From Ignavibacteriota bacterium (GTDB lineage Bacteria > Bacteroidota > Ignavibacteria > UBA10030): 64,000 nucleotides of DNA. Location of the stretch: positions 3,168,001-3,232,000 of the forward strand of contig OY969585.1 of the NCBI GenBank assembly GCA_963701295.1. The letters run 5' to 3'. This document shows, piece by piece, positions 1 to 64,000 of the stretch. Within the stretch, counting starts at the first letter, position 1. The number at the start of each line of letters is the position of its first letter. The translations under genes and the position numbers were made by a program. Below the pieces are notes generated by a model. The model searched no databases, had not been told where the DNA came from, and saw only the letters and a list, made by a program, of their open reading frames with translations.

Positions 1-351
1 ATTCGACCATAAGAAAGAATGTGAGGATTGGCCAGTATTCACGACTTTTTGAAGTTCACTCCCAGCTTGCCAAAATGGAGAACCTTTGGATTGTCCGCTC
101 TGCGTGAAGTTAGCATACATATTCATCAATTGTTTTGGAGAATATGATCCATCGGGGAAAAAAGTATCATCCCAACCATAAGTCTGCTGTCCAACTACCA
201 TAACTCGAGTCTTAAGGACGCAGTATTCCGTAGGAACACAGATGAGCTGAGGTTTAGAAAGACCCTTATGTGACGTTCCGATAGATTGAAGACGTGTGAA
301 GACGCTAGAATAAAATTCCAACAGTTCCTCGTTTAACTCGCTCGCTACCAT
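1..351 (-). CDS. Cassette ORF, 3'-truncated by the window edge; possible uracil-DNA-glycosylase-like fold protein
   Basis: Not in the ORF track. Manual translation from ATG at 351 is open to base 1 (MVASELNEELLEF...RVMVVGQQTYGW...SPFW...FLWSN). It begins just after the stop of the 355-642 ORF. The hydrophobic-GQ motif resembles UDG-superfamily proteins. Confidence 0.6.
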   Translation of the reverse strand, partial: MVASELNEELLEFYSSVFTRLQSIGTSHKGLSKPQLICVPTEYCVLKTRVMVVGQQTYGWDDTFFPDGSYSPKQLMNMYANFTQSGQSKGSPFWQAGSELQKVVNTGQSSHSFLWSN

Positions 352-354
352 CAC

Positions 355-642
355 TTACCTGACAAAAAATATCCATATTGCGGCAAGAGTAATCCCACCA
401 AAGCCACCTTCTATTGAGTTACGAGCATTATCTATAGACCCAATTCGGGATCCTCGATCATCACAGATGTCGGATCCTCGTACGAAGGCAATTCTGTTTC
501 CTCGGTCGTCGAGAATAAAATCGCCCTGTACATATCCGAGTCGTCCACCTCGGTCGTCTTTGATATCGTTTCCTTGAATATAACCAACTCGGCGACCGGA
601 GCTATCGTGAATATTATTTCCTTGCATTTTCATGTTAGGCAT
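355..642 (-). CDS. Small beta-repeat (beta-flower-like) cassette protein
   Basis: Four to five ~15-aa repeats (GNxIxDDRGxRxGY[IV]) and a hydrophobic C-terminus; RBS AAAGGA upstream; first ORF of the cassette starting at ~727. Confidence 0.7.
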   Translation of the reverse strand: MPNMKMQGNNIHDSSGRRVGYIQGNDIKDDRGGRLGYVQGDFILDDRGNRIAFVRGSDICDDRGSRIGSIDNARNSIEGGFGGITLAAIWIFFVR

Positions 643-722
643 AATTGGTTCCTTTCGTTAAGGTTTATAAAAAACACGAATGGCAGATAATTATTTTAAC
701 TACACCAAAAGTAATTCGTGCG

Positions 723-917
723 TTCTAACGGACTGGCGCTAAGCTGCGGCGCTGATAATTTTCAAATTGCAATGAACGAAACAAGTTCATGCTGAAACCA
801 AATTAATAAAAACAAAAGTTATAGGTACTAAAAACTGAATAATAAAAACGATAACCCACCACCAGCCATGCTTAACGTAGCCACGCTCATTCCGTCAGCT
901 TGAGCGCCTGGTTAGGC
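723..917 (-). mobile_element. Integron attC site (195 bp)
   Basis: Minus strand: R'' GCCTAAC-CAGGC-L'' GCTCAAGC TGACGG ... CCGCA L' GCTTAGC-GCCAGTCC-R' GTTAGAA, with two extrahelical bases. The stop codon of the upstream ORF lies in R''. Confidence 0.92.
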
Positions 918-1694
918 GCCATTGGTACGTAAATTCCTTGATACCTTACCGATATATAACGCAACTTTAGACTTTAGCAACGGTTCACCATGTACAAAAA
1001 ATGGACCGTAAAGTTGACCACGTGACACTTTATTGACTGTACCGTTTGAAAGTTGTTCCATAAAGTTTTCTAAATCGGTTTCATTTTTAGCATGCTTTTT
1101 ATCAGTAGTTGCATTTGTAATAAACTCATGAACAAGCATAATTGATCTCGAACATCCCTTGCGCTCCGCTTCACAAAGCGCGCCAGCGCAAGCGGTGAGA
1201 AGCTGATAACGTAGATTACCGAAACGTGCACTGTCTTTCATTTGCAATCCTAATAAAGCCAAAACCAATTGCTCAGCACGGATTGCTCCATTAGAGTTTG
1301 GATCTTTCTTGCGTCGTTCAAATGCTTTCGAAAACGTTTGTGCAACCGATTCACCAAATGGCTCATCTGCTTTTGCCTCTACAGCTAAAAGATATAAACC
1401 GAATGTATCCCGCACATAAACAGCTATATCGCTATTTCGGGTTTCGCCAGAAAAGTCGTCGAACTTGAGTTTTGCTTCTGGCTCTGCAACCCATGTCAGC
1501 ACAGGGCCGAAATTTGGATGACCCGAAAGGATGGAAACAACTTCTTCCGGCATTTTATTTCCAGCTCCCAGCCAAGCGCGCGCAACTTCCTTCGCACTTC
1601 GTTCATCTTTCCATTGGTTCGGTCTTTTGGGGCCCGCATATCTACGCCACTTCTCAAGTGAATCAATTACACGGTCATTTTTATTGATTGACAT
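912..1694 (-). CDS. DUF6946-like protein, probable PD-(D/E)XK nuclease fold (gene cassette)
   Basis: Motifs SAKEVARAW, E..RNSD...VEAKADEPFG, YQLLTACAG, VHEF; flanked by attC sites; TAA stop inside the attC R'' box. Confidence 0.65.
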   Translation of the reverse strand: MSINKNDRVIDSLEKWRRYAGPKRPNQWKDERSAKEVARAWLGAGNKMPEEVVSILSGHPNFGPVLTWVAEPEAKLKFDDFSGETRNSDIAVYVRDTFGLYLLAVEAKADEPFGESVAQTFSKAFERRKKDPNSNGAIRAEQLVLALLGLQMKDSARFGNLRYQLLTACAGALCEAERKGCSRSIMLVHEFITNATTDKKHAKNETDLENFMEQLSNGTVNKVSRGQLYGPFFVHGEPLLKSKVALYIGKVSRNLRTNGA

Positions 1695-1711
1695 GTATTT
1701 TCTCCAATGGC

Positions 1712-1906
1712 GCCTAACGGACTGGCGCTAAGCTGCGGCGCTGATAATTTTCAAGTTGCTGATAACGAAACAGGTTCATGCTAATAACCAAATTGATAAG
1801 TATCAATGTTATAGATACTAAAAACTGAATAGTAAAAACGAAAAACCACCATTAGCCATGAATTTTGCAGTTGGCTCATTCCGTCAGCTTGAGCGCCTGG
1901 TTAGGC
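1712..1906 (-). mobile_element. Integron attC site (195 bp)
   Basis: Arms nearly identical to 723-917 (ctaacggactggcgctaagctgcggcgctgataattttcaa ... gctcattccgtcagcttgagcgcctggttaggc) and a similar AT-rich interior. Confidence 0.92.
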
Positions 1907-2713
1907 GCCAACGTCTTTGATACTTTCATTAAGTTCGTCGCCAGACTTGAGCAACTCAGAAAATCTCTTGATGAAACGAGCGGCCGGTGCACCATCAACA
2001 ATCTCATGATTGAATGAAACCGTGAGGCAAAGATGCTCTCTTGATTCAAGCTTGTTCTCGATAATCTTTGGTCGGTCAACAATAGTTCCTACCGTCACAA
2101 CAACAGTACCTCCACCAACAGGAATAAACCAGAGAGCCTCGTTCCCGAACATTCCAACCGCTGTAACAGCAACCTTGCCGTAACGTTTACTCATGGAAAT
2201 GCTATGAGATGCAGCGCGAATAAAGGTGCGAAGAAGAAATCTTGGGATCAAGCGAAACCAAAATATCCCAGAGAGTGCGCCTAACTCCCCTTGATTAGTA
2301 TGTTGAGCCGATCTAATCTCATCGTGAATTTGGCGATATGTCTTCATTTGTGCTGCTCGAATACCCAAAGGTTCGGGGACTTTTTCACTGTTGATATCAC
2401 GCTCAATGAGGACAGAAATTGCGATGTCATTGAGGAGAATGAGCTTTCGGCCCTTACGAAATGAATTCAGATGTGGATGTTCGGCAATTGCACGCGCCAA
2501 GCAAGTAACAATGAACGCTGTAAAGGAAAGACGTTCTCCAGTTCGCTGCAGATGTTCCCGAATGATACGCCTAGGCTCGGAAACGTCAACCTCAAGAATG
2601 CCATGGATAGTATCTTGCTCGTTGCCAATTGCAGCGGCAGCTGCCACCATTTGCCTATTGTGCGTGAATGGAATAGAACGATAGCCTGAAGATTTGATTG
2701 AATCTGACTGCAT
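1901..2713 (-). CDS. Stand-alone 2-oxoacid dehydrogenase E2-like acyltransferase catalytic domain (CAT fold), gene cassette
   Basis: C-terminal LTVSFNHEIVDGAPAARF (HxxxDG) and SFTAFIVTCLARA motifs; no lipoyl domain; stop in attC R''. Confidence 0.8.
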   Translation of the reverse strand: MQSDSIKSSGYRSIPFTHNRQMVAAAAAIGNEQDTIHGILEVDVSEPRRIIREHLQRTGERLSFTAFIVTCLARAIAEHPHLNSFRKGRKLILLNDIAISVLIERDINSEKVPEPLGIRAAQMKTYRQIHDEIRSAQHTNQGELGALSGIFWFRLIPRFLLRTFIRAASHSISMSKRYGKVAVTAVGMFGNEALWFIPVGGGTVVVTVGTIVDRPKIIENKLESREHLCLTVSFNHEIVDGAPAARFIKRFSELLKSGDELNESIKDVGA

Positions 2714-2736
2714 CCAAAACCTTTCTTTGCGTTGGC

Positions 2737-2892
2737 GCCTAACGGTTGGCGGCTAAGCTGCCGCATTGATAATTTTCAAAATATACAAAACGAAACACGT
2801 TCATAGTACATACTTTCAAGTTAAAATAAAACCTATGTGCGCCATGAATTTAGTAGTGAGCTCATCCGGTCAGCTTGAGCCGCTGGTTAGAA
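2737..2892 (-). mobile_element. Integron attC site (156 bp)
   Basis: Plus strand gcctaac-ggttggcg-gctaagctgccg ... ccggtcagcttgagccgctg-gttagaa; same arm family as the other three sites. Confidence 0.9.
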
Positions 2893-3015
2893 CACACATG
2901 GCTGATTATTCAATTATTAAAATCATTGTCACGTTTGCTTTTTACGCAAAAGTAAATGTTATGGCTAAACATCTTTTGGAATTGCTCACTAAAATGTAAC
3001 CGAAACATCCTGCAG

Positions 3016-3546
3016 TTAAGTGAGTGAAATATTCCGTGGGTGTAATGGCCAATCTGGTCGTCCAGTGATGCCAGGATGCTTTGGAGGCACATTCTGTACA
3101 CGCCGGTAAAATGAATCTAGCTCCCAGAAATGAATTTTACCCCGATTTTCAGGTTTCCTGAGTTCATCAACATAATTGCCCATGATTCCATCCCATAACT
3201 GAACTAAAGGGGGCGCGTAAAACCGATCGATGAGATCCGGATCAACTAGTTTGTGCCGATCCAAAAGACCAAGGACATCAAATGCTCGGCACACCTTGTC
3301 GAGGTTTTCTAACTTTCCATCTTTTTTCATATCTGACCAAGTTTTATTCCTCTGGATGTATGTACGGATGATAGCACGATCCGGCCTTACCTCTTCCATA
3401 AATTTTACTGCATGCATGAAGGATTCTAATTCAAAAGCCTCATGTTGTAGTTTGACTTGATACTTGCTATTCCGGATAATAAGTCCTGTCATAATTGCAT
3501 ATGCAAGTAATGATCCGAACTCTAACACATTTTGAATAGTAAACAT
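3016..3546 (-). CDS. Cassette protein with N-terminal TM helix (DUF4760-like)
   Basis: 176 aa, hydrophobic N-terminus, strong RBS AAGGAGGA; bounded by attC sites. Confidence 0.6.
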   Translation of the reverse strand: MFTIQNVLEFGSLLAYAIMTGLIIRNSKYQVKLQHEAFELESFMHAVKFMEEVRPDRAIIRTYIQRNKTWSDMKKDGKLENLDKVCRAFDVLGLLDRHKLVDPDLIDRFYAPPLVQLWDGIMGNYVDELRKPENRGKIHFWELDSFYRRVQNVPPKHPGITGRPDWPLHPRNISLT

Positions 3547-3659
3547 TTTTATATATCCTCCTTAATTTTTTGATCATTTGGTTTTCTATATTACTATTTT
3601 TTGAATCACTTGTGGATGTTATCATAAGTTTAATAAAAATATTATAGCTGGTTTGTGTG

Positions 3660-3810
3660 TTCTAACGGACGGCACTAAGCTGCGGTGCTAATAACTTTCA
3701 AGTTGTACTATCTTCGCGCGAGCATCATTCTTACAATTTAACATCTACACTTTCGACGCGCGGTGAAATGCACCGTCGCTCATTCCGTCAGCTTGAGTGC
3801 TTGGTTAGGT
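3660..3810 (-). mobile_element. Integron attC site (151 bp)
   Basis: Plus strand ttctaac-ggacg-gcactaagctgcgg ... cattccgtcagcttgagtgcttg-gttaggt; same arm family. Confidence 0.9.
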
Positions 3811-4045
3811 TATAGTTATTTCGTTGTACAGAATTTCTTTTAAGATACACTTTGCTCACACCATCACAACTTTAATTTTTCTGACCACAGGCAGCGCATT
3901 AACGAGATTCTTTTTCTCTCGTACAAAACAATTCTTGTTAACACCACACACTTATTGAAAGCAACCAATTTCTAAATCTGTAGAATCTCTATAAAAACCA
4001 AAGCCATTTGACAACGACACAGAGCGCGCTGCCTGTGGAACCTAA
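3665..4045 (-). mobile_element. First gene cassette, with no ORF of 60 aa or more (~235 bp body plus attC)
   Basis: Starts at GTTAGGTT (4046-4039, minus), complementary to its own attC R'' (AACCTAAC). Contains a 13-bp inverted repeat at 3885-3897 and 4026-4038. Confidence 0.7.
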
Positions 4046-4115
4046 CTATGATTAGACTGCATATCGCAGCCTAATACGCTTTTTTGAGTGTTAGACTGCA
4101 TATTGCAGCCTAACA
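4040..4115 (-). mobile_element. attI-like site with two tandem palindromic direct repeats
   Basis: Minus strand GTCTAAT-CATA-GTTAGGT simple site with no attC arm upstream. Direct repeats ttagactgcatat(c/t)gcagcctaa at 4052-4074 and 4091-4113. Confidence 0.65.
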
Positions 4116-4196
4116 TGATGAACTTGGTAACTATGAAACGGATTTTGGCAGCTCCCAACAATTCCCCACTTTCTTTAGATACTTATCCGCGCTGGT

Positions 4197-4225
4197 AATC
4201 TATCAATTGCGTCACTGAAATGCAA
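4197..4225 (-). promoter_or_regulatory. Putative Pc-like sigma70 promoter facing the cassette array
   Basis: Minus strand TTGCAT-17 bp-TAGATT with a TGn extended -10, ~150 bp upstream of the attI crossover. Confidence 0.5.
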
Positions 4226-4334
4226 GGGAATAAATTTCTATCCCCAAAGAAGCCCTAAGAGATAGCATTTAAAATAAGTGCTTACGAAAGAAGAAAACGC
4301 AGAAATGAGAATATATCGATATGCGACCAACAAC

Positions 4335-4373
4335 TCCGAAGTCTGATGCTCTATCCAGTTGAGCTACGGGTAC
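4335..4373 (-). pseudogene. 5' half of tRNA-Arg (anticodon TCG), truncated after the anticodon loop
   Basis: Minus strand GTACCCG TA GCTC AACTGGATA GAGC A TCAGA CTTCGGA, then GTTGTTGG instead of TCTGA; no T-arm or 3' acceptor strand follows. Confidence 0.85.
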
Positions 4374-4494
4374 GTCTTATTTTTGAGTCCCGCCAAACAA
4401 CAGCGGGATTCTGAGAATTACATCTACTCGCACAAAACACTCGTAGGCATTTTTCGAACTACAGGGACGTTTTAATGCTCTCTGATTCGTTAAT

Positions 4495-4523
4495 AATTTA
4501 CAAAACAAACTCCCCTCTTGCAA
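4495..4523 (-). promoter_or_regulatory. Putative sigma70 promoter upstream of the tRNA half
   Basis: Minus strand TTGCAA-17 bp-TAAATT. Confidence 0.45.
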
Positions 4524-4752
4524 CATTACAATTCCAAGTGGTGTCCGGAGTTCTTCATCTGCTGTGCTTTTGCGTTTTGTACATCCACCGTGTTTTAACG
4601 GAATCTTTGGGCAGACATCCTGACACTATATATATGGATATATTAAAAAAAGAGAGATTCATCCTGCGCCAAATTGCAATCTTCAAATATTCATCCTCAA
4701 GATTTTACCTGTTATATTTCAGAGCTTATCGAATCGTTCATTTTTTCTTAAC

Positions 4753-4781
4753 TTGCATTTGAAGATGTACGAATGTACATT
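4753..4781 (+). promoter_or_regulatory. Putative sigma70 promoter of the 784-aa lipoprotein gene
   Basis: TTGCAT-17 bp-TACATT, overlapped by repeated GTAC palindromes. Confidence 0.35.
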
Positions 4782-4859
4782 TAGTACGTACGATGTTGTA
4801 TGATACAACCAATCTAAAAAAAATTACGATATTTCAGTTTCAACCTCAAATTAACAACT

Positions 4860-7214
4860 GTGGAGTGCGGGATGCGGAATAACCAAAATGAATCTCAGAT
4901 AATCGTTGTGAAACGATCATTGTGTGTTCGTAGCTTTGAAAAAGCAAACCGATTGATTGCTCGTTTCCGCCGCTCTCGGATTGCTTTGCTCTTTAGTGCT
5001 CTTGTGCTCATGGTACTCTGCTGTTTCCTGCTGATCGACGGATGCAGCAAAGACAGCGGTCCGACCGCTCCATCTACTACAGTAACGTTGCAGGGAAACC
5101 AGGCTTTTCATGCCGGAGCTGTCGCCGGGTATCAAGCAGTCGGTGCAGGCATATCATATCCTTTTACGGCGCTACAGCTTGCTAGTCCCACCGGCAGCAC
5201 GATTCGCAGTCTATCCGTTACGAATCTGTTCTCGAGTTCTAATGGCTTTAAAGCGCTCATGCGCACATCGAAGATTACAGACACACTCGCGTTTTTACCG
5301 CTTCTGAATCTTTATGGTGGTCATAGATTTAATGGGAATGTATTGACTTTATTTTTTTATAGCGATGCGGCAGGTACGCAGTCTGCGGGAAATGTTGCGG
5401 TAACGTTGCCTGCGAATACCACTAATCCACTGGATCCAACCAGCTATGCCTCCTACCCAGCTAACATCACAATCGCTATGAATATTACTGGGGGCAATCT
5501 GCCATGTACAGGAAACCTCGTGGTTAGTTTCACGGGTGGAACAGGTGCAAATACGATGACAGGAACAAATACACTGACCAAGGACAATGTTGTATTCGAT
5601 CTGAACCTTGCTCTTGATAACCAGATGAATGCAACTGGGTCGATTACTATTACAGAGAGCGGCGCTACAATAGAAGCAACAAATGTGAAAGGCGCAGTGT
5701 ACGCTTACCTCACCTGCGATGTGAAGATTAATCCTTATGGCTGGATTGGAACCGGCACACTCAACCTAATACAGGGTTCGATGACAGCAAATGTGTATAC
5801 AGGCACTGGAACATCCACTGCCACATCAGATAGTCTCGGCAGTCTGAACATTAACTATGCAGATGGCACTCATGAGATTGTGGTTAACGCGCTCTCAGGA
5901 GGCTTGACAAGTTCAATTACCTCGCCGGTCAGCATCACGGCAACTAGCGGTTCGTCGCAGAGTGCCACGATTAACACAGCTTTTTCCTCGCCTTTAGTTG
6001 CAACAGTTAAAGACCAGAGCAGCATTCCGGTAAGCGGAGCGACGGTTACTTTTACAGCACCGTCATCCGGACAGAGTTGTACTTTTACAGGTGGAGCCAC
6101 TGCGATTACCGCAACCACCAATGCACAGGGACAGGCACAAGTCACCGTTACCGCGAATGCCATAGCCGGGAACTACAATGTGACGGCATCAGTGGCTGGT
6201 GTTACAACGACAGCAACTTTCTCGTTGACGAACAACAGTCTAAATACTGGATATAATGCGCCACTTTTCTATAACAGCAGCCAGGGAACAATCGTAACTA
6301 TCAACAATAATGGTCAGTCCATCGGCTATCTATCATCAACTATGGGTTCTAGTTATACGGTACCGGTTTACTGGTCCACACCCACTTCTCAGCCGCAGAC
6401 CCTTCAAATCGCTACAGGTGACAGCTCAGCTGTTGCGAAGGGGCTTAACGACAACGGCCAGCTTGTTGGCTACTCTGCTGGTGGTACATATATCGTTAAT
6501 CCCGATTATTATACTGATACGAAACCTATTTATTGGTCAAGCCCAACGGCGAAGCCAGAATACCTGGCGGTGCCTAGTAAGTGGTATAATGCGTATGCAA
6601 TGAGCATCAACAATAGCGGGCAGATTGTTGGTTATGCATTGAACGGAACTGTCGTTATTCCCCTTTACTGGTCTAGCCCAACTGACACGCCTCAGGTGCT
6701 TGCGGGTACCTCAGTTAATGGACCGAGCTTCATCACTTCCAATGGTCAGATCTTAGGTGATTTTACTCCATATTACGTAAAGAGCGAAGTGGTCTGGACT
6801 AGCCCGACGGCTCAACCTATTGTGCTGAAAAGTCTTGCTGCAAGCGCTACTATATATCCCTACTCTATTAATACATCAGGCGTAATTGTGGGAGAAAACT
6901 TAGATACGAGCGGTCAAACTGCCGTGACCTGGGCAAATGCCAACGCATCCCCTCAGGCGCTGCCTCTACCACATGTGCCATCTATATTGGGTATCACCAA
7001 CGCTGCCAGCATCAATACCGCAGGTGTTATCGTTGGCTCATTCAGCAACGGCCAAGGCGGTGGAGATTGCATGATCTGGAAGAATGGGCAGGTACAGGAC
7101 CTTGCCGTCTTGATTAGCTATTCCCTTGGTCCAGCTACGTTAATCACAGATAAGGGTTGGATACTTGGTACAGCGTATTATGGATACAATCAATACATCC
7201 TTATTCCCAAGTGA
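4860..7214 (+). CDS. Large surface lipoprotein with Ig-like (Big_1) domain and C-terminal HAF-like extracellular repeats
   Basis: Lipobox LIDGC; SITATSGSSQSATINTAFSSPLVATVKD...VSGATVTF...TNAQGQA (Big_1); repeated INNxGQxVG and YWSSPT units. Start codon uncertain. Confidence 0.75.
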   Translation: MECGMRNNQNESQIIVVKRSLCVRSFEKANRLIARFRRSRIALLFSALVLMVLCCFLLIDGCSKDSGPTAPSTTVTLQGNQAFHAGAVAGYQAVGAGISYPFTALQLASPTGSTIRSLSVTNLFSSSNGFKALMRTSKITDTLAFLPLLNLYGGHRFNGNVLTLFFYSDAAGTQSAGNVAVTLPANTTNPLDPTSYASYPANITIAMNITGGNLPCTGNLVVSFTGGTGANTMTGTNTLTKDNVVFDLNLALDNQMNATGSITITESGATIEATNVKGAVYAYLTCDVKINPYGWIGTGTLNLIQGSMTANVYTGTGTSTATSDSLGSLNINYADGTHEIVVNALSGGLTSSITSPVSITATSGSSQSATINTAFSSPLVATVKDQSSIPVSGATVTFTAPSSGQSCTFTGGATAITATTNAQGQAQVTVTANAIAGNYNVTASVAGVTTTATFSLTNNSLNTGYNAPLFYNSSQGTIVTINNNGQSIGYLSSTMGSSYTVPVYWSTPTSQPQTLQIATGDSSAVAKGLNDNGQLVGYSAGGTYIVNPDYYTDTKPIYWSSPTAKPEYLAVPSKWYNAYAMSINNSGQIVGYALNGTVVIPLYWSSPTDTPQVLAGTSVNGPSFITSNGQILGDFTPYYVKSEVVWTSPTAQPIVLKSLAASATIYPYSINTSGVIVGENLDTSGQTAVTWANANASPQALPLPHVPSILGITNAASINTAGVIVGSFSNGQGGGDCMIWKNGQVQDLAVLISYSLGPATLITDKGWILGTAYYGYNQYILIPK

Positions 7215-7312
7215 TAAGTTACGTGTGGTGGCATGCCCAGATTATGTGCCAATGAAAGGTTAGTATTTTTTTTAATATCAAGCGCTGGCAACCTGATAAG
7301 GTAAAATGTTTT

Positions 7313-7513
7313 TTGCTTAGAATTAAAAAAATACCAGTTCCGACGCATTACCAAATGTCGAGACTATTCAATCCTGTAGCAGATAAGGTTGTAGTAACTG
7401 TTGTTCGCAATTTTGGCAGGTATCCGATAGAAGAGCAAAAAGTTCTTGTTCCTTTTTCCAAGTTTCTCACACTGTTAAAGGAATTGGAGAAGCATAAGTT
7501 CAAAGAAGCATAA
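7313..7513 (+). CDS. Small hypothetical protein
   Basis: 66-aa ORF with a plausible composition; TTG start; no recognised motif. Confidence 0.35.
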   Translation: MLRIKKIPVPTHYQMSRLFNPVADKVVVTVVRNFGRYPIEEQKVLVPFSKFLTLLKELEKHKFKEA

Positions 7514-7703
7514 GAAATCGGACTTTTTAACCTGGCGCTTAATCTCGACTTATCCAGAAAAGCCGGAAGCCACGTGTACATGATGCGCACAAGAGTGTGC
7601 ACCAATAATAACGCATACATTCTTGAAGATTATCGTGCAAAGCACAATACAAATTATTAGTACGCAAATTCATAGCGCGCAGTGGCGTCGAGTGTAGTGG
7701 AAG

Positions 7704-9536
7704 CTACAATTCAAGAAGTTGGATGATATCAAATCGCTTCATTTTAGAAAGTTCAACTTTGAGTTCCTTTCGTTTCTCTTTGTCATAGAGGAAGAAAAAG
7801 AGCTGCTGCATTTTCTTTTCCTTTATCGAACGAGGTATATCCATTTTTTCCAATGTGTAAGGATCAAATCCGGTATAAAACATTACTGAGGCGAGAGTCA
7901 TGGGTGTTGGAGTAAAATCCTGAACCTGTTCCAACTTCATATTCAGTTTTTGCATGTGAATAGCAATATCCGCCATATCCTCAAGCCCGCTCGCTGGTAG
8001 GCTTGAAATAAAATACGGGATCAGTTGCTGATTTAATCCATATTCCTGACAAATATCCGTGAACCGGTTATATACATGGATGAACAGATCGAAGGAAGGT
8101 TTGCGCAGGAGTTTTAAAACTTTTTCTGAAGTATGTTCCGGAGCAACTTTTAACCTGCCCGAAACATGATGAACAACAAGTTCCTTAAAATATTCAAGCG
8201 CCGAAGGATCGACAGGCTTATTCTTTTTATCGAGGATAAGATCGTACCTGATTCCGCTTCCAACGGTAATTTTTTTGATGCCCTTCACCTTTCTCGCTTC
8301 ATTGTAAAGTTCAATGAGCGGTGTGTAATTGGTATCTAAGTTTTTACAAAGAACAGGATACAAACACGATGGCCGTTTGCATATGGCACATTGTTTTAGA
8401 TTAATGCCTTTCATCTCATACATGTTTGCCGAAGGACCGCCCAGATCGGTAATGTGTCCCTTAAAAGATGGAGCATGAACAATTGCCTTCAGTTCTTTCA
8501 GTATAGAACTTTTGGAACGGCTTGAAATAAATTTTCCCTGATGAGCGGAAATAGTACAAAATGAACACCCTCCAAAGCATCCCCTGTGAATTGTCACAGA
8601 ATCTTTGATCATTTCATACGCCGGAATCGGCTCTTTGCCATTGTATCTTGGATGCGGCAGGCGCGTATAAGGCAGATCATAGACGTTGTCAATTTCTTTC
8701 TGCGAAAGCGGCGGATATGCCGGATTCACTATTACCCATTCCTTCCCTGTTTTCTCAGCAAGAGATCGTTGTTCAAGTTTATTTGATTCCTCTTCGGTGA
8801 TCACAAAGTTGCGTGCAAACGCTTTCTTGCTCTTCACGCAATCCTCATAAGAGGCAAGCAAAATTATTTTATCATTTTGTGCGGAAGGATATTCTTTTGC
8901 ACGAAAAGCCGTTTGAGGAATTTGTGTTATGCTTTCAATGCTCTCGCCTCTTCCTAATTTCTTCGCTACTGCTACGATAGATTTTTCCGCCATTCCATAG
9001 ACAAGGAGATCTGCATTTGAATCAATCAATATGGAAGGTTTTAAAGAGTCACTCCAATAATCGTAATGCGTAAGCCTGCGGAGCGAAGCTTCGATCCCCC
9101 CGATGATTAAGGGAACTTGCGGAAAGAGCGATTTCAGGATTTTTGAATATACCGTTACTGCATAATCTGGCCTCTGTCCCGATTTATTCCCTGGTGTGAA
9201 TGCATCGTTGGAACGGAGACGTTTGTTTGCTGTATAGTGGTTGATCATCGAGTCCATATTACCCGATGTCACTCCAAAGAACAGCCTTGGTATTCCTAAT
9301 TTCTTAAAATCCCTGAGGTCATCGCGCCAGTTAGGCTGCGGAACAATGGCGACTGTATATCCGGTTTTTTCCAGTACCCGTGCAACAACCGCGGCACCAA
9401 ATGCCGGGTGGTCAACAAATGCATCTCCTGTAAAGAGTATGACATCGGCTTGTTGCCAACCAAGCTCCTGCATCCCCTTTATGGATGTAGGAAAGAAATC
9501 GGCATGTCTAGATGTTTGACTAATTGCGCTTTTCAT
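7704..9536 (-). CDS. ygiQ: YgiQ family radical SAM protein
   Basis: TGDAFVDHPAFG, RGCFGGCSFC (CxxxCxxC), APEH and QVQDFTPTP motifs. Confidence 0.92.
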   Translation of the reverse strand: MKSAISQTSRHADFFPTSIKGMQELGWQQADVILFTGDAFVDHPAFGAAVVARVLEKTGYTVAIVPQPNWRDDLRDFKKLGIPRLFFGVTSGNMDSMINHYTANKRLRSNDAFTPGNKSGQRPDYAVTVYSKILKSLFPQVPLIIGGIEASLRRLTHYDYWSDSLKPSILIDSNADLLVYGMAEKSIVAVAKKLGRGESIESITQIPQTAFRAKEYPSAQNDKIILLASYEDCVKSKKAFARNFVITEEESNKLEQRSLAEKTGKEWVIVNPAYPPLSQKEIDNVYDLPYTRLPHPRYNGKEPIPAYEMIKDSVTIHRGCFGGCSFCTISAHQGKFISSRSKSSILKELKAIVHAPSFKGHITDLGGPSANMYEMKGINLKQCAICKRPSCLYPVLCKNLDTNYTPLIELYNEARKVKGIKKITVGSGIRYDLILDKKNKPVDPSALEYFKELVVHHVSGRLKVAPEHTSEKVLKLLRKPSFDLFIHVYNRFTDICQEYGLNQQLIPYFISSLPASGLEDMADIAIHMQKLNMKLEQVQDFTPTPMTLASVMFYTGFDPYTLEKMDIPRSIKEKKMQQLFFFLYDKEKRKELKVELSKMKRFDIIQLLEL

Positions 9537-9620
9537 TTATCTCTCTAACAAACTTAAGCACGATGGTATTGCATAATATAAGACTTCATATTGAATGTTT
9601 AATTTCTAAGAATGCTTTTA

Positions 9621-9694
9621 ACCACCCCTTCTTTTCACTATCAAATAATGACGAGTTTTCTCCTCCTTAAATGAAGAGGGGATAAAGGGGTGGT
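9621..9694. repeat. Intergenic palindromic repeat (copy 1)
   Basis: accacccctt...aaggggtggt 10-bp inverted repeat; shares gggataaaggggtg with 61826-61839. Confidence 0.5.
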
Positions 9695-9830
9695 GGAATA
9701 GCGGTGTAAGAAGATAATCGATTTTTATTTTTATGTGATATTGCGAAACATCGGGAATTTAAAAAGAAAACCCCCAACTATCTTTTGAATAATCAGTGTT
9801 TCAAGAAAATAGCACTATGGTACTACTAGA

Positions 9831-11288
9831 TTACACAACATATGTCGATGAAGCTGTATCCCCGCCGCGTCCTGTCCAATTCGTATGGAAGAATTCACCG
9901 CGCGGTTTATCAATCCGTTCGTACGTATGCGCACCAAAATAATCGCGCTGTGCTTGCAGGAGATTTGCAGGCAGTCTCTTCTGACGATAGCCATCATAGA
10001 ACGCAAGCGATGAACTCATTGCTGGCATCGGAATTCCAACCTGTGCTGCCGTTGCGACAACCTTCCGCCATGAATCCTGGCAGTTCGCCGCGATTTTCTT
10101 AAAATATGGATCGAGAAGAATATTTGCGAGTTTCGGATTCTTATCATATGCATCTTTGATTTTTCCAAGGAAGGTGCTGCGGATAATACATCCACCGCGC
10201 CACAGAAGCGCGATTCCGCCGTAATTCAGATCCCATTTATATTCCTTCGCTGCTTCCTTCATCAACATATATCCCTGTGCATAGGAAGTGAGTTTCGAAG
10301 CATACATTGCCTTGTGTATATCTTCCACAATCTTTTTTTTATTACCGCTGATATTTTTCTTCGTGGGCCCCTTTAAAATCTTTGAAGCGATAACACGCTC
10401 ATCTTTAATAGCAGAGAGACAACGCGCAAAGACCGCTTCCGAGACCATTGTCATGGGAATGCCAAGATCAAGAGCTGAAACACTCGCCCATTTCCCTGTC
10501 CCCTTTTGTCCCGCTGTGTCGAGAATAGAATCTATAACATACTTTTTCTTTTCATCTTTATAGTTAAGAATATCTCGAGTGATTTCGATAAGATAGGACT
10601 TTAACTCACTTTCGTTCCATTCTTTGAAAACTTCATACATCTCTCTATTGCTCATGCCCAGGCCATCTTTCATCATCTGATAGCATTCACAAATAAGCTG
10701 CATATCGCCGTACTCAATGCCGTTATGAACCATCTTGACGAAATGGCCCGCCCCATCATTCCCTACCCAATCGCAGCATGGAGTACCATCTTCCACTTTC
10801 GCTGCAATTGCCTGAAAGATCTGTTTCACAGCCGGCCATGCCGCTGGTGAACCGCCGGGCATAATAGACGGGCCTTTCAACGCGCCTTCTTCACCGCCGG
10901 AAACGCCTGTGCCGATAAACAATAGACCCTTACTCTCCAGATATTTTGTTCTTCGGATAGTATCAAGAAAATGTGAATTGCCTCCGTCAATAATAATATC
11001 GCCTGTTTCGAGAAACGGAATCAGCTGCTCGATGAATTCATCAACCGCCTTCCCTGCTTTGACCATGAGCATTGCTTTGCGCGGGCGCTTCAAAGCAGCA
11101 ACGAGTTCTTGAATCGTATGTGCACCGATGAATTTCTTTCCCACACCCCTGCCCTGTATAAATTGATCTACTTTTTCTGTCGTACGGTTAAAAACAGAAG
11201 CGGTAAATCCGCGGCTCTCGATATTCAATACAAGGTTTTCACCCATGACTGCTAATCCTACTAATCCAAAATCAGCTTTTTGTTCCAT
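9831..11288 (-). CDS. gnd: NADP-dependent 6-phosphogluconate dehydrogenase
   Basis: GLAVMGENL, IIDGGNSHF, GVSGGEEGA, KMVHNGIEYGDMQ, QAQRDYFGAHTY; start reassigned to MEQKADF at 11288. Confidence 0.97.
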   Translation of the reverse strand: MEQKADFGLVGLAVMGENLVLNIESRGFTASVFNRTTEKVDQFIQGRGVGKKFIGAHTIQELVAALKRPRKAMLMVKAGKAVDEFIEQLIPFLETGDIIIDGGNSHFLDTIRRTKYLESKGLLFIGTGVSGGEEGALKGPSIMPGGSPAAWPAVKQIFQAIAAKVEDGTPCCDWVGNDGAGHFVKMVHNGIEYGDMQLICECYQMMKDGLGMSNREMYEVFKEWNESELKSYLIEITRDILNYKDEKKKYVIDSILDTAGQKGTGKWASVSALDLGIPMTMVSEAVFARCLSAIKDERVIASKILKGPTKKNISGNKKKIVEDIHKAMYASKLTSYAQGYMLMKEAAKEYKWDLNYGGIALLWRGGCIIRSTFLGKIKDAYDKNPKLANILLDPYFKKIAANCQDSWRKVVATAAQVGIPMPAMSSSLAFYDGYRQKRLPANLLQAQRDYFGAHTYERIDKPRGEFFHTNWTGRGGDTASSTYVV

Positions 11289-11346
11289 TCTTGTTTTTCC
11301 TCTACGTGAGCAGTTGATGTGTATAACACGATTATGAATTTTTAAG

Positions 11347-12618
11347 TTATTTGAAACGACCTTGATGAGCCCACAAACCCAACGCCGGATTTGAAATATA
11401 GAATATCTTCTCTCCATCGGGCAGAGTGTTAAAACCATCCTTGAGTTTTTCAGGGTTGTACTTCTTCGTCATCTCATTCAACTCTGCATAATTGAAGTTG
11501 ACACTTTCGATTTCTTGTTTTGTAAGATACCCGGGGCAATACGTAATCGAGAAGCGCCGTTCGGACGAGCCATGAATCAAATGTGCAGCTGCACCAAGAT
11601 TGTTTTTCAGGTCATCTTCGGTCTTTACAAGTTCCAATATTTTTGGTGTACCAACATAGCCATATTTACGAATCAGCGAATCGATCTGTTTATCCTCGCC
11701 AAATTCTTTTAGAGCCGGAGCGAGAACGATCAGTTCTCCTCCATCTGCAATTGCCATACGGGTGCGATAGATGCTCTTATTGCCAAGCCAGGTACTCTTA
11801 AATTCCAAGGGATCAAGATGCACAACAACTTTCTTTAACGGCTCTTCGACCATTTGAAAATTTACTTTGAGCGATAATGCTGCTGCAAGATCAAAGCATT
11901 CCATATCATCGCCGATATAGAGACCGCGGACTTTCAGTTGTCCATCTACACCGGACGAAACGACCGTCAGAACGTAGATAATCGGCAAATGCGCTGCAAA
12001 TTGATCTGATGCATAATTATAAACACGTCGTACCGGATTATCTGCGCGTCCCATAATGCGTTCCATCCCGTACACCGCCCCGAGAAAATGACTTTTATTA
12101 ATCCCTTCAGGTCCGCCAGTTCCAACAAGAATGTTTTTATTATAATTTGCCATCCCGATTACTTCATGCGGCACGACCTGGCCAAGTGATAAAATCAGGT
12201 CGAATTTTCCTTCGACCAGCAGTTTGTTGACTTGTGCCTTCCAAGGATAATCCAGCTTTCCTTCCGATTGTTGATATATGAATTCGGGAGGTACCTCGCC
12301 CAGTGTCACTACATCTTTTCGCCAATCGTGCACACGAAAAAGATTGAGCGGTATATTACTGAACATAGTTTTGGTTTCTTGTTCGGTCATCGCAGTGTGA
12401 GTCCCCAGTGCCGGCAGGATATCCGTAAGTTTTTCCTTGTAGTATTCCCATGTCAGGCGCGTGAGTATCCCGGCATGTGAATGAAAGCGTGTAAAGTCAG
12501 GTGGAATAGCTAATACTTTTTTCTTCACACCTAATTTTAAAAACGCAACAGTAAGCCCTTTCTTCAGATCTTCTTCATAGAGAACTTCACTTTCCGAGCC
12601 ACGGCTGTAAAACAGCAT
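11347..12618 (-). CDS. Lactate racemase (LarA/DUF2088) family protein, probable sugar-acid 2-epimerase
   Basis: PPDFTR, ALGTH, HDW and VVPHEVIG motifs; directly upstream of gnd. Confidence 0.8.
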   Translation of the reverse strand: MLFYSRGSESEVLYEEDLKKGLTVAFLKLGVKKKVLAIPPDFTRFHSHAGILTRLTWEYYKEKLTDILPALGTHTAMTEQETKTMFSNIPLNLFRVHDWRKDVVTLGEVPPEFIYQQSEGKLDYPWKAQVNKLLVEGKFDLILSLGQVVPHEVIGMANYNKNILVGTGGPEGINKSHFLGAVYGMERIMGRADNPVRRVYNYASDQFAAHLPIIYVLTVVSSGVDGQLKVRGLYIGDDMECFDLAAALSLKVNFQMVEEPLKKVVVHLDPLEFKSTWLGNKSIYRTRMAIADGGELIVLAPALKEFGEDKQIDSLIRKYGYVGTPKILELVKTEDDLKNNLGAAAHLIHGSSERRFSITYCPGYLTKQEIESVNFNYAELNEMTKKYNPEKLKDGFNTLPDGEKIFYISNPALGLWAHQGRFK

Positions 12619-12806
12619 CGTATATTTTCCTTTTTGCTATCTACTTATAAAACAGAAGAACACAGATGATAGTTCTCCGATAAAGTTCCCCTTTCATTCT
12701 TTATGTAAAAGTTACCGCTGCATACATGCTGATCCGCCTTTGGCAACCACTCGCGTTTAATTTACTGAGTACCTACTTCAAACCATTCATGACCTGCTGT
12801 TTTAAT

Positions 12807-12929
12807 TCAGCTTTTAACAATGAACACATTGCTTTTTGCCATCGCACCGCACAATACTCCACCGACCCCGGTAATCGCAATAGTCTTTCCAGTGAAATCA
12901 CAAGTATTCGTTACATCCTGTAAGTTCAT
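12807..12929 (-). pseudogene. N-terminal remnant of an SDR oxidoreductase (D-mannonate oxidoreductase-like)
   Basis: Manual translation MNLQDVTNTCDFTGKTIAITGVGGVLCGAMAK then an early stop; Rossmann TGxxGxxC start with RBS AAGGG. Confidence 0.6.
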
Positions 12930-13252
12930 TGGTTTACCCTTTACATAAAACATCTGTTCAAAACATTTAATACTACATGAATATAATGGAGATTATATGA
13001 TTTTGCCATAGTTAATCCACCTTATCGTAGAAATGTTTAAGGATTGTATTGCGAGAGGACAAAAGAGTTGAAAAATATATTGTTGCTTAGAAAAGTAGCA
13101 ATATTCTCGTATGAGAGTAAATTAATTTTCTCGAAAAGATTGCTTGTCTACACAACGCCATTCAGGTTCGCATAAACTTTCTTTATGATTCATACCTGAT
13201 CGATCAGATATAAAAAACCGTATCCAACAAAGGGCAGTCAATTTCTCATTAG

Positions 13253-16147
13253 TTATTTTTCCGGAACTGCATGCCTTAGCGTAACAGCTTTTGTTTGAAT
13301 CTTCATGATCGCGGGCTTCAATCCCGGTGAGGTAGCGGACAACGTGATTTCACCCAGCCGCCTTGTAGACTGAACAATTATTTGAGCCATTCCATTAAAA
13401 GTTTTTCGTTTCCATTGTCCGGCAGGATTAATAATTTGAATCAAACCCGGATCGGTGTTCGGTTCATCCCATTGGCTTGCTTTCCTGAATCGTTGTCCTA
13501 TAACAGCATAACCATTTTTTCCGGATGTAATTCTATTGTGGTCGAGTCGGAATGATTGGTTCGGAGCATTACGTTTGATATTGGATGCAAGCAAATGTCC
13601 ATCGACATAAATCGACTGGTTCTCAACAATACTCTTTGTAAATAGATTTACTTCGGTTTCGTTTGTGATATCAGGTAACTCAAACGTCCCTCGAATGACA
13701 ATGAGCGAGTCAGTATAGACGCGCCAATCGTCACTTCTTTGACTTTTTAAGACCGGTTTCCAAGCTGAGTCATCAAATCCGGAAGCTACTTCGGGACGAT
13801 CGTTCAGATTGTTCACAGCCAGTTCTTTCAGGTTCTCAATTTTTAACGTCTTTATGGTTTCGAAATATTTGTCGGCTTCATGACTCGACGGATCGCCGTT
13901 GCCTACTCCGATAATTTTTCCTGGTCCATTCAAGGAAAAATTGATTTCGTTATCCGCAGTTGGCATCATCAACCCCTGAACGTCATGAATCTGAACGGTG
14001 ATAACAGCTACGTCTTCGCCATCGGCCTGAATACTTTTTCGGTCAGGTGAAAGCTGAATAATCGCCGGTGCACTGCTCGTTACCACTTTTTTTGTAATGA
14101 TTTCTTTACCAGATTTATATCCGCGGGCCAGCAAAATGCCCTGTTGGTAATTTACTTTCCATTCGAGATGGCTGTTTACAAGCACGGTTTTTTTACCAAG
14201 CGATTTATTGTTCAGGAAGAGTTCAACCTCGTCACAGTTGCTATAGACAGTAACATTTATTTCCTTGCTTTCATGTCCTTTCCAGTTCCAATGCGGCATA
14301 ATATGAAGAACCGGTTCTTTTCCCCACCACGATTTGAGATAATAAAAAACATCTTTGGGGAAACCGCATAAATCGATACATCCGGATTGATTGATCACAG
14401 CAGGCCAGTTATATGGATTTGATTCACCGCGATAGTCGAAACCTGTCCAATAGAACAAGCCGGAAAGAAACGGTCGTGCTGCATAGAATTGCCAACCTGA
14501 TTCGGCCCCGACATTCTCTGGTATACGTTTGGTTGGCTCCATATGAGCTTTAAGATTATCCGTGATATAAATACCTCGTGTCTGCTTGGTATTAGTTTCC
14601 TCGGTACCGATCCCTGCCTGCCAAGGAAATTCTTCGTGATGCCTGTCGATATCACCCTGTACAATATAGTTGTAACCCATTACTTGAACGACCATTCCAC
14701 TGCCTTTATCCCATCCACCGCTTACTGCAACAGTGAATGCACGTGATGAGTCGAAACGCTGGGCATAGGTCTGCATTGAAGCCGTTACGCGCGTACCTTT
14801 GATATTACTTTCAATTGCCCATTCTTCATTACCCAGCGACCATAAAACCACGCTTGGATGATTCCGATCACGCTTCATAAGGCGTTCAAGACAACTAAGA
14901 TGTTCTTCGTTGCTGCCCATGAGCCTGTTCTCGTCGAGCACGAGCATTCCAAGTCTGTCGCATGCATCAAGAAATTCAGGAGTCGGAGGATTGTGCGAAG
15001 TACGGATAGCGTTACTTCCCATATCTTTTAATCGTTGAATGCGGTATTCCTGCAAAGCATCGGGAATGGCTGTTCCAACCCCGGCATGATCTTGGTGGTT
15101 GTTGGTTCCAACAATTTTCACATGTTTTCCGTTCAGAAAGAAACCTTCATTCGCATCGAACCGGACAGTGCGAATACCAAAACTCGTTTCATACGTATCG
15201 ACTATCTTGCCGGCTGATCGGATAACTGTTTTGAGTATGTGTACATTAGGTGTTTCGATAGACCATAATTTTGGATTGATGACATTGTAGAAGCTAAAGT
15301 ATTCTGCCTGGTTACCAGCGGGGAGTGATAGTTGCTTTTTTGTTCCTGAAACAACAGTTTTTCCATCGGCATCGATAATGACTTCATCAATATCGAAAGT
15401 TGAACTTTCTCTTGATTCATTGACAACACTTGTACGTGCAGTGATAATTGCGAGATCGTCTTTTAAATCAGAAGTGACAAATGTACCATGGCGTGGTATA
15501 TGCAGAGGCGCAGTTTTCGTAAGCCATACATGACGGTAAATTCCTGCCCCTTCGTAGTACCAGCCTTCCTCCATGGTAGCATCAACGCGGACAGCGACAA
15601 TATTGTCATCGCCATAATTAAGGTAATCGCTTATGTCATAACTAAAACTTGTGGAGCCGCTATGTTCAGTACCAAGATAAAACCCGTTCACCCAGACGAT
15701 GGAATTGCGATGCACACCATCAAATTCAATGGAGATGCGTTTGCCCAGATCGGATTCAGAAATAAAAAAAGATTTTCGGTACCAACCTACGCTGTTTTCA
15801 GGAAAATCGCGGCCAATAGCTCTATATCCGTGACTATGCCCGCCGCGCGCATCAAACGGAAGTTCGACGCACCAATCGTGCGGCAAGTCAAGTGTTCGCC
15901 AGGCACGATCGTCAAATTCTTTTGATGCAGCCCCGTCGCCAAAGCCTATTTTCGTAAAGTACGAGAAGTAACTTGTTCCGTTATTAAAATCTTTCTGAGC
16001 ATCGTAAGAATGCCCTAGTGCAAAATGCCAGCCAAAATCCATTAAAAGATGTTCCCGACCGTCAATTTTTTTTGTAGACGTTTTATCCTGGCAAAATGCA
16101 TATATCGAAATGAAAAGTGTAGATAAGATACAAAGTGTTTTTTTCAT
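13253..16147 (-). CDS. Glycoside hydrolase family 2 beta-galactosidase (secreted)
   Basis: Signal peptide; LPHDW, GTNNHQDHAGVG, AIRTSHNPP, RDRNHPSVVLWSLGNEE, FYWTGFDYRGE. Confidence 0.92.
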   Translation of the reverse strand: MKKTLCILSTLFISIYAFCQDKTSTKKIDGREHLLMDFGWHFALGHSYDAQKDFNNGTSYFSYFTKIGFGDGAASKEFDDRAWRTLDLPHDWCVELPFDARGGHSHGYRAIGRDFPENSVGWYRKSFFISESDLGKRISIEFDGVHRNSIVWVNGFYLGTEHSGSTSFSYDISDYLNYGDDNIVAVRVDATMEEGWYYEGAGIYRHVWLTKTAPLHIPRHGTFVTSDLKDDLAIITARTSVVNESRESSTFDIDEVIIDADGKTVVSGTKKQLSLPAGNQAEYFSFYNVINPKLWSIETPNVHILKTVIRSAGKIVDTYETSFGIRTVRFDANEGFFLNGKHVKIVGTNNHQDHAGVGTAIPDALQEYRIQRLKDMGSNAIRTSHNPPTPEFLDACDRLGMLVLDENRLMGSNEEHLSCLERLMKRDRNHPSVVLWSLGNEEWAIESNIKGTRVTASMQTYAQRFDSSRAFTVAVSGGWDKGSGMVVQVMGYNYIVQGDIDRHHEEFPWQAGIGTEETNTKQTRGIYITDNLKAHMEPTKRIPENVGAESGWQFYAARPFLSGLFYWTGFDYRGESNPYNWPAVINQSGCIDLCGFPKDVFYYLKSWWGKEPVLHIMPHWNWKGHESKEINVTVYSNCDEVELFLNNKSLGKKTVLVNSHLEWKVNYQQGILLARGYKSGKEIITKKVVTSSAPAIIQLSPDRKSIQADGEDVAVITVQIHDVQGLMMPTADNEINFSLNGPGKIIGVGNGDPSSHEADKYFETIKTLKIENLKELAVNNLNDRPEVASGFDDSAWKPVLKSQRSDDWRVYTDSLIVIRGTFELPDITNETEVNLFTKSIVENQSIYVDGHLLASNIKRNAPNQSFRLDHNRITSGKNGYAVIGQRFRKASQWDEPNTDPGLIQIINPAGQWKRKTFNGMAQIIVQSTRRLGEITLSATSPGLKPAIMKIQTKAVTLRHAVPEK

Positions 16148-16417
16148 ATTAACCCATTTATAAAATTTGTATTCAGAAACCCTCAGATTGCAACAGTGAC
16201 TTATAAATATGTTGCAATTTCACGAAAAGCTCCGTAGCGAACTGTTATCCAAAAAATAGTAACAAGTTTTCCATTCAACAGCAAATCTGGATTAGCGTTT
16301 GTATAATTGTTAGAGGTCTTTTGTTGGGAAGTTTGCCTTTTCCTCACTTTCTATGTATTTTTCATCGCAGTGAATTATATGGTTCCCTATCGAACAAAAA
16401 CCTACAAGGCAACATTA

Positions 16418-17770
16418 ATGAAATATTTCACTTTCTTTTTCGTTTTTTACTCTTCGATCTCCTTTGCTCAATTCGATAAAGAGGCAACCCGATTGGATGC
16501 CCACACGATGAGTCCCATGATATTTGAAGCTATTCCATATTGGAGCAGCGACACGACATCCATCGAACTCTTCGTTCTCTATCGTATGAGTCCGTCGTTT
16601 TTCTTTTTTGCAAAGACAGACAACGCACAACAAGAAAGTTACGAAGCAAAAGGTGAATTAATTGTTGAAATCATGGATAGTAACAGTGTCACAGTTGGAC
16701 GCGACTTCCGCCCGATGCGGATTGAACGAACCTCGATGCCTGCAGAGGATGTGCTTCCATCTGATGAGATTCAAGGAATTTTTACTTTTAAACTCAAAAA
16801 GGGATTTTTTAAAATTGTTATTGAAGCGAAAGACAGCGAGTCTGGTAAATCATTCATCAATCACGATACAAAAGTGGATGCTCGGACTTTTTCTGCTTCC
16901 AGTTTGAATGTTTCTCCTATCATGTTTGTCGATCCGATACAATCCGACTCCTCTTCATCCAACCATATTATTTGTTTCCCGAAAAACCATGGCGGTAATA
17001 TTATCATTGGACAAACAGGAGTATGCTTGTTTCAAGTCGTTTCACCAGACACAAACACTGACATTCACCTTGCTTGGAAAATACAAAGCAAGAGCGAAGA
17101 CGATGACGAGATTTCGCAAAAATTACAGGGCGAACAATGTTCCCAGCAAAACGGCACACTTGTCTTGATCGAAAATGCAAAGCGTGTCTCTTTTACAGTA
17201 AAAAAAGGGCCGTCGTACAGCCGATTCGTCTTTGCATCGATTCCCTTAGAACGGTTGGATGCCGGTACATATATGTTCACCACAATAGTGACTCAAGGTA
17301 CCTTGAAGTCTGTGAAAGAATTTAGATATAAAGTTATTTGGCCGCTCAAACCTCGTTCTCTTTCCGATCCTAAACTTGCCGTTGACGCATTGAAACTTAT
17401 CGCAACAGAAGAAGAAATCGACCAAATGTCTGTGTTCAGTTCCGTCAAATCGAGAAAAGCGTTCCAAACATTCTGGCATAAACGCAATCCAGACACTACA
17501 CATGCGTATAATTCAGTCATGGCTGAATACTACCGCCGCGTAGATGAATCAATTAAGAGATTTTCTATTGCAGATGAAAAAGACGGATATCGTACTGACC
17601 GCGGACACATCTATATCTTATTCGGCGCACCATCCATAACAAATCGCTTGCTGAAACCGAATGCATCGCCAACCGAAATCTGGACATATGAAAAACTTAA
17701 AAAGCGATTTACTTTTAGGGATTCAAAGAAAAACGGCAATTATATTCTTGTGAAGACGGAGAATTATTGA
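16418..17770 (+). CDS. GWxTD domain-containing protein
   Basis: Signal peptide MKYFTFF; C-terminal FWHKRNP...EYYRRV...GYRTDRGHIYILFGAP...EIWTY. Confidence 0.85.
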   Translation: MKYFTFFFVFYSSISFAQFDKEATRLDAHTMSPMIFEAIPYWSSDTTSIELFVLYRMSPSFFFFAKTDNAQQESYEAKGELIVEIMDSNSVTVGRDFRPMRIERTSMPAEDVLPSDEIQGIFTFKLKKGFFKIVIEAKDSESGKSFINHDTKVDARTFSASSLNVSPIMFVDPIQSDSSSSNHIICFPKNHGGNIIIGQTGVCLFQVVSPDTNTDIHLAWKIQSKSEDDDEISQKLQGEQCSQQNGTLVLIENAKRVSFTVKKGPSYSRFVFASIPLERLDAGTYMFTTIVTQGTLKSVKEFRYKVIWPLKPRSLSDPKLAVDALKLIATEEEIDQMSVFSSVKSRKAFQTFWHKRNPDTTHAYNSVMAEYYRRVDESIKRFSIADEKDGYRTDRGHIYILFGAPSITNRLLKPNASPTEIWTYEKLKKRFTFRDSKKNGNYILVKTENY

Positions 17771-18762
17771 AACCCATTATTGTTATAACGATAGGTGATT
17801 TTAACGGTATCGGCCCAGAACTTGCACTTAAAGCCGCAATTCATCCAACTATAAAAAAGCTCTGCGTACCAATTCTCATCGGGCCATTAAGTGTTTTTGA
17901 ACAGACAGCAAAAAACTGTAAACTCAAAGTACCGCTTGCACAAACAACGTTAGTCCAGCTTCATCGATCTGGTCTTTCGGTTATAGATGTTGGGGATGGT
18001 ATTGGTGCAGATATCCAGTATGGCACTACCACAAAAACGGCGGGTCGATCTGCAGGTGCTGCTCTTGAGCGCGCTGTTGAACTCTGCGTGCAAGGAAAGG
18101 CAGCAGCAATGGTCACTGCTCCTCTATCCAAAGAAGCGCTGAATCTTGCGGGTTATAGTTTCCCAGGACAAACAGAGATGATTGCACTCCTGAGTCGATC
18201 TCAGAACGTAGCGATGATGCTTGTATCAGATACAATGCGCGTAGGACTTGTTACTATCCACTCGGCGCTCAAGGATGTCGCAGCAAATATATCCAAAGAA
18301 AAAACTATCGAAAAAATCGCCATTATCAATTCATCACTGATGAAAGATTTTCACTTGAAGAAACCGCGGCTTGCCGTCCTTGCACTAAATCCACACGCAG
18401 GCGAGAAAGGATTGTTTGGTACTGAAGATGATGCAATGATCGCACCGGCGATAGCAGATTCCAAGGCAGCGGGAATTCTTGCCGAAGGTCCATTTTCTGC
18501 TGATGCATTCTTTGGAACACATGCGTATAAAAAGTATGATGCGATTGTGGCAATGTACCATGATCAGGGATTAATTCCACTCAAGATGAGTTCATTCGGA
18601 AAAGGTGTGAATTTTTCAGCAGGACTGAAGATCGTCCGCACTTCACCTGACCACGGCACGGCCTACGACATTGCTGGAAAGAACAAAGCAAACCTATCCA
18701 GCATGATCGAAGCGATCAAGCTTGCCATTCAAATATCACAGAATAGGCGCGATCATGATTGA
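17767..18762 (+). CDS. pdxA: 4-hydroxythreonine-4-phosphate dehydrogenase
   Basis: GDFNGIGPE, LNPHAGE, AMYHDQGLIP, RTSPDHGTAYDIAG. Confidence 0.96.
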   Translation: MKPIIVITIGDFNGIGPELALKAAIHPTIKKLCVPILIGPLSVFEQTAKNCKLKVPLAQTTLVQLHRSGLSVIDVGDGIGADIQYGTTTKTAGRSAGAALERAVELCVQGKAAAMVTAPLSKEALNLAGYSFPGQTEMIALLSRSQNVAMMLVSDTMRVGLVTIHSALKDVAANISKEKTIEKIAIINSSLMKDFHLKKPRLAVLALNPHAGEKGLFGTEDDAMIAPAIADSKAAGILAEGPFSADAFFGTHAYKKYDAIVAMYHDQGLIPLKMSSFGKGVNFSAGLKIVRTSPDHGTAYDIAGKNKANLSSMIEAIKLAIQISQNRRDHD

Positions 18763-19426
18763 ACTAAGGAACGTGTCGGTATCGTTTGACGGTCAACAAG
18801 TTCTCGACCGCCTCAATTTCTCGGTAGAACAAGGTGAGTTTGTATATCTGGTCGGACAAACCGGTACCGGAAAAAGTTCACTCATGCGGTTGTTGTACTT
18901 TGATTTATATCCATCTACCGGAAGAGTGAAGATTGCCAGCTATGATTCTACGACTCTTACGAATCGTCAAATACCGCTCATCCGACGCCGGCTGGGAATT
19001 GTGTTTCAAGATTTTAAATTGCTCGATGATCGAAATGTGTACGATAATGTTGCCTTCGCACTTTTTGTCACGAACGCACGACGAAGTGAAATCAAGAAAA
19101 CAGTTTTGCACGTACTCGCTGATGTTGGCTTAAGTCACAAACGCAATCATATGCCGCATGAGTTGTCAGGCGGAGAACAGCAGCGTGTCGTCATAGCGCG
19201 TGCATTGGTTAACGAACCGATTGTCCTCCTTGCAGATGAGCCGACAGGTAATCTTGACCCAATTTCTTCCGCTGAGATAATGGAACTTCTCAAGAAAATC
19301 AATATGCGCGGGACCGCTGTACTCATGGCAACTCATAATTATGATTTAGTAAAAAAATATCCCGCGCGAGTGGTTCAGTTGAAAGATGGGAAACTGACTG
19401 AAATAGATATGAAGAAAGGAAAATAG
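18755..19426 (+). CDS. ftsE: Cell division ABC ATPase FtsE
   Basis: [43 protein letters not shown]; ATG at 18755. Confidence 0.88.
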
Positions 19427-19489
19427 GCTGATGACCTCGCATGGTTCTTGCGACGAAGCGATGAGATCCTTGCGAAGGTTTCTCAGAGG

Positions 19490-19720
19490 CTACTTTACCT
19501 GTTCTACACGACGAACCTCTGGGTGCTGTATCATTAACGACCGCTCAATACCTGCCCGCAATGTCATCGACGACATGGGACAACCAACACACGACCCCAG
19601 TAACCGTACCTCAACAATACCGCTTTCTGTGACACGCACAAGCTGAACATCACCCCCGTCGATTGCAAGAAAGATTCGCAGACGTTCAAGGCTTGCTTCA
19701 ATAATTTGCGGCGTTAACAA
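19490..19720 (-). CDS. NifU C-terminal (Nfu) Fe-S carrier
   Basis: DGGDV...LLGSCVGCPMSSMTL (CxxC). Confidence 0.9.
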   Translation of the reverse strand: MLTPQIIEASLERLRIFLAIDGGDVQLVRVTESGIVEVRLLGSCVGCPMSSMTLRAGIERSLMIQHPEVRRVEQVK

Positions 19721-19733
19721 GTTTTTCTCCAGC

Positions 19734-20831
19734 TCAATTCTGATTCGGCAACAATATCTCTATCTTTGGTACCGATGGTATTCCAAGATATTGAATACTA
19801 ATTTGTGCCGCAAGCTGCCTTGCGATGGCTTGAATAATTTTTCCTTGTTGAGAGTCTGGGTCTCCATGTACAATCGGATCACCTTTATCTCCGCCAATGC
19901 GAACTTTGGTGTCAATGGGGATTTCACCAAGGAATGGAACGTTCAACTCATGAGCCATTCGTTTACCACCGCCAATATCAAAGATGTTTTCTCTTTGACC
20001 ACAATGGCTGCAAATGAAATAGCTCATATTTTCAACGATTCCGAGCACAGGCACATTAACTTTATTGAACATCACTAGACCTTTTTTCGCATCGGCAAGA
20101 GCAACATCTTGCGGAGTTGTCACTATCACTGCTCCCGTCAACGGGATCGTCTGAACAAGTGTCAACTGAATATCTCCCGTCCCAGGAGGCATATCGAAGA
20201 TCAGATAATCCAAGTCACCCCAGGTTACATCCGCTATAAATTGTTTTACAGCGCTGCTTGCCATTGGTCCGCGCCAGATAACTGCTTCCATCGGGTTGAC
20301 AAGAAATCCGATCGACATAACCTTGACGCCATACTTTACAAGCGGTTGAAGTTTACCGCCCGATACTTTCGGTTTCTCGTTCATTCCGAACATCAAAGGA
20401 GCACTTGGACCGTACACGTCCGCATCTAATAATCCAACCTTAGCTCCATCCATTGCAAGTGCTACTGCCAAATTCACTGCAACAGTTGATTTGCCCACCC
20501 CTCCTTTTCCACTTGCAATAGTGATCGTATTCTTTACTCCAGAAAGGAAGTCCTCTTTTTGTGCATGCGTATTACGTTGCACATGAGAAGTCATCGCAAT
20601 ATCAATCTTCCCAACTCCTTCGATTGTCATTCGTATAGCTTTCTCGCAATCAATTATGAATTGATCTCGCACCGGACACGCGGGCGTAGTGAGTTGCAGA
20701 TCGAACTTGATATCGCTTCCTTCGATTGTGAGGTTCTTGACAAATCCAAGAGCCACAATATCGCGATGCAAATCAGGATCTTTAACCTTTTTAAGTGATA
20801 ACAAAATATTTTCTTCAGTGAGTTTGAGCAT
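19734..20831 (-). CDS. apbC: Mrp/NBP35 Fe-S carrier ATPase
   Basis: LTTPACP, ASGKGGVGKST, WRGPM, DMPPGTGD, ENMSYFIC. Confidence 0.93.
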   Translation of the reverse strand: MLKLTEENILLSLKKVKDPDLHRDIVALGFVKNLTIEGSDIKFDLQLTTPACPVRDQFIIDCEKAIRMTIEGVGKIDIAMTSHVQRNTHAQKEDFLSGVKNTITIASGKGGVGKSTVAVNLAVALAMDGAKVGLLDADVYGPSAPLMFGMNEKPKVSGGKLQPLVKYGVKVMSIGFLVNPMEAVIWRGPMASSAVKQFIADVTWGDLDYLIFDMPPGTGDIQLTLVQTIPLTGAVIVTTPQDVALADAKKGLVMFNKVNVPVLGIVENMSYFICSHCGQRENIFDIGGGKRMAHELNVPFLGEIPIDTKVRIGGDKGDPIVHGDPDSQQGKIIQAIARQLAAQISIQYLGIPSVPKIEILLPNQN

Positions 20832-20911
20832 TGATATCCTAAATTATTCGTTTACAAATTTTATTTTTGTTAACTCTCTCTACAACGTTTCTTTATTTTG
20901 CCCAGTTCCAT

Positions 20912-22339
20912 CTACCCTTTCATAACACCCATCGGAACCATCTTTGCTACTTTTCGAGCAATACCTGCATAATGAACAACATCAACGACAACACTCACAT
21001 CTTTATATGCTTCCGGCTTTTCTTCGGTCAATCCGCTTTTTGAAGCGCCGCGTATGTGAATCCCTTTTTCTTTGAGTTGGTGAATCAATTGTTCCGCGCT
21101 GATATCTTTTTTTGCTGCGTGCCGGCTCATTGCACGTCCGGCACCATGGCAGGAAGAACCAAAAGTCTCTAACATCGCTCTTTCGGTCCCCACTAAGACA
21201 TAGGAGCTCGTACCCATACTTCCGGGAATCAGTACGGGCTGGCCTATTTCAAAATAATCACTCGGAACATCCCGATGATGTTTTGGGAAAGCACGTGTGG
21301 CTCCTTTCCGATGCACTAATACTTTTAAATTCCTTCCGTTGATACGGTGTTCCTCTTCTTTGGCGATGTTGTGCGCAACGTCGTACACAAGACGGAGACT
21401 GCCAGAACCCATGACACGCTCGAATACTTTTCGGGTCCAATGACTCATTATCTGGCGATTAGCAAATGCAAAGTTTGCCGCTGCTGCCATTGCTTTCAAA
21501 TAAATTTGTCCTTCTTTTGATTTAATTGGTACACATGCAAGCTGCCGGTCTACTACCTTGATGCCATACTTCGGCATCGCTTCCTGCATCACTTCTAGAT
21601 AATCCGTGCATACCTGATGACCGAGACCGCGCGATCCGCTGTGGATCATCACTACAACTTGATTGAGTCTGAGGCCAAACGCCTTCGCCGCTTCTTCATC
21701 AAACACTTCCGTGATATATTGTATTTCGACAAAATGATTGCCGGAACCAAGAGTACCGAGCTGATCGCGTCCGCGCTGCTTCGCACGTTTGCTCACTTCG
21801 TTTGGATCTGCAATGACCATCCTGCCATGTTCCTCAATATGCTCCAGATCGCCTGGCGTTCCATAGCCGTTTTCGACAGCCCAATGCGCGCCGTCGAGGA
21901 GAACTTTATCGAGCTGCGCAAAAGAAATTTCCAATATTCCTGATTTTCCCGTACCGCATGGAATATCACAGAACATCTGATTGAGTAATGAATCAACTTT
22001 TGGTCTCACTTCTTCTAATAAGTAATCGGAAGCGAGCAGCCGCACGCCGCAGTTGATATCAAATCCAACACCACCTGCGGAGACAACCCCTTTTTCTAAA
22101 TCCGCAGCTGCTACGCCGCCTATCGCGAAACCATAGCCCTGATGTGCATCCGGCATTGCGAGAGAACGGCCAACCAAACCCGGAAGCGTAGCAACATTCG
22201 CTACCTGTTTCAGTGTTTCATCCCGCTCGATCGCACTAATAAGTTCTTTACTTGCATAGATCAATCCCTCCACTTTCATTCCATCTCGGAATGATTTGGG
22301 GATTAGATATCGATATTCATCTAACTGCGTAATTGACAT
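20912..22339 (-). CDS. rtcB: RtcB RNA ligase (tRNA-splicing ligase family)
   Basis: MPDAHQGYG, GFDINCG, LGSGNHFVE, HSGSRG, HRKGAT, IPGSMG, HGAGR. Confidence 0.96.
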   Translation of the reverse strand: MSITQLDEYRYLIPKSFRDGMKVEGLIYASKELISAIERDETLKQVANVATLPGLVGRSLAMPDAHQGYGFAIGGVAAADLEKGVVSAGGVGFDINCGVRLLASDYLLEEVRPKVDSLLNQMFCDIPCGTGKSGILEISFAQLDKVLLDGAHWAVENGYGTPGDLEHIEEHGRMVIADPNEVSKRAKQRGRDQLGTLGSGNHFVEIQYITEVFDEEAAKAFGLRLNQVVVMIHSGSRGLGHQVCTDYLEVMQEAMPKYGIKVVDRQLACVPIKSKEGQIYLKAMAAAANFAFANRQIMSHWTRKVFERVMGSGSLRLVYDVAHNIAKEEEHRINGRNLKVLVHRKGATRAFPKHHRDVPSDYFEIGQPVLIPGSMGTSSYVLVGTERAMLETFGSSCHGAGRAMSRHAAKKDISAEQLIHQLKEKGIHIRGASKSGLTEEKPEAYKDVSVVVDVVHYAGIARKVAKMVPMGVMKG

Positions 22340-22342
22340 AGG

Positions 22343-22762
22343 TTAGATGTCCACAAATACACGTGCTATCCAATCGCCATCGTGGTCTTCAACCTTCAAC
22401 TGATGATACGTAATAGCTTTCACATCCAGCTTTAATTCATGTTTCGATACATCGTATGGTTCACCAAGGAGATTGGCTTTCAACAAAGTATCCGTGAGTG
22501 TTTCAAATTTCACATCCGCAGTCAAGAATTTTTCAGCATCGTACAGGTAGAGAATTTCTGTCAACCACCGCACCAACAAGTTTTCACGATCAGTTGCCTG
22601 AAGCTCTATAGACCGAATCTGACGTGATTCAATCTTCGATGTTCCGGCTACAATTGAGATGAAACCATGCACTGCATTCCGAAATATATCCTGCATCGAA
22701 TTGCCGTGCGCTTCGATTCCCAGATCGGACGGGTGTTCGAGAATTTCGAATGGCGGTTTCAC
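22343..22762 (-). CDS. Archease
   Basis: FEILEHPSDLG, VKAITYH, C-terminal VFVDI; immediately upstream of rtcB. Confidence 0.93.
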   Translation of the reverse strand: MKPPFEILEHPSDLGIEAHGNSMQDIFRNAVHGFISIVAGTSKIESRQIRSIELQATDRENLLVRWLTEILYLYDAEKFLTADVKFETLTDTLLKANLLGEPYDVSKHELKLDVKAITYHQLKVEDHDGDWIARVFVDI

Positions 22763-22768
22763 TTCACA

Positions 22769-23680
22769 TCAGACCAGCATTCTGCTGCTCAACTGCTTGA
22801 GTGCTTCAAGATAGAGTGCAGAGGTCTTCAGAATTACATCATCCGGTAATTTGGGCGCAGGCGGCTGCTTGTTGAAATTGATAGACAAAAGATAGTCACG
22901 CACAAACTGTTTGTCGAAACTCTCCTGACCGCGACCGGGCTGATATTTGTCTTTTGGCCAAAACCGTGATGAATCCGGAGTGAGCAATTCATCAATGAGA
23001 ATGAGTTCCCCATTTTCATTTTCGCCAAATTCCATTTTTGTATCGGCAATGATAATGCCTTTCTTTTCTGCAAGCTGCGCTCCGCGTTGATAGATCTTGA
23101 TAGAAATATCGCGCACTTTGTTTGCCAATTCCCTGCCAATAATGCTGCACATCTGCTCGAACGAAATATTTTCATCGTGTTTGCCGATATCTTCTTTGGT
23201 TGTCGGAGTAAAAATTGGCGCCGGCAATTTTGACGATTCCACGAGGCCATTTGGCAAATGAATACCACAAACAATTTTACTTTTTTGATATTCATTCCAA
23301 CCAGTACCTGAGAGATATCCGCGAACAATACATTCCACCGGCAATGGTTTTGATTTTTTCACGAACATGGAGCGATCGCCAAGAACGGTCCAATACGGTT
23401 TGCATTCTAATGGAAAGTCATACACAATAGAAGAGATGACATGGTTCGGAACGATATCTTTTGTCTGCTCAAACCAAAAGTCGGATATCTGTGTTAACAC
23501 TTTTCCCTTGTAGGGGATACCTTCATTCATGACTACATCGAATGCAGAAATTCTATCAGTGGCAACAATGAGCAGTGACTCGCCAAAATCATAGATGTCC
23601 CGCACTTTGCCGCGATTGATCAGTTTCAAGCCGGATAAATTTGTTTGTGTGATAACCGGTTCCAGATAATTGATAGTCAT
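22769..23680 (-). CDS. purC: SAICAR synthase
   Basis: [51 protein letters not shown]. Confidence 0.96.
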
Positions 23681-23688
23681 AGATCCTC

Positions 23689-24288
23689 TTATGCAAATGA
23701 ACAGGTGATGGTAAGTGCTTTTTCCAATCGTTGTAAATATTCAGCGCGTGGAATTTCACGCGCTCCAAATCTCTGCAGGTGTGGTGTAGTGAATTGTGTA
23801 TCCAATAATGTGTACCCTTTTTCTTTCAATCGCATCACAAGATGCACGAGTGCAACCTTTGAGGCATCTTTCATTTTACTGAACATAGATTCGCCAAAAA
23901 AAGCTCCGCGAATCGCAACACCGTAGAGCCCGCCGACAAGCATTCCATCCTTCCACGCCTCAACGCTGTGTGCAATACCGACATGATGCAATTGAACATA
24001 GCTTTTAATGATCGCTTCAGAAATCCATGTCTCTGGCCGTTGTGCACATGCATGCATCACTTCTTCAAATCTTTTATTAATCAGAATATCGAACGGCTTC
24101 TTTTTCAGCGTTAACTTGAGACTGCGCGGAATATGGAATGTATCAAGTTCGAATATCGTTCGTGGATCAGGAGAGTACCAGCCAATTTCTCCTGTCTTCG
24201 GATCAGCCATCGGAAAATAACCATTGCAATATGCCGTACATAAAAACTCCGGATCAATAGTTTTTATATCTGACGAATGTGGTTCCAT
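23689..24288 (-). CDS. aat: Leucyl/phenylalanyl-tRNA-protein transferase
   Basis: [41 protein letters not shown]. Confidence 0.95.
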
Positions 24289-24341
24289 GCAGTGTGAGAG
24301 ATATTACATCCTTCTTTCCTGATATTAAAAATCAACTGCTT

Positions 24342-25436
24342 TTAATCACCAAATGCAGTACCTACAGCCCGAGCAGATGTGATATATTGTGAATCAAGCG
24401 GCACGGTGCGAAGTTTGAGGATTGCTTCTTTAACCGGAACGGCGACAACTTCTGTTCCACGCAAACTGACCATATATCCGAATTTGCCTTGTGCCGCTAA
24501 CTCAAGAGCCATAGCACCGTACCGAGTTGCGAGAATTCGATCATAAGGAGTTGGACTACCGCCCCGGAGAACATGCCCAAGTACGACGACGCGCGTTTCC
24601 AGTCCTGTTGCTGCTTCAATCTTTCGTCCTACCAGATCACCAATGCCTCCGAGACGTACAGGGTCGGTGCGCTTTTTATCCATTTCTTTCACGACAACAT
24701 CGCCTTCGGCAGACTTCGCTCCTTCTGCAACACAAATGATGCTGAAACGATTTCCGCGTTTACTGCGCAAGAGCACATGTTCGTAGACTTTTTCCCACTT
24801 AAAGGGAATCTCGGGAATTAAAATCATATCTGCACCGCCGGCAATTCCTGAACCGAGTGCGATCCATCCCGCATACCGTCCCATCACTTCAACGACCATG
24901 ACGCGATGATGCGCCGAAGCAGTTGTATGAAGACGATCGATTGCTTCCGTCGCAACCCAGACTGCAGAATCGTACCCAAATGTCACGTCTGTTGCAGAGA
25001 GATCGTTATCGATGGTTTTCGGAACGCCGATGAAATTCAGTCCGAGTTCTGTGAATCGATCAACGATATGCATCGTGCCATCCCCGCCGATAGCGATGAG
25101 TGCATCCAGATTCCAATCGCGGTAATTCTGAATGGCCTGGCTCGAATAGTCGAGCACTTCAACACCCTGCGGTGTTTCAACCGGAAATTGAAACGGATTT
25201 CCTTTGTTTGATGTGCCGAGAATCGTGCCGCCAACATTCACGATACCGCCAACATCACGAGGAGTTAATTCACGCATCCTTCCTTCGACAAGACCTTCGA
25301 AGCCATCCAGAATACCGATAACTGTACTGCCGAATTGCGTCATCGCTGGTTTGGCAATGCTCCGAATGACTGCATTCAAACCTGGGCAATCACCACCACC
25401 TGTAAGAATTCCAATTCTCTTAAGAGTACTTTTCAT
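24342..25436 (-). CDS. pfkA: 6-phosphofructokinase (PfkA family)
   Basis: TGGGDCPGLNAVIR, GGDG, PKTIDND, EVMGR, LGHVLRGG. Confidence 0.93.
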   Translation of the reverse strand: MKSTLKRIGILTGGGDCPGLNAVIRSIAKPAMTQFGSTVIGILDGFEGLVEGRMRELTPRDVGGIVNVGGTILGTSNKGNPFQFPVETPQGVEVLDYSSQAIQNYRDWNLDALIAIGGDGTMHIVDRFTELGLNFIGVPKTIDNDLSATDVTFGYDSAVWVATEAIDRLHTTASAHHRVMVVEVMGRYAGWIALGSGIAGGADMILIPEIPFKWEKVYEHVLLRSKRGNRFSIICVAEGAKSAEGDVVVKEMDKKRTDPVRLGGIGDLVGRKIEAATGLETRVVVLGHVLRGGSPTPYDRILATRYGAMALELAAQGKFGYMVSLRGTEVVAVPVKEAILKLRTVPLDSQYITSARAVGTAFGD

Positions 25437-25521
25437 TTTTTATGTCTCACGTATGTCGCTATTTTTTATCTCTTCAAAGATATACAATAGTATTCATTGT
25501 TTCCATCAACGCACACAGACG

Positions 25522-25556
25522 AAAAAGCCCCTCCAGTTGAACTGAAGAGGCCTTTT
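25522..25556 (-). terminator. Putative intrinsic terminator
   Basis: Imperfect GC-rich hairpin with an A-tract on the plus-strand left side, downstream of the 25577-26350 gene. Confidence 0.5.
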
Positions 25557-25576
25557 CCAAAATATTATCGGCCAAA

Positions 25577-26350
25577 TTAAACCGTTGCCTTTGGCATGAT
25601 GCTCTGTTGATATTTTTCACCGAGCCATGCACCGAAGAGTGAAATCATGAATCCTATAAGTAATCCAACAATAAGATACATCGCAGGAACACGAAGAGAA
25701 ACGATGTATCTTAAATACACCCAATCTAAAAGTACTGCGAGCAGTCCTGCAACAGCAGGTTCTTTCAGTGTTACACCCGGTGATTTATATCCCACAAGGA
25801 AACCTGTAATAACGAAGCTTATTATGAAGCCGATAAAAGCAAATTTAAAGAGATGGACAAGAAATATTTTTGACAGAATGAAAACAAATAAGATGTTGAG
25901 CGCAAAACAAATTATTACTCCAACAATTACCCATTTCCAAAGAAATTTTTGATTTTCTGCTTCTGCTGCTGAAGCTTCATCTCCCTGAAGTTTTTCACCT
26001 GCCCAGCCGCCGACCCATGAAAAACCCAAACCGAGGATCAGGAGCAACAAGTTGATCGATGCTGAAAATTGAATTTCAGCTTTGGTGATATAAAGAACAA
26101 AAAGCATCACGAGCATCACGAGCACGCCACCAACTGAGGCTTCGTTAATTGTAATTCCCGGCGAATAATATCCGATAATTGTACCGGTGACAATGAATCC
26201 AACTAACATAACTATTACCTGAACTTGACCACTATGGAATGTCGGCGCTATAATGAAATACGATACCCCAACTATGATAAGTCCGGCAATAACCGATAAG
26301 ATGACCCATTTCCACTGTAACTTTGATTCTTTATGTGCAGTGTGCGTCAT
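25577..26350 (-). CDS. Integral membrane protein with internal duplication
   Basis: Two homologous halves (WKWVI...GYxSPGxTxxE...WxGEK), ~8 TM helices. Confidence 0.8.
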   Translation of the reverse strand: MTHTAHKESKLQWKWVILSVIAGLIIVGVSYFIIAPTFHSGQVQVIVMLVGFIVTGTIIGYYSPGITINEASVGGVLVMLVMLFVLYITKAEIQFSASINLLLLILGLGFSWVGGWAGEKLQGDEASAAEAENQKFLWKWVIVGVIICFALNILFVFILSKIFLVHLFKFAFIGFIISFVITGFLVGYKSPGVTLKEPAVAGLLAVLLDWVYLRYIVSLRVPAMYLIVGLLIGFMISLFGAWLGEKYQQSIMPKATV

Positions 26351-26604
26351 AGTCTTTTTCCTTTCAAAGGTAGTTCATCTGGTGGTTTACAATACTGATG
26401 TTGAATATCTCAAAACAATGAAGGAAAAGCAAGAAATTTGTACGAATTTGGATGGATTTTCATGATGCCTCAATATTATATGTATTTACTTCGAAAACGT
26501 AACAGGCTCTTGGGTATACTATAAAGCTGTTCAAAAAACATGAGTGTGGAAGTGACGGTACAAGCAGGTTTAATACCTTCTTAGATAACCCGCCCCATAA
26601 CCCC

Positions 26605-26620
26605 TGGCATCGTAATTGCT
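26605..26620 (+). promoter_or_regulatory. Putative sigma54 (-24/-12) promoter upstream of the fibre operon
   Basis: TGGCATCGTAATTGCT fits TGGCA-N6-TTGCW (GG-N10-GC). Confidence 0.45.
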
Positions 26621-26656
26621 TTTATCGTGATGAACTTTGGATTAGAAACATTTATG

Positions 26657-26685
26657 TTGACACATCCTTTAAAGTGTTGTACGTT
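26657..26685 (+). promoter_or_regulatory. Putative sigma70 promoter upstream of the fibre operon
   Basis: TTGACA-17 bp-TACGTT. Confidence 0.45.
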
Positions 26686-26971
26686 GTATGCGCTATTCCA
26701 ATAAAGCAGCGATCATTCAGGTTCAATGGGGCAGTAATGAGTCGGTGTGTTGCTTACGTGATAATTTCTAGTCTGTAGATTTACTCATTCACTCCTCATT
26801 ATTTCTTATCGCATAATTTCTACTACAAGGTAAACAGGCATAAATGTCTCCAATCGCTGAAGAGCGTTATACAAGAGAGAGAATATTCATAGTTCAAGAT
26901 AAAAACGCTCAATCAAATCGTTGCAATATCACAAAAACATAAATCATATTAATCAGAAGGAGAAATAAAAC

Positions 26972-28576
26972 ATGAAAACAATTACATTCATCCTGCTTTT
27001 GGCAGTGTGTGCCCTGTCTGCGTATTCTCAAAACATAACCAATACGCTGGGTACGGGTGGGGCATTTATGATCAAAGGTGCATCAAATAGTTATTTGACC
27101 TTAAACCAGACAGACGGGCTTTTTTCTCTGAACAAGAACCTCTCCCTGCTGAATTCAACCGACTCAACAATCGGGTATATTCTAAAACAATGGAGAATTA
27201 GTGCGTATGTCCATTACGAAAGATATATACACAATTTTGCGCCCGTCGGAGCCTATGGTTATAATACATTTGTTGGACTTAATTCGGGAAATTTCACAAT
27301 GTCAGGTACCAGCTCCTCTTCAAGCTATAATACCGGAATTGGTTTTCAATCGCTTCAAAGCCTGACAACCGGCAGTGATAACACAGCAGTGGGGTATCAA
27401 TCTTTAATTTCCAACACGACTGGCATTGATAACACAGCAGTGGGATATCAATCTTTAATTTCCAACACGAACGGCAGTAATAACACAGCAGTGGGATATT
27501 CTTCTTTATGGTCCAGTCCGAGTGGCATGCAAAACACAGCATTGGGGGATGAATCTTTACTATCCAACACAACCGGCAGTAATAACACAGCAGTGGGGGA
27601 CAAATCTTTATCTGCTGACATTTGGACCGCGACCGGCAGTGATAATACAGCATTGGGGAGGAGATCTTCATATGACAATACGTCCGGTAGCTATAACACA
27701 GCAATGGGGGAGAATTCTTTATTTTATAATATGACCGGCTCTTATAACACAGCAGTAGGGGAGAATTCTTTACATTGCGTATCGGCCAACTCCGGTGCTT
27801 ATGGGAATTCATGCTCTTATAACACAGCAGTGGGAGATAATTCTTTATCTTCCAACTGGACAGGCTATTCTAACACAGCAATGGGGGATTATTCTTTATG
27901 TAACGATTCGATCGGTTATTATAACACAGCAGCTGGGGCTGGATCTTTATATTCCAACAAAACTGGCTATTCTAACACAGCAGTGGGGATGAATTCTTTA
28001 TATTCCACGAACAGCCCTGAGAATACAGCTTTGGGAAATTATGCCGGACTCAACGTAACCACAGGCATAAATAATACCCTCATTGGATATGATGCCCAAC
28101 CGATTGCAGGAGCCGTATCCAATACAATCACACTTGGCAATACCTCTGTTATGGTTCTTCGATGCAATGCTCCAATAATTTCTGCTTTATCGGATGCACG
28201 GGACAAGAGAAATATACAAGATCTCAGTTTAGGAATTGATTTTCTCATGAAATTAAAACCACGCCTGTTCAACTGGGATAGAAGAGAATGGTATAAGGAT
28301 AGTAAATCAAATGGGAGCAAGATGCAGAAAACACCGACTGCGGGATTCATTGCACAGGAGCTTGATGAAGCCCAGACAAAAGAGAATGCCGAATGGCTCA
28401 ATCTTGTGTTGAAAGATAATCCTGAAAAACTCGAAGCAACACCCGGCAATCTCCTGCCCGTGATGGTGAAAGCTCTTCGGGAGCTCAAAGCGGAAAATTA
28501 TAAGCTTAAAGATAAACTAGATAAGTATGAACAGATGCAAAATGTTTTAGTAAAAGAAATTGAACAACTACAATAA
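26972..28576 (+). CDS. Secreted repeat fibre protein with C-terminal peptidase S74 (intramolecular chaperone) domain, copy 1
   Basis: Sec signal peptide; many 14-aa NTAVGxxSLxxNTTG repeats; SDARDKRNI...GFIAQE chaperone motif; terminal coiled coil. Confidence 0.85.
   Translation: MKTITFILLLAVCALSAYSQNITNTLGTGGAFMIKGASNSYLTLNQTDGLFSLNKNLSLLNSTDSTIGYILKQWRISAYVHYERYIHNFAPVGAYGYNTFVGLNSGNFTMSGTSSSSSYNTGIGFQSLQSLTTGSDNTAVGYQSLISNTTGIDNTAVGYQSLISNTNGSNNTAVGYSSLWSSPSGMQNTALGDESLLSNTTGSNNTAVGDKSLSADIWTATGSDNTALGRRSSYDNTSGSYNTAMGENSLFYNMTGSYNTAVGENSLHCVSANSGAYGNSCSYNTAVGDNSLSSNWTGYSNTAMGDYSLCNDSIGYYNTAAGAGSLYSNKTGYSNTAVGMNSLYSTNSPENTALGNYAGLNVTTGINNTLIGYDAQPIAGAVSNTITLGNTSVMVLRCNAPIISALSDARDKRNIQDLSLGIDFLMKLKPRLFNWDRREWYKDSKSNGSKMQKTPTAGFIAQELDEAQTKENAEWLNLVLKDNPEKLEATPGNLLPVMVKALRELKAENYKLKDKLDKYEQMQNVLVKEIEQLQ
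27321..28090 (+). repeat. Degenerate 42-bp coding tandem repeats (aacacagcagtggg core)
   Basis: Core recurs with a ~42-bp period; boundaries approximate. Confidence 0.85.
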
Positions 28577-28594
28577 TCAAAGGAGAGATAAAAA

Positions 28595-30184
28595 ATGAAA
28601 ACGATGACATTCTTTCTGGTTTTGGCAGTATGCGCCCTACCAGCATATTCGCAAAACATAACCAACACGCTTGGTACAGGTGGAGTATTTACTATCAAAG
28701 ATGCGTCAAATACTTACCTCACCTTAAGCCAGTCAAGCGGGCTTTTGACCTTGTACAAGAACCTCAACCTGGAGTATACAACAAGCTCGACAAGCGGGGT
28801 TATTACAAAAGGAGGGAATAGATTTATACATGATTATGCGCCTTCCGGAGTCGATGGTCAGAATACATTTGTTGGGATAAATTCAGGGAATTTCACAATG
28901 TTAGGTACTAGCATAATCTATTCAAGTCATAATAGCGGATTTGGTTATAATTCGCTTAAAAGCCTGACAACCGGCTATGATAACACAGCAGTGGGGTATT
29001 CATCTTTAACTTCCAACACGACTGGCAATTTAAATACAGCAGTGGGGGCTGGATCTTTATTACTAAACATGACGGGCAATTTTAACACAGCGGTGGGAGA
29101 TTATTCTTTATCTAGCAATTCGACCGGCAATGAGAACACAGCAATGGGACATTATTCTTTATCTTCCAATGTGACCGGCAACGATAACACAGCAGTGGGT
29201 TATCAATCTTTACCTTCCAACACGAACGGCTCTGATAACACAGCAGAGGGCTGTGAATCTTTATATTCCAACACGGCCGGTTCTTATAATACAGCAGATG
29301 GGTATGCATCTTTATATTCCAACACGACCGGCTCTAATAACACGGCAGTGGGGTATATATCTTTATATTACAGCACGACCGGTTATTCTAATACAGCAGT
29401 GGGGTATTCATCTTTATATAACAACACGACCGGCTATTCTAACACAGCAATAGGGGATTATTCTTTAACTACCAACACGGACGGCTATTATAATACAGCA
29501 GCAGGGGAAAATTCTTTACATTCCAACATGGACGGCTTTTCTAACACAGCAGTGGGGGAGAATTCTTTATATTCCACGACCGGCTCTGAGAACACAGCTT
29601 TGGGAAATGATGCAGGTAACAACGTAACCACAGGCACAAATAATACCTTAATTGGATATAATGCTCAGCCGATTGCGGGAGCCGTATCCAATACAATCAC
29701 GCTTGGCAATAGCTCTGTTACAGTTCTTCGATGCAATGCTCCAGCAATTTCTGCTTTATCGGATGCACGGGACAAGAGAAACATTCATGATCTAAGCTTA
29801 GGAATTGATTTTCTCATGAAATTAAAACCACGCTTGTTCAACTGGGATAAAAGAGAATGGTATAAGGATAATAAATCAGATGGAAGCAAGATGCAGAAAA
29901 CGCCGACTGCGGGATTCATTGCACAAGAGCTTGACGAAGTCCAGACAAAAGAGAATACCGAATGGCTCAATCTTGTCCTGAAAGATAATCCCGAGAAGCT
30001 TGAAGCAACACCCGGCAATCTCTTGCCTGTAGTAGTGAAAGCTATTCAGGATCTCAAATCGGAAAATGATGAGATCAAGGACAAAGTCGATAAGTTTGAA
30101 CGGATGCAAAATGTATTAGTAAGTGAGATTGAACAACTGAAATCGAAAGACGCAGAATTCAAACAGGTTCGGAATGGCAATTGA
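28595..30184 (+). CDS. Secreted repeat fibre protein with S74 chaperone domain, copy 2
   Basis: Paralogue of 26972-28576: same SQNITNTLGTGG mature N-terminus, same repeats, near-identical chaperone domain. Confidence 0.85.
   Translation: MKTMTFFLVLAVCALPAYSQNITNTLGTGGVFTIKDASNTYLTLSQSSGLLTLYKNLNLEYTTSSTSGVITKGGNRFIHDYAPSGVDGQNTFVGINSGNFTMLGTSIIYSSHNSGFGYNSLKSLTTGYDNTAVGYSSLTSNTTGNLNTAVGAGSLLLNMTGNFNTAVGDYSLSSNSTGNENTAMGHYSLSSNVTGNDNTAVGYQSLPSNTNGSDNTAEGCESLYSNTAGSYNTADGYASLYSNTTGSNNTAVGYISLYYSTTGYSNTAVGYSSLYNNTTGYSNTAIGDYSLTTNTDGYYNTAAGENSLHSNMDGFSNTAVGENSLYSTTGSENTALGNDAGNNVTTGTNNTLIGYNAQPIAGAVSNTITLGNSSVTVLRCNAPAISALSDARDKRNIHDLSLGIDFLMKLKPRLFNWDKREWYKDNKSDGSKMQKTPTAGFIAQELDEVQTKENTEWLNLVLKDNPEKLEATPGNLLPVVVKAIQDLKSENDEIKDKVDKFERMQNVLVSEIEQLKSKDAEFKQVRNGN
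28928..29660 (+). repeat. Degenerate 42-bp coding tandem repeats
   Basis: Same aacacagcagtggg-type core with a ~42-bp period; boundaries approximate. Confidence 0.85.
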
Positions 30185-30238
30185 ACATGCACGTGCCCGC
30201 ATTAAGCGGACAGCAAAAAAATATTTTAATAACAAATA

Positions 30239-30754
30239 ATGAGTACGAAAATGAAAACAACAATTATATCTTTAGCCATAGTATTTGCTTCTTCATTGGT
30301 CTACAGCCAGATAGTGCCTATCAGCAAGAGCACTATGACTTTTGATGCCGGAACTGATATAACAGTCCAGGCAGGAGCAGATATATGTGCTGATAATATA
30401 GTCATCAACGGCACGTGGTCTGGCAGTGGGACAAAATGCCAAGCACCGCTTTCCGTGGAAACGACCACGACCTTGCTCACCGCACCCAGAGTATTGTCAC
30501 TGGCGCAGAATTATCCCAACCCATTTAATCCGACGACAACGATTGAATTTACTGTGCCGAAAGATGGGCATGTGTCGTTGACGATCTACAACTCACTAGG
30601 CCAATTGGTGGCGACAGTGTTTGATGGAGAGGCAAGAGCTGGTTACATCCAGAGGGCAACATTTGACGCTTCGCAGTTAGCAAGCGGCGTGTACTTCTCC
30701 CGGCTGCAGTATAATGAAAAAACGCTTCTCAAAAAGTTGGTACTCATGAAGTGA
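30239..30754 (+). CDS. Small T9SS type A sorting-domain protein
   Basis: Signal peptide, ~50-aa domain with two Cys, then LAQNYPNPFNPTTTIEF...IYNSLGQLV...SGVYF...KKLVLMK. Confidence 0.88.
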   Translation: MSTKMKTTIISLAIVFASSLVYSQIVPISKSTMTFDAGTDITVQAGADICADNIVINGTWSGSGTKCQAPLSVETTTTLLTAPRVLSLAQNYPNPFNPTTTIEFTVPKDGHVSLTIYNSLGQLVATVFDGEARAGYIQRATFDASQLASGVYFSRLQYNEKTLLKKLVLMK

Positions 30755-30869
30755 TTCCACGTTTTTTGTGGAATCATCCCGACATCTTGTGTTGGGATCT
30801 GATCTCTATCTGAGGACATCTGATGCCTGGATTCCGTGTAAAAGCATCATGGAATGACAAAATATATAT

Positions 30870-30893
30870 GCGTCAGAAAGTAATTTCTGACGC
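30870..30893. terminator. Hairpin between convergent genes
   Basis: gcgtcagaaa-gtaa-tttctgacgc perfect 10-bp stem. Confidence 0.5.
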
Positions 30894-30922
30894 CACGGAA
30901 AATTCTTTTTTGCACAATAGAG

Positions 30923-32020
30923 TTATTTTGAGAACGCATCCAATTGATTTTGCGTTTTCGCATCAGGAATGGATTGCACTGTTTTGAACTTCTCCGTCAA
31001 GCCTGCCAATTGTTTATCGGCTTTGTCATAGTTGTTCTTCGCATTGTTCAACTGCATGCCAAGCGTCTCAAACACATCGCTGAATTTTCGCAGTTCTGTG
31101 CCGAGGAGCTCAAGATTCTGAAATATTTCTTTTGCACTACGTTCAATTTGCAGTCCTTTTAAGCCAAGCGCGATGACTCGCAAATGCGCATAAAAGCTGT
31201 TCGGCGAAACCGGAACCACCCTTCGCTTGGTTGCGTACGAATACAATCCATCCTCCTCGTCATAGGATTCATCTTTTATAATAGTTTCATAATAGATGTT
31301 TTCAGCGGGAATATACATCAACGCAAAGTCGAACGTCCCTTCATCCGGCAAAATATATTTTTCTGCGATTGCATCGATGTGTTTCTTCACATCCGACTTA
31401 AAAAGGCGTGCAGCGGTTTTCTTTTCCTGGTCCGATTTTGCATCGAGCATCTTGCGGAAATTTTCCAGCGGGAATTTAGAATCGACCGGCACTTTTCCGC
31501 CGGCTGTATTGATGATCGCATCGACTGTTTGGCCATTCCGAAATGTATATTGAATGTCATAGGCATTTGCCGGAAGAACTTGCTTGAGCAAATCTTCCAA
31601 CAACAATTCGCCAAGCCCGCCGCGAAGTTTGGGAGCTTTGAGCATTTCCTCCAATTTCGAGACGCTCTGACCAAGTTCCTTGATCTCTTGCGTCGCTTTC
31701 CCAAGCTCGCCGAGTTTATTCTGAACATCTTGAATCACCTTTGCCGCATTATCCAATCGCGACCCCATCTGACCAGTGTTATTTTGCAATTGTTGAGTAA
31801 TGCCGTTCAGTTGATTTGTTACTATCAAAATGAGATTATTGACCGTATCGGAATTATTCTTGAGATTTTGATTTACCTCGCCGCGCAGTGCATCGACTTG
31901 CTGCTGGAAGATCATTGCTGCTTGTGTTGAATCATTCCCTTTCCGCTGCAACGTCCGCTGAAGCACTATCAGCACAAGGACCACAACAACAATTAAAACT
32001 ATAAGCGATACAATTTCCAT
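30923..32020 (-). CDS. rmuC: DNA recombination protein RmuC
   Basis: N-terminal TM and coiled coil; RGGLGE, PVDSKFPL, DFALMYIPAENIY, VSPNS. Confidence 0.92.
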   Translation of the reverse strand: MEIVSLIVLIVVVVLVLIVLQRTLQRKGNDSTQAAMIFQQQVDALRGEVNQNLKNNSDTVNNLILIVTNQLNGITQQLQNNTGQMGSRLDNAAKVIQDVQNKLGELGKATQEIKELGQSVSKLEEMLKAPKLRGGLGELLLEDLLKQVLPANAYDIQYTFRNGQTVDAIINTAGGKVPVDSKFPLENFRKMLDAKSDQEKKTAARLFKSDVKKHIDAIAEKYILPDEGTFDFALMYIPAENIYYETIIKDESYDEEDGLYSYATKRRVVPVSPNSFYAHLRVIALGLKGLQIERSAKEIFQNLELLGTELRKFSDVFETLGMQLNNAKNNYDKADKQLAGLTEKFKTVQSIPDAKTQNQLDAFSK

Positions 32021-32084
32021 TCTCTCTTTCCTTCTACAATCTTTTTATGTTTACTACATTCTACTTGTTTCATTCTTTTGAGAA

Positions 32085-33221
32085 TCATTTCATGAAATAC
32101 AATGCTGTAATCGTTCCAGCAAACATCCAGAAGAATACTCGCGCGAGCGGCAGATGATTTCGTTTGAGCCATCCCCACATTATCGCTGCACTAATCATTA
32201 CTATGATGAGAACAAATGTTCCTGTAACACATTCCCATATTCCGAAGGTCTGGTCATAATAAAACCATAAGCTATGTTCATTCCAAAATCGCCCGTAAAT
32301 GACAAGCAAATGGGCTGCATAGACCATCAACGACTCTCGGCTGACATCCAAGACAAACGACTTTTGAGTCTTGCGGTAATCCGCGTAGAACCAGCACACC
32401 GTAAGGAGGAACATCACAATACCCAGACGAAGGAAGAAAAAGAAAGGATTCGCACGAACATCATCCGATCCAATGTGAAGATGCACAGGCAATTCCCCTC
32501 CGATCAAGCATATCGTGAACAGAATCGCACCAATGAGTGCAAAACGTAAGATGAAATCTTTTTCTTTCTGCTGCTCACGCGCTTGAATGTATCCAGAAGC
32601 AAAGTAACCTCCGAAGAGCATAAAAGCCATCCAGGGAAAAAGCGGAAAAAGCGAGTAATGCTTACCGTTGAGATATGCAGCAAGAGGCGCAGGGATTAAA
32701 GCGTTGAAATCAATATCCCAAAAAAACATTGTCGCTAATACAACGAGTAATCCACCAGAAAATAGGAATGTCCGATACGTCCGATCGTTCCGTATAAGCA
32801 ACCTTGAGAAAAATAATATGAGCAAGCCAAATGCTATGCAATGCAGAACATCTGATTGATAGAAACTCAGCCACTGAGCTTCTGTTGCCTCTGTGATTGC
32901 TCGATGGAATGAAAAGAATGGAAGATGAAGGCTATATCCTACGACCCAGATCAATCCAATTCTTCCTAACTGTTTCCAAAATGCGAAGCCAAACGCTCGG
33001 AATGACTCTAATTTCTTTTGACTTGCAAGAAGGAAAACAAATCCGGAGATGAATATGAAACTTGGCGCCACAAGACCATTGATAAAGTTGAGCACATGGA
33101 ACCATGAAGTTGCTCTAAAATGCGGCAAGAGAAAGGCGTTAAAAACATGCACTTCGATCATCACTAACAGCGCCCATCCGCGAAGAAGATCAATAAAAGC
33201 GAGTCTTGAGTGCGATGCCAT
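32085..33221 (-). CDS. DUF1624/HGSNAT-like membrane acyltransferase
   Basis: RLAFIDLLRGWALLVMIEVH, APSFIFISG, DVLHCI, FPLFPW; multi-pass. Confidence 0.78.
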   Translation of the reverse strand: MASHSRLAFIDLLRGWALLVMIEVHVFNAFLLPHFRATSWFHVLNFINGLVAPSFIFISGFVFLLASQKKLESFRAFGFAFWKQLGRIGLIWVVGYSLHLPFFSFHRAITEATEAQWLSFYQSDVLHCIAFGLLILFFSRLLIRNDRTYRTFLFSGGLLVVLATMFFWDIDFNALIPAPLAAYLNGKHYSLFPLFPWMAFMLFGGYFASGYIQAREQQKEKDFILRFALIGAILFTICLIGGELPVHLHIGSDDVRANPFFFFLRLGIVMFLLTVCWFYADYRKTQKSFVLDVSRESLMVYAAHLLVIYGRFWNEHSLWFYYDQTFGIWECVTGTFVLIIVMISAAIMWGWLKRNHLPLARVFFWMFAGTITALYFMK

Positions 33222-33340
33222 AGGAAGTGCTAGTTTTTAATTCTTGGTTCTTAGTGCTTCGTGGTTTATAGTTAAATTGTGCTGTCCAATTATGAGGAGC
33301 GAGTTTCTCTATCTTCTACCTTCTCCTTATTTTACTATCT

Positions 33341-34555
33341 TCAAATCACTTTCATTTTCTTCCCAATTTTTTCAAATGCCTCTAATGCATGATCGATATC
33401 TTTTTTCTTTAACGATGCCGAGATTTGAACACGCAATCGTGCTTCTCCCTTCGGTACTACTGGATACCAAAGACCTTTTATATAAACTCCTGCCTTCAGT
33501 AAAGCATTGCTCATTTCCTGTGCGATGGACGCTTCACCTAGCATCACCGGCACTATGGGATGCGTACCTTCGATAATCTTTAAGCCCAAACTCTTGATTT
33601 CCTTCCGGAAGTATGCCGTATTTTCATGCAGTCGTTTAACGATAGATTTATCTTTCATCAATAAATCAAACGCTGCCAGTGAACCGCACACGACTGCAGG
33701 AGGAAGTGAGTTCGAAAAGATGTACGGCCGTCCTTTCTGACGCATATATTCAACGAAATTTTTCGAGCCGCTGATAAAACCTCCGGCGGCTCCGCCTATT
33801 GCTTTTCCAAGCGTACCGATAGTAAAATCAATTTTGCCAAGCAAACCGAACTGTTCTGCTGTGCCTTGTCCACTCTTTCCGCAAACACCAATTCCGTGCG
33901 CATCATCAACAAAAACCACTGCACCGTATTTCTTTGCCAGTTCAAGAATTCTTGGTATCGGTGCCAGGTCTCCTTCCATACTAAAGACACCGTCGGTAGC
34001 TATCATCCGAATACGATAATCTTTCTCCATGTCTTCTTCTAATTGTCGTTCGAGATCGGCAACATCACCATGTTGATAAATCTTACGGTCTGTTGTTTCT
34101 GCCCTGCATAACCGCTGACCATCAATAATGCTGGCGTGATTCAATCGATCGCTATAAATAACATCTTTGTAATTTTCAAAGCCAAGTTTTTCATTTGTGA
34201 ACGCTTGGAAAAATGCGATATTTGCCGCAAATGATGATGAGAAAAGAATAGTATCTTCCGATTTTAAAAACTTTGATATCTTCTTTTCCAATTCAAGATG
34301 AATCGTTTGAGTGCCGGTGAGAAAACGCACTGAAGCAAGCCCATATCCATATTTCTTCATTCCATTGATTGCGGCTTTCACAACAACCGGATGGTTCGAC
34401 ATGCCAAGATAATTGTTGGAAGCGAGCATAACCACTTCTTTACCACTTACCCTGACAATTCCACCTTGAGCACTTTGAAGAGCGGTTTCATATTTGAAAG
34501 TCTTTGTGTCTTCAAGATGTTTTAGCTCTGCTGCGAGAAGTTCATTGAGTTTCAT
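33341..34555 (-). CDS. kbl: Glycine C-acetyltransferase (2-amino-3-ketobutyrate CoA ligase)
   Basis: ASNNYLG, ASVRFLTGT, LNHASIIDG, TDGVFSMEG, DDAHG, GTLGKA, RPYIFSN. Confidence 0.9.
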   Translation of the reverse strand: MKLNELLAAELKHLEDTKTFKYETALQSAQGGIVRVSGKEVVMLASNNYLGMSNHPVVVKAAINGMKKYGYGLASVRFLTGTQTIHLELEKKISKFLKSEDTILFSSSFAANIAFFQAFTNEKLGFENYKDVIYSDRLNHASIIDGQRLCRAETTDRKIYQHGDVADLERQLEEDMEKDYRIRMIATDGVFSMEGDLAPIPRILELAKKYGAVVFVDDAHGIGVCGKSGQGTAEQFGLLGKIDFTIGTLGKAIGGAAGGFISGSKNFVEYMRQKGRPYIFSNSLPPAVVCGSLAAFDLLMKDKSIVKRLHENTAYFRKEIKSLGLKIIEGTHPIVPVMLGEASIAQEMSNALLKAGVYIKGLWYPVVPKGEARLRVQISASLKKKDIDHALEAFEKIGKKMKVI

Positions 34556-34619
34556 AGAGAATAGCCCTTAACAATCAAGGTTCATCATTAGATTTCTTAT
34601 ACTTTAATTAGTGAGGATT

Positions 34620-35996
34620 TTATTTTTTCTTCATTCGGACTGAGAACGATCCGTCCATCCCATGCTTATGCTGGAATGTTTCCACTTGCCCTTGACTTCC
34701 CATGAAATTCTGATGAACAAACGTATTCGCCGGTTCAATGGAAAACTCAAGATGTCGAACAAGGAATTCTTTGATAAGATCGAAATTTTCTTCCGGTTCG
34801 ATTGTGCACGTACTATAAACGAGCACTCCGCCTGGTTTCACAAGTTTCGCGGCATTTTCGAGAAGCGAACTCTGCAGATGCACGAGTTTTTGAATATCAT
34901 CAACATCCCGCTTCCATTTGGCATCTGGTTTCTTCGAGAGAACGCCAAGTCCGGAACATGGTGCATCCACCAACACTTTGTCTGCAGGAGGTATCTCAAG
35001 AATCGCACCATCTTCAGCAACTAGATGAACGTTCGTTATGCCTAATCGCTGACATGCGTTCTTCACGAGATTGAGACGAGTCTCATAACGATCAACAGCG
35101 ATAATTTCACCGAAGTTTTTCATCAGTTCTCCGATAAATGTTGTCTTTCCTCCTGGAGCTGAACAGAGATCAATAACGCGTTCTCCTGGTTTTGGATCGA
35201 GTAAGAGGACCGGAATACCGGCACTCTCATCCTGAACGGAAAAATATCCCTGCGTAAAGAGTTCTGATTTTCCAATGCCGGCCATATGTTGAACGCGAAC
35301 AAAGAAATCGAGATACTGAGAACGCGTATATTGAATTTGATGTTTGTCTAATAACGAGAGAAAATAATTCAAATCCACTTTCAAGCGATTAATCCGTAAC
35401 GCTAAATCAGGAATGGAATTGTTTGCTTCCATCATCAATTTCGCTTCATTATATCCGTAGCGTTCCACCCATCGTTTCGTCATCCATACCGGATGAGATT
35501 CGATCACAGCAAGGTGCCGAATTTTATCTTCTTCCTGATCAGGATAGCGAATGTTTTCTATATTTCGGAGGATATTGCGCAGGACGGCATTGACGAGATC
35601 ACCTACTTTCTGTCCGCGCAGCCGTTTGATGAACTCAACTGCTTCATTAACGGCGGCTGAATGCGGGACCCGGTCGAGAAATTGAATTTGATACAATGCC
35701 ACACGAAGTGCGTTCTTGACATTCGTTTCCGCTTTTGTGAAGTTGCCATGGAAAAATCCAGTGAGAACCCAGTCGAGTTTCATTTTCCAACGAATCACAC
35801 CAGTGACGATCTCGTTCATGAGACTTTTATCTAATTCATTCATAGCGTCCGAACTTAGTTCCGCATCAAGCAGCTTATCAAGATAAGCATCTGAACGCTC
35901 AACTCGGTTAAGTATCTTTACTGCTGTGCCGCGCGGACCGGCATATATACTATCTGGTTGTTGCGGATATTCTTGTGAAGTAGTGTCTTCTTGCAT
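34620..35996 (-). CDS. rsmB: 16S rRNA m5C967 methyltransferase (NusB + RsmB domains)
   Basis: AVNEAVE, VQDE, DLCSAPGGKT, VDAPCSGLG, YSTCT. Confidence 0.93.
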   Translation of the reverse strand: MQEDTTSQEYPQQPDSIYAGPRGTAVKILNRVERSDAYLDKLLDAELSSDAMNELDKSLMNEIVTGVIRWKMKLDWVLTGFFHGNFTKAETNVKNALRVALYQIQFLDRVPHSAAVNEAVEFIKRLRGQKVGDLVNAVLRNILRNIENIRYPDQEEDKIRHLAVIESHPVWMTKRWVERYGYNEAKLMMEANNSIPDLALRINRLKVDLNYFLSLLDKHQIQYTRSQYLDFFVRVQHMAGIGKSELFTQGYFSVQDESAGIPVLLLDPKPGERVIDLCSAPGGKTTFIGELMKNFGEIIAVDRYETRLNLVKNACQRLGITNVHLVAEDGAILEIPPADKVLVDAPCSGLGVLSKKPDAKWKRDVDDIQKLVHLQSSLLENAAKLVKPGGVLVYSTCTIEPEENFDLIKEFLVRHLEFSIEPANTFVHQNFMGSQGQVETFQHKHGMDGSFSVRMKKK

Positions 35997-36187
35997 TCAA
36001 TTATCTTTCATCGAGAATGTCCTGCACTGTAAATCATAGAAACAGGCCGGAACTGAGCAAACGGCAAGAAGTGCGGGAATTGATTATCTTTGAAGGTGTA
36101 GAGTTGTGCTGCCATCGGTCAGATCAATTTTATGAACAGTTGGATACACGGAGGTTCGATATTTCAAACCTTCGCAATACCGACAAC

Positions 36188-36222
36188 AAAAAAGCGGAAT
36201 GCATTCTGAAAACACATTCCGC
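36188..36222 (-). terminator. Intrinsic terminator after rpmE
   Basis: gcggaatg/cattccgc stem followed by T6 on the minus strand. Confidence 0.7.
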
Positions 36223-36243
36223 CTTTGGAATAGCAACGTCGTT

Positions 36244-36477
36244 CTATGCCCCAGCTACAGCTGCTTTTGGTTCCTCTGGCTTTGCAGCGTACTTCCGTTT
36301 AAACTTCTCAATACGTCCGGCTGAATCGAGCAATTTTTGTTTACCGGTGAAAAACGGATGACAATTTGCGCAAATTTCTATGTGGAGGTTGCCCGTGGTA
36401 GAACGAGTCTCAAATACATTACCGCATACGCAGGTAACCACAGCTTTTTTATATGTTGGGTGAATTCCTTCTTTCAT
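36244..36477 (-). CDS. rpmE: 50S ribosomal protein L31 (zinc-binding type)
   Basis: [28 protein letters not shown]. Confidence 0.97.
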
Positions 36478-36606
36478 CTCAATCCTCTATTGCTTTCTAT
36501 GATTAGACTTTTATTAAAGTACGAAAAAACCGATTGATTTGCAAAAGAAATTTAATTTTTGCGCAATATCTGCACATTTGAAGAAGACATTTTCCCCCGT
36601 GTTTTC

Positions 36607-36661
36607 GTAGGGGTTTGATTCATCAAGCCCAAAATGAGGTTGTGATCAATCATGCCCCTAC
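36607..36661. repeat. REP-like inverted pair (GTAG family)
   Basis: gtaggggtttgattcatcaagccc ... gatcaatcatgcccctac. Confidence 0.6.
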
Positions 36662-36751
36662 TAAAGCTCCTTCATTTTTTCTTATCTCTGCAACCACTCG
36701 TAGTGCCCAACTCATAGTCGGATACATAGCGATTCTTTCTCTTTCCTTCTA

Positions 36752-36828
36752 AGTTGGGGAGGGAGTTCCACTCCCGACCCCTTCTATTTGGTTTACTTTT
36801 AGTTCAGGAGTGCAACTCCTTCACAACT
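36752..36828. repeat. Second REP-like inverted pair
   Basis: agttggggagggagttccactcccgacc, and its inverted counterpart gttcaggagtgcaactccttcacaact. Confidence 0.5.
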
Positions 36829-37105
36829 GATGGATCAAGAATTGATTTCCTTCAAGTCTTAGATCATCAATCAAACATCTCCACTCTTCGTCCTTGGATA
36901 AGAACCCGATTTTGTAAATGCAATCACACTTCGCAAGCTAAAACCATCGTTCAAGATCTCTTCCCTCGCGAATCAAATCTTCCAGAGTATATTTCACTGA
37001 ATCTGATAAGAGAGAAGTGCCAGAGTTACCAGTTATTTTCATATTCCAATTCATTTTAATTGTGTTGCTTGAATTTCATTCTCAATTTTGGTAGATTCAT
37101 ATTGA

Positions 37106-38041
37106 ATGAAACGAACACTTCTTTCTCTCATTGCCGCTGCCTGTGTTACGGCAACACTCTCTGCTCAACAAGAAACGTATGATTTTCTTCGAATCGACGT
37201 GAGTGCACGAGCCGCGGCCCTCAATGGCAGTTTCGTCTCGATGAAAGACGACCCGAATGTGCTGTTCTATAATCCAGCAGGCCTTGGAACTTTGAGCAGG
37301 CCTAGGATATCCGCCAGCTACTTAGATTATCTCATGGATGTCAATATGGGGTCGTTGAGCTACGCTCAATACGTTGAAGGAATCGGAAATATCGGCGGCG
37401 GCATCACCTATATCGATTACGGTTCATTTAATCGAACCGATGAGAATTTAAATGTTATCGGAACGTTCGGTGCAAAAGAACTGGCGTTTATTACAGGCAT
37501 CGCCGCACATTATGACGACGATATCCTTGTCGGCATTAATGTAAAATATATTTATTCCTCTATAGCAGAGTACAGCTCAAGTGCACTTGCAGTCGATTTT
37601 GGATTCCTCTATGATATTCCTTCGCAGAATCTTACAATCGGCGGCAGCATTTTGAATCTTGGTACCCAGTTAAAAACATATGCTGGCACAAATGAGTCAC
37701 TTCCCCTTGATGTCATATTCGGCATTACGAAGCGGCCTGAACATCTTCCAATGTTTCTGAACCTCGACTTCCATCGGCTCAACGAAAAAGGCAATACGTT
37801 TTGGGATCGCTTCAGTGTTTTTACAGTTGGTGCCGAGATATTGATGAGCGAATCATTCCGGTTGCGTGTTGGGTACAACAACCAGCAGCGGAAGGACTTC
37901 AAAATGGGAACAAGTGCTGGTCTTGCCGGTTTCTCTATGGGTGCCGGAATTATTGTGAAGGACTGCCAATTTGATTATGCGTACAACTCTTACGGCAAAA
38001 TCAACGGATTACACCGTATTTCTCTCGGTATGAGTCTGTAA
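37106..38041 (+). CDS. porQ: T9SS PorQ/PorV-family outer membrane protein
   Basis: YDFLRIDVSARAAALNG, FYNPAG, LRVGYN, C-terminal beta strand HRISLGMSL. Confidence 0.75.
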   Translation: MKRTLLSLIAAACVTATLSAQQETYDFLRIDVSARAAALNGSFVSMKDDPNVLFYNPAGLGTLSRPRISASYLDYLMDVNMGSLSYAQYVEGIGNIGGGITYIDYGSFNRTDENLNVIGTFGAKELAFITGIAAHYDDDILVGINVKYIYSSIAEYSSSALAVDFGFLYDIPSQNLTIGGSILNLGTQLKTYAGTNESLPLDVIFGITKRPEHLPMFLNLDFHRLNEKGNTFWDRFSVFTVGAEILMSESFRLRVGYNNQQRKDFKMGTSAGLAGFSMGAGIIVKDCQFDYAYNSYGKINGLHRISLGMSL

Positions 38042-38090
38042 CTCTCAGCAAATTTCAGATAATCAAAAAATAGTGACCATTTTTCCACAC

Positions 38091-38837
38091 CTATCGCAGT
38101 ATCGCATCTAGAAGTTTTTCACTCAGATAAAAAAGGATCATTCCTCCAAAGACCAGGAGTGGCGGTAAGCGGCTTTTTGTTTTGTTCACTTCAGGAATCA
38201 AGTCGCTTGCACCCACATACGTTACAGTACCAGCGGAAAATGCGAACGCAATACCGGCAAGCTGGGCATCAACATGCTCCAGCAAAAATACTGAACAAGC
38301 TCCAATAAAAGTTGCAAGTCCTATACCTATTGCCGAATACAGCACGACCCTGCGCGAGAATCCGGCACTCATCATGATCGAACCGATCGTGAGCCCTTCC
38401 GGAAATTTATGCAAGAGGATTGCCAGGAAAATGAGAAGTCCAAGATAGAAGTCATATTGAAAACCAACTGAGATGGATAACCCATCGAAAAAAGCGTGGA
38501 TGAATAATCCCGTGAACGCAGAATAGCCGGTAATTCTTGACATCATCACATCGTGATGAGTCTCCTCACCAAAATGGAAGTGTCCAACAACAGTATGTTC
38601 AAAGAAATGGATTGCTGCAAAACCGATAAGAATCCAAACAGCTGCAGACTCACCTACAAATCCAAAACTAATAGGCACCAGCTTGAGGAAAACGAGCGCA
38701 AGAATAAATCCCGCACTAAGTGCAAGAAGTACCTCTTGAACGCGTGTCGGCCAACTTTTCCGTGATGCGATCATGGTGCCGCCAAGAACAACGGCGATAG
38801 ACGCAATAAGGGCAAGTAAAAGAATTTGAGTTTTCAT
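38091..38837 (-). CDS. ZIP family metal transporter
   Basis: SAGFIL, HFHFGEETH, HAFFDG, HKFPEG, DLIPE; own ATG at 38837 overlaps the upstream TGA (TGATG). Confidence 0.9.
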   Translation of the reverse strand: MKTQILLLALIASIAVVLGGTMIASRKSWPTRVQEVLLALSAGFILALVFLKLVPISFGFVGESAAVWILIGFAAIHFFEHTVVGHFHFGEETHHDVMMSRITGYSAFTGLFIHAFFDGLSISVGFQYDFYLGLLIFLAILLHKFPEGLTIGSIMMSAGFSRRVVLYSAIGIGLATFIGACSVFLLEHVDAQLAGIAFAFSAGTVTYVGASDLIPEVNKTKSRLPPLLVFGGMILFYLSEKLLDAILR

Positions 38838-39996
38838 CAGTTGCGTGTGTACGGTTTTTCTAGGGTACTTTTTTGATTCTGTATAGGAATTTTCGTATTC
38901 TTTCATTGCTAATACTTTTTTATATTGCTGCATCGCATCTTGCCTCTTCCCTTGTGCGTCATAAATCATGCCGATTAGTAAATTCCCGAGCGACATGAAT
39001 CCGGATGGCTCATCTTTGTCAATTTTTCTGCTCAATTCGTCGCATCGGTACAAATTGTTCAAAGCAGCATCAAATCGTCCGGCTATAAAATCAAATTTTC
39101 CAAGGTAATAGTACGCCTCACGTGCATCGTATGTGTCATATCCCAACTGTTTTTTTGAACAGCGTTTTTCGATATCTACAAAGATGTCTTTCGCTTCGCC
39201 AAGATAACCTGTGCTGACTAAACAACGGCCTACATAGCGATGGAACATGGAATTGTTCGGGTACTTCGCATGCAGCTTTCGAGCAAGTTCAAGAGCATTC
39301 GCATAGTCTTTCTCATAAACGAAATAGTTCTGCATGAGAAAATACATCGCTTCAACTTTTGCGTACTTCGCTTTTTGTGATGCTTGGCGAAGTTGCTCTA
39401 ATCCCTTCTTCCGGTCACCGCTCGGAAAGAAAATCATTGCTGGTTTAACAAATGGATAATTTTCGGGCACAACAGAAGCGTAATAATTGTAAATACCGAT
39501 TCCCAGCAAGACATCATAATTGTTCGGCTCCAGTTCGTATGCCTTTCGCACCAACGGCAACGCAACCATGCCGTCGTTGGCGGCACCAAGCCATTTGCCT
39601 CGATTTGCATGCAATCGTCCGCGAAAACCGACTGCACCTCCATTGAAGAACATTGCTGTCACATCATTAGGGTACTCATCCAATTGTTTCTCACACATGT
39701 CAATGACCACATCAAGCATTTTGTATAATTTGTCATCCTGCGACTCATCATCAAAATTACTGATGATGCGTTCCCATTGAATCATCGCCCGAAAAAAGTA
39801 TCCTGCCGGATGATCCGGACGCAGGCGAATCACTTCCGTAAAGTCTGAATCAGCTCTATCGAATTCAAAGTTGTAAAGCTTATCAATACCGCGCAGTACC
39901 TCGTTGTTCTAGAACTGGATCGTCAAGCCATTGTGATTGAGCACTGGACCAGGCAAAGAGAAGTAGAAATGCCAAAAGAAAATATATATTTCTCAC
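38837..39996 (-). pseudogene. Secreted TPR protein with two single-base frameshifts (pseudogene or sequencing error)
   Basis: The signal-peptide frame (GTG at 39996) shifts near 39905. Removing one C at 38863-38865 gives KYLEKPYTRN-TGA ending at 38837. Confidence 0.75.
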
Positions 39997-40076
39997 TTTC
40001 TTATGTGCAGCCTGATATTGAAGGGGATTGATGCTTATTGAGTCCGATAGTATCGTAATGAAAAGTTCTTCCCTCA

Positions 40077-41576
40077 TTAGATCAATTTCTTCACTAAGTA
40101 ATCTCTGAGACCTGTGCTTGCTATACGCTCCTGCACCATGCTGTCGCGGTCGCGCACGGTAACCGTCTGATCTTGCAAAGTCTGAGAATCGATTGTTATG
40201 CAATACGGTGTTCCGATTTCATCCTGCCTTCTGTACCGCCTGCCCACTGCGCCGCTGTCATCATAGAATACTCGGAAATACGTCCTCAAATCGGCTTCGA
40301 GCTTTCGTGAAAACTCCGGCATGCCATCGCGATTGACAAGTGGAAAGATTGCCGCTTTAATAGGTGCGAGCTTAGGATGAAGCTTCATCACAACACGCAG
40401 CTCCATAGTGCCTTCGGCATTGGGCGCCTCTTCTTCACGATACGAATCCACAAGGAATGCCATAAACGACCGACTTGCACCGGCAGATGTCTCGATAACA
40501 AATGGCGTAAATTTCTCCTTTGTTTCCTCATCAAAATATTTCATACTCTTGCCGGAATATTGTTCATGGCGTGACAAATCGAAATCCGTTCGATTGTGCA
40601 CACCTTCGATCTCGCCCCAACCAAATGGGAACAGGTATTCAACATCATACGCATCCTTAGCGTAATGTGCGAGTTTATCCTTAGGATGTTGATGCCATTG
40701 GAGCTTTTCTTTTGTCATTCCGAGATCGATGTACCATTGCATGCGTTCGCTGCGCCAATATTTGAACTGTTGGTCATCAGTACCGGGCTTCACAAAAAAT
40801 TGCATTTCCATTTGCTCAAACTCGCGTGTGCGGAAAAGAAAATTCTTTGTGTTGATTTCGTTTCGGAATGCTTTCCCAATTTGCGCAATGCCAAAGGGCA
40901 GTTTCTGACGCGATGCAGATTGCACATTCAAAAAGTTGACAAATATTCCCTGCGCTGTTTCCGGCCGCAAAAAGACAATCGATGATGAATCTTCCACCGG
41001 ACCAATAAATGTCTTAAACATCAGATTAAATTTGCGTGCTTCTGTGAATGTTCCTTTATTACCGCAACTAGGACATGGGAGCATCAATACGATACGTGCT
41101 ACATCTTGATCGGTCGTTACAAGTTTTGCGAATTCTTCAATGATCGTCTCATCTTTTTGCTGCCCACCAAACTTTTGTGCATCGAGTTCGCGGAGAACAT
41201 CTTTTTTCTTTCTTAATGATAAGTCGTCAAAAAGAACGTCCATCCGGTATCGTGCTTTGCACTGTTTACAATCGACCATCGGATCTGTAAAATTCTCAAC
41301 GTGTCCTGAGGCTTCCCACACGCGTGGATGCATGAGAATGGAAGCATCGAGCCCTTCTACATTCTCACGATAGGTCATGCTTTTCCACCATTGTTGTTTC
41401 AGGTTATTGAGCATCTCAACGCCCAGCGGGCCATAATCCCAGCATCCATTCAAGCCGCCGTAAATTTCACTTGATTGAAAAACGAATCCTCGTCTCTTTG
41501 CCAGAGAAACAATCTTCTCCATTGCCTTTGCTTGATCACCTGCCGTCTTTTTATTCTGGCTCATATTCTCTTGCAC
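40077..41576 (-). CDS. glyQS: Glycine--tRNA ligase (homodimeric)
   Basis: [50 protein letters not shown]. Confidence 0.96.
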
Positions 41577-41650
41577 TCTCTCTGATAACCAGTAATTGAA
41601 TCTTACTTATTTGTATCTTTCGTCATTGGTCGAATTTGCCATCTGCATGT

Positions 41651-42715
41651 TCATGCTACTTCAATCCTGCTTTGGTCACCGATCATAAAACGATGTACTT
41701 GCGGTTTTCCAATTGCCTCTACGACTTCAACGTCGTTGCCAAGAATGCTCCCTTCAATCCGAATACCGACATTCGTAACTTTACAATTCCGGAGAACAAT
41801 GCTATACTCAATTTCGCTGTTCCGCACTTCAGTTCTATCGCCAATGGAAGTAAATGGACCGATGTAACTGTTTTCAATAACACAATTTTTTCCGATGATA
41901 ACGGGACCGCGAATCTTGCTATTGATGATGCGCGCACCTTCCTCTATCGCGACACGACCTGCTACTTCAGATTGTTTATCCACAGTACCATCATTTCGAG
42001 GTGCGATGGTATCCAAAATCAATCGATTCGCTTCTAATAGATCGGTGGGTTTTCCGGTGTCTTTCCACCAGCCGGTAATTTCCGAGTAACCTACCTTCAA
42101 GCCGCGTTCAATAAGTAGTGTATGAGCATCGGATATTTCTAACTCACCGCGTGCGCTGGGTTTGAGGCTTTTGACTGCTTCGAAAATGTGATGATCATAC
42201 AGATAAATTCCTGCAACAGCATAGTTACTCTTCGGCTGTTTTGGTTTCTCTTCTACTCGCACAATTTTCCCATTGCGGATTTCGGGGACGCCAAATCGTT
42301 CAGGATCTTTCACTCTCGATAATGTCAGATAACAATTACATCCGCTCTTTTCAAATTCATCCACGAATCGTTTTACGCCGCCAACGAGCATATTGTCACC
42401 GAGGTAAAAAACGAACTTGTCGCCTGCAATAAACTTTTCAGCCAATTGTACGACCTGTGCAAGTCCACCTGGGGTTTCTTGCGGGATGTACGTAATCTTC
42501 ACGCCCCACTTTGCACCATCACCAATGTACTTCGGAACTTCCTGACTGTCTGCATTATGCACGATGCCAATTTCTTTGATGCCTGCATCTGCTGCCGCTT
42601 CAATGGCATAGTAGAGGATCGGTTTGTTTGCGATCGGAATAAGATGTTTATTCTGTGTGTGCGTAATAGGGCGCAACCTTGTACCACGTCCGCCGCTAGC
42701 AATAAGTGCTTTCAA
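41651..42715 (-). CDS. Glucose-1-phosphate thymidylyltransferase (long form)
   Basis: GGRGTRLRP, YLGDN, EEKP, SARGELEI, WWKDTG; hexapeptide tail. Confidence 0.92.
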   Translation of the reverse strand: MKALIASGGRGTRLRPITHTQNKHLIPIANKPILYYAIEAAADAGIKEIGIVHNADSQEVPKYIGDGAKWGVKITYIPQETPGGLAQVVQLAEKFIAGDKFVFYLGDNMLVGGVKRFVDEFEKSGCNCYLTLSRVKDPERFGVPEIRNGKIVRVEEKPKQPKSNYAVAGIYLYDHHIFEAVKSLKPSARGELEISDAHTLLIERGLKVGYSEITGWWKDTGKPTDLLEANRLILDTIAPRNDGTVDKQSEVAGRVAIEEGARIINSKIRGPVIIGKNCVIENSYIGPFTSIGDRTEVRNSEIEYSIVLRNCKVTNVGIRIEGSILGNDVEVVEAIGKPQVHRFMIGDQSRIEVA

Positions 42716-42919
42716 TGGTCATCCTTTATACTGTTTTTTAACCGGTTTTCGTGTTGACGCTTTTTGAATGCCTGTCAACTATTTTGTGCGTTAGAAAAGT
42801 CGATTCAAAATCATATGTACTATGATACAAAAATATTTCTTCTTTTGGAATTCAAGCCATTGGTTGTACAAAGTTCGAACGAGATAGAATTCAGCCATTT
42901 TTTCCAAGCATCGACAAGA

Positions 42920-43765
42920 CTATTTCTCGCTATTCACTTGCATGAATGCAGCAGCAAGATACCCAACAACTCCGCTTTTATCTCCGGTGATATCACCGGA
43001 GTTACAGTAATGCAATACCTCCACCCGATTGGCACCTAATTGTTGTGCCGTTTTCATGGCTACTGCAATAGGACCGCCACCGCATGCTTCAAAGGACTTC
43101 TTTTCCAATTCATCGATGAACACATCTGAGTTGAAACGTTCCACTTCTTGGATAACACGCTTATCAAGAAGCACAGCTTCATCATAAGCATGGAAATGCG
43201 AGAGATCACTGCTTGCGACTACAAGGACATTTTTGTTTGTCATAACACGCGCAAGTGCAGCACTCAGTTGTTCGCATAATTGCCGTCGCTGATCTCCCAT
43301 AATTATCGGTACAATTGAAAACTCCTCAAGTACACATTGGAGAAATGGTAATTGCACTTCAAGCGAATGCTCCGCGCGATGCCCTGCAACCGAGGCAACG
43401 ATGTTCTTTTCCCCCTGCAATAATTCTGATCGCACCTCATGATTGATAGGCACTTTTCCGAGAGGTGTTTTATACGCATCACCTGAGTAAATAGAAATGC
43501 CGTCAAAGTATTCTCGATGACTCGGACCAACAGCGATGACACAATCGTACTTTTTGCCTTTGAGAAGTTTAAAAGCGTGTGCAGCCGTAAATCCGGAGTA
43601 CACGTATCCCGCATGAGGTGAAACTAACGCACGTACCGTCCCTTCAACTTTCGGCAATTGTACGCGATTTAGCATTTCATCGATGTTCTTGCGGAGTGCA
43701 GCCGGTGATATCTCATAAAACATCCCAGCAACAGCCGGAGCACGTACAATTTCTTTCTCACTCAT
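42920..43765 (-). CDS. amrB: AmmeMemoRadiSam system protein B (MEMO1 family)
   Basis: RAPAVAGMFY, PHAGYVYSG, GPSH, EHSLEVQLPF, ASSDLSH, ACG. Confidence 0.93.
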   Translation of the reverse strand: MSEKEIVRAPAVAGMFYEISPAALRKNIDEMLNRVQLPKVEGTVRALVSPHAGYVYSGFTAAHAFKLLKGKKYDCVIAVGPSHREYFDGISIYSGDAYKTPLGKVPINHEVRSELLQGEKNIVASVAGHRAEHSLEVQLPFLQCVLEEFSIVPIIMGDQRRQLCEQLSAALARVMTNKNVLVVASSDLSHFHAYDEAVLLDKRVIQEVERFNSDVFIDELEKKSFEACGGGPIAVAMKTAQQLGANRVEVLHYCNSGDITGDKSGVVGYLAAAFMQVNSEK

Positions 43766-43770
43766 AAGCC

Positions 43771-44337
43771 TTATATCTCTTCTTTTTTAAATTCAGACTC
43801 TTCAAATTTTTCCACAGTGAACGTGAAAAGTTTTACCTCATTCCCTTTCCAGGCATCGGACGGTAATCCTGCTTTCAATGCTGTGTGTTTGAGAAATTGT
43901 TCTCGATCCCATCCGTACTCCGTTGCCACCTGCGGCAGCAACAATCCACGTCTAAACCCGGCATCGATCACAAGACCATGCTTCCCGATTTCAATCTTCG
44001 TCTTATCGTGCAACTCAGAGAGCGGCGAGAGAACGGAAATTTCAATCGTGATGCTCGCCAATTCGGCCAAAGTTATCGGCATGAATCGCGGGTCTTCCAT
44101 AGCAGCCTTTACTGCCGCCTCTTGCGTTGCTTGAGCAAGTGGAAAAAAAGGCTCAACATATCCAATACAGCCGCGAAGGTTTTCGCCAATGCGAAGAGTG
44201 ACGAAAACACCAGAAGGTCGGCTCAATGATTCGCTCTTAAATTCTTTCTGCAGAAGCGGTTTTCCACCAAGTGCTGATTGAATAGAAGATCGCGCAATCT
44301 TCAGGAGTGCTCGCTTTTCTTCATTTGTTAGATTCAT
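43771..44337 (-). CDS. amrA: AmmeMemoRadiSam system protein A (AMMECR1 family)
   Basis: GVFVTL, LRGCIG, DPRF, EISVLS, LLPQV; start at MNLT. Confidence 0.93.
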   Translation of the reverse strand: MNLTNEEKRALLKIARSSIQSALGGKPLLQKEFKSESLSRPSGVFVTLRIGENLRGCIGYVEPFFPLAQATQEAAVKAAMEDPRFMPITLAELASITIEISVLSPLSELHDKTKIEIGKHGLVIDAGFRRGLLLPQVATEYGWDREQFLKHTALKAGLPSDAWKGNEVKLFTFTVEKFEESEFKKEEI

Positions 44338-44716
44338 TGAAACCCCCTTCCTCTTCACTTCCATATTGAAAGGTAGGAAGGCGTAGTCAAACAATCAATA
44401 GAATGAGTTTTCTTAAGTGGTCAATGTATTCTTCGATGATGCCATTCATTTCGATGTTTGCACCCTTTTTAGGGGAGAACTACATGCTCGCTGTTTTTGG
44501 CGAGGTGAAGTCTATTGTTCTTTGATTTCATCACGACTGTCAAAAACATCCTTTTGTACGCCGGGTAGGTTAATTCTCTCATGCGAGGTACGAGAATGAT
44601 TTAATTTTTTACTAAAACGACTTTGATTGCTTACAGATTTTCAAATCATCTGATTTCTCTTCTATCTTGATTCTCCATACCTTTCTGTGTAGATTATCGC
44701 AGAAAAAAAATAGAGG

Positions 44717-46108
44717 TTGTTATCTATGGTATTGATGGTTAGTATTTCCGGAATTCGCGGAGTTGTTGGTGAAACTCTTACACCTGAAACAATTGTTAAG
44801 TATGCTTCGGCATATGCTCTCTACTGCAATCGCGGGCACATTATAGTCGGGAGAGATGGACGCATCACTGGCAAGAACGTTTTAGATATCGTTGCTTCTA
44901 CTTTGCTGCAAATGGGGTGTGATGTAACAGATTTGGGCATCTGTCCAACACCAACGGTTGCACTTGCTATTGAAAAACTGAAAGCCGCAGGCGGTATTTC
45001 GATTACCGCCAGTCACAATCCGATGATATGGAATGGACTCAAATTCTTCGCTTCCACCGGTTTATTTTTGGATGTGGATGAAAATCGTGAGTTTTGGCGT
45101 CTTACAGAACAGCCGGCAAAATATGTTTCCTGGGACAAACAGGGCAAGTACACACTTCAAGAAACATTCCTTGATGAACATATTCGGGAAGTACTTTCAC
45201 TTTCTTACATCGATATTGGAAAAATCCGTGCACGTAAATTTAAGGTTGTTCTGGATTGCGTCAATTCAGCTGGGGGAATTATTGTCCCGCGTTTGCTGAA
45301 TAAACTTGGCTGCGAAATCATTCCGATCCATTGTGATATGACCGGTATTTTTGGACACACACCGGAACCGATTCCTGAAAATCTCACCTCGCTCTGTACC
45401 AAAGTGCGCGAGCAACACGCCGATATTGGCATCGCTGTTGATCCAGACGTCGATCGTCTCGTCCTTATCAATGAAAAAGGTGAACCGTTCGGAGAAGAAT
45501 ATACCATTGCATCCTGCACAAAATTTATTTTGGGAAAAGTATTCACTCAAAATCTCAAATCTCAAATCGGCAATGATCAATCTTTGAAAGTTGTCATCAA
45601 TCTTTCCACAACCCGCGCAGTGGAAGACATCGTCAAGCAATATAGAGCGTCGACTCTTCATACTCCCGTTGGTGAAATTAACGTAGCCAAGAAGATGAAG
45701 GAAGTCGGCGCAGTAATTGGCGGTGAAGGAAGCGGCGGCGTTATTCTTCCGGAAGTCCATCTCGGCCGTGATGCTATTGTTGGAATTGTGCTTGTTCTCC
45801 AGCATCTTGCTGAATTCGGTGGAACATTATCAGAATTGAAAGCTACCCTGCCGCAGTATTATATCACGAAAGGAAAAATCGATCTCGGCACTTTGAATCC
45901 AGATGCAATTCTCAAAAAACTGATGGCTGATCATTCTGTGAGCGGTGCTATTAACACAGATGATGGATTAAAGATTGATTTCTCAGAATCATGGGTACAC
46001 CTGAGGAAATCGAACACCGAGCCGATCATCCGCATCATCGCGGAGGCGCACACTAAAGCTGAAGCTGATGAACTCGTAAAGAAATTCACAGCGAAGATTC
46101 TTGCGTGA
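44717..46108 (+). CDS. glmM: Phosphoglucosamine mutase / phosphohexomutase
   Basis: SISGIRG, ITASHNP, DPDVDR, GGEGSGG, RKSNTEP. Confidence 0.88.
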   Translation: MLSMVLMVSISGIRGVVGETLTPETIVKYASAYALYCNRGHIIVGRDGRITGKNVLDIVASTLLQMGCDVTDLGICPTPTVALAIEKLKAAGGISITASHNPMIWNGLKFFASTGLFLDVDENREFWRLTEQPAKYVSWDKQGKYTLQETFLDEHIREVLSLSYIDIGKIRARKFKVVLDCVNSAGGIIVPRLLNKLGCEIIPIHCDMTGIFGHTPEPIPENLTSLCTKVREQHADIGIAVDPDVDRLVLINEKGEPFGEEYTIASCTKFILGKVFTQNLKSQIGNDQSLKVVINLSTTRAVEDIVKQYRASTLHTPVGEINVAKKMKEVGAVIGGEGSGGVILPEVHLGRDAIVGIVLVLQHLAEFGGTLSELKATLPQYYITKGKIDLGTLNPDAILKKLMADHSVSGAINTDDGLKIDFSESWVHLRKSNTEPIIRIIAEAHTKAEADELVKKFTAKILA

Positions 46109-46405
46109 TGAAGAGAGTATTGGTTTGTGCCGTTTGTGGCATCTTTTACGACCGGAACAATTCGCTCCTTGCTTCTTTGCTTATTTCAGAATATTATCTG
46201 GAAAGAATTCGTTTGAACATTTATCCCGGTGTTATTTTTGCATCGTCCTTTTCGCCTGGACTTTTCTTTACTCTCGGTGAAGGCGGCACGTACGCAGCAT
46301 GTATGACGATGAAAATTTCTCCGGTGGGAATTGGATTGTATTCGCCGCATTAACCTAGAACCGGTTAATGATATTTACTCAATACTCGTAACAATATATT
46401 TTTTT

Positions 46406-47500
46406 ATGATGAACGTTCGCGCGCTTCTCAGACTTTCTTCCGTGCCACGCATTGGCCCGCAAAAAATTCGCGCACTTGTTGCGTATTTCAAATCCCCTGA
46501 AAATGTTTTTCAAGCGCCGGCACGCGAATTGATCGCTGTTCCGGGAATCGATAAGAAACTCGCCTCGAACATCCTTCACCACACCGATGGCGAGAAGTTT
46601 GCTGACGACCAACTGAAGCGGCTGAATAAACTTGGGGGCAGAATTGTAACCGTATGGGACAAAGAGTACCCCGATCTGCTTCGCAAAATTTATGATCCGC
46701 CTGCTTTCCTTTTTGTGCACGGGAAATTTAAAGAACTCGACTCGCGCGCTATTGCTCTCGTAGGCACACGCCATCCTACTTCATACGGTCATTCTGTTGC
46801 AGAGAATATGACACGCGATCTCGCCAAGCAATCCATCACTATTGTCAGCGGGCTTGCGCGCGGAATTGATACGATTGTTCATTCGACAGCATTAAAATGC
46901 GGCACGCGGACTATCGCCGTTATCGGTTCCGGTTTAGATGTTCCGTATCCCCCTGAAAACAAAAAGCTTTTGGACCATATTGCCGAAGAAGGAGCAGTCG
47001 TCTCAGAGTTTCCAATGGGAACAAAACCTGATGCATCAAACTTTCCGAGACGCAATCGTATTATCAGCGGATTGACACTCGGTACTGTTGTCATAGAATC
47101 AGCAGAAGACGGCGGTGCACTCATTACTGCAACCACTGCACTTGATCAAGATCGCGAAGTGTTCGCAGTTCCCGGCAATATTACAGAGAAGCGAAGTGGT
47201 GGATCGAACAAACTCATCCGCGATGGTCGCGCAAAACTTATTACTTGTGTGGAAGATATTTTTGCAGAGCTTCGACTTCAACTTCGCTTCTCTCTTGATG
47301 TACCAATGCAGAAACCCGCCATTGAGTTGACCCTGACTGAACACACTATTCTGGATTTTTTAAGCTCAGAACCAATTCATATCGATACTCTTGCCGAACA
47401 AGCGGATTCTTCGACTTCTGACGTTCTAGTTACTCTTCTTTCGTTAGAATTTAAAGGTATGGTACGTCAATTACCGGGAAAATTGTTTATCCGGTCATAA
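46406..47500 (+). CDS. dprA: DNA-processing protein DprA
   Basis: VGTR, VSGLARGID, FPRRNRIISG, REVFAVPG; start reassigned to ATG at 46406. Confidence 0.94.
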   Translation: MMNVRALLRLSSVPRIGPQKIRALVAYFKSPENVFQAPARELIAVPGIDKKLASNILHHTDGEKFADDQLKRLNKLGGRIVTVWDKEYPDLLRKIYDPPAFLFVHGKFKELDSRAIALVGTRHPTSYGHSVAENMTRDLAKQSITIVSGLARGIDTIVHSTALKCGTRTIAVIGSGLDVPYPPENKKLLDHIAEEGAVVSEFPMGTKPDASNFPRRNRIISGLTLGTVVIESAEDGGALITATTALDQDREVFAVPGNITEKRSGGSNKLIRDGRAKLITCVEDIFAELRLQLRFSLDVPMQKPAIELTLTEHTILDFLSSEPIHIDTLAEQADSSTSDVLVTLLSLEFKGMVRQLPGKLFIRS

Positions 47501-47543
47501 TTCTCATTGCTTTCCTATAAGTGGAATTTTCGCTATACTACAT

Positions 47544-48143
47544 TTGGTTATATCAGGTAAAAAGATGATTGAGATTCAAAAAACTATTGTGGAAAACAAT
47601 ATTCCGGAAATCAGATTTGCATGCAACACCTCCGCGTGCAAAGGTGCCTGTTGTACAATAGCCGGAGGCCAAGGCGCTCCATTACTCGATGAAGAACTCG
47701 AACAAATTGAACATTCTTTCCCTATTATCAAATCGTATCTTCCACAAGCGCATCTCGATACCATAGTGCAATTCGGACTTTTTGAAGGCGAGCCAAAAGC
47801 GTACACCACTATGTGTTTTAACAATCGGGCATGTGTTTTTGTACTGTACGAAGAAGGAATTGCACGATGTGCCTTTGAGAAAGCATATTTAGAAGGCAAA
47901 TTAAAATGGAGGAAACCTCTTTCCTGCCATCTCTTCCCCATTCGGATAGATCATGGGATATCACATCGATTACGATATGAGCGAATCTCGGAATGCAACC
48001 CTGCATTAAGCTACGGCGAGCTGAAGAATATATATTTAAGCAATTTTCTGAAGGAACCGCTCGTGCGTGCGTTTGGTTCTACTTGGTACGAAGAATTCCA
48101 ATTCAAGTGTGGATGGGAACAAAAAGAGACAGAGGCATTCTAG
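47544..48143 (+). CDS. DUF3109 family Cys-rich protein
   Basis: FACNTSACKGACC, GAPL, ACVF, CAFE, KPLSCHLFPIR. Confidence 0.85.
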   Translation: MVISGKKMIEIQKTIVENNIPEIRFACNTSACKGACCTIAGGQGAPLLDEELEQIEHSFPIIKSYLPQAHLDTIVQFGLFEGEPKAYTTMCFNNRACVFVLYEEGIARCAFEKAYLEGKLKWRKPLSCHLFPIRIDHGISHRLRYERISECNPALSYGELKNIYLSNFLKEPLVRAFGSTWYEEFQFKCGWEQKETEAF

Positions 48144-48164
48144 GAATTCATCAAGAACGAAAAG

Positions 48165-49598
48165 ATGATCAATCTTTCACAACAACTTCGGCTTGGACTC
48201 AGACTTACTCCACAACAGGTACAGTATCTTAAACTGCTCCAGCTGCCAACCCTTTCACTCGAACAGAGGATAAAACTGGAGCTTGAGTTGAATCCTATGC
48301 TCGAGCTGAACGAGGAGCAGGAATTAACACTTGAGCAGGAAGATCAAGCAGAGGAACCAGAAGAAAAAGTTGAAGAAAGCCAAACCGAAGACGATTACAC
48401 GATAGAAGATTACATCAACGACGATCTTTCGGGATTTAAAAGCCCTGAGGCATCCAAATCAAAAGATGAAGATGATACATACGAGTCGCCGATGCCTTCC
48501 ACTATTCCGCTCTCTGAACGGCTCCTTAGCCAACTGAAAATGTCCGTAACGGATGATGAAGAGATACTTCTTGCAGAAGAAATTCTCGGCAATGTAGATG
48601 AAGACGGTTACCTGCGTCGCGAGTTGACTCTTATTGTTCAAGACCTCAACTTCAGCTATGGGCTTACTCTTACCGTTGACAAAGCTGAACAGGTTCTTCA
48701 GAAAATCCTTCTTCTCGACCCACCCGGCATCGCTGCAAGAAATCTCCAGGAGTGTCTTATCGCTCAACTTCATGCAGGCAAATATGCACATTCCCTGAAA
48801 GAACTCGGCATTAGAATCCTGACAACCTTCTTCGAAGATTTCAAGCTAAAACGGTTTGATAATCTCGAACAGAACCTTACGATCAGCCGCGAAACATTGA
48901 AAAAAGTCATCGAAGTCATCCAACACCTCAACCCGAAGCCGGGTGAAGGCGAATTTACGGCACAAGAGAATTATATTACACCGGATTTCATTGTAGAGAA
49001 GGATAACGGCGATTTCATTATCACCCTCAATGATCGCAACATTCCGGCGTTGCGAATCAACAGCGCCTACAAACAATTGGTAACGCCGAAAGGGAAAAAA
49101 GTTTCTGCAGAAACTAAGGATTTCGTAAAGAAAAAATTTGAAGCAGCAAAATGGTTCATCGCTTCCATTCACCAGCGGCGCGAGACATTGATGAAGGTCA
49201 TGAAAATCATCGTCGAGAAGCAGCGGCACTGGTTTGAAGAAGGTGAGTCATTGAAACCCATGATTTACAAGGATATTTCAGAAATAGTAGGCGTGGATAT
49301 TTCTACAATCAGCCGTGTTGTTAACAGCAAATATGTGCAGACAGAATTCGGCGTTCATTCCCTGCGATTTTTCTTTACTTCCGGGCTTGAATCCGACAAT
49401 GGTGAAGATATTTCCAACCAAGTTGTTAAACAGCGCGTCAAAGATATCATTGCCGCGGAACACCCGCAGGATCCGTTGAATGACGATAAGATCGCTGAAA
49501 TACTGAAACAAGAAGGAATTCGTATTGCCCGGCGTACTGTGGCAAAATATCGCGAACAAATTGGTCTTCCTATTGCCAGGATGCGCAGGAAGGTTTGA
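48165..49598 (+). CDS. rpoN: RNA polymerase sigma-54
   Basis: Q/L-rich region I, NPMLE, STISR, RpoN box [10 protein letters not shown]. Confidence 0.97.
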
Positions 49599-49621
49599 TT
49601 CAACGATGGAGACAACTATTC

Positions 49622-50161
49622 ATGCAGGATAAACAGATACACGCAACGACAATTATTGGACTAAGGCATAATGGCCATGTTGCTATCGGCGGTGATGGGC
49701 AAGTGACGCTTGGCACTACGGTTATGAAGCAAAAATCAAACAAGATTCGAAGACTCTACAATGATTCCGTTCTTGTGGGATTTGCCGGCTCAGCAGCGGA
49801 TGCTTTTAGTCTGCTGGAACGGTTTGAGGAAAAACTGGAACAATACCAAGGACAGCTTGCACGTGCAGCTGTCGAACTCGCCAAACTATGGCGGACAGAT
49901 AAATATCTTCGTCAACTTGAAGCATTGCTTGCTGTGCTCGATAAGGAACATGCACTCATTATCTCCGGCACCGGTGATGTTATTGAACCTGACGACGGTA
50001 TCGTCGCGGTGGGTTCGGGTGGAAGCTATGCACTGGCAGCAGCGCGAATGCTCACCAAACATTCGAATATGGGCGTAAAAGAAATTGTACAGGAATCTCT
50101 CAACGCCGCTTCGGATATCTGTATTTATACAAATAAAAATTTCACTATCGAAGAATTGTAG
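49622..50161 (+). CDS. hslV: HslV protease subunit
   Basis: [41 protein letters not shown]. Confidence 0.96.
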
Positions 50162-50166
50162 GTACC

Positions 50167-51552
50167 GTGGCAAAAAAACAAATTTCTCTCCCAGCAAAAG
50201 AACTTACTCCGCGGCAAATCGTCCATGAATTGGATAGATATATTATCGGTCAGCACGCTGCAAAAAAAGCAGTCGCCATTGCTATTCGCAATCGGTGGCG
50301 CCGGCTTCAAGTGACCGGAACACTTCGCGAAGATATTATGCCCAACAATATTATTCTTATCGGGCCTACCGGTGTCGGTAAGACAGAGATTGCACGACGA
50401 TTAGCAAAACTTTCCAATGCACCATTTTTGAAAGTTGAAGCATCGAAGTTTACTGAAGTCGGCTATGTCGGCCGCGATGTCGAATCGATGGTACGCGACT
50501 TGACAGAAATTGCCGTGAATATGGTGAAGGCAGAAAAAGCATCAGAAGTTGAAAATAAAGCACGCGAATTGGCAGAAGAACGACTTCTCGATATTCTTGT
50601 CCCTTCCAACCGGCGTCCAAAACCGCCTGAGCCACCTGTTTCACCTCTGGACACTTTGGAAGAACATGAGAACACGCGTCAGAAATTCCGGGAAAAGCTT
50701 CGCTCAGGCGCACTTGATGAACGGATTGTCGAACTCGAATTATCCTTTGCTCAAATGCCGTTGATGCAAGTCATGGGACCTTTTAGCATGGAAGAGATGG
50801 GTGTCAATCTGCAGGAAGTGTTTGGCAATATTCTTCCAAAGAAAGAGAAACGCCGTAAAGTAACGGTCACTGAAGCTCGTCGACTTCTTATACAAGAAGA
50901 ATCTCAGAAGTTGATCGATATGGAGAAAGTAGTAAAAGAGGCATTGGAACGAGTAGAGAATTCCGGTATTGTCTTCATCGATGAAATTGATAAGATTGCG
51001 AGTGCACGCGGGCATAGTTCCGGACCTGATGTCTCGCGCGAAGGTGTGCAGCGCGACTTGCTCCCGATTGTGGAAGGTTCCAACGTACTCACAAAACACG
51101 GGATGGTAAAAACCGACCATGTCCTCTTTATTGCATCGGGTGCATTTCACATAGCAAAACCATCGGATTTAATTCCGGAATTGCAGGGACGCTTTCCGAT
51201 TCGTGTTGAATTAAAAAGTTTAACAGAAGATGACTTTGAAAAGATTCTTACTTTGCCGCAGAATGCCCTCATCAAACAATATGCTGCGCTATTGAAGACG
51301 GAAGGAATCGAAATTACATTTAACGATGAAGCTGTGAGAGAAATTGCTAAGATTGCATACGAAGTGAACGACCAAGTCGAAAACATCGGCGCTCGCCGTC
51401 TTCACACTATTATCACGACACTCCTAGAGGAGATTCTCTTCAACGCTCCTGACGAGATTGCCGAATCCAACATTGTTATCACGCAGAAAATTGTTCAGAA
51501 TAAACTAAATTCGATCGTCAAGAATCGAGACCTCAGCAGGTACATCTTATAG
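50167..51552 (+). CDS. hslU: HslU ATPase
   Basis: [45 protein letters not shown]. Confidence 0.97.
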
Positions 51553-51570
51553 AACCCGGATGTTTTGCTC

Positions 51571-52977
51571 TTACACCCGGACTTTCATCCCCATAGAAAA
51601 CGAAACAGTTTGGAAGCTGTTCGGTATAAAAAACATGCCGAAGTTATCTGTAGCGAAATCTAGGCTGAAGTAGTGAAGATCAAGTCCGAATCCGAACGCC
51701 CACCGTAATTTATCTCCACCACCGAATGCTAAACCGGTTCTCAGCGGTAAAACAGGAAATACACAATATTCAGTACCGAGTGAAAATCGCGGTTTAGTTG
51801 TATTACCCAGGGACTCGTTGAACCCTTGGAGGTAATCGAAAGCGAGAATTAACTTACCTGGCAGAAATTTTAGAGCAGGGATTTCCGATGCTTCTGTCTC
51901 AAATCCAAGCCGCAACGCTGTCGGTAGATAGGTATCAAATGCCTCGCCAGGCCGCGTTTTCCCTTTGATCATGTTTTTTAAGGTATCTTCGAGATTGCTA
52001 GAAGCACCTGTGAAATTAATCCCTCCATCACCATAGCTTTCAATAATGTTTTTGTTCCAAGTGATCTTACCAATATCGGTAACACTCAAAGCAACTCGCA
52101 CTCCATTAATTAATTCCCCCGACAATCCAATATCAAAACCTGTTCCCTTGCCAACAGGATCTGGAAATAATGTAGCCTTTGCATGTGAGTCTTCATTCAT
52201 AAAATCAACACCGGCATGAGTAGTGAGAAAATCGATATTGCCCCTTAAGGTATATTGCGTCGGATTATCAGGATCGGGATAATTTCCAAAAGAAGATTTC
52301 TGACTTATAGGTCGGGATATTCCGTACCCCCGAATAAATTTTATTCCGATTCCAGCATAGAGGTCTTTGAGGAACTTTATTTCGACTGGCAGCTTTCGCC
52401 CGTAGGATAAATTGTATTCGCAATACCACCATGCGGAAGCTTCAGTGCCATCGAATATGTACACCGAACCGGCAGGATCCAATCCAAAAGCAGCCATTCG
52501 GAAAAAATCTTTTGAGAGTGTTGTTACAGCTCCGGCATGTTCTATAATAGCAAATCCAATGCCGCCAACTATGGGATGCTGGAAGGACGCTCCTCCAAGC
52601 ATCGCTTCTACTCCAATACGAGTTTTTGGCAAATCAGGCATCTGAGAAAGAATTTTGTCTATATCTGCGGTCTCAAGACGCTTCGCCCATCGTTTACCGA
52701 CTGAATCAACTCCAGTAAAATATTCTTTGTACAGTCCATAGGTAAGCAATTCTGTGCTCATGCATATGCCGGTCGGCGCAAGATTCAAGTTAAAATTTCC
52801 TTGGTCTGGAATGGCAATATTAGCCGGATTAATACCAAGAGCATCAACACCTCGCGAGACAGCATTCATCGTTCTTCCCATTCCAACACCGCGAATGTCT
52901 GATAGATCACCTGCTAGAGTTGTATGAAGAACGACTGAAAAAAGAAAGAAAGTAAGAGCACTAAGATTCGATTTCAT
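51571..52977 (-). CDS. Outer membrane beta-barrel (DUF5723-like)
   Basis: Signal peptide at MKSNLS; RGVGMG, INPAN, GFDIG, LPT, LPLRTG. Confidence 0.65.
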   Translation of the reverse strand: MKSNLSALTFFLFSVVLHTTLAGDLSDIRGVGMGRTMNAVSRGVDALGINPANIAIPDQGNFNLNLAPTGICMSTELLTYGLYKEYFTGVDSVGKRWAKRLETADIDKILSQMPDLPKTRIGVEAMLGGASFQHPIVGGIGFAIIEHAGAVTTLSKDFFRMAAFGLDPAGSVYIFDGTEASAWWYCEYNLSYGRKLPVEIKFLKDLYAGIGIKFIRGYGISRPISQKSSFGNYPDPDNPTQYTLRGNIDFLTTHAGVDFMNEDSHAKATLFPDPVGKGTGFDIGLSGELINGVRVALSVTDIGKITWNKNIIESYGDGGINFTGASSNLEDTLKNMIKGKTRPGEAFDTYLPTALRLGFETEASEIPALKFLPGKLILAFDYLQGFNESLGNTTKPRFSLGTEYCVFPVLPLRTGLAFGGGDKLRWAFGFGLDLHYFSLDFATDNFGMFFIPNSFQTVSFSMGMKVRV

Positions 52978-52991
52978 TTCATGTTCTCCCT

Positions 52992-53708
52992 TTACGGTTT
53001 GTTTATTGTACAACGAGCGTTGACGGAAGAACGGATTCGGACACAATCATTTCTTCTAAATTTCACTGAATTCTGCACACTTCCTATATTAAAATAAAGT
53101 TTCATATATGCTGAATCTGCTTGAACCATGGTGTCGACTTGTGCACCCGTGAGAACGATTGCAATGTTCGAAATCTTCGGATTGATTGCGACACCATTGA
53201 TATCCACATCCGATGCTTTGATAGAATCCGAGGACGGGGAGATTCTAAACAGTGTATCGCTGTGCGCCCCCGCCGAATCCCATTTGAGAAAACTCATCTG
53301 GAACCTCAAGACAAGAGGAATCCCGTTGGTGAATTCAAAATTCATTGTTCCATCTATTACAGAATTATTTTTAAGCGTCATGGATAATCCTTTAACAGCA
53401 AACTCTTCCAATGTTATACGTTCGCTTAATTCTGGTTGGTTCGTAAGGGTGTCAATTGGAATCGGTCCTGCAGCGAATATCGTACTATAGGTACTATCTG
53501 AGGTGTTGAACTTGAACACGGTGTCTTTTTTAGCAATGTCGCTAAAGTACTGTGTTGTGTCTAAAATTGGGATGCTTAATTGTGTATCAAATGTCGGTCC
53601 AACAAATTCGGTAGGAGATTCAATACAATTGAACGATAGGACCGACATAACCAGGAGTATCATGCAAACAGCAGCGTTTGTTCCTGCATGCAAGAGTGTT
53701 TGTTTCAT
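52992..53708 (-). CDS. Hypothetical lipoprotein
   Basis: Hydrophobic N-terminus with SFNC lipobox-like Cys; upstream of the barrel gene. Confidence 0.6.
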   Translation of the reverse strand: MKQTLLHAGTNAAVCMILLVMSVLSFNCIESPTEFVGPTFDTQLSIPILDTTQYFSDIAKKDTVFKFNTSDSTYSTIFAAGPIPIDTLTNQPELSERITLEEFAVKGLSMTLKNNSVIDGTMNFEFTNGIPLVLRFQMSFLKWDSAGAHSDTLFRISPSSDSIKASDVDINGVAINPKISNIAIVLTGAQVDTMVQADSAYMKLYFNIGSVQNSVKFRRNDCVRIRSSVNARCTINKP

Positions 53709-53899
53709 AGTTATCCTTAACTTTTCATGTTGTTTCTTAAAAGAAACCTATAAGAATATACCGACCCCACGAGGCATTGTCAAGGAATTGAAACTCTTAT
53801 TGAACTGCAAGTATAGAAAATGTGCGTGTGCTCACAGAAAAAACGAAAGCTGGCGCACAAAACCCGTGTACCAGCTTTTGAGGATCTTTCAGAATGAGG

Positions 53900-54226
53900 C
53901 TAGTGAAACTTTTCTTCTTTCGTAGGTGGCTGAAAACCAAACATTGATCCAGCTGAAACATCTCCGACAAGCTTAATCTCGCCAAATTTTTTCTCAAACT
54001 TATCAATGTTATCATGGAGAGCATTGAGCAGCATCTTTGTATGCTGTGGAGTCATCACAATTCGAGCATGAACCTTTGCTTTTGGAACTCCTGGGAGCAC
54101 TCGCGTAAAATCCACGACAAATTCTGCAGGCGAGTGTGTAATGATGGCAAGATTGGAGTAAATGCCTTCTGCTTCTTTTTCTCCAAGCTCGATATTTATT
54201 TGCTGCTGACCCGGTTGATCACTCAT
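53900..54226 (-). CDS. DUF3467 family protein
   Basis: GIYSNLAIITHSPAEFVVDF, RIVMTPQH, FEKKFGEI. Confidence 0.88.
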   Translation of the reverse strand: MSDQPGQQQINIELGEKEAEGIYSNLAIITHSPAEFVVDFTRVLPGVPKAKVHARIVMTPQHTKMLLNALHDNIDKFEKKFGEIKLVGDVSAGSMFGFQPPTKEEKFH

Positions 54227-54264
54227 ACGAATGTCCGTTTCTTCTTAATGCTTGATTGAATTGT

Positions 54265-55710
54265 TCACTTGGCTGTTTTGCGTATTTTATCAGCTTCATC
54301 AAGTGCCTTCATCGCTTTTTCAGATTGACCAAGAAGTGCATAAATGGTACCAAGTGTATCCCACACCCGCGCATCTTCTTGCGTCAATTGTGTATGCCAA
54401 TCTTTCCCATCCTTTGAAGCTGCCTCCTGTGCGTTCTTAATTTTTATTTCTGTTACCTTTATCATCCAGGGCAAGGCTTCTTCAAATTTTTTCTTATAGC
54501 TCTTACTTTCATCTCCATTTTCCTGCGCTTCCTTTTTTATCTTGACTCCCCAATTGTAATATGTTGCGCCAAGATCATAAAATGCATCGCTGAAATTAGG
54601 ATCAATCTTCACTGCTTCGTTGAACTCTCCTATCGCCCTATCATAGTCATTGATCATTCTATAGAGAAGGCCGAGGATGTAGTGATTCATCTTACTCCCA
54701 GGATCATTGTCCACAGCAAGTTTAAATGCGCTGGTCGCTTCCGGAATGCGATTGGCTTCATAGTACGCTTGCAGAAGTAAATTCAAGTTTTCATTATCTT
54801 TTGGATTCACTTTCTTGATCTCTTCAAACACGTCCACAGCGCTGTTAAACTGAACTATGGCTTCATTATATTTTGTTGAATCAATTTTCAATTCAATCTT
54901 TTTCTCGATTTTCTTTCCAACGACCTTCTCGCCTTCAACGGTGAGTGTCAATGCATATTGATTGTATTTCCAGTCTTCTCTTTTAGAATTCTTCTTATCC
55001 TTTATTTGGCTGTCAGGTGCTCCAAACATCTGCATCACATCGCTTTTATAACTGCCTTTGTCAATCTCTTTCAAATTCTTTTGAATACGAAGCCCCTCTT
55101 TATTCTCCGATTGAAACTGTTCTTTCTTTGTCAAACCCTGTTGAAGCATGAATCTTCCGACCCGTTTATATGCGTCTACATCATGATCCAATTCCCATAC
55201 TTTCTTCTGACTCAGGATGGCATTCTCCATATCACCCTTTCCTTGATAAGCTTGGGCAAGATAGAAATACGTTAAAGATGTATCCGGCCAGATCCCAACC
55301 GATTTCTTATATTCTTCGATGGCTTTGTCATAATATTGCAGAGAGTCGGCACTACCGCGTTTATTGAAAGCAACACCATCGTTGATATGCTGAGCCCAAG
55401 CTTTATATCGGTAGGCATTGATTTCGGTTGTATAGTTCGGTGAAAGCTTTTCTGCTTCACGAAATGCAGCAGCCATACCATCATAGTCATTCAGTTCCTC
55501 CCCTCGAATCCGGCCTAAGCGGAACCAGGCTTCATGATTTGACGGGTTCTTTTGGACCTCTTTCTCGTAGAGTTTCGCTGCTTCAACATAATTTTTGTTT
55601 TGTTCCTGCACTTTCGCCCCGGTGAATTCCGGAGATGAGCATTGAAATCCTTGTATTATAAATCCCGCTAAGAGCAACACTAAAACAAAATGGCAGAAAT
55701 TATTTTTCAT
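54265..55710 (-). CDS. TPR-repeat lipoprotein
   Basis: GFQC lipobox; multiple TPRs. Confidence 0.85.
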   Translation of the reverse strand: MKNNFCHFVLVLLLAGFIIQGFQCSSPEFTGAKVQEQNKNYVEAAKLYEKEVQKNPSNHEAWFRLGRIRGEELNDYDGMAAAFREAEKLSPNYTTEINAYRYKAWAQHINDGVAFNKRGSADSLQYYDKAIEEYKKSVGIWPDTSLTYFYLAQAYQGKGDMENAILSQKKVWELDHDVDAYKRVGRFMLQQGLTKKEQFQSENKEGLRIQKNLKEIDKGSYKSDVMQMFGAPDSQIKDKKNSKREDWKYNQYALTLTVEGEKVVGKKIEKKIELKIDSTKYNEAIVQFNSAVDVFEEIKKVNPKDNENLNLLLQAYYEANRIPEATSAFKLAVDNDPGSKMNHYILGLLYRMINDYDRAIGEFNEAVKIDPNFSDAFYDLGATYYNWGVKIKKEAQENGDESKSYKKKFEEALPWMIKVTEIKIKNAQEAASKDGKDWHTQLTQEDARVWDTLGTIYALLGQSEKAMKALDEADKIRKTAK

Positions 55711-55919
55711 GGATAGGTTCCTTCATTGTGGTCTTAGATAATTAGATACGAATGAAAATATACCAAAAGGTGCTGGCAGAAGCAAGATGAAATTCGAGAT
55801 GGAGTACCGCAATAATAAGGTAGATGAGAAATGCAGCCCGTAAACTGTTGAGATGCTTGAAATAGGTACAAAAATCCCAACCAACTAAGTGAGGCAATAA
55901 GTAAGACACATATACCGTT

Positions 55920-57218
55920 TCATTCCTGCGATTGCTGTATAGGACCTTCAGAAGCAGTGTCTCTCCACACGCGTACTTGAATGGAATGATTCGGTGTTGC
56001 AGTCTGAAGAACCTGCTTCCGAAGACGGGGTTGAATTATAACACGCATTTGTTGTTGTTCTATTTCCTCAGCTGGAAGGTTAATATCAACACTGAAAAAT
56101 TCTTCGTTTCCAAAAGATTGAACCAGTTGTGGCCATGAAACATTTCTTGGCGCATGCTGAAATTCCCTTGCTATCATCCTTTTCAATATTGCTTTGCGGC
56201 GAAGTTCAAACATAACAATGTTTTCCTCCATGTGTCTACGAAGGCTGTCGAAATCGATATGTAGTTGCGAATACATCATAGTATCCGGTGTAATAATAAC
56301 AAACCGATTATTCCTTGGAGATTGTGGAATATTCTGGAAAATACAATCTCCTTTTCCCGCCGGAACACTTTGAGCTGTAATTGTGTATGGTGCATCATTG
56401 GCTTCCAGCAAGCGCTCAAATTGGACCCGTTGATTCGGTTCTAAGCACGCAGCAATATTTGTTACCATCATCCTATTTAAATTTGGCAAGTCAGGCGCTA
56501 TCGCCATTGTATTGTTCTCACCGATCAATACAGACGATTCTATACGCCTGCCGGTCAATTCCAATAAAGAATCGATCAAATGTTTTTGTACGCTGGTTGG
56601 CTTCACTTCGGCAAGGAAGTGATTAAACGTCACAGATTTTGTCTTGTTCTTCGAATCTTTCCCAACTTCTATACGATATCCTTTCTTTGATTGTTCGTCC
56701 ACACGCAACTCCGTTTTCGATTTATTATCAAGAGCGAGCGTACCAAAAAGTGAAAATTGCAATGCCCGATCTTTGTCCACCTTGGAAAAGAGAGGCAACA
56801 GCTGTCCTTGCAGTACATTCTTTTCGTACACCTCTCGAACCGCTTGCGACTTTTGAGAGAAATATTGGATAAACTGCTTCCGGTTTTGAATAACTAGTGT
56901 TCCGACGACAACGACCACAGTAGCAGCCATTATAGTCATTGCAGGAACAAATTTGCGAGGGAATGGCAGGAGACTATGCTCATCCTTCTTCTGTTCCTCA
57001 AGAGCAACAGCAAAACGAGTCCAGAATCCGATATCGGGTGTCAGCTTCTGTTTTGATGCTAACAGGTACTTTAATCGTTTCAACTCTTTCACTCGTTGTT
57101 GAGCTAATGTATCCAGTGCCAAGAAGGATTCTACCTTCCGAACTTCAATTTCTGAAAGCCTGCCATCGACATATTGCGAGAGCAAGTGATCCATCTGTTG
57201 TTTATTCATTTTTTTCAT
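55920..57218 (-). CDS. Putative membrane anti-sigma factor
   Basis: N-terminal LLSQYVDGRLS anti-sigma-like domain and one TM helix; 2 bp downstream of the ECF sigma gene. Confidence 0.65.
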   Translation of the reverse strand: MKKMNKQQMDHLLSQYVDGRLSEIEVRKVESFLALDTLAQQRVKELKRLKYLLASKQKLTPDIGFWTRFAVALEEQKKDEHSLLPFPRKFVPAMTIMAATVVVVVGTLVIQNRKQFIQYFSQKSQAVREVYEKNVLQGQLLPLFSKVDKDRALQFSLFGTLALDNKSKTELRVDEQSKKGYRIEVGKDSKNKTKSVTFNHFLAEVKPTSVQKHLIDSLLELTGRRIESSVLIGENNTMAIAPDLPNLNRMMVTNIAACLEPNQRVQFERLLEANDAPYTITAQSVPAGKGDCIFQNIPQSPRNNRFVIITPDTMMYSQLHIDFDSLRRHMEENIVMFELRRKAILKRMIAREFQHAPRNVSWPQLVQSFGNEEFFSVDINLPAEEIEQQQMRVIIQPRLRKQVLQTATPNHSIQVRVWRDTASEGPIQQSQE

Positions 57219-57220
57219 GC

Positions 57221-57985
57221 CTACACCTCCTCCAATAACGGTTTCAATACTTTTCGCAGCATTGACCGTGCTCGGGAGATTCTCGATTTTACGGTGCCAA
57301 GTTCACATTGCATTACTTCAGCAATCTCTTCATACGAAAGTCCATCAATATCCTTCAACACCACTGCTGTCCTGAATTTCTCCGGTAAGGATTGTAATCC
57401 AAGAGCAACTAATTCCTGTGTATCCCTGTCCTCCGGTGGCACGGAGAGACGCACATTCAATTCCTTCTCGATTCCTTCATCAAGTGTCTGAAATGAAAAA
57501 AACCGGCGTAATTTTTTCTTCCTCAGTTCATCTCGACTTTTATTCACTGCGATCCGGTAGAGCCATGTATAAAACGATGCTTCAAATCTAAAACGAGGCA
57601 ATGCTTGGTATGCTTTGATGAATACTTCCTGCGCAAGATCGTCGATAAAATCGCGATCATGAAAGATAGAAAAGAGCAAATTTCGAATTCGTTCCTGATG
57701 TCGCTCAACAAGGAAACGGTACACATCATGGTCACCACTCTGGAATGCGGTGATCAATGCTTCATCGCTCATTTTGCTGAGAACGTCGACGCTCAATTTT
57801 GAGAAAATCTGATCGTTTGTCATTAAGCTCGCATCATTGGTTTTTGTGAATGAAGGTACAAAACTTCTCGCACGAACTCCAATTTGATACGGCTTATCCT
57901 TTGACGACCATTCTGCACCCGGCAGTGATAGGGCCATGCTCACTCCTGATTCATTTGAATTCATACTTCCTGCCCTGTGTAGCAA
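57221..57985 (-). CDS. ECF sigma factor
   Basis: DLAQEVF, FYTWLYRIAVN, LSYEEIAE, GTVKSRISRAR; true start may be downstream. Confidence 0.92.
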   Translation of the reverse strand: MLHRAGSMNSNESGVSMALSLPGAEWSSKDKPYQIGVRARSFVPSFTKTNDASLMTNDQIFSKLSVDVLSKMSDEALITAFQSGDHDVYRFLVERHQERIRNLLFSIFHDRDFIDDLAQEVFIKAYQALPRFRFEASFYTWLYRIAVNKSRDELRKKKLRRFFSFQTLDEGIEKELNVRLSVPPEDRDTQELVALGLQSLPEKFRTAVVLKDIDGLSYEEIAEVMQCELGTVKSRISRARSMLRKVLKPLLEEV

Positions 57986-58125
57986 TTGAATATCTAGATC
58001 ACCTATTATATTGAATATATTAATTCGATTAATTAGACGAAGGATAGAAAGCTATGGTTCCGGCAGACCAATGAAATGTAGCCTTTTTTTTAGTATGGAG
58101 TATCTTGGAAAAGGATGAAAATGGT

Positions 58126-59427
58126 TCAGAGCGTGATTTCTTGAAGTCTTGATGCCTGGACACGCTGCTCAAATTCTTCTCGGAAGTTGCGGATCATCGA
58201 TTGTACAGGCCAAGCTGCAGCATCGCCTAATGCACAAATAGTGTTGCCTTCGATATTGTTTGCCACATCCAGCAGCAGATCAATATCTTCCCTCTTCGCT
58301 TCGTACTTCTGGAAGCGATTTAATATCTTGAACATCCAGTCCGTACCTTCACGGCATGGTGTACATTGCCCGCAGGATTCGCGATAGTAGAATTGTGTTA
58401 TGCGCGTGATGACTTGGATAAGGTCGGTGTCTTCATCCATCACAATAATTCCCGCTGTTCCTACGGAAGAACCTGCAGCCTTCAGCGAGTCTGCGTCCAT
58501 CCGAATGCCTTCAAGCTGATCACCGCGCAAAATCATCGTCGATGAACCTCCAGGGATAACCGCTTTGATTCCTTTGTCGCCGGGAACACCACTGGCCCAT
58601 TTATAAATAATTTCAAGCAGCGGTTCGCCTGTCGGCATTTCAAACACCCCCGGATTATTTACATGTCCGCTGACACCCACGAGAATCGGTCCAGGATGTT
58701 TTGCTGAGCCAATCTTGGAATACCACTCCCATCCATAACTGATGATGACAGGGATATTTGAAATTGTCTCGACATTATTGATGGTCGTAGGACACCCCCA
58801 CAAACCTACCTGCGCCGGGAACGGCGGTTTCACTCGCGGATAGCCGCGCTCTCCTTCGATGGAGTTCATGAGCGATGATTCTTCACCGCAGATGTATGCA
58901 CCGGCTCCTCGGTGGATGTACACTTGAGCAGAAAATTCCGTTCCAAGAATTTTATTGCCGATAAGTCCATTTGCGTACGCATCGTTAATCGCCTTCTGCA
59001 GCATCTTGATCCACTTACCATATTCGCCCCGGATATAAATATATGCTGCTGTTATACCCATAGCATAGCAAGCGATGAGCGTTCCTTCGATGAGCAGATG
59101 CGGATTACATTCAAAGATCTGACGGTCTTTGAACGTACCGGGTTCGGATTCATCCCCATTGACGCACAAATATTTCGGCTTATTGGAATTCTTCGGCATG
59201 AATGACCATTTCAGTCCTGTCGGAAAGCACGCACCACCCCTACCGCGCAGATTGGACTTTTTTACCTCATCGATTACTTCTTCCGGTTTCATTTCCAAAG
59301 CCTTTTTCAAAGCTTTGTAACCATCATGAGCGAGATAGTGATCAATCTTGAAGAGATCACGATCATCCGGAATGATTATACGTTTCCATGCATTCAATTG
59401 TTCAGTATCGGCAGGGTAAATATTCAT
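58126..59427 (-). CDS. nuoF: NADH-quinone oxidoreductase subunit F
   Basis: LRGRGGA, NGDESEPG, GAYICGEES, ESCGQCTPCREG. Confidence 0.96.
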   Translation of the reverse strand: MNIYPADTEQLNAWKRIIIPDDRDLFKIDHYLAHDGYKALKKALEMKPEEVIDEVKKSNLRGRGGACFPTGLKWSFMPKNSNKPKYLCVNGDESEPGTFKDRQIFECNPHLLIEGTLIACYAMGITAAYIYIRGEYGKWIKMLQKAINDAYANGLIGNKILGTEFSAQVYIHRGAGAYICGEESSLMNSIEGERGYPRVKPPFPAQVGLWGCPTTINNVETISNIPVIISYGWEWYSKIGSAKHPGPILVGVSGHVNNPGVFEMPTGEPLLEIIYKWASGVPGDKGIKAVIPGGSSTMILRGDQLEGIRMDADSLKAAGSSVGTAGIIVMDEDTDLIQVITRITQFYYRESCGQCTPCREGTDWMFKILNRFQKYEAKREDIDLLLDVANNIEGNTICALGDAAAWPVQSMIRNFREEFEQRVQASRLQEITL

Positions 59428-59894
59428 TTTATAGTATCGATGAGTTTGTCAATTTTTTCGATCGTGAGATTTTCGTAATACTCATCGCCTATAGCCAACA
59501 TTGGAGCGGTTGCGCATGAACCCATACATTCTGCTTCCGAGAGTGTCCATTTCTTGTCTGATGATGTCTCGCCAGGTTTAATACCGAGACGCTGTTCAAT
59601 GTGTTCAAGAATTTTTCTCGAACCGCGCAGCATGCATGAAACATTCGTGCATACTTCAATATGATATTTGCCGATCCGGTTTTTTTGCAGCAAGGTGTAA
59701 AACGATACGACACCGAGAATATGACCAAATGGAATACGAAGCAATGAAGCTACATATCTCATGGAATCTTCGGAAATGTATCCCTCTTGTTCTTGCACCA
59801 TCCAGAGTACTGGCAGCATCAACGCTTGCGATGTTGGATAGCGCTTCCGAAGTTCCTCAACTTCTTTTAGATTCTCTTCATTTAACATGTTCAA
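59424..59894 (-). CDS. nuoE: NADH-quinone oxidoreductase subunit E
   Basis: CTNVSC, ECMGSC (2Fe-2S). Confidence 0.95.
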   Translation of the reverse strand: MNMLNEENLKEVEELRKRYPTSQALMLPVLWMVQEQEGYISEDSMRYVASLLRIPFGHILGVVSFYTLLQKNRIGKYHIEVCTNVSCMLRGSRKILEHIEQRLGIKPGETSSDKKWTLSEAECMGSCATAPMLAIGDEYYENLTIEKIDKLIDTIK

Positions 59895-59976
59895 TGTGAT
59901 TATGTTCGAAAATAAATATAAAATTATGCGCTATTAGTTTTCTCAATCGATAATCGAGAATTGTAAATCGTAAATT

Positions 59977-61233
59977 CTACTTATCCGCTTCTCCCATGAC
60001 CGGATCCAGACTACCGATGACTGCCACGACATCTGAAATCATTGCACCCTTAATCATCACAGAAATTGATTGCAGGTTCACAAAGGATGGTGAACGTATC
60101 TTCATCCGCCATGGCTGACCTTCACCATTACTATAAATATAGAAACCGAGTTCTCCTTTCGGAGCTTCGACAGCGTGATACACCTCGCCTTTAGGAGGTT
60201 CTACACCGAAATTGACGAGCATGAAGTCATGAATAAGTTCTTCCATTTTTGTGTACACTTGTTGTTTACCAGGAAGCACTTTCTTTGGTTGAACTGCTTT
60301 CACATCTCCTGCAGGCATTTTTTCTAACACCTGACGAACAATCTTAATGCTTTCTTTTATTTCAGCCATCCGGACGTAATAGCGAGCCAAGCAATCACCG
60401 CCCACATAGACGGGAATGTTGAAGTCAAAATCGCTATAAACTAAATATGGATTTGCCCTGCGAAGGTCAAGTTCAACACCACAGGCGCGGAGACACGGAC
60501 CGGTCAAACCAAGATCAATCGCTTGTTCTTTAGAAATGCGACCAACACCGTCGACACGTCCAAGAAAAATATGATTCGTGTTAAGAAGCTTCTCGCACTC
60601 TCGTATTTTCTCCGGAAGTATATTAATGAACAGCCGAATGATGCCGAATGTTTCCGATGTAACATCTTGCGCAAGTCCGCCAATGCGTGTGTAACTTGTC
60701 GTAAAGCGAGCACCTGCAATTTTTTCAAAGATGTCGTATAATTTTTCACGTTCCCGGAATGACCACATCCACACAGTAAGAGCGCCAACATCCATTGCAA
60801 GCGAACCAAGAAACATAAGATGAGAAGAAATGCGGGCAAGCTCAGAGATAAGCGTACGAATATACTGCGCTCGAGGCGGAGCTTCGATGCCAAGCAATTT
60901 TTCAACAGCAAGGACATAGGCTGTATTGTTCGAAAGCGGAGAGAGATAATCAAGACGGTCTGTGTGAGGGATAAACTCATGGAAACTGCAATTCTCCGCC
61001 AGCTTCTCGTATCCGCGATGCAAATACCCGAGTTCCGGAACAGACGCAAGTACCGTTTCACCATCGAGCTTGATAAGCAATCTCAATACACCATGTGTTG
61101 CAGGATGCTGCGGACCCATGTTTAAGATCATCTCGCTCTCAAGCGGATCGTTGAACGAAACACTGGTATGTTCGTTCTCAAGTGCTTCGAGAATCTTTGT
61201 CTTTCTAACTATGGTTTCCGGTTTTTGTTCCAT
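59977..61233 (-). CDS. nuoD: NADH-quinone oxidoreductase subunit D
   Basis: NMGPQHPATHGVLRL, GYLHRG, DRLDY, EAPKGE. Confidence 0.96.
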   Translation of the reverse strand: MEQKPETIVRKTKILEALENEHTSVSFNDPLESEMILNMGPQHPATHGVLRLLIKLDGETVLASVPELGYLHRGYEKLAENCSFHEFIPHTDRLDYLSPLSNNTAYVLAVEKLLGIEAPPRAQYIRTLISELARISSHLMFLGSLAMDVGALTVWMWSFREREKLYDIFEKIAGARFTTSYTRIGGLAQDVTSETFGIIRLFINILPEKIRECEKLLNTNHIFLGRVDGVGRISKEQAIDLGLTGPCLRACGVELDLRRANPYLVYSDFDFNIPVYVGGDCLARYYVRMAEIKESIKIVRQVLEKMPAGDVKAVQPKKVLPGKQQVYTKMEELIHDFMLVNFGVEPPKGEVYHAVEAPKGELGFYIYSNGEGQPWRMKIRSPSFVNLQSISVMIKGAMISDVVAVIGSLDPVMGEADK

Positions 61234-61234
61234 C

Positions 61235-61726
61235 TCACTTCTTCGGCAAATCTAAAGATCCGGGAATTCCCATCAACGGAAAATCTTTTCGAAGCGGATG
61301 ATATTCAAATTCATCCGGCATGTATATTCTTCGGAGATCAGGATGTCCTTCAAAAAAAATACCAAACATATCGTACGTCTCGCGTTCGTGCCAGTTGGCA
61401 GTTCTCCATACACCTGTCACAGTAGGCACTTTGGGATGCTCTTCTTCGGTAAATGTTTTCAGCCGAATGCGGTGTTTGGTTTTCAGCGAATAGAGATTGT
61501 AGATAACACCAAATCTGTTTTCCGGAGTGTACATATCGATACCGCAAAGATCAGCAAGCAGGTTGAATGACAGTTCTTCATCCTCTTTCAAGAATCGGCA
61601 GACTTCTACGATACGCTCTTTGGGGATAACAATGGTCAACTCGCCGCGAAATTCGTTTACCTCTAAAACAGCATCGCTATACTTTGCTTGAAGTTTCTCG
61701 AGAACTTTTTCGTTCATTGCTTCCAT
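61235..61726 (-). CDS. nuoC: NADH-quinone oxidoreductase subunit C
   Basis: ANWHERETYDMFG, GHPDLRRI, HPLRKDFP; start likely 61726 or 61717. Confidence 0.95.
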   Translation of the reverse strand: MEAMNEKVLEKLQAKYSDAVLEVNEFRGELTIVIPKERIVEVCRFLKEDEELSFNLLADLCGIDMYTPENRFGVIYNLYSLKTKHRIRLKTFTEEEHPKVPTVTGVWRTANWHERETYDMFGIFFEGHPDLRRIYMPDEFEYHPLRKDFPLMGIPGSLDLPKK

Positions 61727-61741
61727 AGAAGAACCGTTGCT

Positions 61742-61842
61742 CCACCACCCCCCCAAAAATATATCTGCGTAGCTATTGTAATTCCACTTCGCGGATTTCT
61801 TTATACGCTCCTCCTCCACGAGGAAGGGATAAAGGGGTGAGT
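61742..61842. repeat. Intergenic palindromic repeat (copy 2)
   Basis: ccaccacccc...ctcctcc...gggataaaggggtg, related to 9621-9694. Confidence 0.45.
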
Positions 61843-61881
61843 GCTTTATTCTTTAAAACTATTCATAATTTGTACCATCAG

Positions 61882-62412
61882 TTATCCAGCGATTTTTGAT
61901 TGAGGAGACCCATGAAAATCTCCAATATATGCTGGCGCCGTTCCCTTACATTCACCTCGCTGTACTTTCTGTTGAAGCAGCATGAGTCCGTTTAATAAAT
62001 TATCCGGCCGCGGCGGGCAGCCGGCAACATACACATCTACTGGAAGAAACTGATCAATCCCCTGCACTACAGAGTAAGTTCGATACATTCCGCCGGAAGA
62101 TGTGCATGCACCCATAGCAATGACCCATTTCGGTTCAGGCATTTGATCATAAATCTTACGCACGACTTTTGCCATCTTGAATGTTGTCGTTCCTGCAACG
62201 ATAATTACATCGCATTGACGCGGCGTAAAACGCATTACTTCCGAGCCGAACCGCGCGATATCGAACCGCGGTCCTGCTGCTGCCATCATCTCTATAGCAC
62301 AACACGAAATTCCCATCGGCATCGGGTAAAGAGAATTCTTGCGGCACCAATTGATAATATCTTCAAGCTTGGTTGCAATATATCCGTCACCCATCCAGCT
62401 CTCTAATCCCAT
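61882..62412 (-). CDS. nuoB: NADH-quinone oxidoreductase subunit B
   Basis: [27 protein letters not shown]. Confidence 0.96.
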
Positions 62413-62759
62413 TCCAATGCTCCTTTCCTCCAGATGTAATAAAAACCGACGAGGAGGATAAAGATAAAGATGAACATCACCACAAATCCTTGCACTCCGA
62501 GTTGTTTATATACAACCGCCCACGGATACATAAAGACAATTTCAATATCAAAAACGATAAAGAGCATAGCGACTAAATAGTATTTCACGGAGAACCGTTC
62601 GCGTGCTGTCCGAACAGGCTCCATTCCGCTCTCATAGGTACTCGTCTTTTCATCGGTCGGGCGCCGCGGCCCGAATAATTCATTCGCTTTGCCCATAAAG
62701 ACGCCAAATGCAATGGCACATCCGATCATCAGAAATATGGGAATATAACCTTCGATCAT
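62403..62759 (-). CDS. nuoA: NADH-quinone oxidoreductase subunit A
   Basis: YESG, FIVFDIE, YPWA, KGALEW. Confidence 0.96.
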
Positions 62760-62895
62760 TTATTCTTTTCGAGAGTTGTGTTGAAAAATTTTATACATAA
62801 ATTGCCTGAAATACAAATTCTCCCTTCTAGTGGAAACACATCATGAATAAAAGAAATTCCCAAAGAAAGCTGGTACTAGATAGAAAAGTATTGAA

Positions 62896-64000
62896 TTATT
62901 TCATCTGAATCCTTACACCTTCGAGCGGCCAGCGAGCGCGGACTTTGAGTGTATCGGAAAGTGGACTGAGCCGTTCTGAAAAAATGAAAGGAAACGGTTC
63001 CCCTGGATCGTAGATACCGTTCTTGTTCCGATCCCGGAACGCTTGAAACACATAGTGCCCCTCCGCAACGATTGGAAAAATAAATTTGCCAGTTGCATCA
63101 GCAGGCTCAATGTAGTAGTTGGGATTTTTTCCTCCTATTTGAAATGCAGTCACATACAGACGTCCTACAGTGTCTGTAGTGTTCAAATCAACGACTATTC
63201 CTTCAACACTGCTCATGTCTTCGATATCGAGCGTTTCAAAACGCCATACCTTTGTCGAATCTTTGCACGTGCTATCTCTCCAATCATATACTTTTCGCAG
63301 CTCAGCACGAAGTGAGTACCATGCCTTATTGAGCAGTTTCTGTTCTGGCTGAATAGAAATCAAAACATCGCTCAACCGTTTTTTCTCAACTGCAACCTGT
63401 TGTTTGTTATTATCAAGAATAGTTACAAAATCAAGAGAAGTCGTCTTTGCAAGAGCATCGGAAAATGTAAGAGTCAAGACAGGTCGAAAATCAATGTTTT
63501 GCGTACTATCCTTGATCGAGACTGCAACTAATCGTGTGCCAATGGTAGCCGCCTTCGGTGAACCTTGAAATGCCAATGAATTTGCTAATGGATTAATCTT
63601 GTTGCCAACTGAATCTGTTACATTTTGAACATGGATAAAATATGTCTTTGCAGAATCTTGTTTCTGAGTTACTACGATAGTTGATTTCGGTGTCGAAGGA
63701 TCAGGATATACGGCTATAAGTTCAAGCGGCTTTCGATTCACAGTATCTACGACAATGAATGAAGGAAGAGTGATTGATGAAGGACGTAATGATTCAGAAA
63801 ATTCTGCGATGACATGATTTCTATCTTGAGCGGATACTTTGACAAGCCGTGGACCCGATGTATCTTCTTTTGCAAGCTGCATCAAGATACCTGATGCGAG
63901 CGTATCACTTTGTGAAATATGTATAATGCTCGATGGCACGCCGTACTCATCCACCTCTCGATCATACACTAAATTTCGATACTCATCGCGTATTGCAAAG
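62896..64000 (-). CDS. Ig-like domain (Big_5-type) envelope protein, 5'-truncated by the window edge
   Basis: Frame open to the window end; DTSGP...FSE, DSVGN, AFRDRNKNGIYDPG, VRARW. Confidence 0.7.
   Translation of the reverse strand, partial: FAIRDEYRNLVYDREVDEYGVPSSIIHISQSDTLASGILMQLAKEDTSGPRLVKVSAQDRNHVIAEFSESLRPSSITLPSFIVVDTVNRKPLELIAVYPDPSTPKSTIVVTQKQDSAKTYFIHVQNVTDSVGNKINPLANSLAFQGSPKAATIGTRLVAVSIKDSTQNIDFRPVLTLTFSDALAKTTSLDFVTILDNNKQQVAVEKKRLSDVLISIQPEQKLLNKAWYSLRAELRKVYDWRDSTCKDSTKVWRFETLDIEDMSSVEGIVVDLNTTDTVGRLYVTAFQIGGKNPNYYIEPADATGKFIFPIVAEGHYVFQAFRDRNKNGIYDPGEPFPFIFSERLSPLSDTLKVRARWPLEGVRIQMK

Follow-up and report, generated by a model that had tools for sequence, protein, structure and literature searches.

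We describe a cassette array in a genome of an Ignavibacteriota bacterium that probably sits on a docking platform whose intI was deleted, which is joined to the left end of a split and decayed tRNA-Arg island and is loaded in trans by the only intact IntI of the genome. The window analysed is a stretch of 64,000 nucleotides (contig OY969585.1, positions 3,168,001 to 3,232,000; the contig is C1 of genome G000 below). The locus is no one-off, being one of seven attI-like sites without intI in this genome.

A cassette array far from the only intI

The four attC sites listed by an initial annotation of the sequence all hold up, and the 7-bp core opening each of the four cassettes that lie fully in the window is complementary to that cassette's own attC (4/4). 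Extended leftwards, as that annotation had proposed, these sites prove to lie at the proximal end of an array that has 30 sites over 38 kb, reaches G000:C1:3134273 and carries its cassettes on the minus strand:

1..729, minus strand: fifth cassette, with a 95-aa beta-flower protein at 355-642 and a second ORF; extends beyond the left edge of the window
723-917, minus strand: attC site, 195 bp
912..1694, minus strand: ORF of cassette 4, 260 aa, DUF6946
1712-1906, minus strand: attC site, 195 bp
1901..2713, minus strand: ORF of cassette 3, 270 aa, 2-oxoacid dehydrogenase acyltransferase domain
2737-2892, minus strand: attC site, 156 bp
3016..3546, minus strand: ORF of cassette 2, 176 aa, DUF4760-like (score under the cut-off)
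3660-3810, minus strand: attC site of the first cassette, 151 bp
3811..4045, minus strand: body of the first cassette, non-coding

Core-attC complementarity extends to 13 of 18 testable cassettes across the whole array and, with a cruder parser, to 52 of 73 genome-wide (shuffled mean 19.7, maximum 28). The bottom strands of all four attC sites in the window are predicted, without a shuffle control, to fold into long hairpins, and the bottom strand lies on the leading-strand template both in this array and in 100 of 122 full attC sites genome-wide, with origin and terminus taken from GC skew. In its attC-bounded cassettes, complementary cores and folded bottom strands the array is thus built like that of a complete integron; the sole intact intI is 395 kb distant, and with 30 attC sites (22 with both ends found) and no intI the array classifies as a CALIN. 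Mapping relied on HMMs built iteratively from the four sites in the window, an approach that misses divergent sites. The body of the first cassette shows 69-76% similarity to cassettes found elsewhere in the genome, at five or more places.

The array begins at a platform of the following parts:

4040-4115, minus strand: attI-like site with its crossover at 4046 and a core sharing 97% identity with the site next to the intact intI
4116..4196, strand not assigned: platform spacer, with three deletions of 33, 24 and 18 bp
4197-4225, minus strand: Pc-like promoter motif, conserved, under the sigma-70 scan threshold
4224..4233, plus strand: ribosome-binding site of the lost intI, where the intI deletion starts
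4234..4274, strand not assigned: outer tail of the platform type, common to G009 C7 and largely to C1:2834100

The attI-like site, which holds two 23-bp near-palindromes (4052-4074 and 4091-4113), is genuine by position, as annotated, because the same 80-mer is found immediately upstream of an intact intI, both in G000 and in six relatives. By this position and by its first-cassette junction, the site appears to qualify as the attI that a complete integron would have. The Pc-like promoter also lies where it had been placed and is conserved, both hexamers and the 17-bp spacing being kept in the 14 platforms that carry the motif, evidence that is partly circular because those platforms came from a motif search; with 7 of 12 positions of the sigma-70 consensus and 0 promoters in a sigma-70 scan of 3800-4900, it is a putative promoter. 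The reported lack of an adjacent intI was borne out, since neither 3801-4900 (best E 0.56) nor C1:3120-3180 kb yielded a remnant of intI or of the island integrase. A genome-wide search, which had also been proposed, gave one intI above the TIGR02249 cut-off, at C1:3566706, in an assembly that is 99% complete and a single 3.64-Mb contig; its product aligns full-length with the IntI4 structure 2a3v. All three spacer deletions are common to the sister platform at C1:2834100, and the 18-bp gap and the 24-bp junction recur in G009 C7.

The tRNA-Arg(TCG) fragment and the two ends of the island

Beyond the platform lies the left end of an island:

4270..4323, minus strand: island arm (P') of the tRNA-5'-end integrase family, stopping about 25 bp short of the usual integrase start
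4324..4373, minus strand: tRNA-Arg(TCG) 5' fragment, nt 1 to about 50, the left attachment site
4374..4564, minus strand: host arm, matching the sequence upstream of intact tRNA-Arg(TCG) in relatives
4495..4523, minus strand: promoter-like motif facing the array; 3 of 8 relatives retain it upstream of their intact tRNA

Read from 4373 to 4324, the fragment agrees with the host tRNA-Arg(TCG) at 30 of 32 bases ahead of the anticodon loop and 7 of 7 within it. The initial annotation had the gene cut at that loop. A crossover there fits the fragment, but tRNA-like sequence runs on to about nt 50, matching tRNA-Arg(TCT) at 9 of 11 positions against 7 of 11 for the host gene, and judging from these matches the fragment is not simply cut at the loop. 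ARAGORN reports no tRNA in the window, and Rfam (E up to 1, 3600-4900) gave only a chance microRNA match far under threshold. The inner arm aligns with the arms of six members of the integrase family, the upstream arm matches the host arm in seven of nine loci compared, and the motif at 4495..4523 is likely the host tRNA promoter.

At its far end the island has an intact tRNA-Arg(TCG), G000:C1:2498254-2498328, whose preceding arm matches island arms. A second array of 27 sites and a remnant of the island integrase, a C-terminal stub of 78 aa (C1:2497718-2497951), come before it. The two ends lie 674,119 bp apart and are inverted relative to each other. The claim that the platform stands at the end of a tRNA-targeting tyrosine-integrase island is upheld by the arms and the restored tRNA, and several of its corollaries are not. 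A tRNA 3' half had been expected at the far end; no free one of tRNA-Arg(TCG) exists in the genome, and since this type of island restores the 5' end of the tRNA, the far end is a complete gene. Nor is that end at the distal end of the array, which instead bears a tRNA-Met 3' fragment in opposite orientation. The integrase had been placed at the distal end or in trans: IntI can indeed act only in trans, but the island integrase is reduced to its stub. As a 5'-fragment island the locus has the fragment with the host upstream arm and the restored tRNA with the element upstream arm; direct orientation within 200 kb and an intact integrase on board are both missing. With split ends and an integrase stub, the window copy as assembled is not the possibly mobile element first suggested, nor does it have the intact mobile carrier of the mobile integrons of classes 1-5. 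A tRNA 5' fragment lies some 90 bp upstream of each of the four closest integrase homologues (78-83%), one of which, L103, is the G012 locus again.

Relatives with an uninterrupted locus, which the annotation had asked for, were found. At 12 relative loci around the neighbouring radical-SAM gene, seven have an adjoining intact tRNA-Arg(TCG), then tadA and prfA, and no attI; of the other five loci, one has the tRNA 12 kb off, one is interrupted by a contig end and three are without it over the stretch. An improbable alternative is that platform and array were never in the island and were put beside the left attachment site by a rearrangement breakpoint at about 4274. The platform type and its distal tRNA-Met 3' fragment do form one module, which recurs at C1:2819-2834 kb and in G009 C7, as this account would have it. 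However, an array also stands ahead of the island's right end, the sister platform at C1:2834100 lies behind a 5' fragment of tRNA-Arg(CCT) that is oriented alike, the three genes flanking this platform type occur in G008 at the same tRNA-Arg(TCG), beside an island arm, and no continuation of the platform tail was found at 2464 kb. In G009 the platform type is carried by a tRNA-Phe island of 35 kb whose integrase is intact, and sister platforms lie between direct tRNA repeats with intact integrases.

Separation of the island ends

A single clean inversion was considered for the separation of the ends; G001, where the two outer flanks are neighbours, supports it, but G010, with a different order, does not. 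Since the second junction is not clean, several rearrangements are likely. The split could also be an assembly swap at identical IS110 copies or at a shared cassette, leaving a contiguous island of about 26-31 kb that a helper integrase could still excise. Inverted 1378-bp repeats of 99.9-100% identity do occur in both the window array and the right-end array (IS copies lie at 3163609, 2474327 and 2479699), and an intact integrase of the island family exists at C1:2198183. We nonetheless regard such a swap as improbable: the assembly is one contig, gene order at arrays is shuffled in relatives too, the inner arm has been cut short and the tRNA fragment has diverged. GC skew cannot separate the two cases because the segment spans the terminus, and in the short contigs of four public DNA runs no piece spans the stretch and no joint is informative.

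Loading of orphan platforms in trans

G000 holds eight attI-like matches, seven of them without a full intI. Of its nine arrays, six terminate no more than 5 kb from a tRNA or a fragment of one (expected 2.0, p 0.006), a test that takes no account of the clustering of both in accessory DNA; counting intact tRNAs alone the association is not significant (4/9, p 0.12), and the intI-bearing array is among the three away from any tRNA. In relatives, the 19 testable attI-like sites comprise 6 with a full intI, 1 with a stub and 12 with none. One candidate, the platform at 224 kb, was considered as the integron of G010 minus its intI and rejected: the complete integron of G010 is located at that position, but its IntI is 62% identical and its attI different.

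Service of the orphan sites by IntI in trans is likely, because sister platforms with three common deletions hold first cassettes that differ and are joined correctly, and because attI cores have been homogenised. Of 18 testable platforms, 16 have a matching first-cassette core (shuffle mean 3.7, maximum 11); among these are the window and its sister at 2834100, whose first cassettes differ. The full attI cores of G000 share 92-100% identity with the core beside intI, against only 69-71% for their flanking region, and all six carry a common variant absent from relatives. Homologous exchange between near-identical attI cores could also give differing first cassettes and homogenised cores. Another view is that orphan platforms are passive and take no more cassettes, and that arrays, IS110 copies and attI cores undergo homologous recombination and gene conversion with one another, which would produce the platforms' contents and attI similarity. 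Nine near-identical IS110-family copies in the arrays, heavy rearrangement of the genome at arrays and the non-coding first cassette of the window are in keeping with such passivity, as is a 499-bp cassette common to the window array and the array at 2478 kb, whose identity reaches 10 bp past the crossover, an overrun that would suit conversion as well as IntI. We consider passive platforms unlikely, however, given that 9 of 11 testable platforms without intI have correct core pairing at the attI junction, that at least four different intI deletion endpoints all spare the attI-like site and the Pc-like motif, and that an orthologous orphan platform in four relatives has four different first cassettes.

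A proposed history

Under loading in trans, a tyrosine-integrase element would first have entered tRNA-Arg(TCG), presumably by crossover in the anticodon loop, leaving the host promoter and 5' half on the left and the restored tRNA on the right, where both are found today. The island would then have carried or acquired a platform from a copy lineage already without intI; the deletion and the sister copies are observed, and this order of events is our reconstruction. The island's own integrase has decayed to its C-terminal stub, in what would be the third step. At least one inversion across the terminus, probably through array-array recombination, would next have parted and inverted the ends; the separation is there in the assembly, and we infer mechanism and breakpoints. 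As assembled, with its ends separated and inverted, the island would no longer excise. Finally, IntI from C1:3566706 may go on loading cassettes at the orphan attI, and the first of them may be expressed from Pc, perhaps aided by the stranded tRNA promoter 450 bp upstream.

Relation to known systems

The ingredients are already known, namely CALINs, 5'-fragment islands and mobilisation in trans. Like CALINs as surveyed in 2016 (PMC4889954), the window array is an attC cluster without a nearby intI in an IntI-encoding replicon; only 6.6% of those CALINs exceed 10 attC sites, whereas this one has 30, keeps attI and a Pc-like motif, and is one of seven such sites in its genome. Keeping both, it could take up cassettes as well as donate them. 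The same source gives intI loss and rearrangement as two of four CALIN origins and discusses continued functional linkage; its IntegronFinder seeks attI for classes 1-3 only, by exact match, and so could not see an attI of this type. Sedentary chromosomal integrons, in which the attC bottom strand was reported on the template of the leading strand in 25 of 30 (Loot et al., 2017, PMC5371416), share the large arrays, similar attC sites and attC strand orientation; as described, they have one array behind intI, whereas here the repertoire is spread over nine arrays with docking sites of their own. The Islander database lists 159 of 3919 islands as of 5'-fragment type (Hudson et al., 2015, PMC4383910), with the same 5' fragment upstream, restored tRNA downstream and tyrosine integrase; the window copy would fail its filters for integrase (stub only), length (674 kb) and orientation (inverted), and differs in having an integron platform as cargo. 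In Xanthomonas, one intI locus likewise accompanies remote cassette clusters, which occupy conserved positions and are said to be mobilisable in trans (10.1101/2025.06.18.660453); as described, those clusters are without attI, Pc or tRNA islands. Insertion at attG moves attC cassettes, and it cannot explain copied platforms because attI was not recombined into genomes at a significant rate (10.1101/2022.09.11.507474). By title and abstract, with subscription journals mostly outside the coverage, we found no paper that combines CALIN, 5'-fragment island and mobilisation in trans.

Implications

Cassette clusters without an integrase are common and are usually taken as leftovers or donors, in part because attI is unrecognisable outside a few classes. 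Here attI is identifiable, and many integrase-less clusters keep it together with a promoter-like motif. If such orphan clusters still receive cassettes, one integrase would have several active capture points in one genome. A wider reading, possible though we hold it tentatively, is a distributed integron, in which one IntI serves satellite attI-Pc platforms made by repeated intI deletion and spread by tRNA-targeting islands. If so, several cassettes would stand simultaneously in a first, expressed position, whole arrays would move between cells in integrase-bearing islands (such as the 82-kb tRNA-Arg(CCT) island here, at C1:2756752-2839323, or the tRNA-Phe island of G009), and 5'-type insertion could hand the host tRNA promoter to an array. 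tRNA islands would then be a non-transposon route for the spread of chromosomal arrays. This locus offers a ready test set, in which a single IntI and its own attI stand alongside six or seven natural orphan variants.

The orphan array

The attC sites, attI-like site, Pc-like motif and tRNA-Arg 5' fragment all lie where the initial annotation placed them, and the absence of an adjacent intI is borne out, integrase remnants being found neither between nor around these features. The attC sites of the window are:

723-917, attC site
1712-1906, attC site
2737-2892, attC site
3660-3810, attC site

The genome under study (G000) is assembled as one contig of 3.64 Mb (C1), on which the window occupies C1:3168001-3232000. 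HMMs iterated from the four window sites detected 122 complete attC sites across this genome, and the four belong to an array of 30 hits, of which they form the proximal end and which extends to C1:3134273. Cassette starts are complementary to their own attC core in 13 of the 18 testable cassettes of this array, and in all four lying wholly within the window. The array has the orientation of sedentary integrons. The sole large G000 array running against replication lies at C1:225028-261309; local GC skew is reversed across 220-260 kb.

A tRNA-Arg(TCG) island in two parts

The radical-SAM gene beside the fragment (window 7704-9536) is matched in 14 of 15 congeners, and 12 loci around it were fetched. 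In seven it adjoins an intact tRNA-Arg(TCG), followed by tadA and prfA, without attI; of the remainder, one has the tRNA 12 kb off, one is ended by its contig and three have no tRNA in the stretch. In G000, the 5' fragment remains next to this gene, and the intact tRNA-Arg(TCG) with tadA and prfA lies inverted at C1:2498254, 674 kb from the fragment, with a 27-hit array before it along with a stub of the integrase C-terminus. Upstream of the fragment lies the host arm; upstream of the intact tRNA lies an element arm that is also found in the tRNA-Arg(TCT) island of G000 and the tRNA-Arg(ACG) island of relative G012. On the inner side of the fragment, a 55-bp stretch aligns with the pre-integrase arms of six family members and ends short of the integrase. 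The four closest homologues of the island integrase each lie downstream of a tRNA 5' fragment, and its nearest named homologues are from Ignavibacteriota. G000 holds at least seven pairs of fragment and tRNA; the 5'-fragment type is a known minority, given as 159 of 3919 islands in Islander (PMC4383910).

Up to and including the anticodon loop, the window fragment resembles the host tRNA, and beyond the loop it is nearer tRNA-Arg(TCT); a second fragment (2513386) also switches type at the loop; judged from small counts, both would be consistent with a loop crossover. Between fragment and radical-SAM gene lies a gene (window 4860-7214) whose predicted product is a 784-aa lipoprotein bearing an Ig-like domain; the gene is not at this position in the relatives fetched. 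At the right end of the island, a gene for a 638-aa CBM9 protein (C1:2495656-2497572) has a 99% identical duplicate at 2286148-2288162. In relatives' loci (L031:16336-16357, L037, L039, L034), the first 15-22 bases of tRNA-Arg(TCG) recur just upstream of the intact tRNA, each copy then followed by a small inverted repeat, with two occurrences in G005.

Unless the split is a misassembly, which is unlikely, it requires one or more rearrangements that broke within the island. Candidate breakpoints for such a rearrangement are inverted IS110-family copies present in both arrays (99.9-100% identity; elements of this sort target attC sites), a 499-bp cassette common to both, and the near-identical attI cores. 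The outer flanks of the split adjoin each other in relative G001, as one inversion would predict; because their order differs in G010, the history probably comprised several steps. Tyrosine recombinases acting between inverted ends invert rather than excise, and recombination of the two island ends as assembled would likewise give inversion without excision. The suggestion that the element is possibly mobile fails for the window copy as assembled, which is immobilised, its ends inverted and 674 kb apart and its integrase reduced to the stub.

Arrays in other tRNA islands

In six of the nine G000 arrays with five or more hits, a tRNA, intact or as a fragment, lies no more than 5 kb from the array end (expected 2.0, p 0.006); counting intact tRNAs alone, four of nine are near one (p 0.12). 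Three arrays, the intI-bearing one included, are not close to tRNAs. The sister platform (C1:2834100) lies inside an 82-kb tRNA-Arg(CCT) island whose 351-aa integrase retains its catalytic motifs; it is at another fragment, 2884881, that the host arm corresponds to the relatives' sequence, and there are therefore two islands in tandem. Relative G009 carries the same platform type within a 35-kb tRNA-Phe island with intact integrase, and G012 has attC sites within a 5-kb tRNA-Asp island.

A 26-kb tRNA-Ser(TGA) island of 5' type (C1:3436566-3462846), its integrase broken near the C-terminus, contains ten attC hits together with an attI-like site that has a single repeat. Several G000 array ends carry tRNA-Met 3' fragments (C1:3133100, 2819459, 2419887, 1811437 and 2464197), the first four facing into the array. 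Within the tRNA-Arg(CCT) island, the 56 kb at C1:2763000-2819000 are made up of large genes whose products are secreted and apparently degrade sugars; the 19.5 kb tested was unmatched in G010 and G008.

attI-like sites and loss of intI

The 80-bp attI-like sequence has eight matches in G000 and is matched in 11 of 15 congeneric genomes. It is attI by position, since it lies directly upstream of full intI in G000 and six relatives. G000 has one intI above the family cut-off, its intact IntI aligning over its full length with IntI4; of relatives' 19 testable sites, 12 lack intI and one has an intI stub. Orphan platforms, those without adjoining intI, end at differing points.

End points of orphan platforms (G000 positions and relatives)
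Ribosome-binding site: window, 2834100, G009 C7
Joined to intI 3' flank: 224 kb
After eight intI codons: 2464 kb
After 74 intI codons: G006
attI core: 1796 kb, 3446 kb

At 91.5% identity and with three deletions in common, the platforms in the window and at 2834100 would both derive from one ancestral copy already without intI. Elsewhere, a 53-kb island has at its end a C-terminal 45-aa stub of a second intI allele (C1:581744-582118; 98% aa, 78% nt identical), separated by 190 bp from a 3' fragment of tRNA-Glu; this island may once have held a whole integron. The position of the 224-kb orphan platform is occupied in G010 by that genome's second complete integron (L184, G010:C11:24564-39319); its attI is a different one, and its IntI has diverged to 62% identity.

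Probable use of the orphan sites

Of 23 platforms found, 18 were testable, and the first-cassette joint is correct in 16 of these; among testable platforms without intI it is correct in nine of 11. First cassettes differ between the window and its sister platform, and among four relatives with an orthologous orphan platform. A variant specific to this genome is common to all six full G000 attI cores, whose identity to the intI-adjacent core is 92-100%, whereas flank identity is only 69-71%; cassettes 97-99% identical are common to different arrays. Homologous exchange could be the source of the joints, differing first cassettes, similar cores and common cassettes; on these sequence patterns, IntI is likely to serve the orphan sites in trans.

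A promoter-like motif at 4495-4523 faces the array and is retained upstream of the intact tRNA in three of eight relatives; this putative promoter, which like the Pc-like motif falls below the consensus scan threshold, may add read-through into the array. In the sister platform, the first cassette (C1:2833064-2834058; L045:3064-4058) consists of two genes, features a ThsB-like TIR domain and may act against phage.

Comparison with known systems

Cury et al. (PMC4889954) include intI loss and rearrangement among CALIN origins and discuss continued linkage, and both PMC9668308 and a Xanthomonas preprint (10.1101/2025.06.18.660453) state that CALIN cassettes are mobilised in trans. Our literature search found no report of the combination proposed here, many attI-Pc platforms per IntI, as receivers, borne by tRNA islands. 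The component kinds are already known; the window locus is real and, by definition, a CALIN.
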